This document shows, piece by piece, positions 1 to 64,000 of a stretch of 64,000 bases of DNA. The position numbers and the translations under genes were made by a program. Source of the DNA: an uncultured SAR86 cluster bacterium (GTDB lineage Bacteria > Pseudomonadota > Gammaproteobacteria > Magnimaribacterales > D2472). The first letter of the stretch is position 1. Each line of letters opens with the position of its first letter. A model generated the notes under the pieces. It ran no database searches. It saw only the letters and a list, made by a program, of their open reading frames with translations, and was not told where the DNA came from. The stretch is taken from assembly GCA_902509965.1 (NCBI GenBank), contig CABWZP010000003.1, positions 5,819 through 69,818 of the forward strand, read 5' to 3'.

Positions 1-33
1 AAAAAGCATAATTTATAAAACTGTTCAATTATG

Positions 34-63
34 TTGACAGTATTGCTCCTAGGAGCTTAGAAT
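34..63 (+). promoter_or_regulatory. sigma70 promoter of the ribosomal protein cluster
   Basis: TTGACA (34-39), 18-nt spacer, TAGAAT (58-63), then a GC-richer discriminator ACGCCAC; 64 nt upstream of rpsJ. Confidence 0.75.
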
Positions 64-127
64 ACGCCACATTTTGCAATTAGCAGAGTGTGAAAATAAA
101 AGAATTAATAGGTAATAATTAGTAAAA

Positions 128-439
128 ATGGATAATCAATCAATAAGAATTAGGCTAAAAGCATTTGATTATAGATTGATTGATGCCTCTACAAAATTAA
201 TTGTAGAAACTGTTAAAAAGACAGGTGCATTAGTAAGAGGCCCAATCCCATTACCAGTTAAGAAAGAGAGAACAACTATATTGACCTCACCGCATAAAGA
301 TAAAGATGCTAGAGATCAATATGAGATAGTTACATATAAGAGACTTATGGATATTGTTGAGCCAACTGATAAGACAGTTGATGCATTAATGAAATTAGAT
401 CTATCTGCTGGGGTAGATGTCCAAATAAGTCTTGGTTAG
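128..439 (+). CDS. rpsJ: 30S ribosomal protein S10
   Basis: [14 protein letters not shown]...GPIPLP...[13 protein letters not shown]. Confidence 0.99.
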
Positions 440-450
440 TAAATAATTTT

Positions 451-489
451 TAACGCTTAGGCGGCCATAGAGGGTTAGTAGCCCCGTAA
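451..489 (+). promoter_or_regulatory. putative cis-regulatory RNA resembling 23S rRNA helices 18-20 (L4/L24 site)
   Basis: GC-rich island TAACGCTTAGGCGGCCATAGAGGGTTAGTAGCCCCGTAA in an AT-rich spacer; two small hairpins; immediately upstream of the rplC SD. Confidence 0.65.
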
Positions 490-502
490 AAAGGAGAGTA
501 AA

Positions 503-1138
503 TTGAGCACTGGCTTAATAGGAAAAAAATCTGGAATGTCCCGACTTTTTTTAGAAGACGGAACTTCTATTCCTGTAACGGTAATTTCAGTATCTGGTAA
601 TTTCATTGCTGATATTAAGACTTCTGATAGAGATGGGTACGATGCCCTTGTAGTCTCTAAAACAAAAAAATCAAATAATCTAACAAAATCAACTACTGAA
701 TTCTTTAAGAAGGTTAATCTTGAGCCTGGAAAGTTAGCTGAATTTAGAACAGATGCTAAAAATGCTGCCGAATATCAAATAGGCAATCATCTAACAGCTG
801 ATGTATTTGAAACTGGACAATATGTAGATATAACTGGAACTTCTAAAGGTAAAGGTTATGCAGGCGTTATTAAGCGCCATAATTTTGCAATGCAAGATGC
901 AACACACGGTAACTCACTTTCACACAGAGCTCACGGTTCTATTGGTCAATGCCAAACTCCGGGAAGAGTTTGGAAAGGCAAGAAGATGTCAGGCCACATG
1001 GGTAATGCAACCACTACTGTGCAAAGTTTAAAAATTGTTGAATTGGATCTTGAAAACAGCGTTCTTTATGTAAAGGGAGCAGTTCCAGGATTTAACGGAT
1101 CAGATTTGAAAATTAAACCATCACTCAAGAAAAAATGA
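503..1138 (+). CDS. rplC: 50S ribosomal protein L3 (TTG start)
   Basis: GLIGKKSGM, GTSKGKGYAGVIKRHNF, HGNSLSHRAHGSIGQCQTPGRV; SD AGGAG. Confidence 0.99.
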   Translation: MSTGLIGKKSGMSRLFLEDGTSIPVTVISVSGNFIADIKTSDRDGYDALVVSKTKKSNNLTKSTTEFFKKVNLEPGKLAEFRTDAKNAAEYQIGNHLTADVFETGQYVDITGTSKGKGYAGVIKRHNFAMQDATHGNSLSHRAHGSIGQCQTPGRVWKGKKMSGHMGNATTTVQSLKIVELDLENSVLYVKGAVPGFNGSDLKIKPSLKKK

Positions 1139-1746
1139 AGATAGATTTACTAACAACATCTACAAAAAAATCAGATATTACTATTTCTGAAACCACTTTT
1201 GGTAAAGATTTTAATGAGTCATTAGTTCATCAGGCTGTTGTAAGCTACATGGCTGGGTCAAGACAAGGATCCTCCAAACAAAAAACACGTTCTGAAGTAA
1301 GAGGTGGTGGTAAAAAGCCATACAGACAAAAAGGAACAGGTAGGGCTAGAGCTGGAACAATAAGAAGTCCTTTATGGAGAGGTGGTGGAGTTACATTTGC
1401 TTCAACTCCAAGAGACTACAGTAAAAAAATTAATAAGAAAATGTACAGAGCTGCATTAAGATCTATCTTCTCTGAATTATTAAGACAAGGTAAATTGGTA
1501 GCTATAGAAACACCTGTATTAGAAAAACCAAAAACTAAAGAAATAGCAAAATTTCTAAGCGATTTTTCATTAAGCAAGGTTTTATTTATTACTGATACTT
1601 TTGACTCTAATTTTTATCTTTCTGCCAGAAATATCCCAAATGTGGACGTTATTACCGTCAAAGAGATAAACCCAGTAATTTTATTAAGAGCAGACAAGGT
1701 TGCTGTGACTGCAGAAGCATTTAAATTAATTGAGGAGTGGATCTAA
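1135..1746 (+). CDS. rplD: 50S ribosomal protein L4
   Basis: KTRSEVRGGGKKPYRQKGTGRARAG. Confidence 0.99.
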   Translation: MKIDLLTTSTKKSDITISETTFGKDFNESLVHQAVVSYMAGSRQGSSKQKTRSEVRGGGKKPYRQKGTGRARAGTIRSPLWRGGGVTFASTPRDYSKKINKKMYRAALRSIFSELLRQGKLVAIETPVLEKPKTKEIAKFLSDFSLSKVLFITDTFDSNFYLSARNIPNVDVITVKEINPVILLRADKVAVTAEAFKLIEEWI

Positions 1747-2042
1747 TGTTAAATGAAAAACTCTATACCTTAATTAAGGCCCCGATAGTTACTGAAAAAT
1801 CTGCACGGGTGAATGAAGCACATAAGCAGGTAGTTTTTAAAGTTGACCTTAATGCTAACAAAAGGGAAATAAAACAAGCTGTTGAAGAGCTTTTTAAAGT
1901 TGAAGTTTTATCAGTTACAACTTCAGTTGTAAAAGGAAAAACAAAAAGAAATCGAACAGGAACTTATAAAAGATCTAATTATAAAAAAGCTTTTGTAACT
2001 TTGAGTCAAGATTCTGAAATTCAATTTGAGGGAATAAATTAA
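1746..2042 (+). CDS. rplW: 50S ribosomal protein L23 (start moved to ATG 1746, TAATG overlap)
   Basis: APIVTEKS...[24 protein letters not shown]...KKAFVTL. Confidence 0.97.
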
Positions 2043-2043
2043 A

Positions 2044-2871
2044 ATGACTATTGTTAAGGCAAAGCCTACCAGTCCAGCCAGAAGGCATGTCATATCAGTA
2101 AAATCTGATTTACATAAAGGTAAGCCTTTTAAGGCATTACTCCAACCTAAATCTAAAAATGGTGGAAGAAATAATAATGGTCGAATTACTGTTCGCCATC
2201 AAGGCGGCGGACATAAACAACACTACAGAGTTATAGATTTTAAAAGAGATAAATTAGAAATACCGGCAATAGTAGAAACTATCGAATATGACCCAAACAG
2301 AACTGCACATATCGCATTATTAAAATATAAAGATGGAGAAAGAAAATATATTATAGCTCCTGCAAAGTTAAAGGTTGGTGATGAAGTAATATCTTCAGAT
2401 TCAGCTGATATTAAAACTGGTAACTCAATGAAACTTAAAGATATACCTCTTGGTACAAATGTTCATTGTATTGAATTAAAACCATTAAAAGGTGCTCAAC
2501 TTGCAAGAAGTGCTGGTACTTCAGCTAGGCTAATTGCAAAAGAAGGTATTTACGCAACTCTCAGACTTCAGTCTGGTGAAACTAGAAAAGTTTTATCGGA
2601 TTGCAGAGCGACTTTAGGAACTGTTTGCAATAGTGAACATAATCTTAGGTCTCTTGGAAAAGCTGGTGCTAAAAGATGGAGAGGAGTTAGACCTACTGTT
2701 AGAGGTGTTGCTATGAATCCAGTTGATCATCCTCATGGTGGGGGTGAAGGTAGAACTTCTGGAGGTCGGCATCCATCTACTCCATGGGGCGTTCCTACAA
2801 AAGGATACAAAACAAGAAAGAACAAGAGAACTAATGATTTAATAATCAGAAGAAAAGGAAGCAGGAAGTAA
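2044..2871 (+). CDS. rplB: 50S ribosomal protein L2
   Basis: [36 protein letters not shown]. Confidence 0.99.
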
Positions 2872-2874
2872 ATT

Positions 2875-3147
2875 ATGCCAAGATCACTAAAAAAAGGCCC
2901 ATTTATAGATCTTTCATTAGAAAAGAAAGTTGATGCAGCCAATGCATCTAATGATAAAAGACCTATTAAAACTTGGTCAAGAAGATCAATGGTAATGCCG
3001 TCAATGGTTGGACTTACGATTGCAGTTCACAACGGAAGACAACATATCCCAGTCTATATTAATGAAGATATGGTTGGACACAAACTGGGCGAATTTGCAG
3101 TTACAAGAACATTTAAAATGCATTCAGGCGATAGGAAAAGTAAATAA
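2875..3147 (+). CDS. rpsS: 30S ribosomal protein S19
   Basis: [12 protein letters not shown]...MVGHKLGEF. Confidence 0.99.
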
Positions 3148-3485
3148 TGGAAACAAGAGCATATCTAAAAGGAACTAGATTATCTCCGCAAAAAGCTGGG
3201 TTAGTGGCTAATGCTGTTAGAGGTAAGTCAGTTCAGGATGCAATGGATTTCTTAATATTTAATAAGCAAAAAGGATCTGCTGTTATTAAAAAGTTATTAG
3301 AATCAGCTATTGCTAATGCTGAGAATAATGAAAAAGCTGATATCGATCTATTGGTTATAAAATCAATAATTGTTAATCAAGGAATGAGATTAAAACGTAT
3401 GAAGCCTCGTGCAAGAGGTAGAGCAGATAGGATAATAAAACCTACATGCCATATTGAAATCATACTTACTGATCAGGAGAAATAA
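3147..3485 (+). CDS. rplV: 50S ribosomal protein L22
   Basis: [18 protein letters not shown]. Confidence 0.99.
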
Positions 3486-4138
3486 TGGGACAAAAAGTAC
3501 ACCCAAATGGTTTTAGATTAGGAGTTGTTAAGAAGCACAATGCAAATTGGTATGCTAAAGGTAAAGCTTTTTCAGAAAATGTTGTTCAGGATCTCAAAGT
3601 TAGAGAGTATTTCAAAAAAAGATTAAAGTTTTCTTCAGTAAGCAAGATTGAACTTGAGAGGTCTGCTGATAATTTTGTAGTTTTCATTCATACCTCTAGA
3701 CCGGGAATTATTATCGGTAAAAGAGGAGAAGAAATTGAAAACCTTAAAAAAGCAGTTGAAAAAATTGTTGGCCAGCCTACACAAATAAATATTAAAGAAG
3801 TTAAGAAGCCTGATTTAGACGCAACAATTTTAGCTGAAGGGGTCGCACAACAGCTAGAAAGAAGAGTTATGTTTAGAAGAGCAATGAAAAGAACAGTCCA
3901 AAGTGCATTAAGACAAAGTGCTAAGGGAGTTAGGATTGAAGTTTCTGGAAGATTAAATGGAGCTGAGATAGCTAGAACTGAATGGTACAGAGAGGGGAGA
4001 GTTCCTCTCCATACATTAAGGGCAGATATTGATTACGGTACGGCTGAAGCTTTAACTACATATGGAATTATTGGAGTAAAGGTTTGGGTGTTTAAGGGCG
4101 AAGTAATGGGCGATCCATTTAAACAAGAAGATAAATAA
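3485..4138 (+). CDS. rpsC: 30S ribosomal protein S3
   Basis: [27 protein letters not shown]. Confidence 0.99.
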
Positions 4139-4149
4139 AATTAAATATT

Positions 4150-4557
4150 ATGTTACAACCAAAACAAACAAAATTTAGAAAAATGCATAAGGGCAGAAAT
4201 AGAGGCTTAGCTCAAAATGGTAATACTGTTGCATTTGGAAGATTTGGTCTAGTTGCTGCTGATAGAGGAAGAATTACAGCACGTCAAATTGAAGCTGCAA
4301 GGCGAGCAATGACTAGACATATTAAAAGAGGCGGTAATATTTGGATTAGATTATTTCCTGATAAACCAATTACAAAAAAACCTCTTGAGGTAAGAATGGG
4401 AAAAGGTAAAGGAAATGTTGAGTATTGGGTAGCATTAGTTCAACCAGGCAAGGTTATGTTTGAGATGGCTGGTGTTACTGAAGAGCTTGCAAGAGAAGCA
4501 TTTAAATTAGCTTCTGCGAAGTTGCCTGTAAAAACTCGTTTCTTAAAGAAGGATTAA
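4150..4557 (+). CDS. rplP: 50S ribosomal protein L16
   Basis: [25 protein letters not shown]. Confidence 0.99.
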
Positions 4558-4561
4558 TAAT

Positions 4562-4768
4562 ATGAGCAAAGAATTAATAGACCTAAGAAAAAAAGATTTA
4601 GACCAACTTAATCAAGAATTAGCATCTGTTAGAGCTGAGCAATTTACTATGCGCATCAAACATAAAACTGGCCAACTTAACGAAACAAATCTTTTAAAAA
4701 ATACTAGAAAAAAAATAGCAAGAATTAAGACTCTAATTACAGAGACAAAGAATAAGGAAGTTAAATAA
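4562..4768 (+). CDS. rpmC: 50S ribosomal protein L29
   Basis: [10 protein letters not shown]; position in operon. Confidence 0.97.
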
Positions 4769-5067
4769 TGACATCTTCAAATCCAAGACTACTTACAGGA
4801 GTTGTAATATCTGATAAAGCGGATAAAACAATAACAGTGAAGGTTGAAAGAAAAGTGAGACATCCGCTCTATGGAAAAATAATGAAGCGTACAACAAAAG
4901 TACATGCCCATGATGAAAGCAATGATGCAAGTATTGGAGACATAGTAACTGTCAAAGAATGTCGACCTATTTCTAAAAATAAGACTTGGGTCTTGGTTAC
5001 CAATCAAGAGATAGAAGCAGCAAATACTGAAGTGAATGCTAATGAATCTCAAGAGGAGACAGTGTAA
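4768..5067 (+). CDS. rpsQ: 30S ribosomal protein S17 with acidic C-terminal tail
   Basis: [31 protein letters not shown]. Confidence 0.99.
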
Positions 5068-5435
5068 TGATACAAATGCAGACTATTCTTAAGATAGCAG
5101 ATAATAGCGGCGCTAGAAGTGTTATGTGCATAAAAGTTCTTGGTGGTTCTAAAAGACGTTATGCCAATATTGGCGATATTATTAAAGTAGCTGTTCGTGA
5201 AGCTATTCCAACTGGCAAAGTTAAAAAGGGTCAGGTTGTGGATGCCCTTATTGTTAGAACTAAAAAAGGTGTGAGACGCAGAGATGGGTCATTAATTAAA
5301 TTTGATGAAAACGCAGCAGTCTTATTAAACAATCAGAAAGCTCCAATAGGAACTAGGGTATTTGGCCCTGTTACTAGAGAGCTTAGAGATGGAAGCTATA
5401 TGAAGATTCTATCCTTAGCCCCAGAAGTTTTATAA
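5067..5435 (+). CDS. rplN: 50S ribosomal protein L14
   Basis: MIQMQT..ADNSGA...SLAPEVL. Confidence 0.99.
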
Positions 5436-5773
5436 TGAATAATTTAGTAAAAACAAATACAAAACTTAAAACTGGCGATGAAGTAATTGTCATCACTGGA
5501 AAAGATATTGGCAAAAAAGGCAATATTAGAAAAATTATGAAGAGTAATAATAGGGCAATTGTTACTGGAATCAATATGGTAAAAAAGCATACTAAGCCCA
5601 ATCCCCAAATGGGAGTTGCTGGTGGAATCGTTGAGCAAGAAGCAGCTATTGATCTATCCAATGTATCTATTTGGAACCCTAAAACGAAAGGCGCAGACAA
5701 GATAAAGTATTCAAAAGATAAAGATGGAAAAAAAATAAGATTATTTAAGTCTAATGACGCGGAAATTAAGTAG
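5435..5773 (+). CDS. rplX: 50S ribosomal protein L24
   Basis: [31 protein letters not shown]. Confidence 0.99.
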
Positions 5774-6313
5774 ATGGCTAATTTAAAACAAAAATTTAAC
5801 AAAGAAATGGTTCCTGCTTTACAGGAAAAGCTTGGAATGAATAATGTTATGGCTGTTCCTAGGCTTAAAAAAGTTGTTATCAATATGGGAGTTGGACAGG
5901 CTTTAACTGATAAAAAACACTTAACATCTGCAGTTGCAGATTTAGAGTCTATAGCAGGTCAAAAAGTTGTAACTACTAAAGCAAGAAAATCAGTTGCTAG
6001 CTTTAAAATTAGAGAAGGATATCCAATAGGCTGCAAGGTAACTCTTAGAGGAGAGCGAATGTATGATTTCATTGAAAGGCTTATTAACATCGCTATACCT
6101 AGAGAAAGGGATTTTAGAGGATTAAATCCTAAGTCTTTCGATGGCCAAGGTAATTATAGTTTTGGGATCAAAGAGCAAATAATATTTCCAGAAATAAATT
6201 ACGACAACATAGATAATATTAGAGGTATGGATATCTGCATAAATACCTCAGCTAACACAAAGGAAGAAGCTAAAGCTTTACTAGAAGTTTTAGAATTCCC
6301 ATTTAAGAAGTAG
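5774..6313 (+). CDS. rplE: 50S ribosomal protein L5
   Basis: [24 protein letters not shown]. Confidence 0.99.
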
Positions 6314-6322
6314 GTAAAATAA

Positions 6323-6628
6323 ATGGCTAAAAAATCAATGATCGCAAGAGAAGTCAAAAGAAAAAAGACTGTAGCTAAATATGCTGCTAAAAAAGCAGAG
6401 CTTAAAGCTACATTTATGAATTTGAATGCAAGTGATGAGGAAAGGTCTGATGCTTATAAAAAGCTTCAGAAGCTTCCAAGAAATGCAAGCGCCTCAAGAG
6501 TAGTAAGAAGATGTTCAATAACTGGAAGACCACATGCCGTCTATAGAAAGTTTGGCCTTAGCCGAATTAAGCTTAGAGAGGCTGCCATGAGAGGCGATAT
6601 TCCAGGTTTAGTTAAATCAAGTTGGTAA
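6323..6628 (+). CDS. rpsN: 30S ribosomal protein S14 (long, non-zinc-ribbon type)
   Basis: [10 protein letters not shown]...[20 protein letters not shown]...KSSW; 101 aa. Confidence 0.99.
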
Positions 6629-6632
6629 TAAT

Positions 6633-7031
6633 ATGAGTTTTCAAGATCCTATATCAGATTGTCTAACAAGAATTCGGAACGGCCTTATGCGTGGCAAGGA
6701 TGAAGTTTCTGCACCTTATTCAAAAGTTAAACATGAACTAGTTAATGTTTTGGTAAGTGAAGGTTATCTTAAGAGCTGTAAAAAAGTCGAAGAAGCAAAT
6801 AATAAAGCTTCTATTAGTATCACTTTAAAATATTTTAATGAAAAACCTGCTATTAAAAATATTAAAAGAATTAGCAAACCAAGTTTAAGAAGATATTCTG
6901 GGCCTGAAGACTTAAAACCTGTTAAAAATGGTTTAGGAGCCTATATTATCTCTACTAACCAGGGGCTTATGACCGATAAACAAGCTAAAGTAAAAAATAT
7001 CGGAGGAGAAGTCCTTTGTGAGGTATTTTAA
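6633..7031 (+). CDS. rpsH: 30S ribosomal protein S8
   Basis: DPISDCLTRIRNG...GGEVLCEV. Confidence 0.99.
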   Translation: MSFQDPISDCLTRIRNGLMRGKDEVSAPYSKVKHELVNVLVSEGYLKSCKKVEEANNKASISITLKYFNEKPAIKNIKRISKPSLRRYSGPEDLKPVKNGLGAYIISTNQGLMTDKQAKVKNIGGEVLCEVF

Positions 7032-7033
7032 TT

Positions 7034-7573
7034 ATGTCTAGAGTAGCAAAAAACCCAATAACACTTCCTGATTCAGTAAAGGTGAATATCGAAAATTCCA
7101 ATATTCAAGTTTCTGGTACTAAAGGTACATTAGATTTTCAATTACCTCAATCAGTTTCATTGAAACAAGAAGAGAATGTTATTACTGTTCAGTACGGAGA
7201 TTCTCAAGAGTCTGTTGCGCTAGCTGGAACAACCCGTGCATTAATTAATAATATGGTTATTGGTGTTTCTGAAGGGTTTCAAAAAAAATTACAATTGGTT
7301 GGAGTTGGATATAGAGCTAAAGCATCCGGAAAGTTATTAGAATTAAGTCTTGGATTCTCTCATCCTGTTAAGTATCAATTGCCTGATGAAGTTAGTGTAG
7401 AGACTCCATCTCAAACAGAAGTCGTTTTAAGTAGTCATAACAAACAAGCCTTAGGCCAAGCTGCTGCAGAGATTAGAGCATTTAGACCTCCTGAACCATA
7501 TAAAGGTAAAGGCGTAAAATATGCCGATGAAGTTATCAAGAGAAAAGAAGCTAAGAAGGCAGCAGGAGCATAG
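7034..7573 (+). CDS. rplF: 50S ribosomal protein L6
   Basis: MSRVAKNP, RPPEPYKGKGV. Confidence 0.99.
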   Translation: MSRVAKNPITLPDSVKVNIENSNIQVSGTKGTLDFQLPQSVSLKQEENVITVQYGDSQESVALAGTTRALINNMVIGVSEGFQKKLQLVGVGYRAKASGKLLELSLGFSHPVKYQLPDEVSVETPSQTEVVLSSHNKQALGQAAAEIRAFRPPEPYKGKGVKYADEVIKRKEAKKAAGA

Positions 7574-7575
7574 TT

Positions 7576-7923
7576 ATGAGTGAAAAGAATATTTCAAGAA
7601 TAAGACGAGCTAAAAAAACTCGAATGAAGATTAGAGAACAAGAAGCTCCAAGACTAAGTGTTTATAGATCTTCAAAGAATTTTTATGTTCAGTTGTTTGA
7701 TAGTTTGGGTTCTAAAGTCATAGCCTCTGCATCTACTATAGAAAAAGAAGCTAAATCAAAAAATAATAATGTAGAAAGTGCAAAAGATTTAGGAAAAAAA
7801 ATTGCGGAAAGAGCACTAGAAAATGGTATCAAGAAAGTTGTTTTTGATAGATCTGGATATAAATACCATGGTCGCATCAAAGCGCTTGCAGATTCTGCCA
7901 GAGAAGCTGGCTTGGAGTTTTAA
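7576..7923 (+). CDS. rplR: 50S ribosomal protein L18
   Basis: FDRSGYKYHGRIKALADSAREAGLEF. Confidence 0.99.
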   Translation: MSEKNISRIRRAKKTRMKIREQEAPRLSVYRSSKNFYVQLFDSLGSKVIASASTIEKEAKSKNNNVESAKDLGKKIAERALENGIKKVVFDRSGYKYHGRIKALADSAREAGLEF

Positions 7924-7929
7924 TTAAAT

Positions 7930-8442
7930 ATGAAACAAGAAAATTTAAATACTGCTGGTCAACAACAAGATGCTCTCGAAGAGAAGCTTGTTCAGGTTAA
8001 TAGGGTTGCTAAAGTAGTTAAAGGTGGAAGAATCTTTGGTTTTACTGCTCTTACAGTTGTTGGAGATGGTAAAGGTAAAGTAGGTTTTGGAAGAGGTAAG
8101 GCTAAAGAGGTTCCAATCGCCATTCAAAAAGCTATGGAAAATGCTAGAAGAAGCATGATAGATGTTGAGTTAAATAACACCACTCTATGGTACCCAATTA
8201 AAGCTAAACATAACTCTGCAAATGTTTACATGCAACCTGCATCAGAAGGAACAGGAATCATTGCAGGTGGTGCCATGAGAGCAGTGCTAGAGCTAGCAGG
8301 TGTTCAAAATGTTCTAGCCAAATGTTATGGATCAACTAATCCTGTGAATGTAGTTAGAGCAACCATTAATGCACTTAGTTCCATGGAGTCTCCTAAAACA
8401 GTTGCATTAAGGCGTGGTAAATCATCAGAAGAAGAGTTATGA
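7930..8442 (+). CDS. rpsE: 30S ribosomal protein S5
   Basis: [20 protein letters not shown]. Confidence 0.99.
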
Positions 8443-8627
8443 GTAAAGAAAAAACATTAAAAGTAAAACTTATTAAAAGCGGCATTGGCAGAATGGAGTC
8501 TCATAAACTTTGTATAAAAGGACTAGGCTTTAAAAAATTGAATCAAACCGTAACTATAGTTGATACACCAAGTAATAGAGGCATGGTAAATAAGATATCA
8601 GATATGGTTGAGGTAATGGAAAGTTAA
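8439..8627 (+). CDS. rpmD: 50S ribosomal protein L30
   Basis: KSGIGR...GLG...[12 protein letters not shown]. Confidence 0.97.
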
Positions 8628-8629
8628 AA

Positions 8630-9079
8630 ATGACAGAAGAAAATACAAATAATTTAGCTCTTAACACTTTATCAAATCCTGGAACTGTTCAAAACAGAAA
8701 AAGGGTTGGGAGAGGTATTGGCTCTGGAACTGGTAAGACGGCAGGAAGAGGGCACAAAGGACAAAAATCAAGATCTGGTGGAAATGTTAGACCTGGATTT
8801 GAGGGCGGACAAATGCCTTTACAGCAAAGAGTTCCTAAATTCGGATTTTCCTCAAGAACAAATAATCTACTTAAAGATGTCAATGTAAAGTTACTCGAAG
8901 GTATGTCAGAAGTTTCACTAGAAACACTTAAGCAAAATAAGATTATCAGCAAAAAAATTGAGAAAGTAAAAATATATGGCAATACAGAATTATCATCAAA
9001 AATAAATGTTATTGGTATTAAGGTTACTAAAGGAGCTAGGGAATCTATTGAGAAAGCCGGAGGGTCCATACAGGAATAA
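8630..9079 (+). CDS. rplO: 50S ribosomal protein L15
   Basis: RVGRGIGSGTGKTAGRGHKGQKSRSG, GFEGGQMPL. Confidence 0.99.
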   Translation: MTEENTNNLALNTLSNPGTVQNRKRVGRGIGSGTGKTAGRGHKGQKSRSGGNVRPGFEGGQMPLQQRVPKFGFSSRTNNLLKDVNVKLLEGMSEVSLETLKQNKIISKKIEKVKIYGNTELSSKINVIGIKVTKGARESIEKAGGSIQE

Positions 9080-9082
9080 ATA

Positions 9083-10378
9083 ATGTCTGACCAAGGAAAA
9101 GGTATGAGCGATTTATGGAGAAGGTTACGATTTGTATTCGTAGCTATACTTGTATATCGTCTAGGCACACATATTCCAATACCAGGAATTGATCCTGACA
9201 GGCTATCCTCTTTGTTCGAACAGAATCAGGGAACACTTTTAGACATGTTTAATTTGTTCTCCGGTGGAGCTCTAGAGAGAATGAGTATTTTTGCTCTTAA
9301 TGTTGTGCCTTACATTTCTTCGGCAATCATCATGCAATTATTTTCAAACTCAATACCTTATCTCCAAGAGTTAAAAAAAGATGGCCAAGCTGGAAGAAAT
9401 CAAATTACTCAGTACACAAGATATGGGACAGTTGTATTAGCTTTTGTTCAGGCATCAGCCTTAGCTGTAACATTAAGCGGTAGCGGCCTTGCTTATACCC
9501 CTGGCGCTGCTTTCTTTGCTTCTGCAGTATTTTCAGTAGTAGCTGGAACAGTATTTTTAATGTGGCTTGGTGAGCAAATATCAGAAAGAGGCATAGGTAA
9601 TGGAATATCTCTTATTATTGCTACAAGTATATTAACAGGAATACCTGGAGCAATTGGCCAGGCTCTCGAACAATCAAGACAAGGTGATTTAAATATTTTA
9701 TTACTACTTGCAATTGCTGTTCTAGCTATGGCAGTTATTGCAGTCGTCGTTTTTATTGAAAGAGGGCAAAGAAGAATCACAGTTAATTATGCTCAAAGAC
9801 AGCAAGGTAGAAAATTAATGCAAGCTCAATCTAGCCACTTACCTTTTAAAGTAAACATGGCAGGAGTCATTCCGGCAATCTTTGCGAGCACTTTCTTACT
9901 GTTTCCTGCTTCATTAGCATCGTGGTTTGGTCAAAGCGAAGGTACGAATTTCTTGCAAACGGCTTCATTAGCTCTTACACCTGGACAGCCTTTGTATATT
10001 TTAGTTTTCTCTGCCCTAATTATTTCATTTTGTTTTATTTGGTTAGCTCTGACTTTTAATACCAGGGAAGTTTCAGATAATCTCAAAAGGTCTGGAGCAT
10101 ATATTGCAGGTATAAGACCAGGTGAACAAACAGCCCAATATATTGATAGTGTTTTAGCTCGATTAACAGTATTTGGAGCTATTTATTTAACATTAATTTG
10201 TTTATTACCATTGGCATTGATAAATTTTGCAGGCGTCTCTTTTTATTTTGGAGGAACCTCTGTTCTAATTATTGTTGTTGTTTTAATGGATTTTATTGCT
10301 CAAGTTCAATCACATATGATGTCGAGTCAATATTCATCCTTAATGAAAAAAGCTAATTTAAAAAACTATAAAAGATAA
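9083..10378 (+). CDS. secY: preprotein translocase subunit SecY
   Basis: [36 protein letters not shown]; about 10 TM segments. Confidence 0.99.
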
Positions 10379-10379
10379 T

Positions 10380-10496
10380 ATGAAAGTAAGAGCATCTGTA
10401 AAAAAAATATGTAGAAACTGCAAAACAGTTAGGCGCAATGGCGTTTTATTTGTTATTTGTAAAACTGACCCTAAACACAAACAAAGGCAAGGATAG
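10380..10496 (+). CDS. rpmJ: 50S ribosomal protein L36 (zinc-ribbon type; not in ORF track)
   Basis: Manual translation [38 protein letters not shown]. Confidence 0.98.
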
Positions 10497-10499
10497 ATT

Positions 10500-10856
10500 A
10501 TGGCAAGAATCGCGGGTGTTAATATCCCAGAAAATAAGCACGTTGAAATATCTCTAACTCATGTTTTTGGTATTGGTAGAAAAACAGCTCAAGATATATG
10601 CACTGGTCTTAAAATAGACTATACAAGAAGAGTTTCTGACCTAACTGAAGATGAAGTAGAAAAAATAAGAACGGCTGTAGCAACTTATGCTGTAGAGGGT
10701 GATTTAAGAAGAAACATTAGTACAAACATTAAAAGGTTGATGGATTTAGGTAGTTATAGAGGAATTAGGCATAGAAGAAAGCTTCCTACAAGAGGGCAAA
10801 GAACTAAAACTAATGCAAGAACACGCAAAGGTGCAAAAAAACCAATGAGAGGTTAA
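10500..10856 (+). CDS. rpsM: 30S ribosomal protein S13
   Basis: [24 protein letters not shown]. Confidence 0.99.
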
Positions 10857-10860
10857 TTGA

Positions 10861-11238
10861 ATGGCAGTAAAAGGTAAAAAATCAAAAAAAGTTGTTACGG
10901 AAGGCGTTGCGCATATTCAGTCTTCTTTTAACAATACTATTGTTACTATTACAGACAAGCAGGGTAATACTGTTTGTTGGGCAACTTCTGGCGGCTCTGG
11001 TTTTAAAGGGTCAAGAAAAAGCACTCCTTTTGCAGCACAGATAGCTGCTGAAAAAGCAGGAAGTGCAGCAAAAGAATTTGGCATGATTAATTTAGATGTA
11101 AAAGTAAAGGGACCAGGTGGTGGAAGAGAGTCTGCAATAAGATCTCTAAACGCATGTGGATTAAAAATAAAGAGCATAACTGATGTTACGCCTCTTCCTC
11201 ATAATGGATGCAGACCATCCAAGAAAAGAAGGGTTTAA
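10861..11238 (+). CDS. rpsK: 30S ribosomal protein S11
   Basis: [32 protein letters not shown]. Confidence 0.99.
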
Positions 11239-11248
11239 GGAGATTTAA

Positions 11249-11872
11249 ATGGCAAGATATAGAGGACCATCTTTAAGATTATCGAGAAGAGAAGGCACTG
11301 ACCTATTTCTCAAAAGTGGCGTAAGAGCTATTGAATCAAAATGCAATATGGAATCACCTCCAGGTGCTGCTCAAGGCGCTAGAAGAGGAAGATTATCTGA
11401 TTACGGATTGCAGTTAAGAGAAAAGCAGAAAGTTAGAAGAATGTATGGAGTTCTAGAAAAGCAATTTAGAAATTACTATAAAAAAGCTGCATCAACCAAA
11501 GGAAATACAGGTGAAAACTTATTATCACTATTAGAACAGAGACTTGATAATGTTGTGTATAGACTTGGTTTTGGATGTACTCGAGCAGAGGCAAGGCAAA
11601 TGGTTTCTCATAAAGCATTTACTGTTAATGGAACAACTGTAAATATTCCATCTTATCAAGTTCAAGCAGGAGACGAAATAGCGGTAAGAGAATCAAAAAA
11701 AGGCCATTTAAGAATACATGCTGCTCTTAAATTAGCGGCATCTAGAGAAGTATGTGACTGGGTAGAAGTTGATGATAAGAATTTAAAGGGTGTATTTAGA
11801 AATGTTCCAGATAGAACTGAGCTAAGTACAGAAATTAATGAAAACTTAATTGTTGAGCTTTATTCTAAATAA
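11249..11872 (+). CDS. rpsD: 30S ribosomal protein S4
   Basis: [33 protein letters not shown]. Confidence 0.99.
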
Positions 11873-11902
11873 CAATATTTTTTAAAAGAAAAGAGGGAAA
11901 TT

Positions 11903-12868
11903 ATGCAAACATCAGTAATCGATTTATTAGTACCATCAGATATTCAAGTAGATGATGAGGGAATTAATGTATCCAAGGTAACACTAGAACCGCTAGAAAG
12001 AGGTTTTGGACACACCCTAGGTAATGCATTAAGAAGAATTTTACTATCATCAATGCCAGGAGCAGCTGTTACGGATGCAACCATAGATGGTGTTGCTCAT
12101 GAATACAGTACTATAGAAGGTGTAAGAGAGGATGTTATCGATATTCTCTTAAACCTCAAAGATCTTCCAGTGAAGATAATTGAAGGAACATCAGCAACTT
12201 TGGAATTAGATATAGCTGGACCTTGTGAAGTATCAGCAGCATCTTTTCAGGTTCCAGGTAATGTTGAGCTTGTAGATGCAGATCATCACATAGCTACCAT
12301 TGTTGATAAAGTATCTTTGAAGATGTCTGTTACTGTAAAAACAGGAAGAGGCTATGAACCAGCAGACGCAAGGGATGAGGAAGATACATCAATTGGCGCT
12401 TTAAAAGTAGATGCTTCTTTTAGTCCTGTTAGAAGAGTTGCATATTCAATAGATAATGCAAGATTTGAAAAAAGAACAGACTTAGATAAGCTGATTATAG
12501 AGCTAGAAACGGATGGAACTATTGACCCTAAGATGGCAATTGAACATTGTGCGACTATTCTTCAACAGCAATTAGCTTCATTTGTAGATTTAGATGCTAT
12601 TGCCGAACAAGAAGCTAAGAAAGATCAAAATGATTTTGATCCTTTACTTTTAAGATCGATTGAAGAGCTTGAATTAACAGTAAGATCAACAAACTGTCTA
12701 AAAGCTGAAAGCATTTTCCTTATTGGAGATTTAATTCATAGATCAGAATTTGATTTATTAAAAACCCCAAATCTTGGAAAAAAATCATTAAATGAAATAA
12801 AAGATGTTCTTGCATCTAAAGGCTTATCACTAGGAATGGTGGTAGAGAACTGGCCTCCATTAGGTTAA
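11903..12868 (+). CDS. rpoA: RNA polymerase alpha subunit
   Basis: [36 protein letters not shown]. Confidence 0.99.
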
Positions 12869-12874
12869 ATAAAT

Positions 12875-13291
12875 ATGCGACATAGAAAAGCAGGTAGAAA
12901 ATTAAATAGAAATTCTTCTCACAGAAAGGCTTTGCTTAAAAACCTTTCCATTGCATTGATTGAAAGAGAAATTATTAGGACAACTCTTGCAAAAGCAAAA
13001 GAGTTAAGGATGACAATTGAACCACTAATAACTCTTGCTAAAGAAGATACTGTTGCAAACAGAAGACTTGCCTTTAATAGATTGAGATCAGATGAAGCAG
13101 TAGGTAAGCTTTTTACTTCTGTTGCTGTTAATGCAAAAGATAGAAAAGGTGGTTATACAAGAATTATCAAAGCTGGATTTAGACCTGGGGATAAAGCTGA
13201 TATGGCTTATATAGAGTTAGTCGATAGAGTTGAAGATTCTGCTAACGATGAATCGTCAACACCAGAACTAAAAGAAGATAGCGCAGCTTAA
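12875..13291 (+). CDS. rplQ: 50S ribosomal protein L17
   Basis: [26 protein letters not shown]. Confidence 0.99.
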
Positions 13292-16114
13292 TTATTTTAA
13301 AATTTCTTTCAGGTACGTTCCTGTATAGGACTCTTTAACCTTTGATACTTCTTCTGGGGTTCCTTCAGCAACGATGGTACCTCCCTCGCTCCCACCTTCT
13401 GGTCCAAGATCAATAACCCAGTCCGCTGTCTTAATGACATCAAGATTATGCTCAATAACTGCAATTGTATTACCTTGAGATTTTAATCTTTCGAGAACCT
13501 TTAATAGTAACTCTATATCTGCAAAATGAAGGCCAGTAGTGGGCTCATCTAATACAAATAGAGTCTTACCTGTACTTCTTTTTGATAACTCTTTAGCAAG
13601 TTTAATTCTTTGAGCTTCACCTCCGGAGAGTGTTATAGCTGACTGCCCTAATGTTATGTAGCCCAAGCCTACATCAGATAATGTTGATAATTTTTTCTTA
13701 ATTGTTGGAATTGCATCAAAAAACTCTAAACCCTCCTCAACTGTCATATTTAAGACTTGGCTAATATTCTTATTTTTAAATTTGATATCTAAAGTTTGCT
13801 CATTATATCTCTGACCATTGCAGACATCACAGAGCACATATACATCTGCAAGAAAATGCATCTCTACTTTAGTAACGCCATCTCCTTGGCAAGCTTCACA
13901 CCTTCCGCCTTTAACATTAAAACTAAATCTACCTGGTTTATATCCTCGTGATTTAGCTTCAACTGACTCAGAGAAAAGATCTCTAATATAAGAAAATAGT
14001 CCAGTATAGGTTGCTGGATTTGATCTAGGAGTTCTTCCTATGGGTGACTGGTCGATACTGATTACCTTATCTAAGTAGTCTAAACCTTCTATTTTTTCAC
14101 AGTTAATCTCTTTTGTTAGCTTTGCTTTATTTAACATAAAGGAAGTTATAGGGAGTAGTGTTTGATTGATTAAGGACGATTTTCCAGATCCTGATACACC
14201 AGTTATACATGTAAATAAACCAATAGGAATATCAACTGTTACATTCTTTAAATTATTTTCAGAAGCATTTATTATAGAGACAAATTCTTTACCTGGTTTA
14301 GTCCGTTTTTTTGGAACAGTTATACCTTTTTTGCCAGATAAGTATTGTCCCGTTATAGATTTTTTATTATTTAATATATCGTCTATAGTGCCAGATGCAC
14401 ATATCTCTCCTCCATGCTTTCCAGCACCAGGTCCAATATCAATTATATGATCTGCACTTCTTATAGCTTCTTCATCATGCTCAACAACTATAACCGTATT
14501 ACCAAGATTTTTTAGATGATTTAGCGTTTTTATCAGCTTAGAATTGTCCCTTTGATGAAGGCCAATAGACGGCTCATCAAGAACATAGGTAACCCCAACT
14601 AATCCAGATCCTATTTGACTAGCAAGCCTTATTCTTTGAGCTTCACCGCCTGATAATGTTTCAGCGCTTCTTTCGAGAGTTAGATAATTTAACCCAACAT
14701 CAGATAAAAAAGACAATCTTTGAACTATTTCCTTTAAAACTCTTTCAGCAATTTTTGCTTTCGAACCAGTTAACTTCATGTTTTTCATAAATGCTAATGC
14801 ATCTGATATTCTTAGATTTGTTATTTCATAAATAGGGGTTTTATTGATATAGACATTTCTTGATTCTTTATTTAATCTAGAACCATTACATTCATCACAA
14901 GAACTTTTAGACATCAATTTAGCAAGATCATCTCTCATATATTCTGAGTCTGTCTCTTTAAATCTTCTTTCAGTATTAGGGATAATTCCTTCAAATCTAT
15001 GCCTTCTAACTATTTTACTTCCACTTCTGAATCTATGAGAAAAATCAATTTGCTCTTTAGATCCCCATAATAAAATTCTTTTTAATTCTTCAGGATACTC
15101 TTTCCAAGAAGTATCAAGACTAAATTTATAATGTTTAGCTAAACATTTAAGTTGATGATAATAAAATCTATTTCTTCTATTCCATTTTTTAATTGCACCA
15201 TTACTAATGGAAACATCTTCATCGGGTATCAACATTTTTTCGTTAAAGTATTGAATAACTCCAAGACCATCACATTTACCACATGCACCAAAAGGATTAT
15301 TAAATGAAAACATTCTTGGCTCTAATTCTGCAATAGAATAGCCACACTGAGAGCATGAAAAATTTGATGAGTGTAACTGATCAACTTTCGCTGAATCAAT
15401 AGATTCAATTTTTACTAAGCCATTTGAAAGCCTTAATGCATTTTCAATCGATTCAGAAAGTCTAATTCTATTTTCATCTGATAGTTTTATTGCAATTCTG
15501 TCTACGACTGCCGATATGTCATGCTTTTTATTTTTTTCAAGGTTAGGAAACTCTTCCATTGGGTACACAACTCCATCAACTTTAACTCTTACATAACCCT
15601 CTTTTCTAAGTTCTTCATATACTCCTAGATGCTCACCCTTTTTTCCTCTTACCAAGGGAGCAAGTATCATGATTTTAGTATTCTCTTCTATGCGATAAAC
15701 TTCATCACAGATTTCTGAGACAGTTTTTGCTCTCAGTTCTTCGTTATGATCAGGGCATTTTGGAGTTCCAATTCTTGCATAAAGCAATCTCAAGTAATCA
15801 TATATTTCAGTAACGGTACCAACTGTGGATCTTGGATTATGAGATGTTGCTTTTTGTTCAATAGAAATAGCAGGTGATAAGCCATCAATTTGGTCAACAT
15901 CTGGTTTTTCCATCAATGATAAAAATTGCCTAGCATAAGTTGAAAGAGATTCTACGTATCTTCTTTGCCCCTCTGCATAAAGAGTATCAAAAGCTAAAGA
16001 GGATTTACCAGAACCTGAGAGACCAGTAATAACAATAATTTTATTCCTTGGAATCTCAAGACTAATGTTCTTTAGATTATGCGTTCTCGCGCCTTTAATA
16101 AAAATACTTTCCAT
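13292..16114 (-). CDS. uvrA: excinuclease ABC subunit A
   Basis: GARTHNLKN, two Walker A motifs ([16 protein letters not shown]), LSGGEAQRI twice, zinc fingers. Confidence 0.99.
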
Positions 16115-16184
16115 AAGTAATAAAATACCGGTGATGATTAAATAAATTTAGGTTAAACTTTACTGATTATTATAAGAGGTAATT

Positions 16185-16616
16185 ATGAGCAATGGCGTAA
16201 ATAAAGTGATATTGATAGGCAATCTGGGTCAAAAACCTGAAATGCGATATACAGCAACCAATTCAGCTGTAGCTAATCTTTCAATAGCAACTACAGAATC
16301 ATGGAAAGATAGAGAGTCTGGTGAAATGAGAGACAAAACAGAATGGCACAAAGTCGTTTTTTTTGGCAAGCCTGCTGAAACAATAGAAAAATATCTAGAC
16401 AAAGGTTCTAAAATTTATGTAGAAGGAAAACTTCAAACAAGAAAATGGCAAGATAAAGATGGTAATGATAGATGGACGACTGAAATTGTTGGCAATCAAT
16501 TTAATTTCCTAGACTCTCGCCCAAGCCAAGGTGAATCTTCTATGAACCAGTCTAACCCCAGCTCATTATCACAAGGTGACAACACCGGAATTTCAGAAGA
16601 AGATATACCTTTTTAA
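16185..16616 (+). CDS. ssb: single-stranded DNA-binding protein
   Basis: [16 protein letters not shown]-terminal EEDIPF. Confidence 0.99.
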
Positions 16617-16628
16617 AAAATTTACCTA

Positions 16629-17501
16629 GTGGAAGATCTTAAGACAATTCATTTTAAAGAAGAAGACTCTATAGGATATATAACTCTAAATCGACCTGAA
16701 AAATTAAACGCATTTAATTTCAGAATGATGTCTGAAATGCTTAGTGTTTTTGATCATATAGATTCTCAAGATTCAATTAAGGCTGTAATTATTACAGGCA
16801 AAGGAAGAGCTTTTTGTGCTGGTGCAGATTTATCTGCAGGAGCAGATACTTTCAATTCAGAGTTTGATACCTCTGCTAAATATGAAGCAGAATTTAGGAG
16901 AGATTCTGGAGGAATACTCACCCTTAGAATGTACAACTGTTTGAAGCCTATTCTTATTGCTTGCAATGGAGATGCGGTAGGTATTGGAGCATCACTTCAA
17001 CTCGCTGCTGATATAAGAGTTGCCTCTTCTTCTTGTAGATTTGGTTTTGTTTTTGCAAAAAGAGGTATTGTTCCTGATGCATGTTCAAGCTGGTTTTTAC
17101 CAAGAATTGTAGGAATATCAAAAGCATTAGAGCTATGTTTTTCTGGAGAATTATTTAGCGCTAAAGATGCCTTAAAATTTGGACTCGTTAACTATTTGTT
17201 TGAGCCATCAGAGTTATTAGATGAAACTAAAAAGATCGCTGAGAAACTCATTTCGAATACTGCACCTGTCTCTGTTGCTCTAACCAGACATATGATTTGG
17301 GATATGTCTTCTGCACCTAGTCCAGAAGACGCTCATGTTATAGATAGTAAAGCAATTGATTCTAGGGGAGCATCTGAGGATGCAGCAGAGGGAGTAATGT
17401 CATTTCTAGAGAAACGTGAAGCAGAGTATGTCAATAAAATCTCTAGTGATATGCCTTCTTTTTTTCCTTGGAGAAGAAGTAAATTCAATAAACTAAAATA
17501 A
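16629..17501 (+). CDS. enoyl-CoA hydratase/isomerase (crotonase) family protein
   Basis: ITLNRPEKLNAF, GRAFCAGADL, GDAVGIGA, EGVMSFLEKR; GTG start. Confidence 0.9.
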   Translation: MEDLKTIHFKEEDSIGYITLNRPEKLNAFNFRMMSEMLSVFDHIDSQDSIKAVIITGKGRAFCAGADLSAGADTFNSEFDTSAKYEAEFRRDSGGILTLRMYNCLKPILIACNGDAVGIGASLQLAADIRVASSSCRFGFVFAKRGIVPDACSSWFLPRIVGISKALELCFSGELFSAKDALKFGLVNYLFEPSELLDETKKIAEKLISNTAPVSVALTRHMIWDMSSAPSPEDAHVIDSKAIDSRGASEDAAEGVMSFLEKREAEYVNKISSDMPSFFPWRRSKFNKLK

Positions 17502-17516
17502 ACTCATATTTGAAAG

Positions 17517-18596
17517 ATGCTCTTTAATCCATATAAATTAAATAATACTTTATTGAGAAATAGAGTTGTAATGGCACCTATGACGCGCAATCAGTCCCCA
17601 GGAGGCATTCCCACCGCTGATGTTGTTAGCTACTATGAAAGGCGATCTAAGGCCAAGGTGGGCCTAATTATCACTGAAGGCGTAGAAGTTAGTCATAAAG
17701 CTTCAAGCGCATATCCTAACGTTCCCAGGCTAGATACGCTTGCTGCTAGAGATGGGTGGAAAAAAGTTGTTGAAGGAATTAAAAATCATAATGGTGCTGT
17801 CGTAGCTCAGCTATGGCATTGTGGAGGCTTTAGAAAAGCTGGAATGGGTCCTGATCCCAAAGTTCCTGGGCATACAGCATCTGGTCTTGTTAGACCTGGT
17901 AAAAGAGTTGCTCATGCAATGACTCCACAAGATATCAATGAAACTATTGAAGCATTTGCATCTGATGCGAAATATTGTGAAGAAATAGGTTTTGATGGAG
18001 TTGAAATTCATGGTGCTCATGGTTATTTAATTGATAATTTTTTTTGGAGAGGCACTAACGAAAGAGAGGATTTATACGGCGGTTCAATTAATAATCGGTC
18101 TCAGTTAGCAACCGATATTGTAAAAGCAATTAGATCAAATGTTAGTGATAACTTTATTGTTGGTTTAAGATTTTCACAATGGAAACAACAAGATTATGAA
18201 GCTAAATTAGCATTGTCTCCAGAAAGTCTTAAAAAGGTCATTGGTCCTCCAACTGAAGCGGGTCTAGATTATCTGCATTCAAGCATGAGAAGATTTTGGG
18301 AGAGCGAGTTTGAGGGTTCAAAAGAAAATCTTGCCTATTGGACCAAGAAACTCACTGGTCTTCCTACAATTAGTGTAGGCAGTGTCGGCCTTGATTCAGA
18401 CTTTATAGACATGAGTGCTCCAGCATCACCTACAAATATAGATATGGCTATTAGAGATATATCTAATAAAAAATACGATATGGTAGCAGTGGGTAGAGCA
18501 CTTTTGGCTGATCATGAATGGGTTATTAAGATGCAAGAAGGAAGAGTTAAAGATGTTATCCCATATACTCAAGAAGCTTTATATAAGCTTTATTAA
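17517..18596 (+). CDS. NADH:flavin oxidoreductase (Old Yellow Enzyme family)
   Basis: NRVVMAPMTR, QLWHCG, GFDGVEIHGAHGYLID, VAVGRALLAD. Confidence 0.92.
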   Translation: MLFNPYKLNNTLLRNRVVMAPMTRNQSPGGIPTADVVSYYERRSKAKVGLIITEGVEVSHKASSAYPNVPRLDTLAARDGWKKVVEGIKNHNGAVVAQLWHCGGFRKAGMGPDPKVPGHTASGLVRPGKRVAHAMTPQDINETIEAFASDAKYCEEIGFDGVEIHGAHGYLIDNFFWRGTNEREDLYGGSINNRSQLATDIVKAIRSNVSDNFIVGLRFSQWKQQDYEAKLALSPESLKKVIGPPTEAGLDYLHSSMRRFWESEFEGSKENLAYWTKKLTGLPTISVGSVGLDSDFIDMSAPASPTNIDMAIRDISNKKYDMVAVGRALLADHEWVIKMQEGRVKDVIPYTQEALYKLY

Positions 18597-19805
18597 TTAA
18601 TATTTACTAAAAATTAAGCTGGCATTAGTTCCACCAAATCCAAAAGAGTTACTCATTACCGAATGGAGCTCTTTTTGAATGGTTTCTTGATTAATATGTA
18701 ATCCACTTGCCTCATCAACAATATCATCAATATTGATTGAAGGAGCTATAAAATTATCTTGCATCATCATTATTGAATAAATTGCTTCTTGAGCACCAGT
18801 AGCACCCAAGGAATGTCCTGTCATTGATTTTGTAGAACTTATAATTGGAGCATCATTACCAAATACACTTTTAATAGCATTTAATTCTGCAATATCACCA
18901 ACAGGAGTGCTTGTGCCATGAGTATTAATATAATCTACCTTTCCCCCGAAAATTTTTAATGCTTCTTGCATACATCTTTTTGCACCTTCTCCTGAAGGAG
19001 CTACCATGTCATATCCATCAGAATTCGCAAAATAACCTGTTAATTCCGCAAGAATATTAGCATTTCTCTTTTTTGCATGCTCTTCACTTTCAAGAATAAC
19101 AATTCCCGCACCACCTGAAATTACAAAGCCATCTCTTTCTTTATCAAATGGCCTTGAAGCAGTTGCTGGCAAATCATTTCTTGAGGATGAAAGTGCTCCC
19201 ATAGCATCAAACATAGAAGAGGATGTCCAATGTTCGTCTTCTGCTCCACCTGCAATGACAATATCTTGTTTTCCGCTTTGAATCAGCTCAGCTGCATGCC
19301 CTATACAATGGGCGCTTGTTGAACAAGCTGAAGATATAGAATAGTTGACTCCCTTAATTTTTAAAGCTGTTCCTAATATTGCTGCAACAGTACTACCCAT
19401 AGTTTTTGTAACAGCATAAGGGCCTATTCTCTTAGGACTTTTTGCTCTAGCAATATCGGAAGCAATAATCTGACTCTGAGACGAGGCCCCTCCAGATCCA
19501 GCAACTATTCCTGTTTTTGGAGAATCTAAATCATCAGCATTTAAACCTGACATTGATATCGCTTCAAGAGCTGCTAGATACCCATAAGCTGCAGCATTGC
19601 TCATGAACCTTAATAATTTCCTATCTATAAAATTTTCAAGCTCTAGATTAATTGATCCAGATACATGACTGCGAAATCCCATATCAGCATAAGTCGCATT
19701 AGTAGAAATGCCAGAGTTTCCCTGTTGTAAAGATTGAATAACTTCAGATTTTGAATTACCTATGCACGAGATAATTCCATAACCAGTGATGACTACCTTT
19801 TTCAT
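18597..19805 (-). CDS. fabB: beta-ketoacyl-ACP synthase I (start moved to ATG 19805)
   Basis: [54 protein letters not shown]; follows fabA. Confidence 0.95.
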
Positions 19806-19806
19806 C

Positions 19807-20325
19807 TTAAAAATTACTTGTGTCCTTAAAAAGGCCAACTTTTAGATTTTCTGCAGAATAAACATGCCTTTCATCAACAAACATTTTTCCGTTTGCAAGA
19901 CCAACTACAGCACCTCTATTAACTACTCTTTTTATATCTAATTCATACCTAACTTTTTTTGAAGTGGGAAGAACTTGGCCAAAAAATTTAACTTTTTCAG
20001 CGCCTAGCGCTCTTCCTACGCCAGGTAATCCGCTCCAAAGCAAGTAAAAGCCCAGCAACTGCCACATAGCATCAAGCCCTAAGCAACCTGGCATTACAGG
20101 ATCGCCTTTAAAATGGACATCAAAAAACCACAAATCAGGATCTATATCAAGATGAGCAATAATCAAACCTTTGCTAAATTCTCCACTTGAATTATCAATA
20201 AGAGAAATATTATCAAACATTAGCATTTCTCTTGAGGGCAACTTTCCATCATCAGGACCAAATAAATCTCCTTCTGAGCATAGAATTAATTCTTCTTTAG
20301 AATATTTACTTTGAGGTTTAAACAT
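19807..20325 (-). CDS. fabA: 3-hydroxyacyl-ACP dehydratase/isomerase FabA
   Basis: [26 protein letters not shown]. Confidence 0.97.
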
Positions 20326-21287
20326 TATTTTGTTCTCTCGTATGAAAACTTGCTTAAGTTTAACATCTCTTCTCTTACTTGTTTATTTTCTATTTTATTT
20401 GCTAACTTTTTAGATTTTTGAATGTAATTTAATAATAGTTCTTCTGTTTTATGATTTCCTCCAAGAGCTTCAATTTTTTCAAGAACTATAGATGTATTAT
20501 ATTTAGTTTGAACCCCTAAAAAACTTTGTAAAAATCTCTTATCATTCGTGTCAGCAGCCTTCATCGCAAAATAAAGAGGATATGTTATTTTACCTTCTCT
20601 TAAATCTTGCAAAGTTGGTTTGCCTATATGTTTAGAGCTTTGAGAATAATCCAACATATCATCTTTAATTTGAAATGCTATTCCTAAATTTTTAGCAAAA
20701 CTACTTACATTAGAAATATATTTTTTATCATTCTCATTAACTAAAATGGCTCCACACTTAGCAGAAGCCTCAAAAAGTCTGCCAGTTTTAAAGTAACTTA
20801 TTTGCAAGAGCTCATCTAAAGTTACTTCTTTCTTACCAACTAAATCTAACTGTATAAGTTCACCTTTTGAAATATCATTCGTTGCTTTAGATAATTCGTT
20901 AAGTATTTTTAGGTTCGATAAATCAACCATCAGCATAAATGCTTTTGAATAAATAAAATCTCCCATCAGAACTCCATGAGAATTAGTCCAAAAATTATTG
21001 ATTGTTTTAGCTCCTCTTCTAAGAGGAGATTCATCAACCACATCATCATGCACAAGAGTTGCTGTATGCAAGAGCTCTATAATTGCAGCAATTTGAACTC
21101 TTTTTGAAGTCTTTCTTTTATCTGGAGATGAAGCAATTAGACTTAAAAGTGGTCTCAGCTGCTTTCCATTTTTCTTAAAGATATAATCATATAATTCTTG
21201 TATAACGGTCTCGTTAATAATCTCACTCTTAATAAGTCTATTTACAAGTTGCAGTTCTTTTTTATATGAGTTATTTATTAATTTCAT
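20325..21287 (-). CDS. ispB: octaprenyl/polyprenyl diphosphate synthase (start likely ATG 21287, SD AGGAG)
   Basis: GKQLRP, ELLHTATLVHDDVVDES..RRG, FQIKDDMLD; divergent from rplU. Confidence 0.9.
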   Translation of the reverse strand: MKLINNSYKKELQLVNRLIKSEIINETVIQELYDYIFKKNGKQLRPLLSLIASSPDKRKTSKRVQIAAIIELLHTATLVHDDVVDESPLRRGAKTINNFWTNSHGVLMGDFIYSKAFMLMVDLSNLKILNELSKATNDISKGELIQLDLVGKKEVTLDELLQISYFKTGRLFEASAKCGAILVNENDKKYISNVSSFAKNLGIAFQIKDDMLDYSQSSKHIGKPTLQDLREGKITYPLYFAMKAADTNDKRFLQSFLGVQTKYNTSIVLEKIEALGGNHKTEELLLNYIQKSKKLANKIENKQVREEMLNLSKFSYERTK

Positions 21288-21323
21288 TAGTGCTCCTAAT
21301 TGCATCAAAATTATACATAACTA

Positions 21324-21352
21324 TTGATAAATTCCTCATTAAAGCGTATATT
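21324..21352 (+). promoter_or_regulatory. sigma70 promoter of rplU-rpmA-obgE
   Basis: TTGATA-17 nt-TATATT; a divergent TATAAT for ispB lies at 21315-21310 on the minus strand. Confidence 0.55.
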
Positions 21353-21375
21353 TTGCCACCTTTAGGAATATAAAC

Positions 21376-21696
21376 ATGTATGCAGTAATAGAATCAGGCG
21401 GAAAACAACACAAAATTGAGGAAGGAGAGTATCTTTCAGTTGATTTATTAAGTGATGAGCCTGGAAAAAAAGTTACCTTTGACAATGTTTTGCTCTATGT
21501 TGATGATAAAAACGTTGAGATTGGTCAACCATATTTATCAAATGTTAAAGTTACAGCTGAAATTAAAGATGTTGTTAAGGCTGAAAAGCTTTCCATTTTA
21601 AGATTTAGAAGAAGAAAGCATAGTATGAGAAAGGTCGGGCACAGAGCCAGATATTCTCAAGTAGAAATTAAATCAATTAAATTAGAGAGTAAATAA
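21376..21696 (+). CDS. rplU: 50S ribosomal protein L21
   Basis: [20 protein letters not shown]...GHR. Confidence 0.99.
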
Positions 21697-21953
21697 TGGC
21701 ACATAAGAAAGCAGGTGGTTCAAGTAAGAACGGAAGAGATTCCAATGCCAAAAGACTTGGCGTTAAAAGATACGGCGGCCAGCTTGTAAAAGCAGGAGAA
21801 ATTCTTATACGTCAAAGAGGAACGAATACTCATCCAGGAATTAATGTAGGCATTGGTAAAGATGATACTTTATTTGCTAAAGCAGCAGGCGTTGTTCAAT
21901 TTACTTATAAAGGACCTAAAAGCAGAAAGACTGCTAACGTTATTACTCAATAA
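21696..21953 (+). CDS. rpmA: 50S ribosomal protein L27
   Basis: [24 protein letters not shown]. Confidence 0.99.
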
Positions 21954-21968
21954 CAGTTTCTTTTTATC

Positions 21969-22994
21969 ATGAATTTTATTGACGAGGCCTTTCTCGAAGT
22001 TAGGGCCGGGAATGGTGGTGCAGGTTCAGTAAGTTTTAGGCGTGAGAAATTTATACCTTTTGGTGGGCCTGATGGAGGAGATGGAGGAAAAGGTGCTGAT
22101 ATAATTTTCAAAGTTAATCTCAATAAAAATACTCTTATAGACTTCAGAAATACTAGAGTCTTCTCTGCCAAAAATGGTAAGCAAGGATCTGGAAAAAATA
22201 TGTCTGGTGCTGCTGCTGATAATCTTATTCTTGATATTCCTCAGGGAACTGTAATTTATGATGATGCTTCAAATGAAATCATACTAGATTGTTGTGAAGT
22301 AGATCAGTTATATACAGTAGTTAAGGGTGGTGATGGGGGTTTAGGTAATGCTCGATTTAAATCAAGCAGGAACCAAGCTCCCAGAAAAGCAACTCCGGGT
22401 AACGAAGGAGAAGTGAGATTAATTAGATTAGAATTAAAGTCATTAGCCGATGTTGGCCTTGTAGGAATGCCTAATGCAGGTAAGTCAACGTTTCTAAATA
22501 CGGTATCCTCAGCAAAACCCAAGATAGGCAGTTATCCATTTACTACACTTCGACCTCATTTAGGAACTATTCAAACTTCTGATTCAAGTTATGTTATTGC
22601 AGATATACCTGGACTAATTGAAGGCGCGTCAGAGGGAGCAGGATTAGGCACAAAATTCCTTAAACATATATCAAGAACCGGACTACTCCTGTTATTTATT
22701 GACCTCTATCCCGATGAAAATAATTCAACAATAGATCAAATTAGTGCTTTAAGAGGAGAACTAAAGTCATATAAAGAAGATTTAACTCAGAAAGAAGCTT
22801 GGGTTGTATGCAACAAAATTGATTTATTACCCAAAGAAAAATTAAGTGCATTAAAGATGTCTATTCCTAAAGCAGTAAGTAAGCTTGAAATAAAAAATGT
22901 TTTCTTTATCTCTGCAGCTACAGGAGAGGGAACAAAAGAGCTTTTAAATGCTCTTACAGAGGAAGTTGCTAATATTAAATATGATTTAGCCTAA
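21969..22994 (+). CDS. obgE: GTPase ObgE/CgtA
   Basis: FRREKFIPFGGPDGGDGG, GMPNAGKST, DIPGLIEGA, NKID. Confidence 0.98.
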   Translation: MNFIDEAFLEVRAGNGGAGSVSFRREKFIPFGGPDGGDGGKGADIIFKVNLNKNTLIDFRNTRVFSAKNGKQGSGKNMSGAAADNLILDIPQGTVIYDDASNEIILDCCEVDQLYTVVKGGDGGLGNARFKSSRNQAPRKATPGNEGEVRLIRLELKSLADVGLVGMPNAGKSTFLNTVSSAKPKIGSYPFTTLRPHLGTIQTSDSSYVIADIPGLIEGASEGAGLGTKFLKHISRTGLLLLFIDLYPDENNSTIDQISALRGELKSYKEDLTQKEAWVVCNKIDLLPKEKLSALKMSIPKAVSKLEIKNVFFISAATGEGTKELLNALTEEVANIKYDLA

Positions 22995-23249
22995 TGCTTT
23001 AACAGCTTTATTCAATCTACTCTTATAACGAGCTGCAGCATTTTTATGAATAACTTTTTTTGAAGCAGTGGAGTCAAGGATTTTTTCAGCTTTTAAAAGG
23101 GCTTCCTTTGCTTTAACTGGATCATTAGCATCAATCGAAGCTCTCACAGCTTTGACAGCTGTTCTAGCCATAGATCTTTGCGCATGTTTAAGCTTATATG
23201 TTGCAACATTTTGCTTAGCTCTTTTAATAGTTTGTTTCGAATTTGCCAT
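22986..23249 (-). CDS. rpsT: 30S ribosomal protein S20
   Basis: MANSKQTIKRAKQ...IHKNAAARYKSRL. Confidence 0.98.
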   Translation of the reverse strand: MANSKQTIKRAKQNVATYKLKHAQRSMARTAVKAVRASIDANDPVKAKEALLKAEKILDSTASKKVIHKNAAARYKSRLNKAVKALG

Positions 23250-23260
23250 AAGTGGAGCGT

Positions 23261-23289
23261 AGTTTAATGATGTAGACCATATATGTCCA
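23261..23289 (-). promoter_or_regulatory. sigma70 promoter of rpsT
   Basis: TGGACA (23289-23284), 17 nt, TAAACT (23266-23261), 11 nt before ATG. Confidence 0.55.
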
Positions 23290-23317
23290 TATTTTTTTAA
23301 TTATAAATTCCAAGAAA

Positions 23318-23666
23318 TGGTGGAGGCGGCGGGAATTGAACCCGCGTCCGCTAATCCTTCAGCCTAACTTCTACATGCATAGCTCACCCAATTAGCTTTT
23401 TAACTTTTGTGACCCGAGGAGCAGGGTACTAAAGCGAGCTTGATTAAGTTTAACCAAACTGTGTCCAAGCAACACAACTTGGCTAGACTATGTAATTTGC
23501 CGATGCTTCAAACCATAGTCAATTTTTGCATCGGTTAGCATTAAGCTGCTAAAGCGTAGTTGTCGTTATTTGCAACTAAATTTTTTGTAGTATGTTTTAC
23601 AAGAATTACCACAATCTTGGCATGCGCTTCGGAGTCCAGTAGAAACGTCGAACCCTGTTCGCCCCC
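23318..23666 (-). ncRNA. ssrA: tmRNA; tag peptide ANNDNYALAA* (23573-23541)
   Basis: 5' GGGGGCGAACAGGGTTCGACG and 3' GCGGGTTCAATTCCCGCCGCCTCCACCA form an Ala-type acceptor stem with G3-U; tag ends YALAA; next to smpB; TATAAT at 23687-23682. Confidence 0.97.
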
Positions 23667-23692
23667 ATTACAGGGAGCAGAATTATACCTTA

Positions 23693-24163
23693 TTAAGACC
23701 TAAGCTTAGAATTTTTTAAAATTCTTCCCTGATCTCTTTCCCAATCCCTTTTTTTAATATCTTGCCTTTGATCTCTATGTTTCTTACCTTTTCCAATAGA
23801 AATATCACATTTAATATGATTTTCTTTCCAATATAATGATGTTAAAACACAGGTAAGACTTTTTTGCTCAATAGTTTCACTGAGTTTCTTAATCTCTTTT
23901 TTATGTAGAAGAAGTTTTCTTGATCTTGTAGGGTCAATAACCTCATGTTTAAGTGATGCTGGAGGATCTATTTTCATCCCAATTAACCAAGCCTCTCCTT
24001 TTTTTAGAGTCACATAGCAATCTTTTACATCTACTTTATTATTCCTAAGTGATTTAACTTCCCAGCCCTCTAATACAATTCCTGCTTGAAAAGAATCACT
24101 TAAAATGAAGTTTCTTGAAGCTGTTTTATTCTTTACAATAACTGGATCTTTTTGCTTTGACAT
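23693..24163 (-). CDS. smpB: SsrA-binding protein
   Basis: AGIVLEGWEVKSLR, DPTRSRKLLLHKKEI, GKGKK..D.R. Confidence 0.98.
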   Translation of the reverse strand: MSKQKDPVIVKNKTASRNFILSDSFQAGIVLEGWEVKSLRNNKVDVKDCYVTLKKGEAWLIGMKIDPPASLKHEVIDPTRSRKLLLHKKEIKKLSETIEQKSLTCVLTSLYWKENHIKCDISIGKGKKHRDQRQDIKKRDWERDQGRILKNSKLRS

Positions 24164-24220
24164 AACATTATTATGAATGCACTAAAAACAACTGCAACTC
24201 TTAATAGGAATTAATTAATT

Positions 24221-24667
24221 TTGAATATTATAGAATTAAAAAAAACACTTGGTTACATGGGGTTTATACCATTTTGTTTTTTTTCAATAATGCCTTGGAT
24301 AATTGGTGGCGAACTAGCAAATTATTCAATCTTAGCTCTTGCGCTATACAGCGCTATTATTCTTTCATTTCTTGGTGGTATACCATGGGGATGGAGCGAT
24401 AATAATTTTTCCCAAACAATAAACCTAATAGTGGGAATATCTTTTTCTTTATTAGGATGCCTTATCCTCGCTATAGCATTTATAAATCTGATGGTAGCTT
24501 TATTTTTATGCCTTATAGGTTTTAATGGGTTTTATTATTTTGAAAGCAAAAGAGATATACTTTTTGATCAAAAAATAGAGTACAAAGAGTTAAGAAAAAT
24601 GCTCACAGTTTTAGTATCAATCTGTTTTTTAGTAACTATTGCTTATATAGTTAACCCTTATAGTTAG
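24221..24667 (+). CDS. membrane protein, probably DUF3429 family
   Basis: LGYMGFIPF...YSAIILSFLGGIPWG; several TM helices; TTG start. Confidence 0.65.
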   Translation: MNIIELKKTLGYMGFIPFCFFSIMPWIIGGELANYSILALALYSAIILSFLGGIPWGWSDNNFSQTINLIVGISFSLLGCLILAIAFINLMVALFLCLIGFNGFYYFESKRDILFDQKIEYKELRKMLTVLVSICFLVTIAYIVNPYS

Positions 24668-24687
24668 ATTATTTTTAGGAAATAAAT

Positions 24688-26040
24688 ATGGATAAGCTCT
24701 CAAAACTTAAAAGTCATGGTTCATGGGTAGGAAGATGGACTTTTATTTTAGCAGCTACAGGTTCTGCAGTTGGACTAGGTAATATATGGGGCTTCCCTTA
24801 TAAAGCTGGAACAAATGGAGGAGGAGCTTTTGTAATAATTTATTTATTATGTATTTTAGCAATAGGCATTCCAATAATGATAAGTGAAATAATTATTGGA
24901 AGAAGATCTGGAAATAGTCCAATCAATGCTATGCGATTAGTTGCAAGAGATTCTAATACCACTTCAGCTTGGCAAATTGTTGGCTGGAGTGGAATAGCGG
25001 CAGGAATCTTAATATTATCCTTTTACAGTGTTATAGCTGGAATCTGTTTAAATTATATATTTATTGCTGCCACATCAACTGGTGTAATTAACTCAGCTGA
25101 ACAATTTGGAAATATTATTTCTTCTCCTCTAAACCTATTAGCCTGGCATACGTTATTCATGTTTCTAACGGCAACAATAGTCTCTGCTGGTATAAACAGA
25201 GGCATTGGAAGAATGGTAAAAATATTAATGCCAATGCTAGGAGTCTTGTTAATTTTTATGGTTATAAATGGAATTCTTAGCGGCGGCTTTGCCAGAGCAT
25301 TCTCATTTCTTTTTGCTCCTGATTTTTCGCAAGTAAATTCAAATACTTTTCTAAGTGCAATGGGGCAAGCATTTTTTAGTTTAAGTTTAGGTATGGGTTC
25401 AATCATGGCTTATGGCGCATATATGCCAAAAGAACAAAAAATAATACCAACTTCTTTCACAGTTGCTTCACTAGATACATTGGTTGCAATATTTGCAGGC
25501 TTAGCAATTTTTCCAATCATATTTGCATTTGGATTAGAGCCGAATAGTGGACCAGGACTTGTTTTTGAGTCACTTCAAACCGCTTTTAATCAAATGTCTT
25601 ATGGCCAAATTGTAGGACCGTTATTTTTTATACTTTTATCAGTTGCCGCATTAAGCTCATCTATATCATTACTTGAACCTGGAGTTGCATTTATTTCTGA
25701 AGAAGGATCTATGAGCAGAAAGTCAGCTGCAATATCAATTTCCCTTGTTACTTGGATATTGGGCATAGGAACAGTACTCAGTTTTAATTTATGGAGTGAT
25801 TTTAATCTAACCCCCGGAAGAAACTTTTTAGATTCTATGGATTTTATTGCTAATCAGATACTTCTTCCCTTAGGAGGAATGTTGATAGCAATCTTTGTTG
25901 GTTGGTTTATGGATAAAAATCTTATAAACGAAGAAATTGGTGACGTTAATCCGATCCTATATAGCACATGGAGATTTTTTGTTAAGTTTATTGCCCCAAT
26001 ATCAGTTGCAATAATTTTCTACAATGCAATTTTTGGTTAA
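24688..26040 (+). CDS. sodium-dependent transporter, neurotransmitter:sodium symporter (NSS) family
   Basis: GSAVGLGNIWGFPY, NGGGAF, GQAFFSLSLG, GPGLVF. Confidence 0.95.
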   Translation: MDKLSKLKSHGSWVGRWTFILAATGSAVGLGNIWGFPYKAGTNGGGAFVIIYLLCILAIGIPIMISEIIIGRRSGNSPINAMRLVARDSNTTSAWQIVGWSGIAAGILILSFYSVIAGICLNYIFIAATSTGVINSAEQFGNIISSPLNLLAWHTLFMFLTATIVSAGINRGIGRMVKILMPMLGVLLIFMVINGILSGGFARAFSFLFAPDFSQVNSNTFLSAMGQAFFSLSLGMGSIMAYGAYMPKEQKIIPTSFTVASLDTLVAIFAGLAIFPIIFAFGLEPNSGPGLVFESLQTAFNQMSYGQIVGPLFFILLSVAALSSSISLLEPGVAFISEEGSMSRKSAAISISLVTWILGIGTVLSFNLWSDFNLTPGRNFLDSMDFIANQILLPLGGMLIAIFVGWFMDKNLINEEIGDVNPILYSTWRFFVKFIAPISVAIIFYNAIFG

Positions 26041-26457
26041 ATGCCAAGCAAGTTTAATTATGAAGAATTTGTAGCCAAAGACTCTAAAGAAGTTTTTGAA
26101 TTAATTTCAAACTTTTCAGAGTATAAAAACTTTTTACCCGGATGCACGAATTCTGAAATTTTATCAAGCTCGGAAGAATATGAGATTGGAAAACTAGATT
26201 TTAATTTTTTCAATAAAGACTACACCATTGAATCTAAGAATATAAAGTCTTCGTCTGAACTAACTATAAAACAACTAAAGGGCCCTTTTAATTCTTTTGA
26301 TGCCTCATGGAAAGTTACAAAAAAAGATGCAGGATGTTTAGTAAATTTCTCTGCAGAGTTTAAAGCTCCATTTTTTATGCAACCTTTTATGCAAAAGAGT
26401 CTGATAGATATATTTGCTGGTAAATTTATTAATGCATTTATAGGCAGATTGCTATGA
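26041..26457 (+). CDS. ratA: RatA/PasT (START-domain, Coq10-like) protein
   Basis: YKNFLPGC, GPFNSFDASW; position between smpB and rnfH. Confidence 0.8.
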   Translation: MPSKFNYEEFVAKDSKEVFELISNFSEYKNFLPGCTNSEILSSSEEYEIGKLDFNFFNKDYTIESKNIKSSSELTIKQLKGPFNSFDASWKVTKKDAGCLVNFSAEFKAPFFMQPFMQKSLIDIFAGKFINAFIGRLL

Positions 26458-26732
26458 AGATATTTTTTACTTATCAAGGAGAGCAAAAGAAATTCTTTTT
26501 TTCATTAGAGGTTTCAGAAAGCTCAACAGTGAGTGAAATATTAGAAATTCCTAGAGTTAAAAGGATCATAGAATCTTTATCTCATGAAATAGTCATTGGA
26601 GTTAATGGTGAGATTTTAGACGGCAACTTTAAACCTATTCCTGAAAGGTTTAGATTATCTGAGGGGCAGAGAGTTGAGCTATATCGGCCCTTAAATCAAG
26701 ATCCAAAAGAAAGGAGAAGGCAAAAAGCTTAA
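26454..26732 (+). CDS. rnfH: RnfH/RatB ubiquitin-like protein
   Basis: L.EGQRVELYRPLNQDPKERRRQKA. Confidence 0.85.
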   Translation: MKIFFTYQGEQKKFFFSLEVSESSTVSEILEIPRVKRIIESLSHEIVIGVNGEILDGNFKPIPERFRLSEGQRVELYRPLNQDPKERRRQKA

Positions 26733-27058
26733 TTAATATCCTCTAGAATCCAGCTATCAAGAAGTTCATTTGAATCAAAATAGAGTGTAAGTTTTTTATC
26801 AGAAATAACTAAATCACCAACTGTAACTTTATTAACATAGTCCCACCTATTTTTATGGAATGGGCTTTGAATCATGGCAGTACCAAGAATGAACTTAACC
26901 TGATCTTTTGATAGGCCTTTAGCAAGATTATTAAGATCTTTTTCTTCATATAAATTGCCCTGAACAATAGGGACATTATAAAAACTAAATGTACTGCAGG
27001 CACCTAGAAAAGATAATGTAAGAATTACTGCGAAGATCTTTTTTTGATTTAGTTTCAT
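26729..27058 (-). CDS. bamE: outer membrane protein assembly lipoprotein BamE
   Basis: Lipobox LGAC, IVQGN, GLSKDQVKFILGT, RWDY; divergent from fur. Confidence 0.93.
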   Translation of the reverse strand: MKLNQKKIFAVILTLSFLGACSTFSFYNVPIVQGNLYEEKDLNNLAKGLSKDQVKFILGTAMIQSPFHKNRWDYVNKVTVGDLVISDKKLTLYFDSNELLDSWILEDIN

Positions 27059-27144
27059 TAATTAGCGATTTAAAAGTTATCTTTATATTTTGACAATATG
27101 GATTATACTTCGTTCTATAACAGATACGAAAATAAATTTAAAAA

Positions 27145-27561
27145 ATGTCAGAACAGAATTTTGAATTAAAAAAAACAGGTCTTAAGGCAACACTACCAAG
27201 AATACGTATTCTTGAAGTCCTTGATGCTACAAAAGGTGAGGAAGCTCACCTAAGTGCAGAAGATATATACAAAGAACTTTTAGCAGCTGGTGAAGATGTT
27301 GGCCTTGCAACTGTATATCGAGTCCTTACTCAATTTGAATCAGCTGGGATTGTTAAAAAGCATAATTTTGAAGAAGGTCATGCTGTTTATGAAGTAATTT
27401 CTGATGAACATCATGACCATATGGTTTCTATAGAAGATGGAACTATATATGAGTTTCATGACGAGATTATAGAAGAAAGACAAAAAGAGATTGCTGCAGC
27501 TAGAGGATTTGAGCTCGTCGAACATAGTATGGTGTTATACGTAAAGAAAATTAACTCATAA
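27145..27561 (+). CDS. fur: ferric uptake regulator
   Basis: GLKATLPRIRIL, HLSAEDIY, GLATVYRVLTQFE, HHDHMV. Confidence 0.97.
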   Translation: MSEQNFELKKTGLKATLPRIRILEVLDATKGEEAHLSAEDIYKELLAAGEDVGLATVYRVLTQFESAGIVKKHNFEEGHAVYEVISDEHHDHMVSIEDGTIYEFHDEIIEERQKEIAAARGFELVEHSMVLYVKKINS

Positions 27562-27575
27562 TTTCCTAAAACCCA

Positions 27576-27603
27576 CTTGAACTAAGCATATAAACCCCAA
27601 TAT
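27576..27603 (+). promoter_or_regulatory. sigma32 (RpoH) promoter of grpE-dnaK-dnaJ
   Basis: CTTGAA (27576-81), 13 nt, CCCCAATAT (27595-603); matches the gammaproteobacterial RpoH consensus. Confidence 0.8.
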
Positions 27604-27623
27604 ATTTTTTATTGGGAATAAAT

Positions 27624-28181
27624 ATGTCAAAAAAAATTAAAAAAGAAGATAAATCCTTAAGTGAGGATGAATTAATGAATTCTAATGAGTTAGAGGATGA
27701 AGTCTTGCCTAAAGAAGAAGAGCAAGAAAATTTATCAGATGAAGATGGAGCTCTTCTAAGAGTAGCTGAGCTTGAATCAGCTCTACTAAGGTCAGCAGCT
27801 GACTTAGATAATGCTATGAAAAGATCTATTTTAGAGGTTGATAGAGCCCATAAATATGGAGTTGAAAAGCTGCTCAATGAACTACTTCCTGTTCTAGATA
27901 ATTTAGAACAAGCATTATTAAACCTTTCTGAAAATTCATCTTTAGAAGATAAAGAAGGTATCGAGTTAACTTTAAAGTCTTTTGAGTCTGCACTTGATAA
28001 ATTTGGAATGAGACCCATCTATCCTGTTAACGAGGATTTTAATCCTGAAAAACATGAAGCAGTAACAATGACAAAAGACGAGAATAAAAGTGATAACGAG
28101 GTTGGCGAAGTTTTCCAGAGAGGATGGGAGCTTCATAATAGGGTTATAAGACCCGCAAGAGTTACAGTTATAAAAAATTAA
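27624..28181 (+). CDS. grpE: nucleotide exchange factor GrpE (start ATG 27624)
   Basis: LLRSAADLDN, ELLPVLDNLEQAL, FNPEKHEAV, RVIRPARV. Confidence 0.97.
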   Translation: MSKKIKKEDKSLSEDELMNSNELEDEVLPKEEEQENLSDEDGALLRVAELESALLRSAADLDNAMKRSILEVDRAHKYGVEKLLNELLPVLDNLEQALLNLSENSSLEDKEGIELTLKSFESALDKFGMRPIYPVNEDFNPEKHEAVTMTKDENKSDNEVGEVFQRGWELHNRVIRPARVTVIKN

Positions 28182-28193
28182 AGAGGGAATGAT

Positions 28194-30110
28194 ATGTCAA
28201 AAATAATAGGTATTGATTTAGGAACAACTAATAGTTGCGTTGCTGTCATTGAAGGCAAGCAACAAAAAGTTATTGAAAATTCTGAAGGTGGAAGAACAAC
28301 ACCTTCGGTTATAGCTTATACAGATAACGACGAGGTGCTTGTAGGTTTGCCAGCAAAGAGACAAGCTGTTACAAATCCTGAAAATACCCTGTATGCAATC
28401 AAGAGACTAATAGGTAGGACTTTCGAGGATAAAGTTGTAAAACAAGATGCTGACATGGTTCCTTATAAAATTATTAAAGCAGATAATGGTGATGCTTGGG
28501 TTGAAGCAAATAAGAAAAAATTAGCACCCCCACAGGTAGCTGCAGAAATTCTCAAAAAAATGAAAAAAACTGCAGAAGACTATCTTGGTCAGGAAGTAAA
28601 AGAGGCTGTCATTACTGTACCAGCATATTTTAATGATGCACAAAGACAAGCAACTAAGGATGCAGGAAAAATTGCTGGACTCGAAGTAAAAAGAATTATC
28701 AATGAACCAACTGCAGCAGCTTTAGCGTATGGACTAGATAAACATCAAGGCGATTCTACAATTGCTGTTTATGATCTTGGTGGAGGCACATTTGATATCT
28801 CAATAATTGAAATCTCTGATGTGGATGGAGAACACCAATTTGAAGTGCTTTCAACAAATGGTGATACTTTTCTGGGTGGGGAAGATTTTGATTTAAGATT
28901 AATAGACTATTTTGTTGATCAGTTTAAAGAAGAATCAGGCTTTGACTTAAAAAGTGATCCTTTAGCACTGCAAAGATTAAAAGAAGCTGCCGAGAAAGCT
29001 AAAATTGAGCTTTCATCATCAGAGCAAACAGAAGTTAATCTCCCCTACATTACAGCTGATAGCACTGGACCGAAACATTTTGTTCACAAAATAACTAGAG
29101 CTAAACTTGAATCTTTAGTTGAAGATTTAGTTGATAGAAGCCTAGAGCCTCTAAAACTAGCTTTATCTGATGCTAAACTTTCTAAATCTGAAATATCTGA
29201 AATACTTCTAGTCGGCGGGCAGACAAGAATGCCTTTAGTGCAGAAGAAAGTTAAAGAATTTTTTGGTAAAGAAGCAAGAAAAGACTTAAATCCAGATGAA
29301 GCTGTTGCTGTTGGTGCTGCCATTCAAGGTTCTGTCTTATCAGGAGATACCAAAGATATCTTGTTATTAGATGTGACCCCATTAACTTTAGGTATAGAAA
29401 CGTTAGGTGGCGTATCTACTCCATTGATCGAAAAAAATACCACAATTCCTACACAAAAGTCGCAAGTTTTTTCAACAGCTGAAGATAATCAAACTGCTGT
29501 GACAGTTCATGTTATTCAAGGCGAAAGAACTCAAGCTGCTCAAAATAAATCATTGGGACAGTTTAATTTAGCTGATATTCCTCCAGCTGCAAGAGGAATG
29601 CCGCAAATTGAAGTCTCTTTTGATCTTGATGCTAATGGGATACTTAATGTTTCAGCGAAAGATAAAAATTCTGGTAAAGAGCAGTCTATTATTATTAAGG
29701 CCTCAAGCGGTTTGAGCGATGAAGATATTGAGAAGATGGTAAAGGATGCTGAGGCTAATGCTGAAGATGATAAGAAATTTGAAGAATTGGTTAAAACCAA
29801 AAACAATGCTGACATGCTAGTTCATGCAACTAGAAAGACAGTTCAAGAATCTGATGAAAAGCTATCTGATGATGAAAAAGAACAAATTGAAAAGGTTGTT
29901 ATTGTTTTAGAAGAAGCAATTGCTTCTGAAGATATAGAAAGCATCGAAAGCGCAACTAAATCTTTAAATGATGTCTTAACACCTCTTACCGATAAATTGT
30001 ATTCTCAAGAACAAGCTCAACCTCAAGACGAGCAAGATACCGATGTGAATGATGACGCTGAAAATACTGTAGATGCTGAATACGAAGAAGTTAAAGAAGA
30101 CGATAAGTAA
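28194..30110 (+). CDS. dnaK: chaperone DnaK
   Basis: [27 protein letters not shown]. Confidence 0.99.
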
Positions 30111-30124
30111 TTGAGTCATAAATA

Positions 30125-31234
30125 ATGTCAAAGAGAGATTATTATGAAACTCTTGAGGTCTCTCGATCAGCTTCTAGTGCAGAGTTAAAAAAAGCTTTTA
30201 AAAAGAAAGCCATGAAATATCATCCAGATAGAAATCCGGATGATCCTGAGGCAGATAAGAAGTTTAAAGAATGTGCAGAAGCCTACGACGTATTATCTGA
30301 TCAGCAAAAAAAAAGTGCTTATGATCAGTATGGCCATGCAGGTGTAGATGGAATGGGCGGCGGTCCAAATTTTAATGATGTAAATGTTGGTGATATTTTT
30401 GGAGATATTTTTGGAGATGTTTTTGGTACAAGATCTTCTTCTAGAGGAAGATCAAGAAGAGGGCAAGATCTTCAATATAATCTTGACCTGTCTTTAAAAG
30501 AAGCCGTTTTAGGAACTCAAACTAAAATAAAGATACCCTCTCATACTCCATGTAATGTTTGTAATTCCTCAGGTGCAGCTCCTGGTTCTAACCCATCAGT
30601 TTGTGGAAGATGTAATGGAGCAGGACAGGTAAGAGTTCAACAAGGCTTCTTCTCATTGCAACAAACGTGCTCTTCATGCGAAGGTACTGGCCAAGTCATT
30701 AAAGATAAGTGCAAGCCATGCAATGGCATTGGAGCTACCAAAGAAGAAAAGACTTTATCTGTGAATATTCCATCTGGTGTTGATAATGGTGATAAAGTAA
30801 GGCTTACAGGTGAGGGTGAATGGGAAAAAAATGGTCAATCTGGTGACCTTTATGTTGCAATAAGAGTTATGTCAAATCCTATTTTTGAAAGAGAAGGTAG
30901 AGACTTGTATATAGAAGCACCCTTAGATCTTATGACTTCAATAACTGGAGGCTCTATAAAAATACCAACTATTGAAAACTTCATTTCACTCAAAATACCT
31001 GCACAAACGCAAACTGGTAAAATATTTAGAATTAAAGGAAAAGGAGCATCTTCGGTTAGGGACAACAGAAGAGGTGACCTTTTATGTAGAGTAATTGTTG
31101 AAACTCCATCTAATTTAGATAAATCTCAACTAAAAGCTTTAAAAGGTTTCACTGAATCTCTAAGAGCTTCAAAAAATTATCCTATTCAGGAATCATTTAT
31201 TAAATCTTCAGGCGATATTCACAAGAATGATTAA
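30125..31234 (+). CDS. dnaJ: chaperone DnaJ
   Basis: J domain with HPD, G/F region, four CxxCxGxG-type repeats. Confidence 0.99.
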   Translation: MSKRDYYETLEVSRSASSAELKKAFKKKAMKYHPDRNPDDPEADKKFKECAEAYDVLSDQQKKSAYDQYGHAGVDGMGGGPNFNDVNVGDIFGDIFGDVFGTRSSSRGRSRRGQDLQYNLDLSLKEAVLGTQTKIKIPSHTPCNVCNSSGAAPGSNPSVCGRCNGAGQVRVQQGFFSLQQTCSSCEGTGQVIKDKCKPCNGIGATKEEKTLSVNIPSGVDNGDKVRLTGEGEWEKNGQSGDLYVAIRVMSNPIFEREGRDLYIEAPLDLMTSITGGSIKIPTIENFISLKIPAQTQTGKIFRIKGKGASSVRDNRRGDLLCRVIVETPSNLDKSQLKALKGFTESLRASKNYPIQESFIKSSGDIHKND

Positions 31235-31240
31235 TTTGAT

Positions 31241-31900
31241 ATGACCGGTATCTACATAAATGGTGTTTCAGGAAAAATGGGCACTAATTTATTAAAGCTT
31301 TGTGCTAACGATAAAAATATAAAGATTTGTGATGATCTTAATGATGATTCATTAGAGGTAATAATTGATTTTTCACACCCAGACTCCACTTTAAAACTTT
31401 TAAAATCTTTACCTACACAAAAAATATCACTAATTATAGGAACTACTGGCTTAAAAGAAGAACATTTTCAATATATTGAAGAAATCTCTAAAGATAAAAG
31501 AGTTCTTATAGCTCCAAATCTAAGCAAGGGCATTTCTGTATTTAAAAATACTATTGTGGAATTTATAAAGGCAAATGATAAAGAATTGCACTGCCTCATA
31601 AAAGAAACTCATCATGATCAAAAAATTGATTCTCCCTCTGGAACAGCTATTGAATTAAAAAAAATTATTGAATCAAATAATACAAAAAATCTTATTGCTG
31701 ATATTGAAATAATTTCAAAAAGAACTGGTAAAATTTTTGGAATTCATGAAATTATTTTTTATAAAGATACTAAAAAAATACAATTTAAGCATGAATCTAA
31801 GTCAAGAAACATATATTCAGATGGAGCCTTACAGGCAGCACATTGGATTAAAGATAAGGAAGAAGGCTTATACTCATTTGAAGATTTTCTGAAATCTTAA
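31241..31900 (+). CDS. dapB: 4-hydroxy-tetrahydrodipicolinate reductase (short form)
   Basis: GVSGKMG, IDFSHP, IGTTG, ETHHDQKIDSPSGTA; follows dnaJ. Confidence 0.88.
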   Translation: MTGIYINGVSGKMGTNLLKLCANDKNIKICDDLNDDSLEVIIDFSHPDSTLKLLKSLPTQKISLIIGTTGLKEEHFQYIEEISKDKRVLIAPNLSKGISVFKNTIVEFIKANDKELHCLIKETHHDQKIDSPSGTAIELKKIIESNNTKNLIADIEIISKRTGKIFGIHEIIFYKDTKKIQFKHESKSRNIYSDGALQAAHWIKDKEEGLYSFEDFLKS

Positions 31901-31948
31901 AATAACCTTTAATATTGAAGATTTTTTCTATAAAATAGCCAAACTTTT

Positions 31949-32030
31949 AACACGAAGGTCCCGAACCTGCAAAGTTGGGGTGCTCTTTAGAGAGTTAACT
32001 TTGCTTAGGGCTGGAGAATAAACCCTGGAG
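31949..32030 (+). promoter_or_regulatory. rpsB 5' leader (t44 / S2 autoregulatory RNA)
   Basis: GCAAAGTT/AACTTTGC stem enclosing GGGGTGCTC-TTTA-GAGAG, followed by TGGAG..TAAACC; resembles the gammaproteobacterial rpsB leader. Confidence 0.75.
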
Positions 32031-32037
32031 AAATAAA

Positions 32038-32931
32038 ATGAGTATCGTTTCAGTAAAAGATCTGCTTCATGCAGGCGTTCACTTTGGTCATCAACAAAGA
32101 TTTTGGAATCCTAAAATGGACCAATATATCTTTGATACAAGAAAAAAAATTAGCATTATTAACCTTGAACTAACTCAAGAGCATCTAAGTGCAGCTGCTT
32201 CAAAAGTTGAAGACATATGTTCGAAGGGAAATAAAGTTTTGTTTGTTGGGACCAAAAGGTCTGCTAGCAAAACTATTAAAGAAGAGGCTTCAGCGCTAGG
32301 CCTACCATACGTAAATAAAAGATGGCTTGGCGGAACACTTACTAATTGGAAGACTATTAGAGGCTCAATTAGAAGATTGCATGATATAGAAGAAATGGTT
32401 TCCTCAGGAAGAATAGAAAAACTTATAAAAAAAGAGGCTGTTGAAATACAAAAAGAGCATACAAAACTTGAAGCAAGTGTTGGCGGAATTAAAGATATGA
32501 AAGGACTTCCTGATGCATTATTTATTATTGATATTAAGCATGAAAAGATCGCAGTTCTAGAAGCCCAAAAAATGGGAATCCCAGTAATCGCATTAGTTGA
32601 TACAAATTCAGATCCAGATGGCATTGATACTGTAATACCTGGCAATGACGATGCGATTAGGTCTGTAAGACTTGTAACAAGAGTTATTGCTGAAGCGTGT
32701 GCAAGAGGAATTGAATCATCAACAGGTTATGCTCCTGTCTCAGATGTTAAATCACCTAAAATAGAAACAATAAAAAAAGAAGAACCTGAAGCTCCTGTAG
32801 AAGAAGTCGAAGCTCCTGCGGAAGAAGTTGTGGCTGAAGCTCCTGCGGAAGAAATTGAAACTCCTGCGGAAGAAGTTGTGGCTGAAGCTCCTGTAGAAGA
32901 ATCTGAGGAATCTGAAAAAGATTCAAAGTAA
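32038..32931 (+). CDS. rpsB: 30S ribosomal protein S2 with repetitive acidic tail
   Basis: [31 protein letters not shown]. Confidence 0.99.
32788..32901 (+). repeat. intragenic tandem repeat of alternating 21- and 27-nt units (48-nt period) encoding EAP(A/V)EE
   Basis: GAAGCTCCTG(T/C)(A/G)GAAGAA core at 32788, 32809, 32836, 32857 (GAAACT variant) and 32884. Confidence 0.92.
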
Positions 32932-32957
32932 ATCATTAATAATAAAGGATTAGAAAA

Positions 32958-33815
32958 ATGGAAATTAAAGCATCACAAGTCAAAGAATTAAGAGATATGT
33001 CTGGTGTCGCCATGATGGAATGTAAGAGAGCTTTGGTTGAGTGCGAAGGAGATCTAGAAAAAGCTTTGGATCTTTTAAGATCTAATAGTTCACTTAAAGC
33101 AGAAAAAAAATCTTCTAGAGTGGCTGCTGATGGAGTAATTAGAATAGTCTCATCAGATAGTTACGCAACAATTATTGAAATAAATTCTGAAACTGATTTT
33201 GCTGCAAAAGATCCTGGATTTATAGCTTTTGCCGATGATGTTGTAAATTATGTCTCTAATAATAAAGTAGATGATATATCTATGTTTGCATCAACTGAAA
33301 TAGAAGAAAAGAGGTTAGCTCTAATTCAAAAAATTGGTGAAAACATACAATTGAGAAGAATGGAAACAATCGAATTTGATAATTCAATGTCTGTAGGGTC
33401 TTATATGCATTCAGATGGAAAACTAGCAACACTAGTTGTTACCAGTAATTCTGATGATAATCTTGCGAAAGATGTTGCTATGCACGTAGCGGCATCTAAC
33501 CCTTTATGCAAAACTCCTGATGATATTGATAGCGAAGTTCTTGAAAGAGAAAAAGCTATTTTTGAGGTTCAAGCTAAAGAGTCAGGAAAAGATGACGAAA
33601 TTATGAGCAAGATGGTAGAAGGAAAGGTTAGAAAGTTTCTTGCAGAGGTATCTTTAACCTCTCAAGCTTTTATTAAAGATCCTGACATGACTGTTGGAAA
33701 ACTTCTTTCAGACAATGGAGCAGATGTTACCGGGTATGTTAGATTTAAAGTTGGTGAAGGAATTGAAGTTGAAACTAAAAGTTTTGCAGATGAGGTTGCT
33801 GATCAATTAAAATAA
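32958..33815 (+). CDS. tsf: elongation factor Ts
   Basis: VKELRDMSGVAMMECKRAL, EINSETDFAA, GEGIE. Confidence 0.99.
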   Translation: MEIKASQVKELRDMSGVAMMECKRALVECEGDLEKALDLLRSNSSLKAEKKSSRVAADGVIRIVSSDSYATIIEINSETDFAAKDPGFIAFADDVVNYVSNNKVDDISMFASTEIEEKRLALIQKIGENIQLRRMETIEFDNSMSVGSYMHSDGKLATLVVTSNSDDNLAKDVAMHVAASNPLCKTPDDIDSEVLEREKAIFEVQAKESGKDDEIMSKMVEGKVRKFLAEVSLTSQAFIKDPDMTVGKLLSDNGADVTGYVRFKVGEGIEVETKSFADEVADQLK

Positions 33816-33819
33816 TTCA

Positions 33820-34533
33820 ATGTCCAATCTAAAACATAAACGCCTTCTTGTTAAATTCAGTGGCGAATCTGTTGCTGGTGATGATGAGCATGGAATCGAC
33901 CCCAAGATTCTTGATGCAATGGCTAAATCTATAAAAGAGTGTAAAGAAATAGATGCTGAAATAGGTATTGTTATTGGTGGAGGCAACTTATTTCGAGGAG
34001 AGAAGCTAAATCAAGCTGGAATGGATAGAGTTGCAGGTGATCATATGGGTATGTTAGCAACAGTAATGAATGGTATTGCTTTTAGAGATGCTCTCGAAAG
34101 AGCAGGCATTAAAACAAGAGTAATGTCCGCTATTCCTATAGCAGGATTAGTAGAGCATTATGACAGAAGGTTAGCAATTCAACTTCTAAGCGATGGATAT
34201 GTTGTAATATTTACTGCTGGGACTGGAAATCCATTTTTTACCACAGATACAGCTGGTTGCTTGAGAGCAGTTGAGATACAAGCTGATTTAATGTTAAAAG
34301 CAACACGAGTTGATGGAGTATATTCAGATGACCCTGAAATTAATCCAGAAGCGAAATTCCATCCAGTTCTGTCTTTTGACGAAGCTATTTCTAAAAATTT
34401 AAAAGTTATGGACGCAACAGCTCTAACTTTAGCTCGAGATCACAAACTACCTATTAATGTTTTTAATGTTTCAAAAGAACATGCTCTTAAAGATATTATT
34501 TGTGGAGAACATATTGGTACAATAATATCTTAA
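33820..34533 (+). CDS. pyrH: UMP kinase
   Basis: VKFSGE, GGGNLFRG, GTGNPFFTTD. Confidence 0.99.
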   Translation: MSNLKHKRLLVKFSGESVAGDDEHGIDPKILDAMAKSIKECKEIDAEIGIVIGGGNLFRGEKLNQAGMDRVAGDHMGMLATVMNGIAFRDALERAGIKTRVMSAIPIAGLVEHYDRRLAIQLLSDGYVVIFTAGTGNPFFTTDTAGCLRAVEIQADLMLKATRVDGVYSDDPEINPEAKFHPVLSFDEAISKNLKVMDATALTLARDHKLPINVFNVSKEHALKDIICGEHIGTIIS

Positions 34534-34534
34534 T

Positions 34535-35089
34535 ATGAACACAATACTTGAATCACTTAAAGAAAGAATGGAGAAATCCATAGAATCTCTTAGATCAGCA
34601 TTTAATAAAATTAGAACCGGCCGAGCAAATCCTGCAATACTTGATGATGTTAAAATTGATTATTATGGAAATTTAACTCCTTTAAATCAAACATCTAATA
34701 TTTCTGTTGAAGAAAATAGAACCTTAGTTATCTCTCCATGGGATAAAAATTTAATGCCTGAAATTGAAAAAGCCATAACTTCATCTGACTTGGGCTTAAA
34801 TCCAAGCTCATCTGGTGATCTGATAAGAGTCACTATGCCAACTCTTACTGAAGAAACAAGACAGGGCTATATCAAACAAGCAAGAAGTGAGGCTGAAAAT
34901 TCACGAATATCAATTAGAAATATCCGAAGAGATGCAAATAATCAAGTTAAAGATATGCAGTCAGCAGGTGAAATATCTGAGGATGATATGAGACGTTCAG
35001 AAGACCTAATTCAAAAAGAAACTGATACTTATATATCAATTGTAGATTCAGAATTAAAAAATAAAGAATCTGATCTCCTAGAAATATAA
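34535..35089 (+). CDS. frr: ribosome recycling factor
   Basis: IRTGRANP, LTEETR, IRNIRRDAN. Confidence 0.99.
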   Translation: MNTILESLKERMEKSIESLRSAFNKIRTGRANPAILDDVKIDYYGNLTPLNQTSNISVEENRTLVISPWDKNLMPEIEKAITSSDLGLNPSSSGDLIRVTMPTLTEETRQGYIKQARSEAENSRISIRNIRRDANNQVKDMQSAGEISEDDMRRSEDLIQKETDTYISIVDSELKNKESDLLEI

Positions 35090-35099
35090 GTCGACCATC

Positions 35100-35828
35100 A
35101 TGGGTCTACCCAAATCAGACAAAAATCAAAACTCTATAAAGAATGTTGCCATTATTATGGATGGAAATGGAAGATGGGCTAAAAGCAATAAATTAAAAAT
35201 AACTCAAGGGCATGAAAAAGGTGTTGGCGTTGTTAAAGATATCGTAGAGGAATGTGTTACACAAAATATAAATACGCTAACAATCTATGCATTTAGCTCT
35301 GAAAATTGGTCTAGGCCTAAAAATGAAATTGATGGCATTAAAGCTTTAATTGTTAAAGCTATCTCTGATCAAGTACCAGAACTAATTGATCAAAGAGTTA
35401 AGTTAAATTTTTTTGGAAATATAGAAGATTTTGGTTCAAAAATAATTGACAAGATTAATAAAGCCCAAAATGATACTTCTTTAAGTAATCCATCTTTAGA
35501 GCTAAATGTTGCATTAGGTTATGGGGGTAGGAATGACATTGTAAATACCACCAAGTTATTAGCAAAAAAAGTTCATAATAAAGAAATAAATATAAAAGAC
35601 ATTAATGAAGATATTTTTTCACAACTCTCATTAGTTCCTGTCGATAATATAGATCTTGTTATTAGGACAGGTGGAGATAAAAGACTTAGTAATTTTTTAT
35701 TATTCCAAATAGCATATGCTGAAATAATGTTTATTGAAAAATTATGGCCAGATTTTACTAAAGAAGATTTTATTTCTTGCCTAGAGTCTTTTAAAAATGT
35801 GGAGAGAAGATTTGGAAAAAGAATTTAA
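35100..35828 (+). CDS. uppS: undecaprenyl diphosphate synthase
   Basis: AIIMDGNGRWA, YAFSSENWSRP, IRTGGDKRLSNFLL. Confidence 0.98.
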   Translation: MGLPKSDKNQNSIKNVAIIMDGNGRWAKSNKLKITQGHEKGVGVVKDIVEECVTQNINTLTIYAFSSENWSRPKNEIDGIKALIVKAISDQVPELIDQRVKLNFFGNIEDFGSKIIDKINKAQNDTSLSNPSLELNVALGYGGRNDIVNTTKLLAKKVHNKEINIKDINEDIFSQLSLVPVDNIDLVIRTGGDKRLSNFLLFQIAYAEIMFIEKLWPDFTKEDFISCLESFKNVERRFGKRI

Positions 35829-35838
35829 TACAACATTT

Positions 35839-36630
35839 ATGAACCGATCTATTACCGGTTTAATGATGGTTATACCTTTTTTTAGTTTAATTTATTTTGC
35901 TAATAGCTTTCTTACAAATATAGTAATTACAGTAATTTCAATATTAATTTTTTTAGAGTGGAGAGGGTTAGCCAAAGAAAGAAATCTAACAGTTGATTTA
36001 CTATTTATTATTTTCTTTATATTGGGGTATATAGTTTTTCAAGAATATTTTTTATTCTTTTTTGTATCTCTTTTAGCTGTTTTTTGGTTTATTTTTTCAA
36101 TATTTTTATTTAGAAATAAGTTAGAACTTATTAGTTCCATACATTTTGACAATAATGCCCTTAGACTTATAGTAATAGCGGGGTTTTATTCTAGCTTATT
36201 GCTACTTGTCCAAACCATTGAAATAAATCACCTTTTAGTTTTTATAATTATAGTAAATACTTCATTGGCTGACATTTGTGCATATTTAGTAGGCTCTCGC
36301 TTTGGTAAAACTCCTTTATTAAAAAATATTAGTCCTAATAAAACTTTTGAGGGCTTTGTGGGAGGCATAGCTGCATCATTATCATTTGGATTACTAATGT
36401 ATTATGTATATCAACTGCCAATATCTATGGTCCCTATAATAATTTTTTCATCTCTCTATGCATTTGTTGGAGATTATTTTATGAGTTACTTAAAGAGGAA
36501 AAGTAACCTGAAAGATACTGGTTCAATTCTTCCTGGGCATGGCGGCATTTTAGACAGGATTGATTCACATTTGTCTGCTACAACAATATTTACTTTCTTA
36601 TTTTTATTAATCCAAACCATAGGCATTTAA
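35839..36630 (+). CDS. cdsA: phosphatidate cytidylyltransferase (start likely ATG 35839)
   Basis: DICAYLVG, ISPNKTFEG, KDTGSILPGHGGILDRIDS. Confidence 0.95.
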   Translation: MNRSITGLMMVIPFFSLIYFANSFLTNIVITVISILIFLEWRGLAKERNLTVDLLFIIFFILGYIVFQEYFLFFFVSLLAVFWFIFSIFLFRNKLELISSIHFDNNALRLIVIAGFYSSLLLLVQTIEINHLLVFIIIVNTSLADICAYLVGSRFGKTPLLKNISPNKTFEGFVGGIAASLSFGLLMYYVYQLPISMVPIIIFSSLYAFVGDYFMSYLKRKSNLKDTGSILPGHGGILDRIDSHLSATTIFTFLFLLIQTIGI

Positions 36631-37782
36631 ATGAAAAATATTCTTTTGTTGGGTGCAACTGGAAGTATTGGCGATAGCGTTCTTAATGTTATAAGACAAA
36701 ATAAAAGCACGCTAAATTTATTTGGAATCGCAGTTGGAAAGAATATTAAGAAAACAGAAAGCATTATCAAAACATTTTTACCCAAACATATTTTTGTAGA
36801 TGATGTTAAAGCTTATGATGAAATTTCTTCTTTTCATCCAGATAAAAATATCTTAAATTCAGATCAAGAATTATTGAATTTAATTTCTGATGATAAAGTT
36901 GATATTGTCATATCTGCAATAGTTGGATTTGCTGGTCTCAAAGCAAGCTTAATGGCGGTTAATGCAGGTAAAACAGTATTGATTGCTAATAAAGAAAGCA
37001 TTGTTGCAGCAGGGGATATACTTATGCCTTTAGCAAGATCTAAAGGTTCAATAATTATCCCGATTGATAGCGAACATAATGCAATATTTCAATGCCTCCC
37101 AGAAGATAAAACTACCAAAGATGTTGATAAAATTACAATAACTGCTTCTGGAGGTCCTTTTATAAATATACCTCTTTCAAAACTATCTGACATATCTCCT
37201 AAAGATGCTCTTAAGCATCCAAATTGGGAAATGGGTTTTAAGGTATCTATTGATTCTGCAACTTTAGTAAATAAATGCTTGGAATTAATAGAAGCTAGAT
37301 ACCTTTTTGATTTAAATGAAAAGTTTTTTGATTTAGTTATTCATCCTCAAAGCATTGTTCATTCAATAGTTACATATAAAGATGGTTCAAGTATCTCACA
37401 GATGAGCAATCCAAATATGGAAGTTCCAATTGCTAATGCATTAGGTGATTCTAGTAAAGTACCAATTGAATATTCAAAATTAGATTTCAATAATCTTAAT
37501 CTTTCATTTCAAGAATTCCCTTCAGATAGATCCAAACTCCAAAATCTAGCTAGAGAGATTTGCAATACTGGTGGCTCTTCTGGTCTGATTTTCAATGCAG
37601 CAAATGAGATAGCTGTTGAATATTTCCTAAAAAAAGAGCTTAAATTCTCTCAAATTTATGATGTTATTTATAGAACTTTTGATTTAATGCCCTTGTCTAA
37701 TCCTCAAGATATAGAAACTTTAAATGAATTAAACAATGAAGCACGCATCAAGGCTAAGAAGGTGATAAAATCGATAACTTAA
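36631..37782 (+). CDS. dxr: 1-deoxy-D-xylulose-5-phosphate reductoisomerase
   Basis: LGATGSIG, LIANKES, PIDSEHNAIFQ, HPNWEMG. Confidence 0.98.
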   Translation: MKNILLLGATGSIGDSVLNVIRQNKSTLNLFGIAVGKNIKKTESIIKTFLPKHIFVDDVKAYDEISSFHPDKNILNSDQELLNLISDDKVDIVISAIVGFAGLKASLMAVNAGKTVLIANKESIVAAGDILMPLARSKGSIIIPIDSEHNAIFQCLPEDKTTKDVDKITITASGGPFINIPLSKLSDISPKDALKHPNWEMGFKVSIDSATLVNKCLELIEARYLFDLNEKFFDLVIHPQSIVHSIVTYKDGSSISQMSNPNMEVPIANALGDSSKVPIEYSKLDFNNLNLSFQEFPSDRSKLQNLAREICNTGGSSGLIFNAANEIAVEYFLKKELKFSQIYDVIYRTFDLMPLSNPQDIETLNELNNEARIKAKKVIKSIT

Positions 37783-37792
37783 AATTAGCAAT

Positions 37793-39139
37793 ATGAATTA
37801 TTTAATAGATACATTAGTCTACGCAGGAGCATTTATAGCTTTGCTATTTGTATTGGTGGTTATTCATGAATGTGGTCATTACTTTGTAGCTAGATATTTT
37901 GGTGTTCATTGTCCTAGGTTCTCATTTGGTATGGGACCTGTTATTTATAAAAAAATAGATAAACATGGAACTGAATTTGCTTTGTCTGCTTTTCCTTTAG
38001 GTGGATATGTTTCAATGATTACTAAGAAAATGTTTGAAGTAGATCCCGAGCTAAAAAAAGAATTTACAGAAGTTCAGCTTGATAAAACGTTTGATACTAA
38101 ACCTAAACTTCAAAGAGCTGCAATAATGCTAGCTGGACCAGTTGCTAACTTTCTTTTATCTATTCTTATATTTTCTTTTATTTTTTCGAGCACACCAGAC
38201 CCTCAATCAACTCTTGTAGTGAATGAGATTGATGATTCTTCAATGTTTCAAATTGGCGATCAAATTATTTCAATAGACGGAGTAAAAGTTTCAGAAAGAA
38301 AAGACATAAGTTTGGAATTGCTTTCAAAGGCAGGAATGACAGGTGAGCTATTTATAGAGGTTCTCTCAAAAGATTCAAGTTCAACAAAAGAGATATCATT
38401 GAATGTCGATAACTTTTTAACAGATAGTGAACAACAACAAAATCCAGTAAATGCATTAAATATATCAGTGCAAACAAGAATGCTCCCTATAATTGGAAGT
38501 TTGATTGATAAAGGTGCTGCAGATAAAGGCGGGTTAAAAGAAAATGATAGGATATTAGCCATTAATAACTCAAGCATATCTTATGCATCCGAAATAGTAG
38601 CTGTTTTAAATAATTTAACTGGTAATTCAGCTGATATCCAAGTATTAAGAAACAATAAAACTATAATTTTTCCTGTAGAACTTACTTCAGTTGTTGATAG
38701 TTTAGGTAATGAATCAAAATTATTAGGAATTGGATTTGGTCTCCAAAGAACTTTTATTGAATCCATAATTAAGGGAGCAAAAGAGACTTACAATTTAAGT
38801 ATAAAGACGCTTCAATTTATTGGAAAGATGTTTACAGGAAACATGGGTACTGAGAATCTTTCTGGTCCAATTGGTATTGCTAAAATGGCAGGAGATACGG
38901 CTCAAGCAGGGATACTGCCCTTTATGTATTTAATGGCATTATTAAGCATCAGTTTAGGAGTATTGAATTTATTACCCATACCAGCTCTTGATGGAGGTCA
39001 ATTAACCCTTCTTGGAGTTGAAGCAATTAGAGGCTCACCTCTACCTGATAAAGTAGAAAATTTTGTATATGCTACAGGCACCGTGATGATACTATTCTTA
39101 ATGGTATTTGCTGTATTTAATGATGTAGCAAGATTTTAA
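37793..39139 (+). CDS. rseP: RIP metalloprotease RseP
   Basis: HECGH, AGPVAN, two PDZ-like regions, NLLPIPALDGG. Confidence 0.97.
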   Translation: MNYLIDTLVYAGAFIALLFVLVVIHECGHYFVARYFGVHCPRFSFGMGPVIYKKIDKHGTEFALSAFPLGGYVSMITKKMFEVDPELKKEFTEVQLDKTFDTKPKLQRAAIMLAGPVANFLLSILIFSFIFSSTPDPQSTLVVNEIDDSSMFQIGDQIISIDGVKVSERKDISLELLSKAGMTGELFIEVLSKDSSSTKEISLNVDNFLTDSEQQQNPVNALNISVQTRMLPIIGSLIDKGAADKGGLKENDRILAINNSSISYASEIVAVLNNLTGNSADIQVLRNNKTIIFPVELTSVVDSLGNESKLLGIGFGLQRTFIESIIKGAKETYNLSIKTLQFIGKMFTGNMGTENLSGPIGIAKMAGDTAQAGILPFMYLMALLSISLGVLNLLPIPALDGGQLTLLGVEAIRGSPLPDKVENFVYATGTVMILFLMVFAVFNDVARF

Positions 39140-39145
39140 TAAGGA

Positions 39146-41566
39146 ATGACATTGAAAAAATTACTTTTACTTATCATATCTCTCAGTTTTATAAATGTAG
39201 TAACAGCATTTGATGATTTCGTTATTAATGATATAAGAATAGTAGGTCTACAAAGAGTATCTACAGGCAGTATATTTAATGTAATACCAGTTAGCGTAGG
39301 TGACAGAGTTGACAAGAGAAAAGTTGGAGATATTACAAGAGCCCTATTCGCTACAGAGCAATTCGATGATATTCAAATCGGCAAGGAATTAAGCACTCTT
39401 ATAATTACGGTCCAAGAGAGACCCTCTATATCTGCGATCAATATTTCAGGAAACAAAGCTCTTAAAACAGAACAATTACTTGAAAGTTTGAATGGTGTCG
39501 AAATTGCTGAGGGTAAAGTTTACAAAAGATCTACTTTAGAAAAAATGAAATCTGAATTGGTTAGGTCTTATGCTTCTCAAGGAAGATATGGAGCTAGTGT
39601 TGAAGTTGATGAAATCAACAAACCAAGAAATAGAGTAGAAGTTGGAATAGTTGTTGATGAGGGTGAAAGCGCAACTATTGAGAGTATTAATATTTTAGGT
39701 AACAAATTATTTACCGATGACGAACTTTTACGAAGTTTTGAACTAGGAGAAGGAAGCATATTATCTTTTTTAACGAGTGATAATCAGTATTCTAGAGAAA
39801 AACTACAAGGGGACATTGAAAACCTCGAGTCATATTATCTAGATAGAGGTTATTTAAAGTTTTCATTAGAATCTACTCAGGTTAGCTTAACAAGAGACAG
39901 AAAAGGAATACATATTACTTTTGGCTTGATAGAAGGAGATCAATATACTGTAAGTGAAGTCAGTGTTATTGGAAATATCCCTATAAAAGCAGAAGCCTAT
40001 GAAACTGTTATTCAATCTCAAAAAAATAAGGTTTATTCTCAAGCAGCTATAACTGCTATTGAAGAATTTTTTACTACGGTTCTAGGAAATGAAGGTTATG
40101 CATTTGCTGAAGTAAAAGGAAGTCCTGAAATAAATGAAGATACCCAAGAGGTAGATTTAGTTTTTGCCGTAAATGCAGGTAAGCGAACATATACAAGAAA
40201 AATAATTTTTGCTGGTAATCAAATAACCCAAGATGAAGTTTTAAGAAGAGAGATGAGACAATTTGAAGGCGCTCCAACATCAGACGAAAGAATCCAAAAC
40301 TCTAAAGTTCGACTAGAGAGATTGGGTTATTTCAAAGATGTGACCGTTGAAACTATTCCAGTTCCTGGAACTGATGATCAGGTAGATGCGGTATATCAAG
40401 TTGAAGAGGAAACAACTGGTCAAATAGGTGGAAATGTTGGTTATAGTGATTTTGGTTTGATGCTTGGCTTTAATCTTAATGAAAGGAACTTTCTTGGAAG
40501 CGGAAATACTGTAGGAGTTTCAATAAACAAGAGCGTTTATCAAGAGTCATATAATCTTTCATTTTTTGATCCTTATTACACCATGGATGGTGTTAGCAGA
40601 GGCTATAACGCATATTTTAGAGAAACTGATTACGGCGAATTTAATATAGCAAATTACTTAACTAATTCAGCTGGAGTCGGTTTACAATTTGGTTACCCCA
40701 TATCAGATACACAAAGAGTAGGCTTAAACTTAACCTATGATAAAACAGATATTGATTCTGGAACTCTTCCAGCTAGAGAGATATCTGATTTCTTAACCTC
40801 AGAAGGTAATATCTTTGAAACATTAAGCGTTCAAGCTGTATGGTCAAGAGTTACTCTTAATCGTGGAATGTTTCCCACGCAAGGATCATCAACAGATTTA
40901 ATGCTAATGGCAGCACTACCTTTTAGTGATATTCAATACGCTAGATTTAATGTTCGACAAAAGTATTACAAACCGTTAGGCATATATGACCTTGTCTTTG
41001 GATTTAATGGTGAGCTTGGTTATATGGATGTTTATGGCGATACAAAAAGTACACCATTTTTTCAAAATTTTTATGCTGGAGGACCTAGATCACTTAGAGG
41101 TTTTGAATCAAATACACTTGGGCCAAGAAGCACACAAGCGCCATGTTATGAATATGATCCTGTAAATGACTTATGTCCAGCTTTAAGGGATACAGACTTT
41201 GATGGAGAGCCTGATTCACCAGCATATAATCCATATCTATTTAGCAATAGAGATCAACCTATTGGAGGAAATGTTAAAGTTGAAGGAAGTTTCCAATTAA
41301 TATTTAAACTTCCGATGATTGAAGATCAAAGGTCTATGCGATCTGCTTTTTTCTTTGATTTTGGTAATGTTTTTTCAACTGACTGCAAAGATTATCAAAT
41401 TAATTGTTATGAACCAGATCTTGAAGAATTAAGATATTCTTATGGTGTGGGAGTTACATGGATAACAGGATTTGGACCAATGAGTTTTGCAATTGCAAAA
41501 CCTTCTAATGCTGGACCATTTGAAAGAACTGAGCAATTCCAGTTTACAATTGGAAATGTTTTTTAA
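39146..41566 (+). CDS. bamA: outer membrane protein assembly factor BamA
   Basis: Signal peptide, POTRA domains (GLQRV, LRREMRQ.EG), LRGF loop-6 motif, C-terminal FQFTIGNVF. Confidence 0.98.
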   Translation: MTLKKLLLLIISLSFINVVTAFDDFVINDIRIVGLQRVSTGSIFNVIPVSVGDRVDKRKVGDITRALFATEQFDDIQIGKELSTLIITVQERPSISAINISGNKALKTEQLLESLNGVEIAEGKVYKRSTLEKMKSELVRSYASQGRYGASVEVDEINKPRNRVEVGIVVDEGESATIESINILGNKLFTDDELLRSFELGEGSILSFLTSDNQYSREKLQGDIENLESYYLDRGYLKFSLESTQVSLTRDRKGIHITFGLIEGDQYTVSEVSVIGNIPIKAEAYETVIQSQKNKVYSQAAITAIEEFFTTVLGNEGYAFAEVKGSPEINEDTQEVDLVFAVNAGKRTYTRKIIFAGNQITQDEVLRREMRQFEGAPTSDERIQNSKVRLERLGYFKDVTVETIPVPGTDDQVDAVYQVEEETTGQIGGNVGYSDFGLMLGFNLNERNFLGSGNTVGVSINKSVYQESYNLSFFDPYYTMDGVSRGYNAYFRETDYGEFNIANYLTNSAGVGLQFGYPISDTQRVGLNLTYDKTDIDSGTLPAREISDFLTSEGNIFETLSVQAVWSRVTLNRGMFPTQGSSTDLMLMAALPFSDIQYARFNVRQKYYKPLGIYDLVFGFNGELGYMDVYGDTKSTPFFQNFYAGGPRSLRGFESNTLGPRSTQAPCYEYDPVNDLCPALRDTDFDGEPDSPAYNPYLFSNRDQPIGGNVKVEGSFQLIFKLPMIEDQRSMRSAFFFDFGNVFSTDCKDYQINCYEPDLEELRYSYGVGVTWITGFGPMSFAIAKPSNAGPFERTEQFQFTIGNVF

Positions 41567-41629
41567 ATGATAATTTCATGCTTTTTGCATAAATTAGTAT
41601 AAAATACATCAACTTATTAAGGGGTAATT

Positions 41630-42154
41630 ATGAAAAATTTAAATAAACTATTTTTAGCTGCATTCTTATTAATATCTGTGCCTTCATATGCTAGTGATGG
41701 TATGGCAGTTATTGATATGAGAGTTGCTGTTTTATCAACACAACAAGCGCAAGATACTTTCAAGGCATTAGAAGAGGACGCTGATTATGCTGCTAAAGTA
41801 GAGCAAGCTCAGACGCTTCAGGCAGATAGGCAAGCTTTAGCAGAAACCCTTCAAAAAGATGGAGAGACCATGTCTCAAGAAGAGGTAGCTAGCGCTCAAA
41901 AATCTATTCAAGATAAATCTCAGGAGCTTGAGTTTATTGTTGGTCAAATTCAAGCAAAGCAAAACGAAACAGCTGAAAAGATTTTTAGAGACATGAATCC
42001 TTCATTACAAAAAATTCTTTCAGAGCTTCTTGCTGCTAAGCAATTAAAAGTTTTATTAGCTAGAGATACTGCTATTTTTGCAGATCCAGCACTAGATATA
42101 ACAGATGATGTTACTTCTATGCTTGATGTTGCAGCTTCTGGGGCGAATGAATAA
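41630..42154 (+). CDS. skp: periplasmic chaperone Skp/OmpH
   Basis: Signal peptide, AVID, coiled coil, DITDDV; between bamA and lpxD. Confidence 0.9.
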   Translation: MKNLNKLFLAAFLLISVPSYASDGMAVIDMRVAVLSTQQAQDTFKALEEDADYAAKVEQAQTLQADRQALAETLQKDGETMSQEEVASAQKSIQDKSQELEFIVGQIQAKQNETAEKIFRDMNPSLQKILSELLAAKQLKVLLARDTAIFADPALDITDDVTSMLDVAASGANE

Positions 42155-42162
42155 ACTCACTT

Positions 42163-43155
42163 GTGAGCCAGAAAAAAAAATCTTTTACTCTTAAAGAACT
42201 TTCAAAAATAATTGATGCTTCAGTTACTGGTGATGAGAATATCATCATCAGTAATATTGCTACTATTGAAGAAGCAAACACTAAGTCAATTACATTTCTA
42301 TCAAATAAAAAATATACCAAGTTTTTAAACACCACTCAGGCTGCTGCAGTAATAGTGAATTCTAATATTGAGACCAATTCATCTATAAATCTTCTAAAAT
42401 GTTCTGATCCTTATTTAGCCTATGCTAAGATTTCATCACTATTTATAAATAAAGAGAATAAATTGGAGACACCGTCTATACATAAAAGTGCCAACATATC
42501 TTCTTCTGCAGAAGTTTCTAAGTTAGCTACTATTTCCGCAAATGTTATTCTCGAAGAGAATGTTGTTATTGAAGAGGGTGTTTATGTAGGCCCAAACTCT
42601 TTTATAGGCGCTAATTGTCATTTAAAGAAGGGAAGTAGCATAAGTGCAAATTGTTCATTAGTCCAAGATGTTATTTTAGGTGAGCATTCAAGCGTTCACT
42701 TTGGATCAGTTTTAGGAAGTGATGGCTTTGGTTATGCCCCATCAAAAAACGGATATCAAAAGATAGAACAATTAGGTAATTTAATTATCGGAGATAATGT
42801 AGAGATTGGTTCAAGTTGCACTATTGACAGGGGTGCTTTAGGGGATACTAAAATCGGCAATGGTGTGAAGTTAGATAATCAAATTCATATTGCTCACAAT
42901 GTCTCTATTGGAGAAAACTCTGCAATAGCAGCTTGCTGCGCCATTGCTGGGTCAACATCAATAGGAAAAAATTTACAAATGGGCGGGCTTTCAGGAATAC
43001 TCGGGCATCTATCTATTTGTGATGATGTTTTAATAGGTGCACATACACTTGTGACTAAAAATATAGATAATCCTGGAAATTATGTAGGTATAATGCCGAC
43101 ACAAGAACAAAATGATTGGGCTAAATCATCAATTTTTATTAAAAAAAGAGGATAG
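42163..43155 (+). CDS. lpxD: UDP-3-O-acyl-glucosamine N-acyltransferase
   Basis: DPYLAYA, GSDGFGYA, IDRGALGDT, KLDNQIHIAHNV. Confidence 0.98.
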   Translation: MSQKKKSFTLKELSKIIDASVTGDENIIISNIATIEEANTKSITFLSNKKYTKFLNTTQAAAVIVNSNIETNSSINLLKCSDPYLAYAKISSLFINKENKLETPSIHKSANISSSAEVSKLATISANVILEENVVIEEGVYVGPNSFIGANCHLKKGSSISANCSLVQDVILGEHSSVHFGSVLGSDGFGYAPSKNGYQKIEQLGNLIIGDNVEIGSSCTIDRGALGDTKIGNGVKLDNQIHIAHNVSIGENSAIAACCAIAGSTSIGKNLQMGGLSGILGHLSICDDVLIGAHTLVTKNIDNPGNYVGIMPTQEQNDWAKSSIFIKKRG

Positions 43156-43159
43156 TTAT

Positions 43160-43600
43160 ATGTCAGGCATACATGATGATATTTTAAAATATCTTCCTCA
43201 CAGAGATCCCTTTTTATTTGTAGATGAGGTATTAGATATCAATACAGGATCTGACATTCATGCCATTAAGAGGCTTTCAGGAGAGGAAGATTACTTTCGA
43301 GGACATTTCCCAAATAATCCAGTAATGCCTGGTGTAATTATTATTGAAGCCTTAGCACAAGCATCCGGAATATTAGGCTTTCAAACTATGAATAAAACGC
43401 CTGAAGAGGGCTCTATATATGTCTTTGCTGGAGTAGATAAAGTTAGATTTAGAAGAAGAGTTGGTCCAGGAGATGACATACACCTATATAGTAAAATTCT
43501 AAATGAAAAAAGAGGAATTTGGAAATTTGAATGTAGAGCAGAAGTAGATAATGAAACAGTATGTTCTGCAACCATACTATGCGCAGATAGAGCCAACTAA
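43160..43600 (+). CDS. fabZ: 3-hydroxyacyl-ACP dehydratase FabZ (start ATG 43160)
   Basis: LPHRDPFLFVD, FRGHFPNNPVMPGVIIIEALAQ. Confidence 0.98.
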   Translation: MSGIHDDILKYLPHRDPFLFVDEVLDINTGSDIHAIKRLSGEEDYFRGHFPNNPVMPGVIIIEALAQASGILGFQTMNKTPEEGSIYVFAGVDKVRFRRRVGPGDDIHLYSKILNEKRGIWKFECRAEVDNETVCSATILCADRAN

Positions 43601-44377
43601 ATGGCAATTCATCCTACATCAATCATTCATGAATCTGCTAAGGTTCATGATTCTGTAGAAATAGGACCCTTTTGTTTTATTGGTGAAGATGTAGTAATTG
43701 ACGAAGGCAATATGCTTCTAAGTCATGTAGTAATTAAAGGACCAACAACAATAGGTAAAAATAATAGTTTTTATCAATTTTCTGTAATTGGCGAAGGCAC
43801 ACCTGATAAAAAATACAAAGGTGAAAAAACAACTTTATCAATTGGCGACAATAATATATTTCGAGAAGGGGTGACTATTCACAGAGGAACAATCCAAGAC
43901 AAATCAACAACAATTATTGGTAGTAATAATTTGTTAATGGCATATTCTCATGTAGCCCATGATTCCGTTTTAGGCAATAATAATGTTTTTGCTAACCATG
44001 CTGGTATTGCAGGTCATGTTAGCGTTGGCAACTTCGTAACAATAGGCGCTTTAACTACCATTCATCAATTTTGTAAAATAGGAGATTATTCATTCATAGG
44101 CATGAATACATCTATTACCATGGACATACCTGCATATATAAAAGTTGCTGCTGATCCTGCGAGAGTAATTGGCCTTAATACAGTTGGAATGTCTAGAAAT
44201 AATTTTTCTGATGATTCAATCACAATAATTAAAAAAGCCTATAAATTAATTTATAGGAAAGGTTTTAAGCTTGAAGATGCATTAAAAAAAATAGATAGAC
44301 TAGAAAAACCAGCTAGACCCGAGCTTCAAGCATTTATTGATTCCATCAAATCCTCAGAAAGAGGCCTCTTAAGGTAA
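43601..44377 (+). CDS. lpxA: acyl-ACP--UDP-GlcNAc O-acyltransferase
   Basis: IHPT, DKKYKGE, TIHRGT, AYSHVAHD, hexapeptide repeats. Confidence 0.98.
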   Translation: MAIHPTSIIHESAKVHDSVEIGPFCFIGEDVVIDEGNMLLSHVVIKGPTTIGKNNSFYQFSVIGEGTPDKKYKGEKTTLSIGDNNIFREGVTIHRGTIQDKSTTIIGSNNLLMAYSHVAHDSVLGNNNVFANHAGIAGHVSVGNFVTIGALTTIHQFCKIGDYSFIGMNTSITMDIPAYIKVAADPARVIGLNTVGMSRNNFSDDSITIIKKAYKLIYRKGFKLEDALKKIDRLEKPARPELQAFIDSIKSSERGLLR

Positions 44378-45499
44378 GTGTCCACTAAGCAAGATATAAA
44401 AATAGGCATCGTAATTGGAGAACATTCAGGCGATATACTAGGTTCAAAAATTATTGAATCTCTTAAAAAAGAATTTAATGTTAGCCTCGTAGGTGTTGGA
44501 GGCCCTTTAACTGAAAACCATGGCTTAGAGTCTATTTTTAATTTTAAGGATCTTCATATAATGGGTCTTATAGAACCTATTTTAAATATACGAAAACTCT
44601 TAAAACATAGAAAATTAATTATAAAAACCTTTAAAAAAGAAAAAATTGATTTTTTTATTGGGGTAGATTCTCCAGATTTCAATATACCAATCCATAAAGC
44701 TTGCAAAAAAGAGGGTTCTATAAAAACTATTCAACTTGTTAGTCCATCTGTTTGGGGTTGGAGGCAAGGAAGATTAAAGAATATTAAAAAGTATATTGAT
44801 TTAACCTTGTGCCTTTTTAGGTTTGAACATGATTTCTACATTGATCAAAAAATTTCTAGTTTTCTTCTGGGGCATCCATTATCTGAAATAGACATCAAAG
44901 ATAATAATTATGTCCGATCAAAATATAATCTTGATAACAATAAACAGTATCTAGCTATTCTTCCAGGAAGCAGAGCATCTGAGATATCAAATATGATGCC
45001 AACATATATCGCTTTTATGGAAAAGCTTTATACCAATAAATCAGACTTTCATTTTTTAATACCAGCTGCAGATAATTTAATAAAAGAAAAGATTGAAAGC
45101 TTTACTAAAAATAGAGACCTTCCTATCACTATATCAATAGGAGCTGCTAGAGATTTTTTGAGTGTATCTAAATGTTCTATTGTTACATCAGGAACAGCAA
45201 CACTAGAGGCCGCCGTTTTAGGTGCGCCGCCAATTATTTGTTATAAAACTAATAACTTCAATTATTTTATTATTTCCAGAATGTTGAAAACTAAATTAAT
45301 AGGATTACCCAATCTATTGCTATCTAAAAAAATATTCCCAGAATTGATCCAGTCTGATTGCACGCCTGAAAATATTTATAATTCATTCCAATCAATAATT
45401 TATTCTAATAAAATTCAGGATGAAATTGTAAAGGTCAAGAATCATCTTGAAGGAAAAGGTTTTGATGCTGCAGCAAAAGCAATCCACCAGACTTCCTAG
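44378..45499 (+). CDS. lpxB: lipid-A-disaccharide synthase
   Basis: GEHSGDILG, DSPDFN, SPSVWGWR, LPGSRASE, SGTATLE. Confidence 0.97.
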   Translation: MSTKQDIKIGIVIGEHSGDILGSKIIESLKKEFNVSLVGVGGPLTENHGLESIFNFKDLHIMGLIEPILNIRKLLKHRKLIIKTFKKEKIDFFIGVDSPDFNIPIHKACKKEGSIKTIQLVSPSVWGWRQGRLKNIKKYIDLTLCLFRFEHDFYIDQKISSFLLGHPLSEIDIKDNNYVRSKYNLDNNKQYLAILPGSRASEISNMMPTYIAFMEKLYTNKSDFHFLIPAADNLIKEKIESFTKNRDLPITISIGAARDFLSVSKCSIVTSGTATLEAAVLGAPPIICYKTNNFNYFIISRMLKTKLIGLPNLLLSKKIFPELIQSDCTPENIYNSFQSIIYSNKIQDEIVKVKNHLEGKGFDAAAKAIHQTS

Positions 45500-45501
45500 C
45501 A

Positions 45502-46044
45502 ATGCTAGTTGCAGGTGTTGATGAGGTAGGTCGAGGTTGTTTAGCAGGCCCAGTTATGGCTGCTGCTGTAATTTTAAAAGAACCAATTAGAGGTTTATGC
45601 GATTCTAAAAATCTATCTGCTAAAAAAAGAGAAATTCTTGCAGAAGAAATAAAACTAAAATCTTACTATGCATATGGCATAGCAACCCCTCAAGAAATTG
45701 ATAGAATTAATATTCTTCAGGCATCTTTGCTAGCTATGAAAAGAGCCATCATCAAGTTATCAGTTAAACCTCAGAGAATTTTAATAGATGGCTTGCATAA
45801 ACCAGACATTAATTTTGATATGGAGGCTATAATTAAAGGAGACTCATTTGTTGATGAGATTAGTGCCGCTTCTATAATAGCTAAAGTTAAGAGAGATAAA
45901 TATATGACAAAAATTGATGCAAAATATCCAGGCTATTGCTTCAAAGAACATAAAGGATATGGAACTAAATTGCATTTTAAAATGCTAAAAGAAATTGGTG
46001 CTTCTGACATACACAGAATCACATTTAAAGGGGTCATTTCTTGA
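45502..46044 (+). CDS. rnhB: ribonuclease HII
   Basis: AGVDEVGRGCLAGPV, DSK, SAASIIAKV, HKGYGT. Confidence 0.98.
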   Translation: MLVAGVDEVGRGCLAGPVMAAAVILKEPIRGLCDSKNLSAKKREILAEEIKLKSYYAYGIATPQEIDRINILQASLLAMKRAIIKLSVKPQRILIDGLHKPDINFDMEAIIKGDSFVDEISAASIIAKVKRDKYMTKIDAKYPGYCFKEHKGYGTKLHFKMLKEIGASDIHRITFKGVIS

Positions 46045-49000
46045 TAGAATCTTTTTCACATCTAAGGATTGCCTCTGAATATAGTATTTCACATGGCTTA
46101 ATAACAATTGATCAAATTGTTGATCAGGCTGCAAAAAATAATATGCCCTCGGTAGCATTAACAGATCATCTTAATATGTTTGGGCTCGTGAAGTTTTTTC
46201 TCAAAGCAGAAAAGAAAGGTATTAAACCAATTTCTGGTTCATCTATTAAAGTTTTATTTGAAGGAGAAGACTTTGCTCATGAATTACTGTGTCTTGCCAA
46301 GAACAACAATGGACATAAAAACCTAATGAAGGCTTTATCTCAATCACACAGTAATACTAATTTCTCAACTCCAATAATAACTTTTGAGGAGCTATGTTCT
46401 TTTAAAAAAGATATTAAAGTTATTTCAGGGGGAAAATCTAGCCATATCTTTGATTTATTAAAAAGAGGAAAAGTTGAAGATACAAATTCTAAACTTAAAT
46501 TATTTCAGAGTGTTTTCGATGAAGATTTTATTCTAGAAGTTCAAAAAACTAACAGACCAGATGAATTGGATTATATTGAAAAAGTTTTACCATTAGCGTC
46601 ATCAAATGGCATCCCTGTTATAGCAACAAATGATGTAATTTTTTCAAATAAAGAGGATTATGATATCCATGAGACTAAAGTTTGTATTAATACTGGAAAA
46701 ACATTAAATGATCCAAATAGAGAAAAGAATTTTTCTGATGAACAGTTTTTTAAGTCTCAGCAACAAATGTTTGACTTGTTTAAAGATAATGAAGAATTTT
46801 TGTCAAATACTACAGAAATTGCAAAGCAGTGCAATGTTTCATTTGAATCAAAAGGATATTTCTTACCTGAATATCCAGTACCAAAAAATCATGATTTTAA
46901 TAGTTACCTAAAAGATCTTTCTTTTAAAAATTTAGACAAAATAACTACTATTTTTTCTGAAGCTAAGAAAAATCTTTACAAAGAAAGACTTGATTATGAG
47001 CTCACCCAAATTAGTTCAATGGGCTTCTCAAGCTATTTCCTAATAGTTTATGATTTTATAGAGTGGTCAAAAAATAACGAAGTTCCAGTAGGCCCCGGAA
47101 GAGGTTCAGGGGCTGGCTCTTTAGTTGCATATGCTTTAGGAATAACAGCACTTGATCCAATAGAACATGGCCTACTTTTTGAACGCTTTCTGAATCCAGA
47201 AAGAATCTCTATGCCAGATTTTGATATAGACTTTTGTACAGAAAAAAGAGATTCAGTAATTGAGTATGTTAGCTCTAAATATGGCTCTGAGGCTGTATCT
47301 CAAATAGTAACATTTGGCACTATGGCAGCAAGAGCTGTAGTTAAAGATGTTACAAGAGCACTTGGTAAGCCATACGGTTTAGGTGAAAGAATTTCAAAAA
47401 TGATACCTTTTGTTCCTGGCATGACATTAGATAGAGCTATCAAAGAACAACCTATATTTAAACAAGCCATTAAAGATGATCCTGAAGTCTCTGAAGTTTT
47501 AGATCTAGCATTTAAGCTTGAGGGTATTGCAAGGAATGTTGGAAAGCATGCTGGTGGTATTGTAATTGCACCAGGGGCTTTATCTGATTTTTGCCCTACA
47601 TACCTTGATAGGCAGTCTTCAGCATTAATGACTCAATATGATAAAGATGACGTAGAAAAGATAGGCCTAGTGAAATTTGATTTTCTAGGTTTACGAACTC
47701 TGACAGTAATTGATTGGGCAACTAAATCAATAAATAATTTTTTAGATCATCAAAACAAACAACCGTTAGATTTAAATTCAATTAAATTAGATGATCCTAA
47801 AGTTTTTGAACTGTTATCATCTGGAAAAACGATGGCTGTATTTCAACTAGAGTCCTCTGGAATGAGGGACTTAATTAAAAGACTTAAACCGACAAAATTT
47901 GAAGAAATTACAGCATTACTTGCTTTATATAGACCTGGCCCTTTAGATTCTGGAATGCATGATCAATTTGTTGATAGAAAGCATGGGAAATTGCCAGTTA
48001 CTTACCCGCATGAAATGCTTGAACCAGTATTGTCAGAGACTTATGGAGTTATTTTATACCAGGAACAAGTTATGCAAGCTGCTCAAGTTTTAGCAGGATT
48101 TTCTTTAGGCCAAGCTGATATCTTAAGAAGAGCAATGGGAAAAAAAGATGTTGCTGAAATGGAAAAACAAAGAGAAATATTTGTAGAAGGTTGTAACAAA
48201 AAAGATATTAAAAAAGCAACAGCTGAAAAAATATTTGATCTAATTGAAAAATTTGCTGGTTACGGATTCAATAAATCACATTCTGCAGCATATGCACTTC
48301 TTTCATACCAAACTGCTTATCTTAAAACTTATTTTCCTGAACATTTTATGGCAGCTGTTCTTTCAACTGAATTAGGAAATACTGATAAGATCTACGCTCT
48401 CACAGAAGAATGCAAAAAACTAGGCATCACAGTCCTGAAACCAAATATCCTAACTAGCCAAAGGAAGTTTGTTGTTAATAAAAATAATGAAATTGAGTAT
48501 GGCTTAGGTGGAATAAAAGGAGTTGCCGATTCTTTCATAACACATGTAAGTAAAGTAAGAAAATCTCATAAATTTAAAGATTTGTGGGACTTCACAAGGA
48601 ACATAGACATAAAACTAGGAGGAAAAAAATCCCTTGAAGCTTTATCTTTTGCAGGCGCTTTCGACTCAATTGCACCTACAAGAAGTATAGCAATTGCATG
48701 TATCAGCGACATGTTACAAGATGGCGGAAAAGCTATTACATCTTCAGCAAATTCAGGAGACTTATTTTCAGAAATTGATATTGATTTTAATCCTTATGAA
48801 AAATACACAAACACTGAAGATTTAAATTTAGTTGATAAGTTGAACCTAGAAAAAAAATCTCTTGGATATTATTTATCTGGACATCCTGTTAGAGCAATAA
48901 AAGAAAATATCACCCCATTAAGATCACATGAAATAAGCTCTTTAAAAATAGATACAAAAAAAGCTCGTTTAGTTTGCTTGATTAATTCTGTAAGGCAAAT

Positions 49001-49484
49001 AAAAGATAATAGAAATAAACCCCTAACTTTTATTAACTTTGATGATGGAACAGGCGCAATGGATGGAATAATAACCAGTGATGTTTTGGAGAATTGTCAC
49101 TCTATTTTAAAAGAAAGTTCAATCTTGGTTTTAAAAGGAGCTATTGAGATTGATGATTATAGATCTAAAGAGTTTGGTGAAACTATGTTTAGAATGAGGC
49201 TTAAAGAAGTTAGCATGATTGAGGATGAGCTATTATTACGAATTAACTCAATAATTATTAGTGCTGACAATAGCTCTAAAGAGTCTCTAGAAAAACTAAC
49301 AAAGAATCTTTCAAGTGTTCCAAAAGAAGTTTGGGGCAGTGGTAATTGTTCTATTAAGTTAAAAGTGTTTAATCAAGAGTCTGAAGCCATAATAGAACTT
49401 GGAGAAGACTATCTTCTAAAACCTTCACAAGAAAACTTAAATATATTAAGAGGAATATTTGGAAGTAATTCTATTAAAATATAA
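46041..49484 (+). CDS. dnaE: DNA polymerase III alpha subunit
   Basis: PHP domain, GPGRGSGAGSLV, FLNPERISMPDFDIDF, YGFNKSHS; no intein apparent. Confidence 0.99.
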   Translation: MIESFSHLRIASEYSISHGLITIDQIVDQAAKNNMPSVALTDHLNMFGLVKFFLKAEKKGIKPISGSSIKVLFEGEDFAHELLCLAKNNNGHKNLMKALSQSHSNTNFSTPIITFEELCSFKKDIKVISGGKSSHIFDLLKRGKVEDTNSKLKLFQSVFDEDFILEVQKTNRPDELDYIEKVLPLASSNGIPVIATNDVIFSNKEDYDIHETKVCINTGKTLNDPNREKNFSDEQFFKSQQQMFDLFKDNEEFLSNTTEIAKQCNVSFESKGYFLPEYPVPKNHDFNSYLKDLSFKNLDKITTIFSEAKKNLYKERLDYELTQISSMGFSSYFLIVYDFIEWSKNNEVPVGPGRGSGAGSLVAYALGITALDPIEHGLLFERFLNPERISMPDFDIDFCTEKRDSVIEYVSSKYGSEAVSQIVTFGTMAARAVVKDVTRALGKPYGLGERISKMIPFVPGMTLDRAIKEQPIFKQAIKDDPEVSEVLDLAFKLEGIARNVGKHAGGIVIAPGALSDFCPTYLDRQSSALMTQYDKDDVEKIGLVKFDFLGLRTLTVIDWATKSINNFLDHQNKQPLDLNSIKLDDPKVFELLSSGKTMAVFQLESSGMRDLIKRLKPTKFEEITALLALYRPGPLDSGMHDQFVDRKHGKLPVTYPHEMLEPVLSETYGVILYQEQVMQAAQVLAGFSLGQADILRRAMGKKDVAEMEKQREIFVEGCNKKDIKKATAEKIFDLIEKFAGYGFNKSHSAAYALLSYQTAYLKTYFPEHFMAAVLSTELGNTDKIYALTEECKKLGITVLKPNILTSQRKFVVNKNNEIEYGLGGIKGVADSFITHVSKVRKSHKFKDLWDFTRNIDIKLGGKKSLEALSFAGAFDSIAPTRSIAIACISDMLQDGGKAITSSANSGDLFSEIDIDFNPYEKYTNTEDLNLVDKLNLEKKSLGYYLSGHPVRAIKENITPLRSHEISSLKIDTKKARLVCLINSVRQIKDNRNKPLTFINFDDGTGAMDGIITSDVLENCHSILKESSILVLKGAIEIDDYRSKEFGETMFRMRLKEVSMIEDELLLRINSIIISADNSSKESLEKLTKNLSSVPKEVWGSGNCSIKLKVFNQESEAIIELGEDYLLKPSQENLNILRGIFGSNSIKI

Positions 49485-49487
49485 TCT

Positions 49488-50432
49488 ATGAATAATTCAT
49501 TTCTTGATTTCGAAAAACCTATTGCAGATATACACGATAAGATTCAAGCCTTGAGAGAAATTGTTAATGAAAGCCCGGAATTACTTCCTCAGATTGCTAA
49601 ATTAGAAGAAGAGGAAAAGTTAATTACCAAAAAAATCTATTCCAAGCTTTCGATATGGCAAACTGTTCAGGTTGCTAGGCACCCAAAAAGACCACATACA
49701 AGTGATTACATTCATCGAATATTTTCAGATTTTGATGAATTGCATGGAGATAGAATGTTTGGGGATGATTCATCTCTTATAGGAGGAATTGGATACCTTG
49801 ATAAAAAACCAGTTGTTATTATTGGTCATGAAAAGGGAAGAGATACTGAAGAAAAAGTTAAAAGGAATTTTGGAATGCCTCAGCCAGAGGGCTACAGAAA
49901 AGCAAAAAGATTAATGGAATTAGCTGAACACTTCTCTTTGCCATTAGTAACATTTATTGATACATCTGGTGCATATCCTGGTATAGAGGGAGAAGAAAGA
50001 GGTCAAAGTGAGGCTATAGCTAAAAATCTTGCTTTAATGTCTGAATTAAAAACACCAATCATTGTAGTTGTTACTGGTGAAGGTGGTTCTGGAGGAGCTC
50101 TGGCATTAGGCGTAGGAGATCACGTCTCCATGCTTGAGTATGCAACTTATTCAGTTGCTTCACCTGAGGCATGTTCATCTATAGTATGGCGAACTTCAGA
50201 GCATGCTGCTGAGGCTGCCGAGGCTATGAAAGTAAATGCAAAAGAATTAATAAAAATCAGAGTAATTGATGAAATTATAAATGAACCATCTGGAGGAGCG
50301 CACAGAAACTATGACGCAATGGCTGCTTCTATAAAATCATCATTAATTAGTAATCTTCAAAAATATAGTTCTTTGAATATAGATGATCTTTTGGATAAAC
50401 GTTATCAAAGATTATTAAATATTGGAAAATAA
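49488..50432 (+). CDS. accA: acetyl-CoA carboxylase carboxyltransferase alpha subunit
   Basis: FLDFEKPI, ARHPKRP, ELHGDR, GEGGSGGALA. Confidence 0.98.
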   Translation: MNNSFLDFEKPIADIHDKIQALREIVNESPELLPQIAKLEEEEKLITKKIYSKLSIWQTVQVARHPKRPHTSDYIHRIFSDFDELHGDRMFGDDSSLIGGIGYLDKKPVVIIGHEKGRDTEEKVKRNFGMPQPEGYRKAKRLMELAEHFSLPLVTFIDTSGAYPGIEGEERGQSEAIAKNLALMSELKTPIIVVVTGEGGSGGALALGVGDHVSMLEYATYSVASPEACSSIVWRTSEHAAEAAEAMKVNAKELIKIRVIDEIINEPSGGAHRNYDAMAASIKSSLISNLQKYSSLNIDDLLDKRYQRLLNIGK

Positions 50433-51429
50433 ATTGGTTGATTTAGAAGTAATTTCCAATTTTATAAATAAAAAAAATTGTGTTTATGTAGCTTTCAGTG
50501 GAGGAGTAGATTCAACAGCATTATTGTATGCATGCTCGTTACTTAAAAAAAATGGAGAGCTAGATAATCTTAAAGCAATTCATATAAATCATAATTTATC
50601 TGTAAATGCACAAATATGGGAAAACCATTGTAAAAAAATTTGTAAAAAATTAGATATTGAATTGATCATAGAAAATATAATCATCAAGACTAATAAAGAT
50701 GGTCTCGAGGCTGCTGCAAGAAAGGGCAGGTATGATGTATTTTCTAAGATTATTAAAAGAGATGAGCAATTATTGCTTGCACATCATGCTGATGATGTAG
50801 CTGAAACAATATTATTCAGGTTATTTAGAGGTACTGGATTTGACGGTTTACAAGGCCCAAAACCAAAACGAAAGATTGGAGAGGGTAATTTAATTAGACC
50901 TTTACTAAAATTTTCAAAAATAGATCTCCTGGATTTTATTAAAAAAAATAAAGTGAGTTATATTGAGGATGAATCAAACAAAGAGTCAAATCAGGATAGA
51001 AACTACATTAGAAATACTATCATGCCCTTAGTAAACAAAAGATGGAAAGACTCTGAAAAAAGAATTCAACTTACTTCAGAGATTGTTCAAGAAAAACAAG
51101 AAATATTTAATAATTTATTTGTGGAAAAATTTTCTAAAATTATCATTAATAACCTTATTCCAATAAAAGAATTAAAGGGTTTAAAAGAAAATGAAGCTAA
51201 AGAACTTCTAAGATACTTAATTAAAATCAATAATATTGCTATGCCTAGTAAAAAGGTCTTAGATGAAATTATGAAGACTTTTTATAAATCAAATCCATCT
51301 AAATTGGCTATAGTAAAGTGGTCAAGGTCAGATAAAGAGCAAAAAGGTGGAGTCATAAGTTTTGAGCAAGATTTTATTGAAATAGATGGCATCGAATATT
51401 CTGGTGTAATTAGAATTTACCAGAGATAA
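50422..51429 (+). CDS. tilS: tRNA(Ile)-lysidine synthetase (short form)
   Basis: AFSGGVDS, EAAARKGRY, AHHADDVAET, RNYIR; follows accA. Confidence 0.93.
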   Translation: MENKLVDLEVISNFINKKNCVYVAFSGGVDSTALLYACSLLKKNGELDNLKAIHINHNLSVNAQIWENHCKKICKKLDIELIIENIIIKTNKDGLEAAARKGRYDVFSKIIKRDEQLLLAHHADDVAETILFRLFRGTGFDGLQGPKPKRKIGEGNLIRPLLKFSKIDLLDFIKKNKVSYIEDESNKESNQDRNYIRNTIMPLVNKRWKDSEKRIQLTSEIVQEKQEIFNNLFVEKFSKIIINNLIPIKELKGLKENEAKELLRYLIKINNIAMPSKKVLDEIMKTFYKSNPSKLAIVKWSRSDKEQKGGVISFEQDFIEIDGIEYSGVIRIYQR

Positions 51430-51468
51430 ACATTTACATATAATAATTTGTAAAAATTAGGAAAGAGT

Positions 51469-52242
51469 ATGGACTTTGAAACAATTAAATTAAAAAAAAT
51501 TAATCGAATAGGCACTATTACCTTAAACAGACCCAAGGTATTAAATGCTTTCAATGAACAGCTTGTATGGGATTTGCAAGAAGCCACCAGGAATCTTAGA
51601 GAGGATGATGATGTTAGAGTTGTAATTATAACTGGAGCTGGCAAAGGCTTTACTGCCGGAGCAGACTTAACTGAAAGAACATCAACATGGACTAGCACTA
51701 AAGATTCTCTAAATAGAGGATTCTTACCAACTTTTAAAAACATAATTGAGATGCCAAAACCAGTAATAGGATCAATTAATGGCCCTGCAGCAGGTATTGG
51801 CGCTGCAATTGCAATGGCATGTGACTTAAGAATTATGTCTGATGATGCATATATTTTATCTGTCTTTAGCAATATTGCCATCGTTCCGGATGGAGGTCTT
51901 TCATGGCTATTAACCCGATATTTGGGATATACAAAAGCTTTTGAATATGCAATTGAAGCTAAAAAAATAATGGCAGAAGAATGCATTCATTTTGGAATTG
52001 CAAATAAAAAAGTTCCACTAGAAGATTTAGAATCAGAAACAATTATTTGGGCGGAAAGACTCGCTAAAAGATCTCCTCAATCTTTATCAAATACTAAGAA
52101 AATTATGAGAAATGCTCTAGAAAAATCATATTTAGAAACTTATGCAGAAGAGGCTGAGATCCAGAATGAGATTTTTGGTAATGAGCAAAATAGAGAAGCT
52201 ATAAAAGCTTTCTTTGAAAAAAGAGAGCCAAACTTTGATTAA
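51469..52242 (+). CDS. enoyl-CoA hydratase/isomerase (PaaG-like crotonase)
   Basis: ITLNRPKVLNAF, FTAGADL, NGPAAGIGA, VPDGG, AFFEKREPNF. Confidence 0.88.
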   Translation: MDFETIKLKKINRIGTITLNRPKVLNAFNEQLVWDLQEATRNLREDDDVRVVIITGAGKGFTAGADLTERTSTWTSTKDSLNRGFLPTFKNIIEMPKPVIGSINGPAAGIGAAIAMACDLRIMSDDAYILSVFSNIAIVPDGGLSWLLTRYLGYTKAFEYAIEAKKIMAEECIHFGIANKKVPLEDLESETIIWAERLAKRSPQSLSNTKKIMRNALEKSYLETYAEEAEIQNEIFGNEQNREAIKAFFEKREPNFD

Positions 52243-53897
52243 TCTTCTAGTAATTTACTTAAACCAACAATAATAGCTTCAAAAGATGCTCTAGTGGTGT
52301 TTGGATTAATTCCAACTCCCCAGCTAGTTATGCCATCTTTTTCTAGTTCAATATAAGCAGCAGCTCTTGCATCTGATCCAGATGATATTGCAGACTGGTG
52401 GTAATCGGAAACTTTCACAATAATATTTAGCTCTTTACAAAGCCCGTTAATAAAAGCATCTATTGGGCCATTTCCTAATCCTGAAATAACAAATTCCTTT
52501 GAGTTCATCAACATTTTTAGCTCTAGTTGATTCACATCATTTTGAGTTGAGGATAGATGACTTAAGTATGAAAAATCATTTTTAGCTACTAAGAAATGAT
52601 TTTGAAAAATATCCCATATCTCGGAGCTGCTTATTTCTTTGCCTGACTCATCAGCTAATTTTTGTATTTTCTGACTCATGCTAATCTGAAGCCTTCTTGG
52701 CAATGAGACTCCATGATCTTTTTCTAACAAGAAAGCAACCCCCCCTTTACCTGATTGAGAGTTTATTCTTACAACTGCCTCATAACTTCTTCCTAAGTCT
52801 GCAGGATCTATGGGTAAATAAGGAACTGCCCAAATTGGATCATTTGAATCCTTCATTGCTTGGAATCCTTTTTTTATAGCATCTTGATGAGACCCAGAAA
52901 AGGCTGTGAATACAAGATCTCCAGCATAAGGATGTCTAGGATGAACAGGTAATTGATTACAATACTCAACTTCCCTCATAACAGAATTAATATTAGAGAA
53001 ATCTAATTTCGGATCTATACCTTGCGTTAGCATATTAAGAGCAATGGTAACGATATCTACATTCCCCGTTCTTTCACCATTCCCAAATAATGTACCTTCA
53101 ACCCTATCAGCACCAGCCATTAATCCAAATTCAGATGCAGCAACAGCAGTTCCTCTATCATTATGAGGATGAAGACTTAAACAAATATTTTCTCTATACT
53201 TTAAGTTATCGTTCATCCACTCAATTTGATCTCCATATATATTTGGAGTTGACATCTCAACAGTTGCAGGAAGATTAATTATAATTTTATGATTAGAAAC
53301 TTCTTTTAAAATTTCAGTAACAGCATCACATACTTCTGCTGCATATTTTAATTCAGTGCCTGTAAAGCTTTCTGGAGAATACTCAAAGCTCCAATCAGTA
53401 TTTGGATTTTTTATAGCAAGCTCTTTAATTTTAAGTGCTCCCTGAAGAGCAATTTTCTTTATTCCCTCTTGATCTTGCTTAAATACAACTTTCCTTTGGA
53501 GTGTTGATGTTGAGTTATAGAAATGAACAATTGCTCTAGGAACACCATTAAGAGATTCGAAAGTTTTTTCAATTAACTCTTCTCTTGCTTGTGTTAAAAC
53601 TTGTATATTTACATCTGTGGGGATTTTTTTGGATTCTATGAGATCTCTTACAAAATCAAAATCAGTTTGTGATGCAGAAGGAAAACCCACTTCAATTTCC
53701 TTGAAACCTAATTTGCATAAAAGTGAAAACATTCGATTCTTTCTTTCAGCACCCATAGGTTCTATAAGAGCTTGATTACCATCTCTTAGATCAACTGAAC
53801 ACCAAACTGGTGAAACATTAATGATCTTAGAAGGCCACTTTCTTTCCTTAATATCAATAGATTTAAATGGCTTATATTTATTGATTGGATTGTCCAT
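52239..53897 (-). CDS. leuA: 2-isopropylmalate synthase (long, yeast/actinobacterial type)
   Basis: WCSVDLRDGNQAL, HPHNDRG, GNGERTGNVD, AFSGSHQDAI. Confidence 0.97.
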   Translation of the reverse strand: MDNPINKYKPFKSIDIKERKWPSKIINVSPVWCSVDLRDGNQALIEPMGAERKNRMFSLLCKLGFKEIEVGFPSASQTDFDFVRDLIESKKIPTDVNIQVLTQAREELIEKTFESLNGVPRAIVHFYNSTSTLQRKVVFKQDQEGIKKIALQGALKIKELAIKNPNTDWSFEYSPESFTGTELKYAAEVCDAVTEILKEVSNHKIIINLPATVEMSTPNIYGDQIEWMNDNLKYRENICLSLHPHNDRGTAVAASEFGLMAGADRVEGTLFGNGERTGNVDIVTIALNMLTQGIDPKLDFSNINSVMREVEYCNQLPVHPRHPYAGDLVFTAFSGSHQDAIKKGFQAMKDSNDPIWAVPYLPIDPADLGRSYEAVVRINSQSGKGGVAFLLEKDHGVSLPRRLQISMSQKIQKLADESGKEISSSEIWDIFQNHFLVAKNDFSYLSHLSSTQNDVNQLELKMLMNSKEFVISGLGNGPIDAFINGLCKELNIIVKVSDYHQSAISSGSDARAAAYIELEKDGITSWGVGINPNTTRASFEAIIVGLSKLLED

Positions 53898-53903
53898 TAA
53901 GCA

Positions 53904-53933
53904 ATTGTAAATGTTAAAATTTTTTTATGACAA
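53904..53933. promoter_or_regulatory. overlapping divergent sigma70 promoters, each placed for leaderless transcription
   Basis: Minus strand: TTGTCA-18-TACAAT-6 nt-ATG (leuA). Plus strand: TG-t-TAAAAT (53912-53920)-6 nt-ATG (53927). Confidence 0.55.
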
Positions 53934-54367
53934 TTATTTCTTCTAAATCACAAACAATTTTACTAAACATCGGTATTCCTACTTTTATAAAGAGAGAGAA
54001 TTTAGGACAAAAATCTTCAAAATCAATTATCTTCCATAAAAGAGATAAGGTTCTAGCACTTCTTCTAAAACCACTTGAGAAGTATTCAAAGGAAGAGCAG
54101 AGTCTATTTATTTCCATTATGAATACTATGTCATCTCGAAACTCTAAAAATGAAGAATTATCTGAATCATTTGATCTTAAAAGTGATAAACAATTAAACG
54201 AAATAATTCAAAAGAAATACAACAAATCAGAAATTATTATTTCATTTGGGCTTAAAGCAAAATTAGATATAGATGTTATTCAGGCACCAAGCCTTTCTTC
54301 AATTATTTCTAATCCAAATCTTAAAAGACCTTTGTGGGAAAAAATTAAAAAAACATTAACTAACTAA
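53927..54367 (+). CDS. hypothetical protein, possible divergent DNA polymerase III psi subunit (HolD-like)
   Basis: N-terminal ILLNIGIPTFIKR and C-terminal APSLSSIISNPNLKRPLWEKI resemble the HolD termini; 146 aa; directly upstream of rimI. Confidence 0.5.
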   Translation: MTIISSKSQTILLNIGIPTFIKRENLGQKSSKSIIFHKRDKVLALLLKPLEKYSKEEQSLFISIMNTMSSRNSKNEELSESFDLKSDKQLNEIIQKKYNKSEIIISFGLKAKLDIDVIQAPSLSSIISNPNLKRPLWEKIKKTLTN

Positions 54368-54374
54368 AATATTG

Positions 54375-54809
54375 ATGCCTATTTCACTGATGAGTATTGA
54401 ACATCTTGATAAAATCCACAAAATAGACCAAGAAACCAATCCATCACCATGGTCTTTTGAAAATCTTAAATCTTCTCTTGAAGTTGGTCATCATGGGCTT
54501 GTTTCTTTAAAAAACGATAAAGTAATAGGTTTTGCAATGTTTTCGGCCCTGCCTCCAGAATGTCATATATTAAACATAGCTGTTGATAAAGAATATCAGG
54601 GTATGGGTGAAGGATCTCTCCTTCTAAAATATGTTCTCAAACAATCAAAAGCTATGAGGATTAAAAAAATATCTTTAGAGGTAAGAATCAATAATCTCAA
54701 GGCAATTAATTTTTATAAAAGTTTTGGATTTACTGAAGATGCTATAAGAGATAAATACTACCCAGGCAATCCAAGAGAAGATGCGCTTTTAATGTCTACT
54801 GCAATATAA
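54375..54809 (+). CDS. rimI: ribosomal-protein-S18-alanine N-acetyltransferase
   Basis: SPWS, HILNIAV..EYQGMG.G, LEVRINN..AINFY, YY...REDALLM. Confidence 0.93.
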   Translation: MPISLMSIEHLDKIHKIDQETNPSPWSFENLKSSLEVGHHGLVSLKNDKVIGFAMFSALPPECHILNIAVDKEYQGMGEGSLLLKYVLKQSKAMRIKKISLEVRINNLKAINFYKSFGFTEDAIRDKYYPGNPREDALLMSTAI

Positions 54810-55289
54810 TTAAAGCAATTCTTTTATGGCTGACTCTATCATTTCTGGAGTAGTTGTAGAGGCGAACCTATCCACAACCTGCCCATCCTTACTAATTAAG
54901 AATTTTGTGAAATTCCATTTAACATTTTTGGTTCCAAGAATTCCAGGGTAAGCTTTAGTTAATATTTTAAATAAAGGAGAAGCATTTTCGCCGTTAACAT
55001 CTACCTTGTTAAAAAGCTTAAATGTAACATCAAAATTATTGTCACAAAACTCTGCTATTTCATTATTTGTTCCACTTTCTTGAGCTCCAAACTGATTACA
55101 GGGGAATGCAAGAATCTCAAAACCTTTATCTTTGTATTTATCATAAATTTCTTGAAGCCCTTTGTATTGCGGCGTAAAGCCACATGCACTTGCTACATTT
55201 ACAATTAACAAAATCTTACCCCTATATAAGTCCATATTAATAGTCTCGAGGTTAATATCTTTAACTTCTACATCATAAATTGTTATCAT
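54810..55289 (-). CDS. glutathione peroxidase (Cys type)
   Basis: VNVASACGFTPQY, LAFPCNQFGAQE, KWNFTKFL. Confidence 0.96.
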   Translation of the reverse strand: MITIYDVEVKDINLETINMDLYRGKILLIVNVASACGFTPQYKGLQEIYDKYKDKGFEILAFPCNQFGAQESGTNNEIAEFCDNNFDVTFKLFNKVDVNGENASPLFKILTKAYPGILGTKNVKWNFTKFLISKDGQVVDRFASTTTPEMIESAIKELL

Positions 55290-55427
55290 TTTTGTATTTG
55301 AATTATTTTTTTTACATATTTTATTTGATAAATATTACAAATAATAGAGATAAACAAAAATGCCACATCTATTATTCAATATTTTATTTTTATGTAAGTT
55401 AGAATAGAAATAAAAATACAAAAATTA

Positions 55428-55886
55428 ATGCATATTGAATTTAAGTGGAAGACTTTTGATGAGCTTACGACTGATGAATTATATAAAATTATTCATCTTA
55501 GACAGAAAGTTTTTATTGTTGAGCAAAACTGCCCCTATATTGATGCAGATTATGCAGATCAACAAGCAAATCATCTACTAGTTCTTGAAGGTAAAAATCT
55601 CATAGGCTACCTAAGAGCTTTTGAGCCAGGGTATAAATATTCAGAATCTTCCATTGGAAGAATCATTATAGATCTTGATTATAGAAAAAAGGGTTTAGGT
55701 GAAAGGATAACAAGAGCAGGCATTTCTTATCTATTAGAAAAATTTCCTAATGATAATATTACTATTTCAGCACAATATAGATTACTAAGTTTTTATAATA
55801 AACTTGGTTTTCTTGAGAGAGGCAGTGTATATCTCGAAGATGATATTGATCATATAGAAATGTGTCTAGAATGCTTCAAGAAATGA
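55428..55886 (+). CDS. elaA: ElaA-family GNAT acetyltransferase
   Basis: ELYKIIHLRQKVFIVEQNCPY.DAD, IGR, ISAQ, FYNKLGF, YLEDDIDHIEM. Confidence 0.88.
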   Translation: MHIEFKWKTFDELTTDELYKIIHLRQKVFIVEQNCPYIDADYADQQANHLLVLEGKNLIGYLRAFEPGYKYSESSIGRIIIDLDYRKKGLGERITRAGISYLLEKFPNDNITISAQYRLLSFYNKLGFLERGSVYLEDDIDHIEMCLECFKK

Positions 55887-55939
55887 TAGAATTACATCTT
55901 TATATTTGAACTTATTAATAAAATTAGAATCTAAATACT

Positions 55940-57919
55940 ATGATACGAAAATATCTTTTAATCTTCTCCCTTAGTTTCATAATTGTTGGATGCGGCGGTG
56001 GATCTGAGACAAATCCTATCACTGTTGAAGTAACTATGGAATCAAGCGCCGAAGTTGTTCAATATAATGAGACTTATACAATTTCATGGACTTCTACTGG
56101 AAGCCAATGCTATGCAAGTGGCTCATGGAGTGGGGAGAGACCTGTTTCTGGGAGCGAGACATTTACTGCAAAAACTAACGGTCAGGTTGGTTATGGTATG
56201 GAGTGTAGAAAAAATAATATTTTTGCACAAGCTCAAGCAGTTGTAACTTTAGAGAAAGATTTTATTAATAGCTTTGATTTTAAAGATGAGGATATTATAG
56301 AAGTACTTTCCATAGATCATTCTGATGGGAGTAGGCACAAAATATCGAGTCATCAAGTAGGTGATTTTAATAATGATGGCTCTCAGGATATGTTGATTGC
56401 ATATAGAGTAGACGATCCAAGAGACAATGCTGAAGATCTGCATCCAAGATTTTTTCAAATTCTTGGAGGAGATGAACTTACTACATCAGAGTTAATTTTA
56501 GATGGATGTTCTTCAGGAGAAATGATGACTACCCTTGATTTTAATCTGGATGGAGTAGTTGATCTTGCAGTTTTGCCTACAAAATCAGTTAAAACTATAT
56601 CAGGTGAAGCAGTTGATTCTAATATCTGCTTTTTTCAAGGCTCAGAATCTGGACTAGATGTAACATCTTGGAACTCATTGGATTATATTGATAATTCATC
56701 CACTATAGATCTTAATAACTTTGCAGTAACTTCTATAGATCCTGTTGATATTAGTGGAGATGGCTATCTAGATTTACTAATGTGGGCTAAAGAAGGCAAT
56801 AATTCAACAGCAGGACTTCCATTCTATATAGTCGCAAATACAGCCTCGAATGCATTTGTTCAATTAAGTACAGATTTTATTAATCTTGATCCATATCTTC
56901 CAAGCAAAGGATGTTCACAAGATATTTTATTTCTCTGTAGTTGGCAGGATTTTTATGGTACCTCTCAAATTTATTTTGATGAAGGCATCTCAATTGATTT
57001 AATTGGATCAGCCTGTAATGAAGATTTATCTATATGTTCTTATACAAGTTTTAAAGAAAGATATGATGAAGGGAACGATTATAATTGGTCAGCTGCTTCA
57101 CCAGATGCATTAACACCGTCTGTAAACTCTGGACAGTCATATTCAAATAAAATCTCAATTGTTGATAATAATGAGGATGGTTTCTACGATATTTTCTTAC
57201 TTGAGAATAATACAAAATTCTCAGTATTTGAAAGAGTCATTTCTGGAATGAACACTCAAGATACAGGAGACTTCCTTTCATTATTGTCTTCATCAGTTAA
57301 ATTTACTGATGATTGGATTTTATTAGACTTAGATTTAGATAATGACTTTGATTTACTTGCTCCCATTGATTGTTATGAACAACCATGTAACAACAAAAAG
57401 TTTCATACATATAACAAATCTTTTTATGAATCAGATGTATCTACATCTGCAGGTGATATTACTTTTACAGCATCACAAGGTTCAACAATAATAACTGTTA
57501 ATGACATTGAGCATGGTGCAAACTATGGCCAGCTGGTTACTTTTAGTGGAGCAGAGGGTTTAGGCGGAGCCATTACAGCTGAAATTTTAAATGGACAATT
57601 CTCTATAACTTCAACTCCTTCAGTTGATACCTATACCGTTGAAGTATCTACTGGGGCTACAGCAGAGGATACAGGAAATGGCGGTTCTGTCGTAGTTGGA
57701 ACTTATGTAGAAACTACATATATTTGGTCAGAAGAGGACGTATCAGCAACAATTAATTTTCCTGGTAAAACTATTAATACCCTTTGGCTTGATTCAGATG
57801 GCGACAATGATATAGATGTAATTTCTATTTCAGAATCAAGAAGTGTTGTTGCAGGTACAAACATCCCTATAAGCTCTACTTATACAATATATCATCACAA
57901 AAATGATTCTCTAAGATAG
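55940..57919 (+). CDS. surface lipoprotein: Ig/PKD-like N-terminal domain plus FG-GAP (DxDxDG) repeats, with an inserted beta-rich domain
   Basis: Lipobox IVG-CGGG; TISWTSTGSQCYASGSWSG; repeats GDFNNDGSQD, LDFNLDGVVD, VDISGDGYLD, VDNNEDGFYD, LDLDLDNDFD, LDSDGDNDID. Confidence 0.8.
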   Translation: MIRKYLLIFSLSFIIVGCGGGSETNPITVEVTMESSAEVVQYNETYTISWTSTGSQCYASGSWSGERPVSGSETFTAKTNGQVGYGMECRKNNIFAQAQAVVTLEKDFINSFDFKDEDIIEVLSIDHSDGSRHKISSHQVGDFNNDGSQDMLIAYRVDDPRDNAEDLHPRFFQILGGDELTTSELILDGCSSGEMMTTLDFNLDGVVDLAVLPTKSVKTISGEAVDSNICFFQGSESGLDVTSWNSLDYIDNSSTIDLNNFAVTSIDPVDISGDGYLDLLMWAKEGNNSTAGLPFYIVANTASNAFVQLSTDFINLDPYLPSKGCSQDILFLCSWQDFYGTSQIYFDEGISIDLIGSACNEDLSICSYTSFKERYDEGNDYNWSAASPDALTPSVNSGQSYSNKISIVDNNEDGFYDIFLLENNTKFSVFERVISGMNTQDTGDFLSLLSSSVKFTDDWILLDLDLDNDFDLLAPIDCYEQPCNNKKFHTYNKSFYESDVSTSAGDITFTASQGSTIITVNDIEHGANYGQLVTFSGAEGLGGAITAEILNGQFSITSTPSVDTYTVEVSTGATAEDTGNGGSVVVGTYVETTYIWSEEDVSATINFPGKTINTLWLDSDGDNDIDVISISESRSVVAGTNIPISSTYTIYHHKNDSLR

Positions 57920-57922
57920 CTT

Positions 57923-58936
57923 ATGCAGGTTGTAAGACTCGTAAAAACCTCTGATCTTCAACAGGTTTCAGAGCTTATAAAGAAAACTGGAATTGGCATG
58001 ACTACTATGCCAAAAAATAGAAAGGAAGTTCAAGAAAGAATTGCATGGTCTGTAAATTCTGCAAATAAAAAAAGCGCAAATCCAAATAAAGATACTTATC
58101 TATTTGTCCTAGAAAATGAAAAAAAAATTATAGGAATTTCAGCAATTTACACTTCTGTCTCAAAAGAAAAACCATCTGTATTTTTCAAACTTAAGAAAAT
58201 TAAGCTATCTTCAGATACCTATAAATTTGAAAAAACATCGGATATATTACAGTTGCATCTATTGCATAAACCCTATTCAGAATTAGGAACTATTTTTATA
58301 GATCCTTCTTCTAGGGGAAGAGGGCGTGGATCATTATTATCATTTGCTAGACTTCAACTTATAGCAGCTCATAAGACTAGATTTGATAAAAAAATTCTTG
58401 TAGAGATTAGAGGCTGGAAAGATAAAAATAATAAATCATACTTTTGGGAGTCATTCAGCAAAGCCTTTTTTAATTTAGATTTTTTTAGCATTGATAGACT
58501 AAGCTATATAGATAATCATTTTATAACTGAATCTGTTCCCAAATTTCCTTTTATAGTTGAACTCCTTCCTAAAAGAGTTCAAAAAGTTCTTGCAAAGCCT
58601 CACCCTAATGCAATGCCTGCTTTAAGTATGCTTGCCAAACAAGGCTTTAAAACAAATGGCTTGGTTGATATCTTAGATGGCGGTCCTTGTATGGAAGTTT
58701 TGGCTACAAAGATACCTATAGTGAAATCCTCTTTTAAAGTTAAAGTTGAAGTAAAAAGATCACTCAATTTTAGTAATTATGGATTTATAACAAACTATTC
58801 ATTAAATAATTTTAGAGTTGTTAGAGAAAATTATAATTTAATAAAAAATAATACCATTGAGATATCACAAAAGACTGCAAAAGCTTTGCAAATCTCCACA
58901 GGTGACAAAGTTAGAATAAATATTGAGAGCATTTAA
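57923..58936 (+). CDS. astA: arginine N-succinyltransferase
   Basis: YLFVLE, SELGTIF, GSLLSFAR, VEIRG, DILDGGP; leads astD-astB. Confidence 0.88.
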   Translation: MQVVRLVKTSDLQQVSELIKKTGIGMTTMPKNRKEVQERIAWSVNSANKKSANPNKDTYLFVLENEKKIIGISAIYTSVSKEKPSVFFKLKKIKLSSDTYKFEKTSDILQLHLLHKPYSELGTIFIDPSSRGRGRGSLLSFARLQLIAAHKTRFDKKILVEIRGWKDKNNKSYFWESFSKAFFNLDFFSIDRLSYIDNHFITESVPKFPFIVELLPKRVQKVLAKPHPNAMPALSMLAKQGFKTNGLVDILDGGPCMEVLATKIPIVKSSFKVKVEVKRSLNFSNYGFITNYSLNNFRVVRENYNLIKNNTIEISQKTAKALQISTGDKVRINIESI

Positions 58937-60351
58937 TGATTTACATAAATGGAAAATGGACTGAAGGTGATGGAAGTACCTTTAGCAGTATTTCCCCTTT
59001 AGATAACCAGCCAATTTGGAATGGAAACTATGCTTCTAACTCGCAAATTTCAAGAGCTATTAATTCAGCATATGATGCTTTTCCAGATTGGAATAAAAGA
59101 GGCTTGGATTCAAGACTAAAGATTATTAAAAGATTTTATTCTCTTCTCGAAGTCAATAAAGATAAAATTAAAGACTTAATTAGACTTGAAACTGGAAAAG
59201 AAAATTCAGATAGTCTTTCTGAAGTTAACGCATCAATAGCCAAGTACCAAAACTCTTTAAATGCATTTCACTCAAGAACTGGTATGTCTTCAAGCTCATT
59301 AGGAGAGAATATTCAAATTACAAATCATAAACCTCATGGTATTTTAAACGTTATTGGTCCATTTAATTTTCCATTTCACCTTCCAAATGGTCACATAACA
59401 CCAGCTCTCATTGCTGGAAATGTTGTTATCTTTAAACCTAGCGAACATACTCCTCTTGTTAGCGAACTTATGATCAAATTGTGGGACGAAGCTGGAATAC
59501 CAAATGGTGTTATGACTCTTCTTCATGGTTCTAAAGATGTAGTAAGGAGACTTGCTAAGCACCCTAAAACAAATGGACTTTTATTCACTGGAGGGCATGT
59601 TGCAGGCATATCATTAAATAAACTAATGGCTAATTATCCTCATAAAATATTAGCTCTAGAGCTTGGTGGCAATAATCCGTTAGTAGTGTGGAATACAAGA
59701 AAATTAAAAAAAGCATCTAGTCTAATTTTTGAATCTGCATTTATTTCATCTGGACAAAGATGTACTTGCGCAAGAAGATTAATACTTCAGGATTCTAAAT
59801 CTTCAAAAAAAATTATTGAATTAATTAAAAATAAATCAAAATCATTATCCTATATAGAATCATCTAAAGAGTATTTTTATGGTCCTTTAATATCAAAAGC
59901 TGCAGTTAAAAGTTTTATTGATTTTCAAGATTTACTTATAAAAGCAGGCGGCAAAGTAATTTTAAAAGGCAAACATGTTAAATCTAAAGGTAATTATGTA
60001 ACTCCTTCAATAATAGATATGACAGGAGTTACAAAACTTATTGATAAAGAAATATTTGGACCGATGATTCAAATAAAATTTGTTACTTCATTCCCACAAG
60101 CTATTTCTGAGGCAAACAATACTTCATTTGGTCTTTCAGCAGGGCTTATTTCTGATAAAAAATCGTTTTTTGATAGTTTTGTTAATGAAGTTTCAGCAGG
60201 AATAATCAACTTTAATACAACCACAACAGGGGCATCTGGCAGTGCGCCATTTGGAGGTTCTGGAATGAGTGGTAACTTAAGACCAGCAGGATTCTATGCA
60301 GCTGATTATTGCGCATGGCCTGTAGCAAGCGTCATTAATCAAAATCTTTAG
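58936..60351 (+). CDS. astD: N-succinylglutamate 5-semialdehyde dehydrogenase
   Basis: GPFNFPFHLPNGHI.PAL, ALELGGNNPL, GQRCTCARRL, GASGSAPFGG.G.SGN.R...YAADYCAWP. Confidence 0.93.
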   Translation: MIYINGKWTEGDGSTFSSISPLDNQPIWNGNYASNSQISRAINSAYDAFPDWNKRGLDSRLKIIKRFYSLLEVNKDKIKDLIRLETGKENSDSLSEVNASIAKYQNSLNAFHSRTGMSSSSLGENIQITNHKPHGILNVIGPFNFPFHLPNGHITPALIAGNVVIFKPSEHTPLVSELMIKLWDEAGIPNGVMTLLHGSKDVVRRLAKHPKTNGLLFTGGHVAGISLNKLMANYPHKILALELGGNNPLVVWNTRKLKKASSLIFESAFISSGQRCTCARRLILQDSKSSKKIIELIKNKSKSLSYIESSKEYFYGPLISKAAVKSFIDFQDLLIKAGGKVILKGKHVKSKGNYVTPSIIDMTGVTKLIDKEIFGPMIQIKFVTSFPQAISEANNTSFGLSAGLISDKKSFFDSFVNEVSAGIINFNTTTTGASGSAPFGGSGMSGNLRPAGFYAADYCAWPVASVINQNL

Positions 60352-60353
60352 TT

Positions 60354-61679
60354 ATGTATCAAGGTGAATTAAATTTTGATGGTCTTATAGGCCCTACTCA
60401 TAATTATTCTGGTCTCTCTGAAGGAAATATAGCCTCTTCTAAGAATAGTAAAAAAACCTCTAATCCTAAAAAAGCTGCCCTTCAAGGGCTTAAAAAAATG
60501 AAATTATTAATTGAGATGGGTATTCCTCAGGGTATATTTTTACCTCATGAAAGACCTAGCTTAAGTTTTCTGCGTACTCAGGGTTTTTCAGGAAGTGATG
60601 CAGATATTGTCGGATCAGCTGCAAAGATCTCTAGCTTATTACTTAATCAATCTTATTCTGCATCCTCAATGTGGGCAGCTAATGCAGCAACATTCTCTCC
60701 AAGTGTTGATTGCCAAGATGCAATTGCTCATATAACACCCGCTAATTTATTTTCAATGCAGCACAGGAGAATTGAGGCTAATTTTACATATCAGCAACTA
60801 AACCTTATTTTTAAAAGTTCACACTTTAAAATTCATAAACCTATTGAATCAACTGATCTAATGAGTGATGAGGGTGCTGCTAATCATTTAAGAATTACGA
60901 ACTCTCATCTTAAAAGAGGTATTCATGTATTTGTATATGGAAGAGATACCTCTAAAGAGAGTTTAAACTTTGTAGCTAGACAGTCTAGAGCAGCATCTGA
61001 ATATATTGCTAACTCTCATAAACTGGATATGAAGCAAACTTTCTTTTTAAAACAAAATATGAAAGCAATCAATAGGGGAAGTTTTCACAATGACATTGTT
61101 AGTTTAGCAACTGAGAATGTATTTATTTTTCATGAAGAAGCATTTGAAGACTCCAAGCATAAAATTCAAAAAATTAAAAATTCTTTAAAAGTTCAAGAGA
61201 ACAATTTCTTTATAGAAATTTCAAAAAATGATATCCCGCTTGATATTTTAGTTAATTCGTATTTGCTCAATTCACAATTAGTTCGGAACTCATCAGGGGA
61301 CATGACTTTTATTATGCCAACTGAGGTGAATAATTATTCAGAGTGCAAAGAATGGCTTAAATGGGTTAAAGAAAATACCCCTATAAAGGATTTTAAGTAT
61401 GTTGATATCAAACAGAGCATGATGAATGGAGGAGGCCCCGCATGCCTAAGATTTAAAATAGTTGTTAATAAAGATGAATTTAATAATATAAATCCTAATT
61501 TTCTTTTAAATCCAGATTTAATCAAAAAGTTAGAGGCGCTCATCAATAATTCATATAGAGATAACTTAGAAATTAAAGATTTATCAGATCCTGAATTAAT
61601 AAATGAAAGTTATACAATTCTTGATAACTTAACCCAGATATTTAAAACGGGTAGTATTTACAGTTTCCAAAAAGAATAA
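60354..61679 (+). CDS. astB: N-succinylarginine dihydrolase
   Basis: ELNFDGLIGPTHNYSGLS.GN.AS, SASSMWAANAAT, DEGAANH, SMMNGGGPACLR. Confidence 0.96.
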   Translation: MYQGELNFDGLIGPTHNYSGLSEGNIASSKNSKKTSNPKKAALQGLKKMKLLIEMGIPQGIFLPHERPSLSFLRTQGFSGSDADIVGSAAKISSLLLNQSYSASSMWAANAATFSPSVDCQDAIAHITPANLFSMQHRRIEANFTYQQLNLIFKSSHFKIHKPIESTDLMSDEGAANHLRITNSHLKRGIHVFVYGRDTSKESLNFVARQSRAASEYIANSHKLDMKQTFFLKQNMKAINRGSFHNDIVSLATENVFIFHEEAFEDSKHKIQKIKNSLKVQENNFFIEISKNDIPLDILVNSYLLNSQLVRNSSGDMTFIMPTEVNNYSECKEWLKWVKENTPIKDFKYVDIKQSMMNGGGPACLRFKIVVNKDEFNNINPNFLLNPDLIKKLEALINNSYRDNLEIKDLSDPELINESYTILDNLTQIFKTGSIYSFQKE

Positions 61680-61684
61680 AGCTA

Positions 61685-63904
61685 TTACTCAATAATTTGC
61701 TTTTGAAACAGCAATGTATGAATTTCTTCTGTAATAAATGGAGCAAAAGGATGCATCATGACTAGAATCTTTTGAAGCATTGGCCTTAGGTTTTCGGTAT
61801 TGCCTGTTTTTTTACACTCTTCAATATAAACATCACAGAATTTACTCCAAAAGAATTCATATACTTCATTTACAGCAAAATCTAATCGATATTCTTCGAT
61901 ATTCTTTTTAATCAGTTGAGAAGATTTATTGAATTCTTCTTTAATCCAATTATCAATATCATTAGAGGATTCAAATATTTTATTTCCATCTGGATAACCA
62001 TTAATGAATCTGGCAGCATTCCAAATTTTTGTACAAAAATTTCTATATCCTTTAAGTCTACCTAATTCAAAACTAATATCTTTAGTGTGAGTTGCTAAAG
62101 AGTAGAAGGTCATCCTCAAAGCATCAGTTCCGTATGACTCAATTCCATTTGGAAATTGATTTCTAGTTTTTCTTTCAATTTTCTCTGCTTTGCCTTCTTG
62201 CATAAGATTAGAGGTTCTTTTTTTCACTAGATCATCTAAAGAAATGCCATAAACTAAATCAAGAGGATCAATAACATTACCTTTAGATTTTGACATTTTT
62301 TGACCATTTTCATCTCTTATTAGCCCTGTAACATATACATCTTTAAATGGGATTTGATTTGTAAATTCAAGACTCATCATCATCATTCTTGCAACCCAAA
62401 AGAAGATAATATCAAAACCAGTTACAAGCAGTGATGTTGGAAAATGTTTTTTAAAATCATTAGTATCATTTGGCCATCCCATAGATGCAAAAGGCCATAA
62501 ACTTGAAGAAAACCAAGTATCTAGGACATCATCATCTTGAGATAGCTCTCTATCATCTAATTCATAATGGTCTCTTGTTTCTACTTCATCATAACCAACA
62601 TAAACATTTCCTTCAGTATCATACCAAGCTGGTATTCTATGACCCCACCAAATTTGTCTACTTATACACCAATCTTCAATATTGTTCATCCAATTAAAAT
62701 ATGTCTTAATCCAGTTTTCAGGATGAAATTTAATCTCACCCTTATTGACTGCATCATTTGCTTTTGCAGCCATTTCAGCTGTTTTAACATACCATTGATA
62801 ACTCAGTTTTGGCTCTATAACAATATTTGATCTTTCTCCTCTAGGAACGCTAATATGATGTTTTTCTTCTTTTACTAATAACTCTAGTTCAATTAATTTT
62901 TCAATAACAAGTTTACGAACTTTAAAACGATCTAGCCCATTAAATGGTTCAGGCACATTACTATTTGACCAAGCGTCGTCATTAAAAATATTAATTGGTT
63001 TGAAATCACTTGGTTCATCTGAAGTTTTTACTTCACCGTCTATTTCATGCAAAGCATATTTCTTACCAATTTCGTAGTCATTAAAATCATGACCGGGTGT
63101 TATTTTTAAGCAACCAGTACCAAATTCTTTATCTACATATTCATCACCAATGATAGGTAGTTTTCTTCCTACAAATGGCAGTTCAACTCTCTTTCCAATT
63201 AGTGATTTATATCTTTTATCTTTAGGATTTACGGCAATTGCCATATCGCCAAACATAGTCTCGGGTCTTGTTGTTGCAACAGTAATAAAATCATTAGAGT
63301 TTTCTATTGGATATTGTATATGCCAAAGTAAGCCATCTTTTTCTTGCCTTACAACTTCAAGGTCTGATACAGCGGTCTTCAAAGCAGGATCCCAATTAAC
63401 CAGCCTATAACCTCTATAAATCTTGTTTTTTCTATGCAGTTCAACAAAAGCCTTAATTACGGCTTCATTAAAACCCTCATCTAATGTAAACCGATATTTA
63501 TCCCAGTCAACTGTTGAACCAAGTCTCTTTATTTGAGATGTAATTTTTTCTTCTGAATAATTTTTCCACGACCAAACCTCTTCTAAGAATTTTTCTCTTC
63601 CTAGATCATTTCTAGTGATTTCTTTCTTTGCTAAATTATTTTCAACAACCATTTGAGTTGCAATTCCAGCATGATCACTTCCCACTTGCCAATGAGCATC
63701 TTTACCAGACATATGATTATATCTAGTATAAAAGTCCATAATAGCGTATTGAAAACTATGACCCATATGCAGGGTGCCTGTAACATTTGGAGGCGGGATG
63801 ACCTGTGAGAAAGATTCTTGAGAATCTTCATTCTTAACCTTTCTCTCAGACCAAATCTTTACCCATTTTTCTTCAATCTCAGTAGGGTAATATGTCTTAT
63901 CCAT
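61685..63904 (-). CDS. valS: valine--tRNA ligase, C-terminally shortened (739 aa)
   Basis: PPPNVTGTLHMGH, TTRPET, GTGCLKITPGHDFND, WCISRQIWWGHRIP, KMSKS. Confidence 0.96.
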   Translation of the reverse strand: MDKTYYPTEIEEKWVKIWSERKVKNEDSQESFSQVIPPPNVTGTLHMGHSFQYAIMDFYTRYNHMSGKDAHWQVGSDHAGIATQMVVENNLAKKEITRNDLGREKFLEEVWSWKNYSEEKITSQIKRLGSTVDWDKYRFTLDEGFNEAVIKAFVELHRKNKIYRGYRLVNWDPALKTAVSDLEVVRQEKDGLLWHIQYPIENSNDFITVATTRPETMFGDMAIAVNPKDKRYKSLIGKRVELPFVGRKLPIIGDEYVDKEFGTGCLKITPGHDFNDYEIGKKYALHEIDGEVKTSDEPSDFKPINIFNDDAWSNSNVPEPFNGLDRFKVRKLVIEKLIELELLVKEEKHHISVPRGERSNIVIEPKLSYQWYVKTAEMAAKANDAVNKGEIKFHPENWIKTYFNWMNNIEDWCISRQIWWGHRIPAWYDTEGNVYVGYDEVETRDHYELDDRELSQDDDVLDTWFSSSLWPFASMGWPNDTNDFKKHFPTSLLVTGFDIIFFWVARMMMMSLEFTNQIPFKDVYVTGLIRDENGQKMSKSKGNVIDPLDLVYGISLDDLVKKRTSNLMQEGKAEKIERKTRNQFPNGIESYGTDALRMTFYSLATHTKDISFELGRLKGYRNFCTKIWNAARFINGYPDGNKIFESSNDIDNWIKEEFNKSSQLIKKNIEEYRLDFAVNEVYEFFWSKFCDVYIEECKKTGNTENLRPMLQKILVMMHPFAPFITEEIHTLLFQKQIIE

Positions 63905-63925
63905 AGTTTCTAAAAGATATTTATA

Positions 63926-64000
63926 TTACTTCAATCTTTTACTTAATAGTAATTCACTCAAAAGAGGAACAGGTCTTCCGGTCCCAGCCTTAACAGGAGA
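63926..64000 (-). CDS. pepA: 3' end of leucyl aminopeptidase (partial; continues past the window)
   Basis: Manual translation SPVKAGTGRPVPLLSELLLSKRLK* matches the M17 PepA C-terminal (A/G)TGRPVxLL motif; pepA usually lies upstream of valS. Confidence 0.75.
   Translation of the reverse strand, partial: SPVKAGTGRPVPLLSELLLSKRLK

Follow-up and report, generated by a model that had tools for sequence, protein, structure and literature searches.

In Escherichia coli the ribosomal protein uL4 is the autogenous regulator of the S10 operon and acts via a leader upstream of rpsJ, as described in passages of PMC3616713 and PMC10931766. According to the same passages the range of this E. coli-type S10 leader is narrow and comprises the Enterobacteria, Vibrio, Haemophilus and some Moraxellaceae, and one passage of PMC10931766 reports that the E. 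coli uL4 site is not conserved in Pseudomonas. A survey of ribosomal leaders published in 2020 gives, in its relevant section, an L4 candidate only in Archaeoglobi (PMC7247131). Within 23S rRNA the junction formed by helices 18 to 20 (H18–H20) is described in part of PMC6426284 as specifically interacting with only uL4 and uL24 and as being clamped and cooperatively bound by both, in agreement with a preliminary description of the DNA studied here, which had named helices 18–20 as the L4/L24 contact region.

Based on the analysis of a 64-kb stretch of DNA, hereafter called the window, we found that the spacer separating rpsJ from rplC contains a shortened copy of the three-way junction H18/H19/H20 of 23S rRNA. 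The window begins with the S10-spc-alpha ribosomal-protein cluster, rpsJ to rplQ, as seen from open reading frames and from Pfam matches for all 28 genes. The genes of interest are all on the + strand. The open reading frame of rpsJ (ribosomal protein S10; 128..439, Pfam Ribosomal_S10, E 8e-31) has its stop codon at 437–439, upstream of the element, and is therefore outside the presumed reach of the latter. Directly behind the element lies rplC (L3; 503..1138, Pfam Ribosomal_L3), an open reading frame with a TTG start, followed by rplD (L4; 1135..1746, Pfam Ribosomal_L4, E 2e-71), the ATG of which overlaps the rplC stop codon by 4 nt (ATGA), allowing translational coupling. At 1737–1746 the end of rplD is overlapped for 10 nt by rplW, which apparently starts with GTG. 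Further downstream, rplX (L24; 5435..5773, Pfam ribosomal_L24 plus KOW) is joined to its neighbours by junctions of −1 and 0 nt and belongs to the same gap-free gene chain as rplC. Among the 27 junctions of the 13-kb cluster, 25 are overlapping or measure 11 nt or less, the exceptions being rpsD–rpoA with 30 nt and rpsJ–rplC, whose 63-nt spacer (440..502) is the largest gap of the cluster. From rplC to rplQ (503–13291) there are 27 nearly gap-free genes, 25 for ribosomal proteins together with secY and rpoA, with 25/26 internal junctions overlapping or of at most 11 nt.

Upstream of rpsJ a promoter-like site (TTGACA, 18 nt, TAGAAT; 34..63, + strand) was found by a consensus scan with 11/12 hexamer matches, and this consensus match suggests that transcription of rpsJ and the spacer starts there. 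No terminator-like site was present in window 1–502, and the only one within 1–1200 was located at 863–878, inside rplC. The spacer is covered by contigs from four marine RNA libraries belonging to four studies; these contigs may contain DNA and give no transcript ends, strand or expression level. In three of the four libraries a single contig bridges the spacer, with flanks of no less than 31 nt at either end (X1, from 55 to beyond 1300; X15, 298–1155; X16, 410–540), which does not prove a single transcript. The fourth, X5, consists of two overlapping pieces (127–463 and 434–1155) that reach only 24 nt and 6 nt past one spacer edge and were not counted as bridging.

When the whole window was searched against Rfam 15 at the gathering threshold, the only match was a tmRNA gene (23318–23666, − strand, 174.9 bits). 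As this search of the window reported no E. coli-type S8 or S4 operator, the one at rpsJ–rplC is perhaps the sole RNA operator of the cluster. With relaxed thresholds, window 1–700 (E up to 10) and 11 loci of a fuller type described below (E up to 1) gave only chance matches to microRNAs or snoRNAs; the comparison with the ribosomal leaders of Rfam, as proposed in the preliminary description, thus yielded no Rfam 15 family that matches the element. Our full-text literature search, limited to texts outside subscription journals and supplements, found no description of an rpsJ–rplC element, and the element appears to be previously undescribed.

The element is a GC-rich island of 37 nt at 452–488 with the sequence AACGC-TTAG-GCG-GCCATAGA-GGG-TTAGTAG-CCC-CGTA. 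Its GC content is 57%, compared to 33% in the whole window and 15% in the remaining spacer, and a 29-mer taken from it occurs once in the window and in 0/100 shuffles. Two short stems are possible, CGC/GCG (454–456 with 461–463) and GGG/CCC (472–474 with 483–485). The element ends with GTA at 488 and abuts the rplC ribosome binding site, with a gap of 3 nt before AGGAG at 492–496 and the TTG of rplC at 503. The sequence, both hairpins and the TTG start were as previously written, and the distance to the Shine-Dalgarno sequence lies within the 2–3 nt given there, while what had been called a 39-mer measures 37 nt.

Alignment with 23S rRNA and with relatives was used to assign the parts, all on the + strand; in total 82 unique elements were parsed, 43 belonging to the window's type and 39 to the fuller one. 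The UUU at 448–450 could serve as the weak 5′ strand of a closing helix that resembles H18, and it is followed by the junction strand UAA (451–453), the counterpart of GAA in 23S, with AA invariant in 71/71 aligned elements. An H19-like mini-hairpin, CGC-UUAG-GCG, was placed at 454..463 by the alignment to 23S; it retains the three basal pairs of 23S H19, and the upper stem and the UGGAAA loop are gone. The three pairs are formed in 100% of the 71 sequences, some variants being compensated, and the loop is variable in both sequence and length among the aligned relatives. At window position 460 one base of this loop is absent in two contigs of one marine RNA library (depth 80 of 340), which is a natural strain variant at a place where different species differ as well. 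The next junction strand, GCCAUAGA at 464..471, is the counterpart of the H19–H20 strand of 23S, which reads GCCATAGT in the organism's own 23S, and its GCCATAG is identical in 80/82 unique elements with L154 and L155 as exceptions. Both exceptions are rare members of the fuller type: in L154 the first H19-like pair has changed from C-G to U-A in a compensated manner and in L155 GCCAUAG has become GCCGUAG, and the two variants mark positions that tolerate change. The H20-like hairpin GGG-UUAGUAG(C)-CCC occupies 472..485; GGG and CCCC are invariant in 71/71 sequences, and the loop of 5–8 nt has a conserved first base U, a variable middle and a conserved AG at its end. GUA at 486–488 is the 3′ junction strand as in 23S, with GT invariant and A nearly so, and the A run at 489–492 is a possible 3′ strand of the weak closing helix. 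In the Shine-Dalgarno sequence AGGAG of rplC (492..496) the bases GGAG are unchanged throughout an alignment of 16 distinct spacers from the family, and the AGGAG motif is 0–5 nt away from GUA among relatives of the window's type.

The likeness to 23S rRNA was determined with a covariance model, R1, made from 21 distinct spacer elements of relatives only and having 38 positions with two 3-bp hairpins. On the whole 1.08-Mb genome R1 gave the element 62.1 bits, and the second-best match (21.3 bits, E about 0.02) was H19–H20 of the organism's own 23S rRNA at G000:C34:4279-4321, about nt 293–335 of that gene and on a different contig from the element; the third match reached 13.7 bits. The alignment to the own 23S spans the full length of the model and treats the upper H19 as an insertion. 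In two other genomes with both the element and an assembled 23S gene the second-best match was also this 23S site (27.5 and 26.2 bits). When R1 was applied to 150 other families of the class, one genome each, 29/29 places examined were that 23S site as judged by their flanks, with 24 lower-scoring places left out of the examination. The window element is identical to a same-class 23S at 29/36 aligned positions and to the own 23S at 24/36, and one element of the fuller type agrees with a same-class 23S at 42/49 positions in an ungapped alignment. The genome-wide match and these identities bear out the earlier view of a near-literal mimic of 23S H19–H20. One correction to that view is that the consensus 23S of the class resembles the element more than the own 23S does.

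The fuller element equals nt 295–343 of E. coli 23S rRNA, numbered from the annotated start, which we take to be the minimal fragment. This stretch of E. coli 23S is made up of GUG, the 5′ strand of the H18 top (nt 295–297), GAA (298–300), H19 (301–316), the junction strand (317–324), H20 (325–337), GUA (338–340) and CAC, the 3′ strand of the H18 top (341–343). The element of the window corresponds to nt 298–340 with H19 reduced to three basal pairs.

The own 23S (L001 4060–4102, − strand) has itself drifted at H20, with AGG...CCT and not GGG...CCC, and at H19, and the mRNA copy retains the class-consensus bases where the own 23S has drifted. On the 23S of other class members the model scored up to 34.6 bits, compared to 21.3 bits on the own 23S. 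We also considered that a variable junction base might track the own 23S; the two agree in only one of the three genomes readable for both and the idea was therefore dropped. The possibility that the element is a 23S gene or fragment is refuted by its single copy per genome, its S10/L3 flanks and its truncated H19.

In the family of the window the element was present at 19/19 loci from 10 genera, the own genome included, within spacers of 49–65 nt. At these loci the junction strands are invariant, the loops variable, and AGGAG is followed by a TTG start (TTG in 19/19). The exact motif GCCATAGAGGG-N3-9-CCCCGTA was found once per genome in 113/139 family genomes, many of which are incomplete, and its reversed control gave 0 matches in the family genomes. 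In three sister families of the same order the exact motif was absent (0/127 genomes), and 11/11 loci examined there, a 12th genome being left out, had a spacer of −2 to 11 nt and no element, indicating that the element is dispensable.

Among the matches listed in a scan of all species, 36/37 were located at rpsJ–rplC, and the remaining one was a 23S gene. At least 23 of the matches listed were of the window's type, in records labelled as gammaproteobacterial single-cell genomes and MAGs, and at least 13 were of the fuller type, with labels such as Halioglobus, Spongiibacteraceae, Pseudohongiellaceae, Bermanella, Oceaniserpentilla, Thalassolituus and others. Elements of the fuller type have the order GUG-UAA-(H19-like stem, 3–8 pairs)-GCCAUAG(A/C/U)-GGG-loop-CCCC-GUA-CAC, followed by 2–6 nt, GAGG and AUG, and from GUG to CAC they equal 23S nt 295–343. 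In some copies the H19 loop is rRNA-like, UGGAAU or UGAAAU compared to UGGAAA in 23S. In the order that holds Oceaniserpentilla, 29/29 newly examined top-scoring loci were rpsJ–rplC spacers of 83–182 nt. A strict pattern, counted irrespective of its genomic context, occurred exactly once in 129/401 genomes of this order, many of them 5.8–7.4 Mb in size, and the reversed control gave 0 matches in the 401 genomes. When the class was sampled evenly (401 genomes from 240 families), spacer matches were confined to the window's family and a single other family, two further matches being 23S genes; the element is thus common in some lineages and not class-wide. The preliminary description had mentioned a similar spacer in Pseudomonas and a possibly widespread leader class, and the wide occurrence in a second order that includes 5.8–7.4-Mb genomes fits the remark on Pseudomonas.

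Many spacers of the fuller type (L163, L159, L161, L164, L149 and others) carry a GC-rich hairpin with a U-rich run, for example CAGGG-TTCG-CCCTG and then TTTTTGTGT. This hairpin and U run end at the 5′ strand of the closing helix and resemble a leaky terminator after rpsJ.

Across the 82 unique variants the junction strands are constant while the loops vary. The H19-like pairs 1–3 hardly change, the exceptions being four variants with compensation or a wobble pair, and in the fuller type pair 4 forms in 34/35 elements (five pair types) and pair 5 in 32/32 (four pair types). When the 39 fuller elements were aligned with MAFFT, the H19-like helix showed 96.9% pairing, with changes on both sides in 5/6 pairs; its covariation score of 0.120, compared to 0.054 in shuffles, was reached by 0/500 shuffles, and sliding the H19-like partners lowered the pairing to 24–67%. 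In 71 elements the closing helix changes from G-C/U-A/G-C (GUG/CAC) in the fuller type to mostly U-A/U-A/U-A (UUU/AAA) in the window's type. Compensatory changes therefore support the H19-like and the closing helices, and the H20-like GGG/CCC, as it never varies, is uninformative on covariation. Conservation and covariation, for which the preliminary description had proposed to look, were accordingly both found, in 19/19 loci and in the H19-like score.

Minimum-energy folds contained the H19-like hairpin in 34/43 elements of the window's type and 28/39 of the fuller type, the H20-like hairpin in 34/43 and 31/39, and the closing helix in 2/43 and 27/39, respectively. With two 3-bp stems and a closing helix in 2/43 predicted folds, the window's version consists of two marginal mini-hairpins that probably need a partner to stay folded. 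Taken alone, the spacer had an ordinary folding energy (z = 0.38). We also examined whether the closing helix extends into the Shine-Dalgarno sequence; this extension was only 53.5% paired, and we therefore make no claim for it.

From the mimicry with its conservation and covariation, the position of the element and the packing of the genes, we infer that the element is reasonably likely to be a translational operator that acts autogenously and mimics rRNA, its binding, ligand, repression and coupling all being predicted. It is located in an untranslated spacer of the operon that encodes the presumed ligand, before rplC–rplD and with rplX in the same chain, and it resembles the rRNA site of that ligand, as the second-best genome match of R1 was 23S H19–H20. 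The ligand would be uL4, alone or with uL24, a reading that we somewhat favour. The mRNA element copies the core of the H18/H19/H20 junction, where uL4 and uL24 have their primary binding site on rRNA, and uL4 that is free and in excess of free 23S rRNA would bind this copy, perhaps with uL24 as cooperative partner. The bound protein would fold and clamp the two marginal mini-hairpins, which end 3 nt before the rplC Shine-Dalgarno sequence, and the clamped hairpins would hinder 30S binding at an already weak TTG start. As the genes from rplC and rplD onwards overlap or lie end to end, translational coupling would carry the repression from rplC via rplD to the genes downstream, and rpsJ would stay free. 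Several observations count against the operator reading: the version in the window has only two 3-bp stems, its closing helix is rarely predicted and the spacer folds with ordinary energy, 12/36 aligned positions differ from the own 23S, the variable junction base fails to follow that 23S, and the three sister families lack the element.

The protein uL24 is an initiator of 50S assembly, and we know of no uL24-dependent operator. It is rather unlikely, in our view, that the same mechanism has uL24 as its sole or main binder, in which case the operator would report free uL24 and not free uL4. Passages of PMC6426284 describe a larger number of close contacts with the H18–H20 fragment for uL24 than for uL4, and a stronger stabilisation, and uL24 would also regulate itself, because rplX lies in the gap-free chain behind the element. 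However, the element stands directly before rplC–rplD but 4.9 kb upstream of rplX, and uL24, again in the passages seen in PMC6426284, binds two strands that continue into H18, whereas the H18-like helix has decayed to weak U-A pairs in the window's type. A 2024 review, in the section concerned, names uL4 as the regulator of the S10 operon.

We consider it quite unlikely that the rRNA-like fold serves another role in the mRNA, either as a processing or stability determinant that sets the S10:L3 ratio or as a landing site of an assembly factor for a uL4–uL24–RNA complex. Such a role would be in line with the DEAD-box helicase SrmB, which according to part of PMC2770661 complexes with L4, L24 and this rRNA region, and the GC-rich hairpin and U run often found just upstream of the fuller element hint at separate control of rpsJ and rplC. 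A stability element, however, needs no base-for-base copy of three junction strands across two orders, and the RNA contigs, which cannot show ends, contain no visible ends or joints. It is highly improbable that the element is a remnant without function, left by a piece of 23S rDNA that had been copied into the spacer. In favour of such a relic, the fuller type comes near to an unaltered copy of nt 295–343 of 23S, in some cases with an rRNA-like H19 loop. Against it, the element is retained in streamlined 1-Mb genomes whose other cluster gaps are 11 nt or less apart from the 30-nt rpsD–rpoA gap, its junction strands do not vary across 82 variants in which the loops and stems show compensated changes, and its distance to the Shine-Dalgarno sequence is maintained (0–5 nt among relatives of the window's type).

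The autogenous operator that responds to uL4 can be extended to a broader picture, which we regard as doubtful. In this extension uL4 and uL24 would bind the mRNA copy jointly, and the element would thereby sense the earliest step of 50S assembly through two proteins, one operator would set the translation of the whole 27-gene chain from rplC, and the element would have arisen by a copy of rDNA into the operon, giving an operator type of a Pseudomonas-like order and the window's family that is separate from the E. coli-type S10 leader.

For S10 operon control outside the group of Enterobacteria, Vibrio and Haemophilus, the element is a concrete candidate in two groups, a large gammaproteobacterial order (strict motif in about a third of 401 genomes) and an abundant streamlined marine family. 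The rRNA mimicry is unusually literal, with a uL4/uL24 site naturally trimmed to 37 nt, and as this trimming marks the bases that matter, the element may offer a minimal model for early 50S assembly and RNA–protein recognition. It would also add a family that is absent from Rfam. The element is most likely an rRNA-mimic autogenous operator, with predicted regulation, that is unusual in its internal position, in being a literal rRNA copy and in having two possible cooperative ligands.

Features common to the element and 23S H18–H20 itself (E. coli nt 281–359; core 295–343) are H20, the basal part of H19, the uppermost part of H18 and the strands of the junction; the element differs by being single copy, in an mRNA and rRNA-like over at most 49 nt, with only 3 pairs of H19 in the window. 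The candidate L4 leader of Archaeoglobi (Eckert and Weinberg 2020) is likewise situated upstream of rplC-rplD-rplW-rplB and was assigned to L4, but it is archaeal and rated as uncertain by its authors, as far as the relevant part of PMC7247131 states, and it did not match the window or the 11 fuller loci in Rfam. The S8 operator of spc and the S7 operator of str are similar in being internal to a polycistronic mRNA, in imitating an rRNA site and in acting downstream by coupling, as given in part of PMC10931766. They differ in their ligands, rRNA sites and RNA families, and in that the upstream genes would escape control here.

The E. coli-type L4-interacting S10 leader shares with the element the operon, the imitated rRNA site and a presumed competition of mRNA and 23S for uL4. 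That leader, however, precedes rpsJ, comprises five hairpins and works both by NusA-dependent attenuation and on translation, whereas the element lies after rpsJ in a spacer with no terminator-like site. A leader of the E. coli type was itself rejected for this locus, since the element at 452–488 follows rpsJ and window 1–502 has no attenuator hairpin with a U run. The element copies rRNA in sequence and secondary structure, unlike the E. coli leader, for which Stelzl et al. 2003 are said to have found a likeness to rRNA only in three dimensions. Furthermore, it occurs in lineages where passages of PMC10931766 and PMC3616713 report the E. coli-type site as not conserved.
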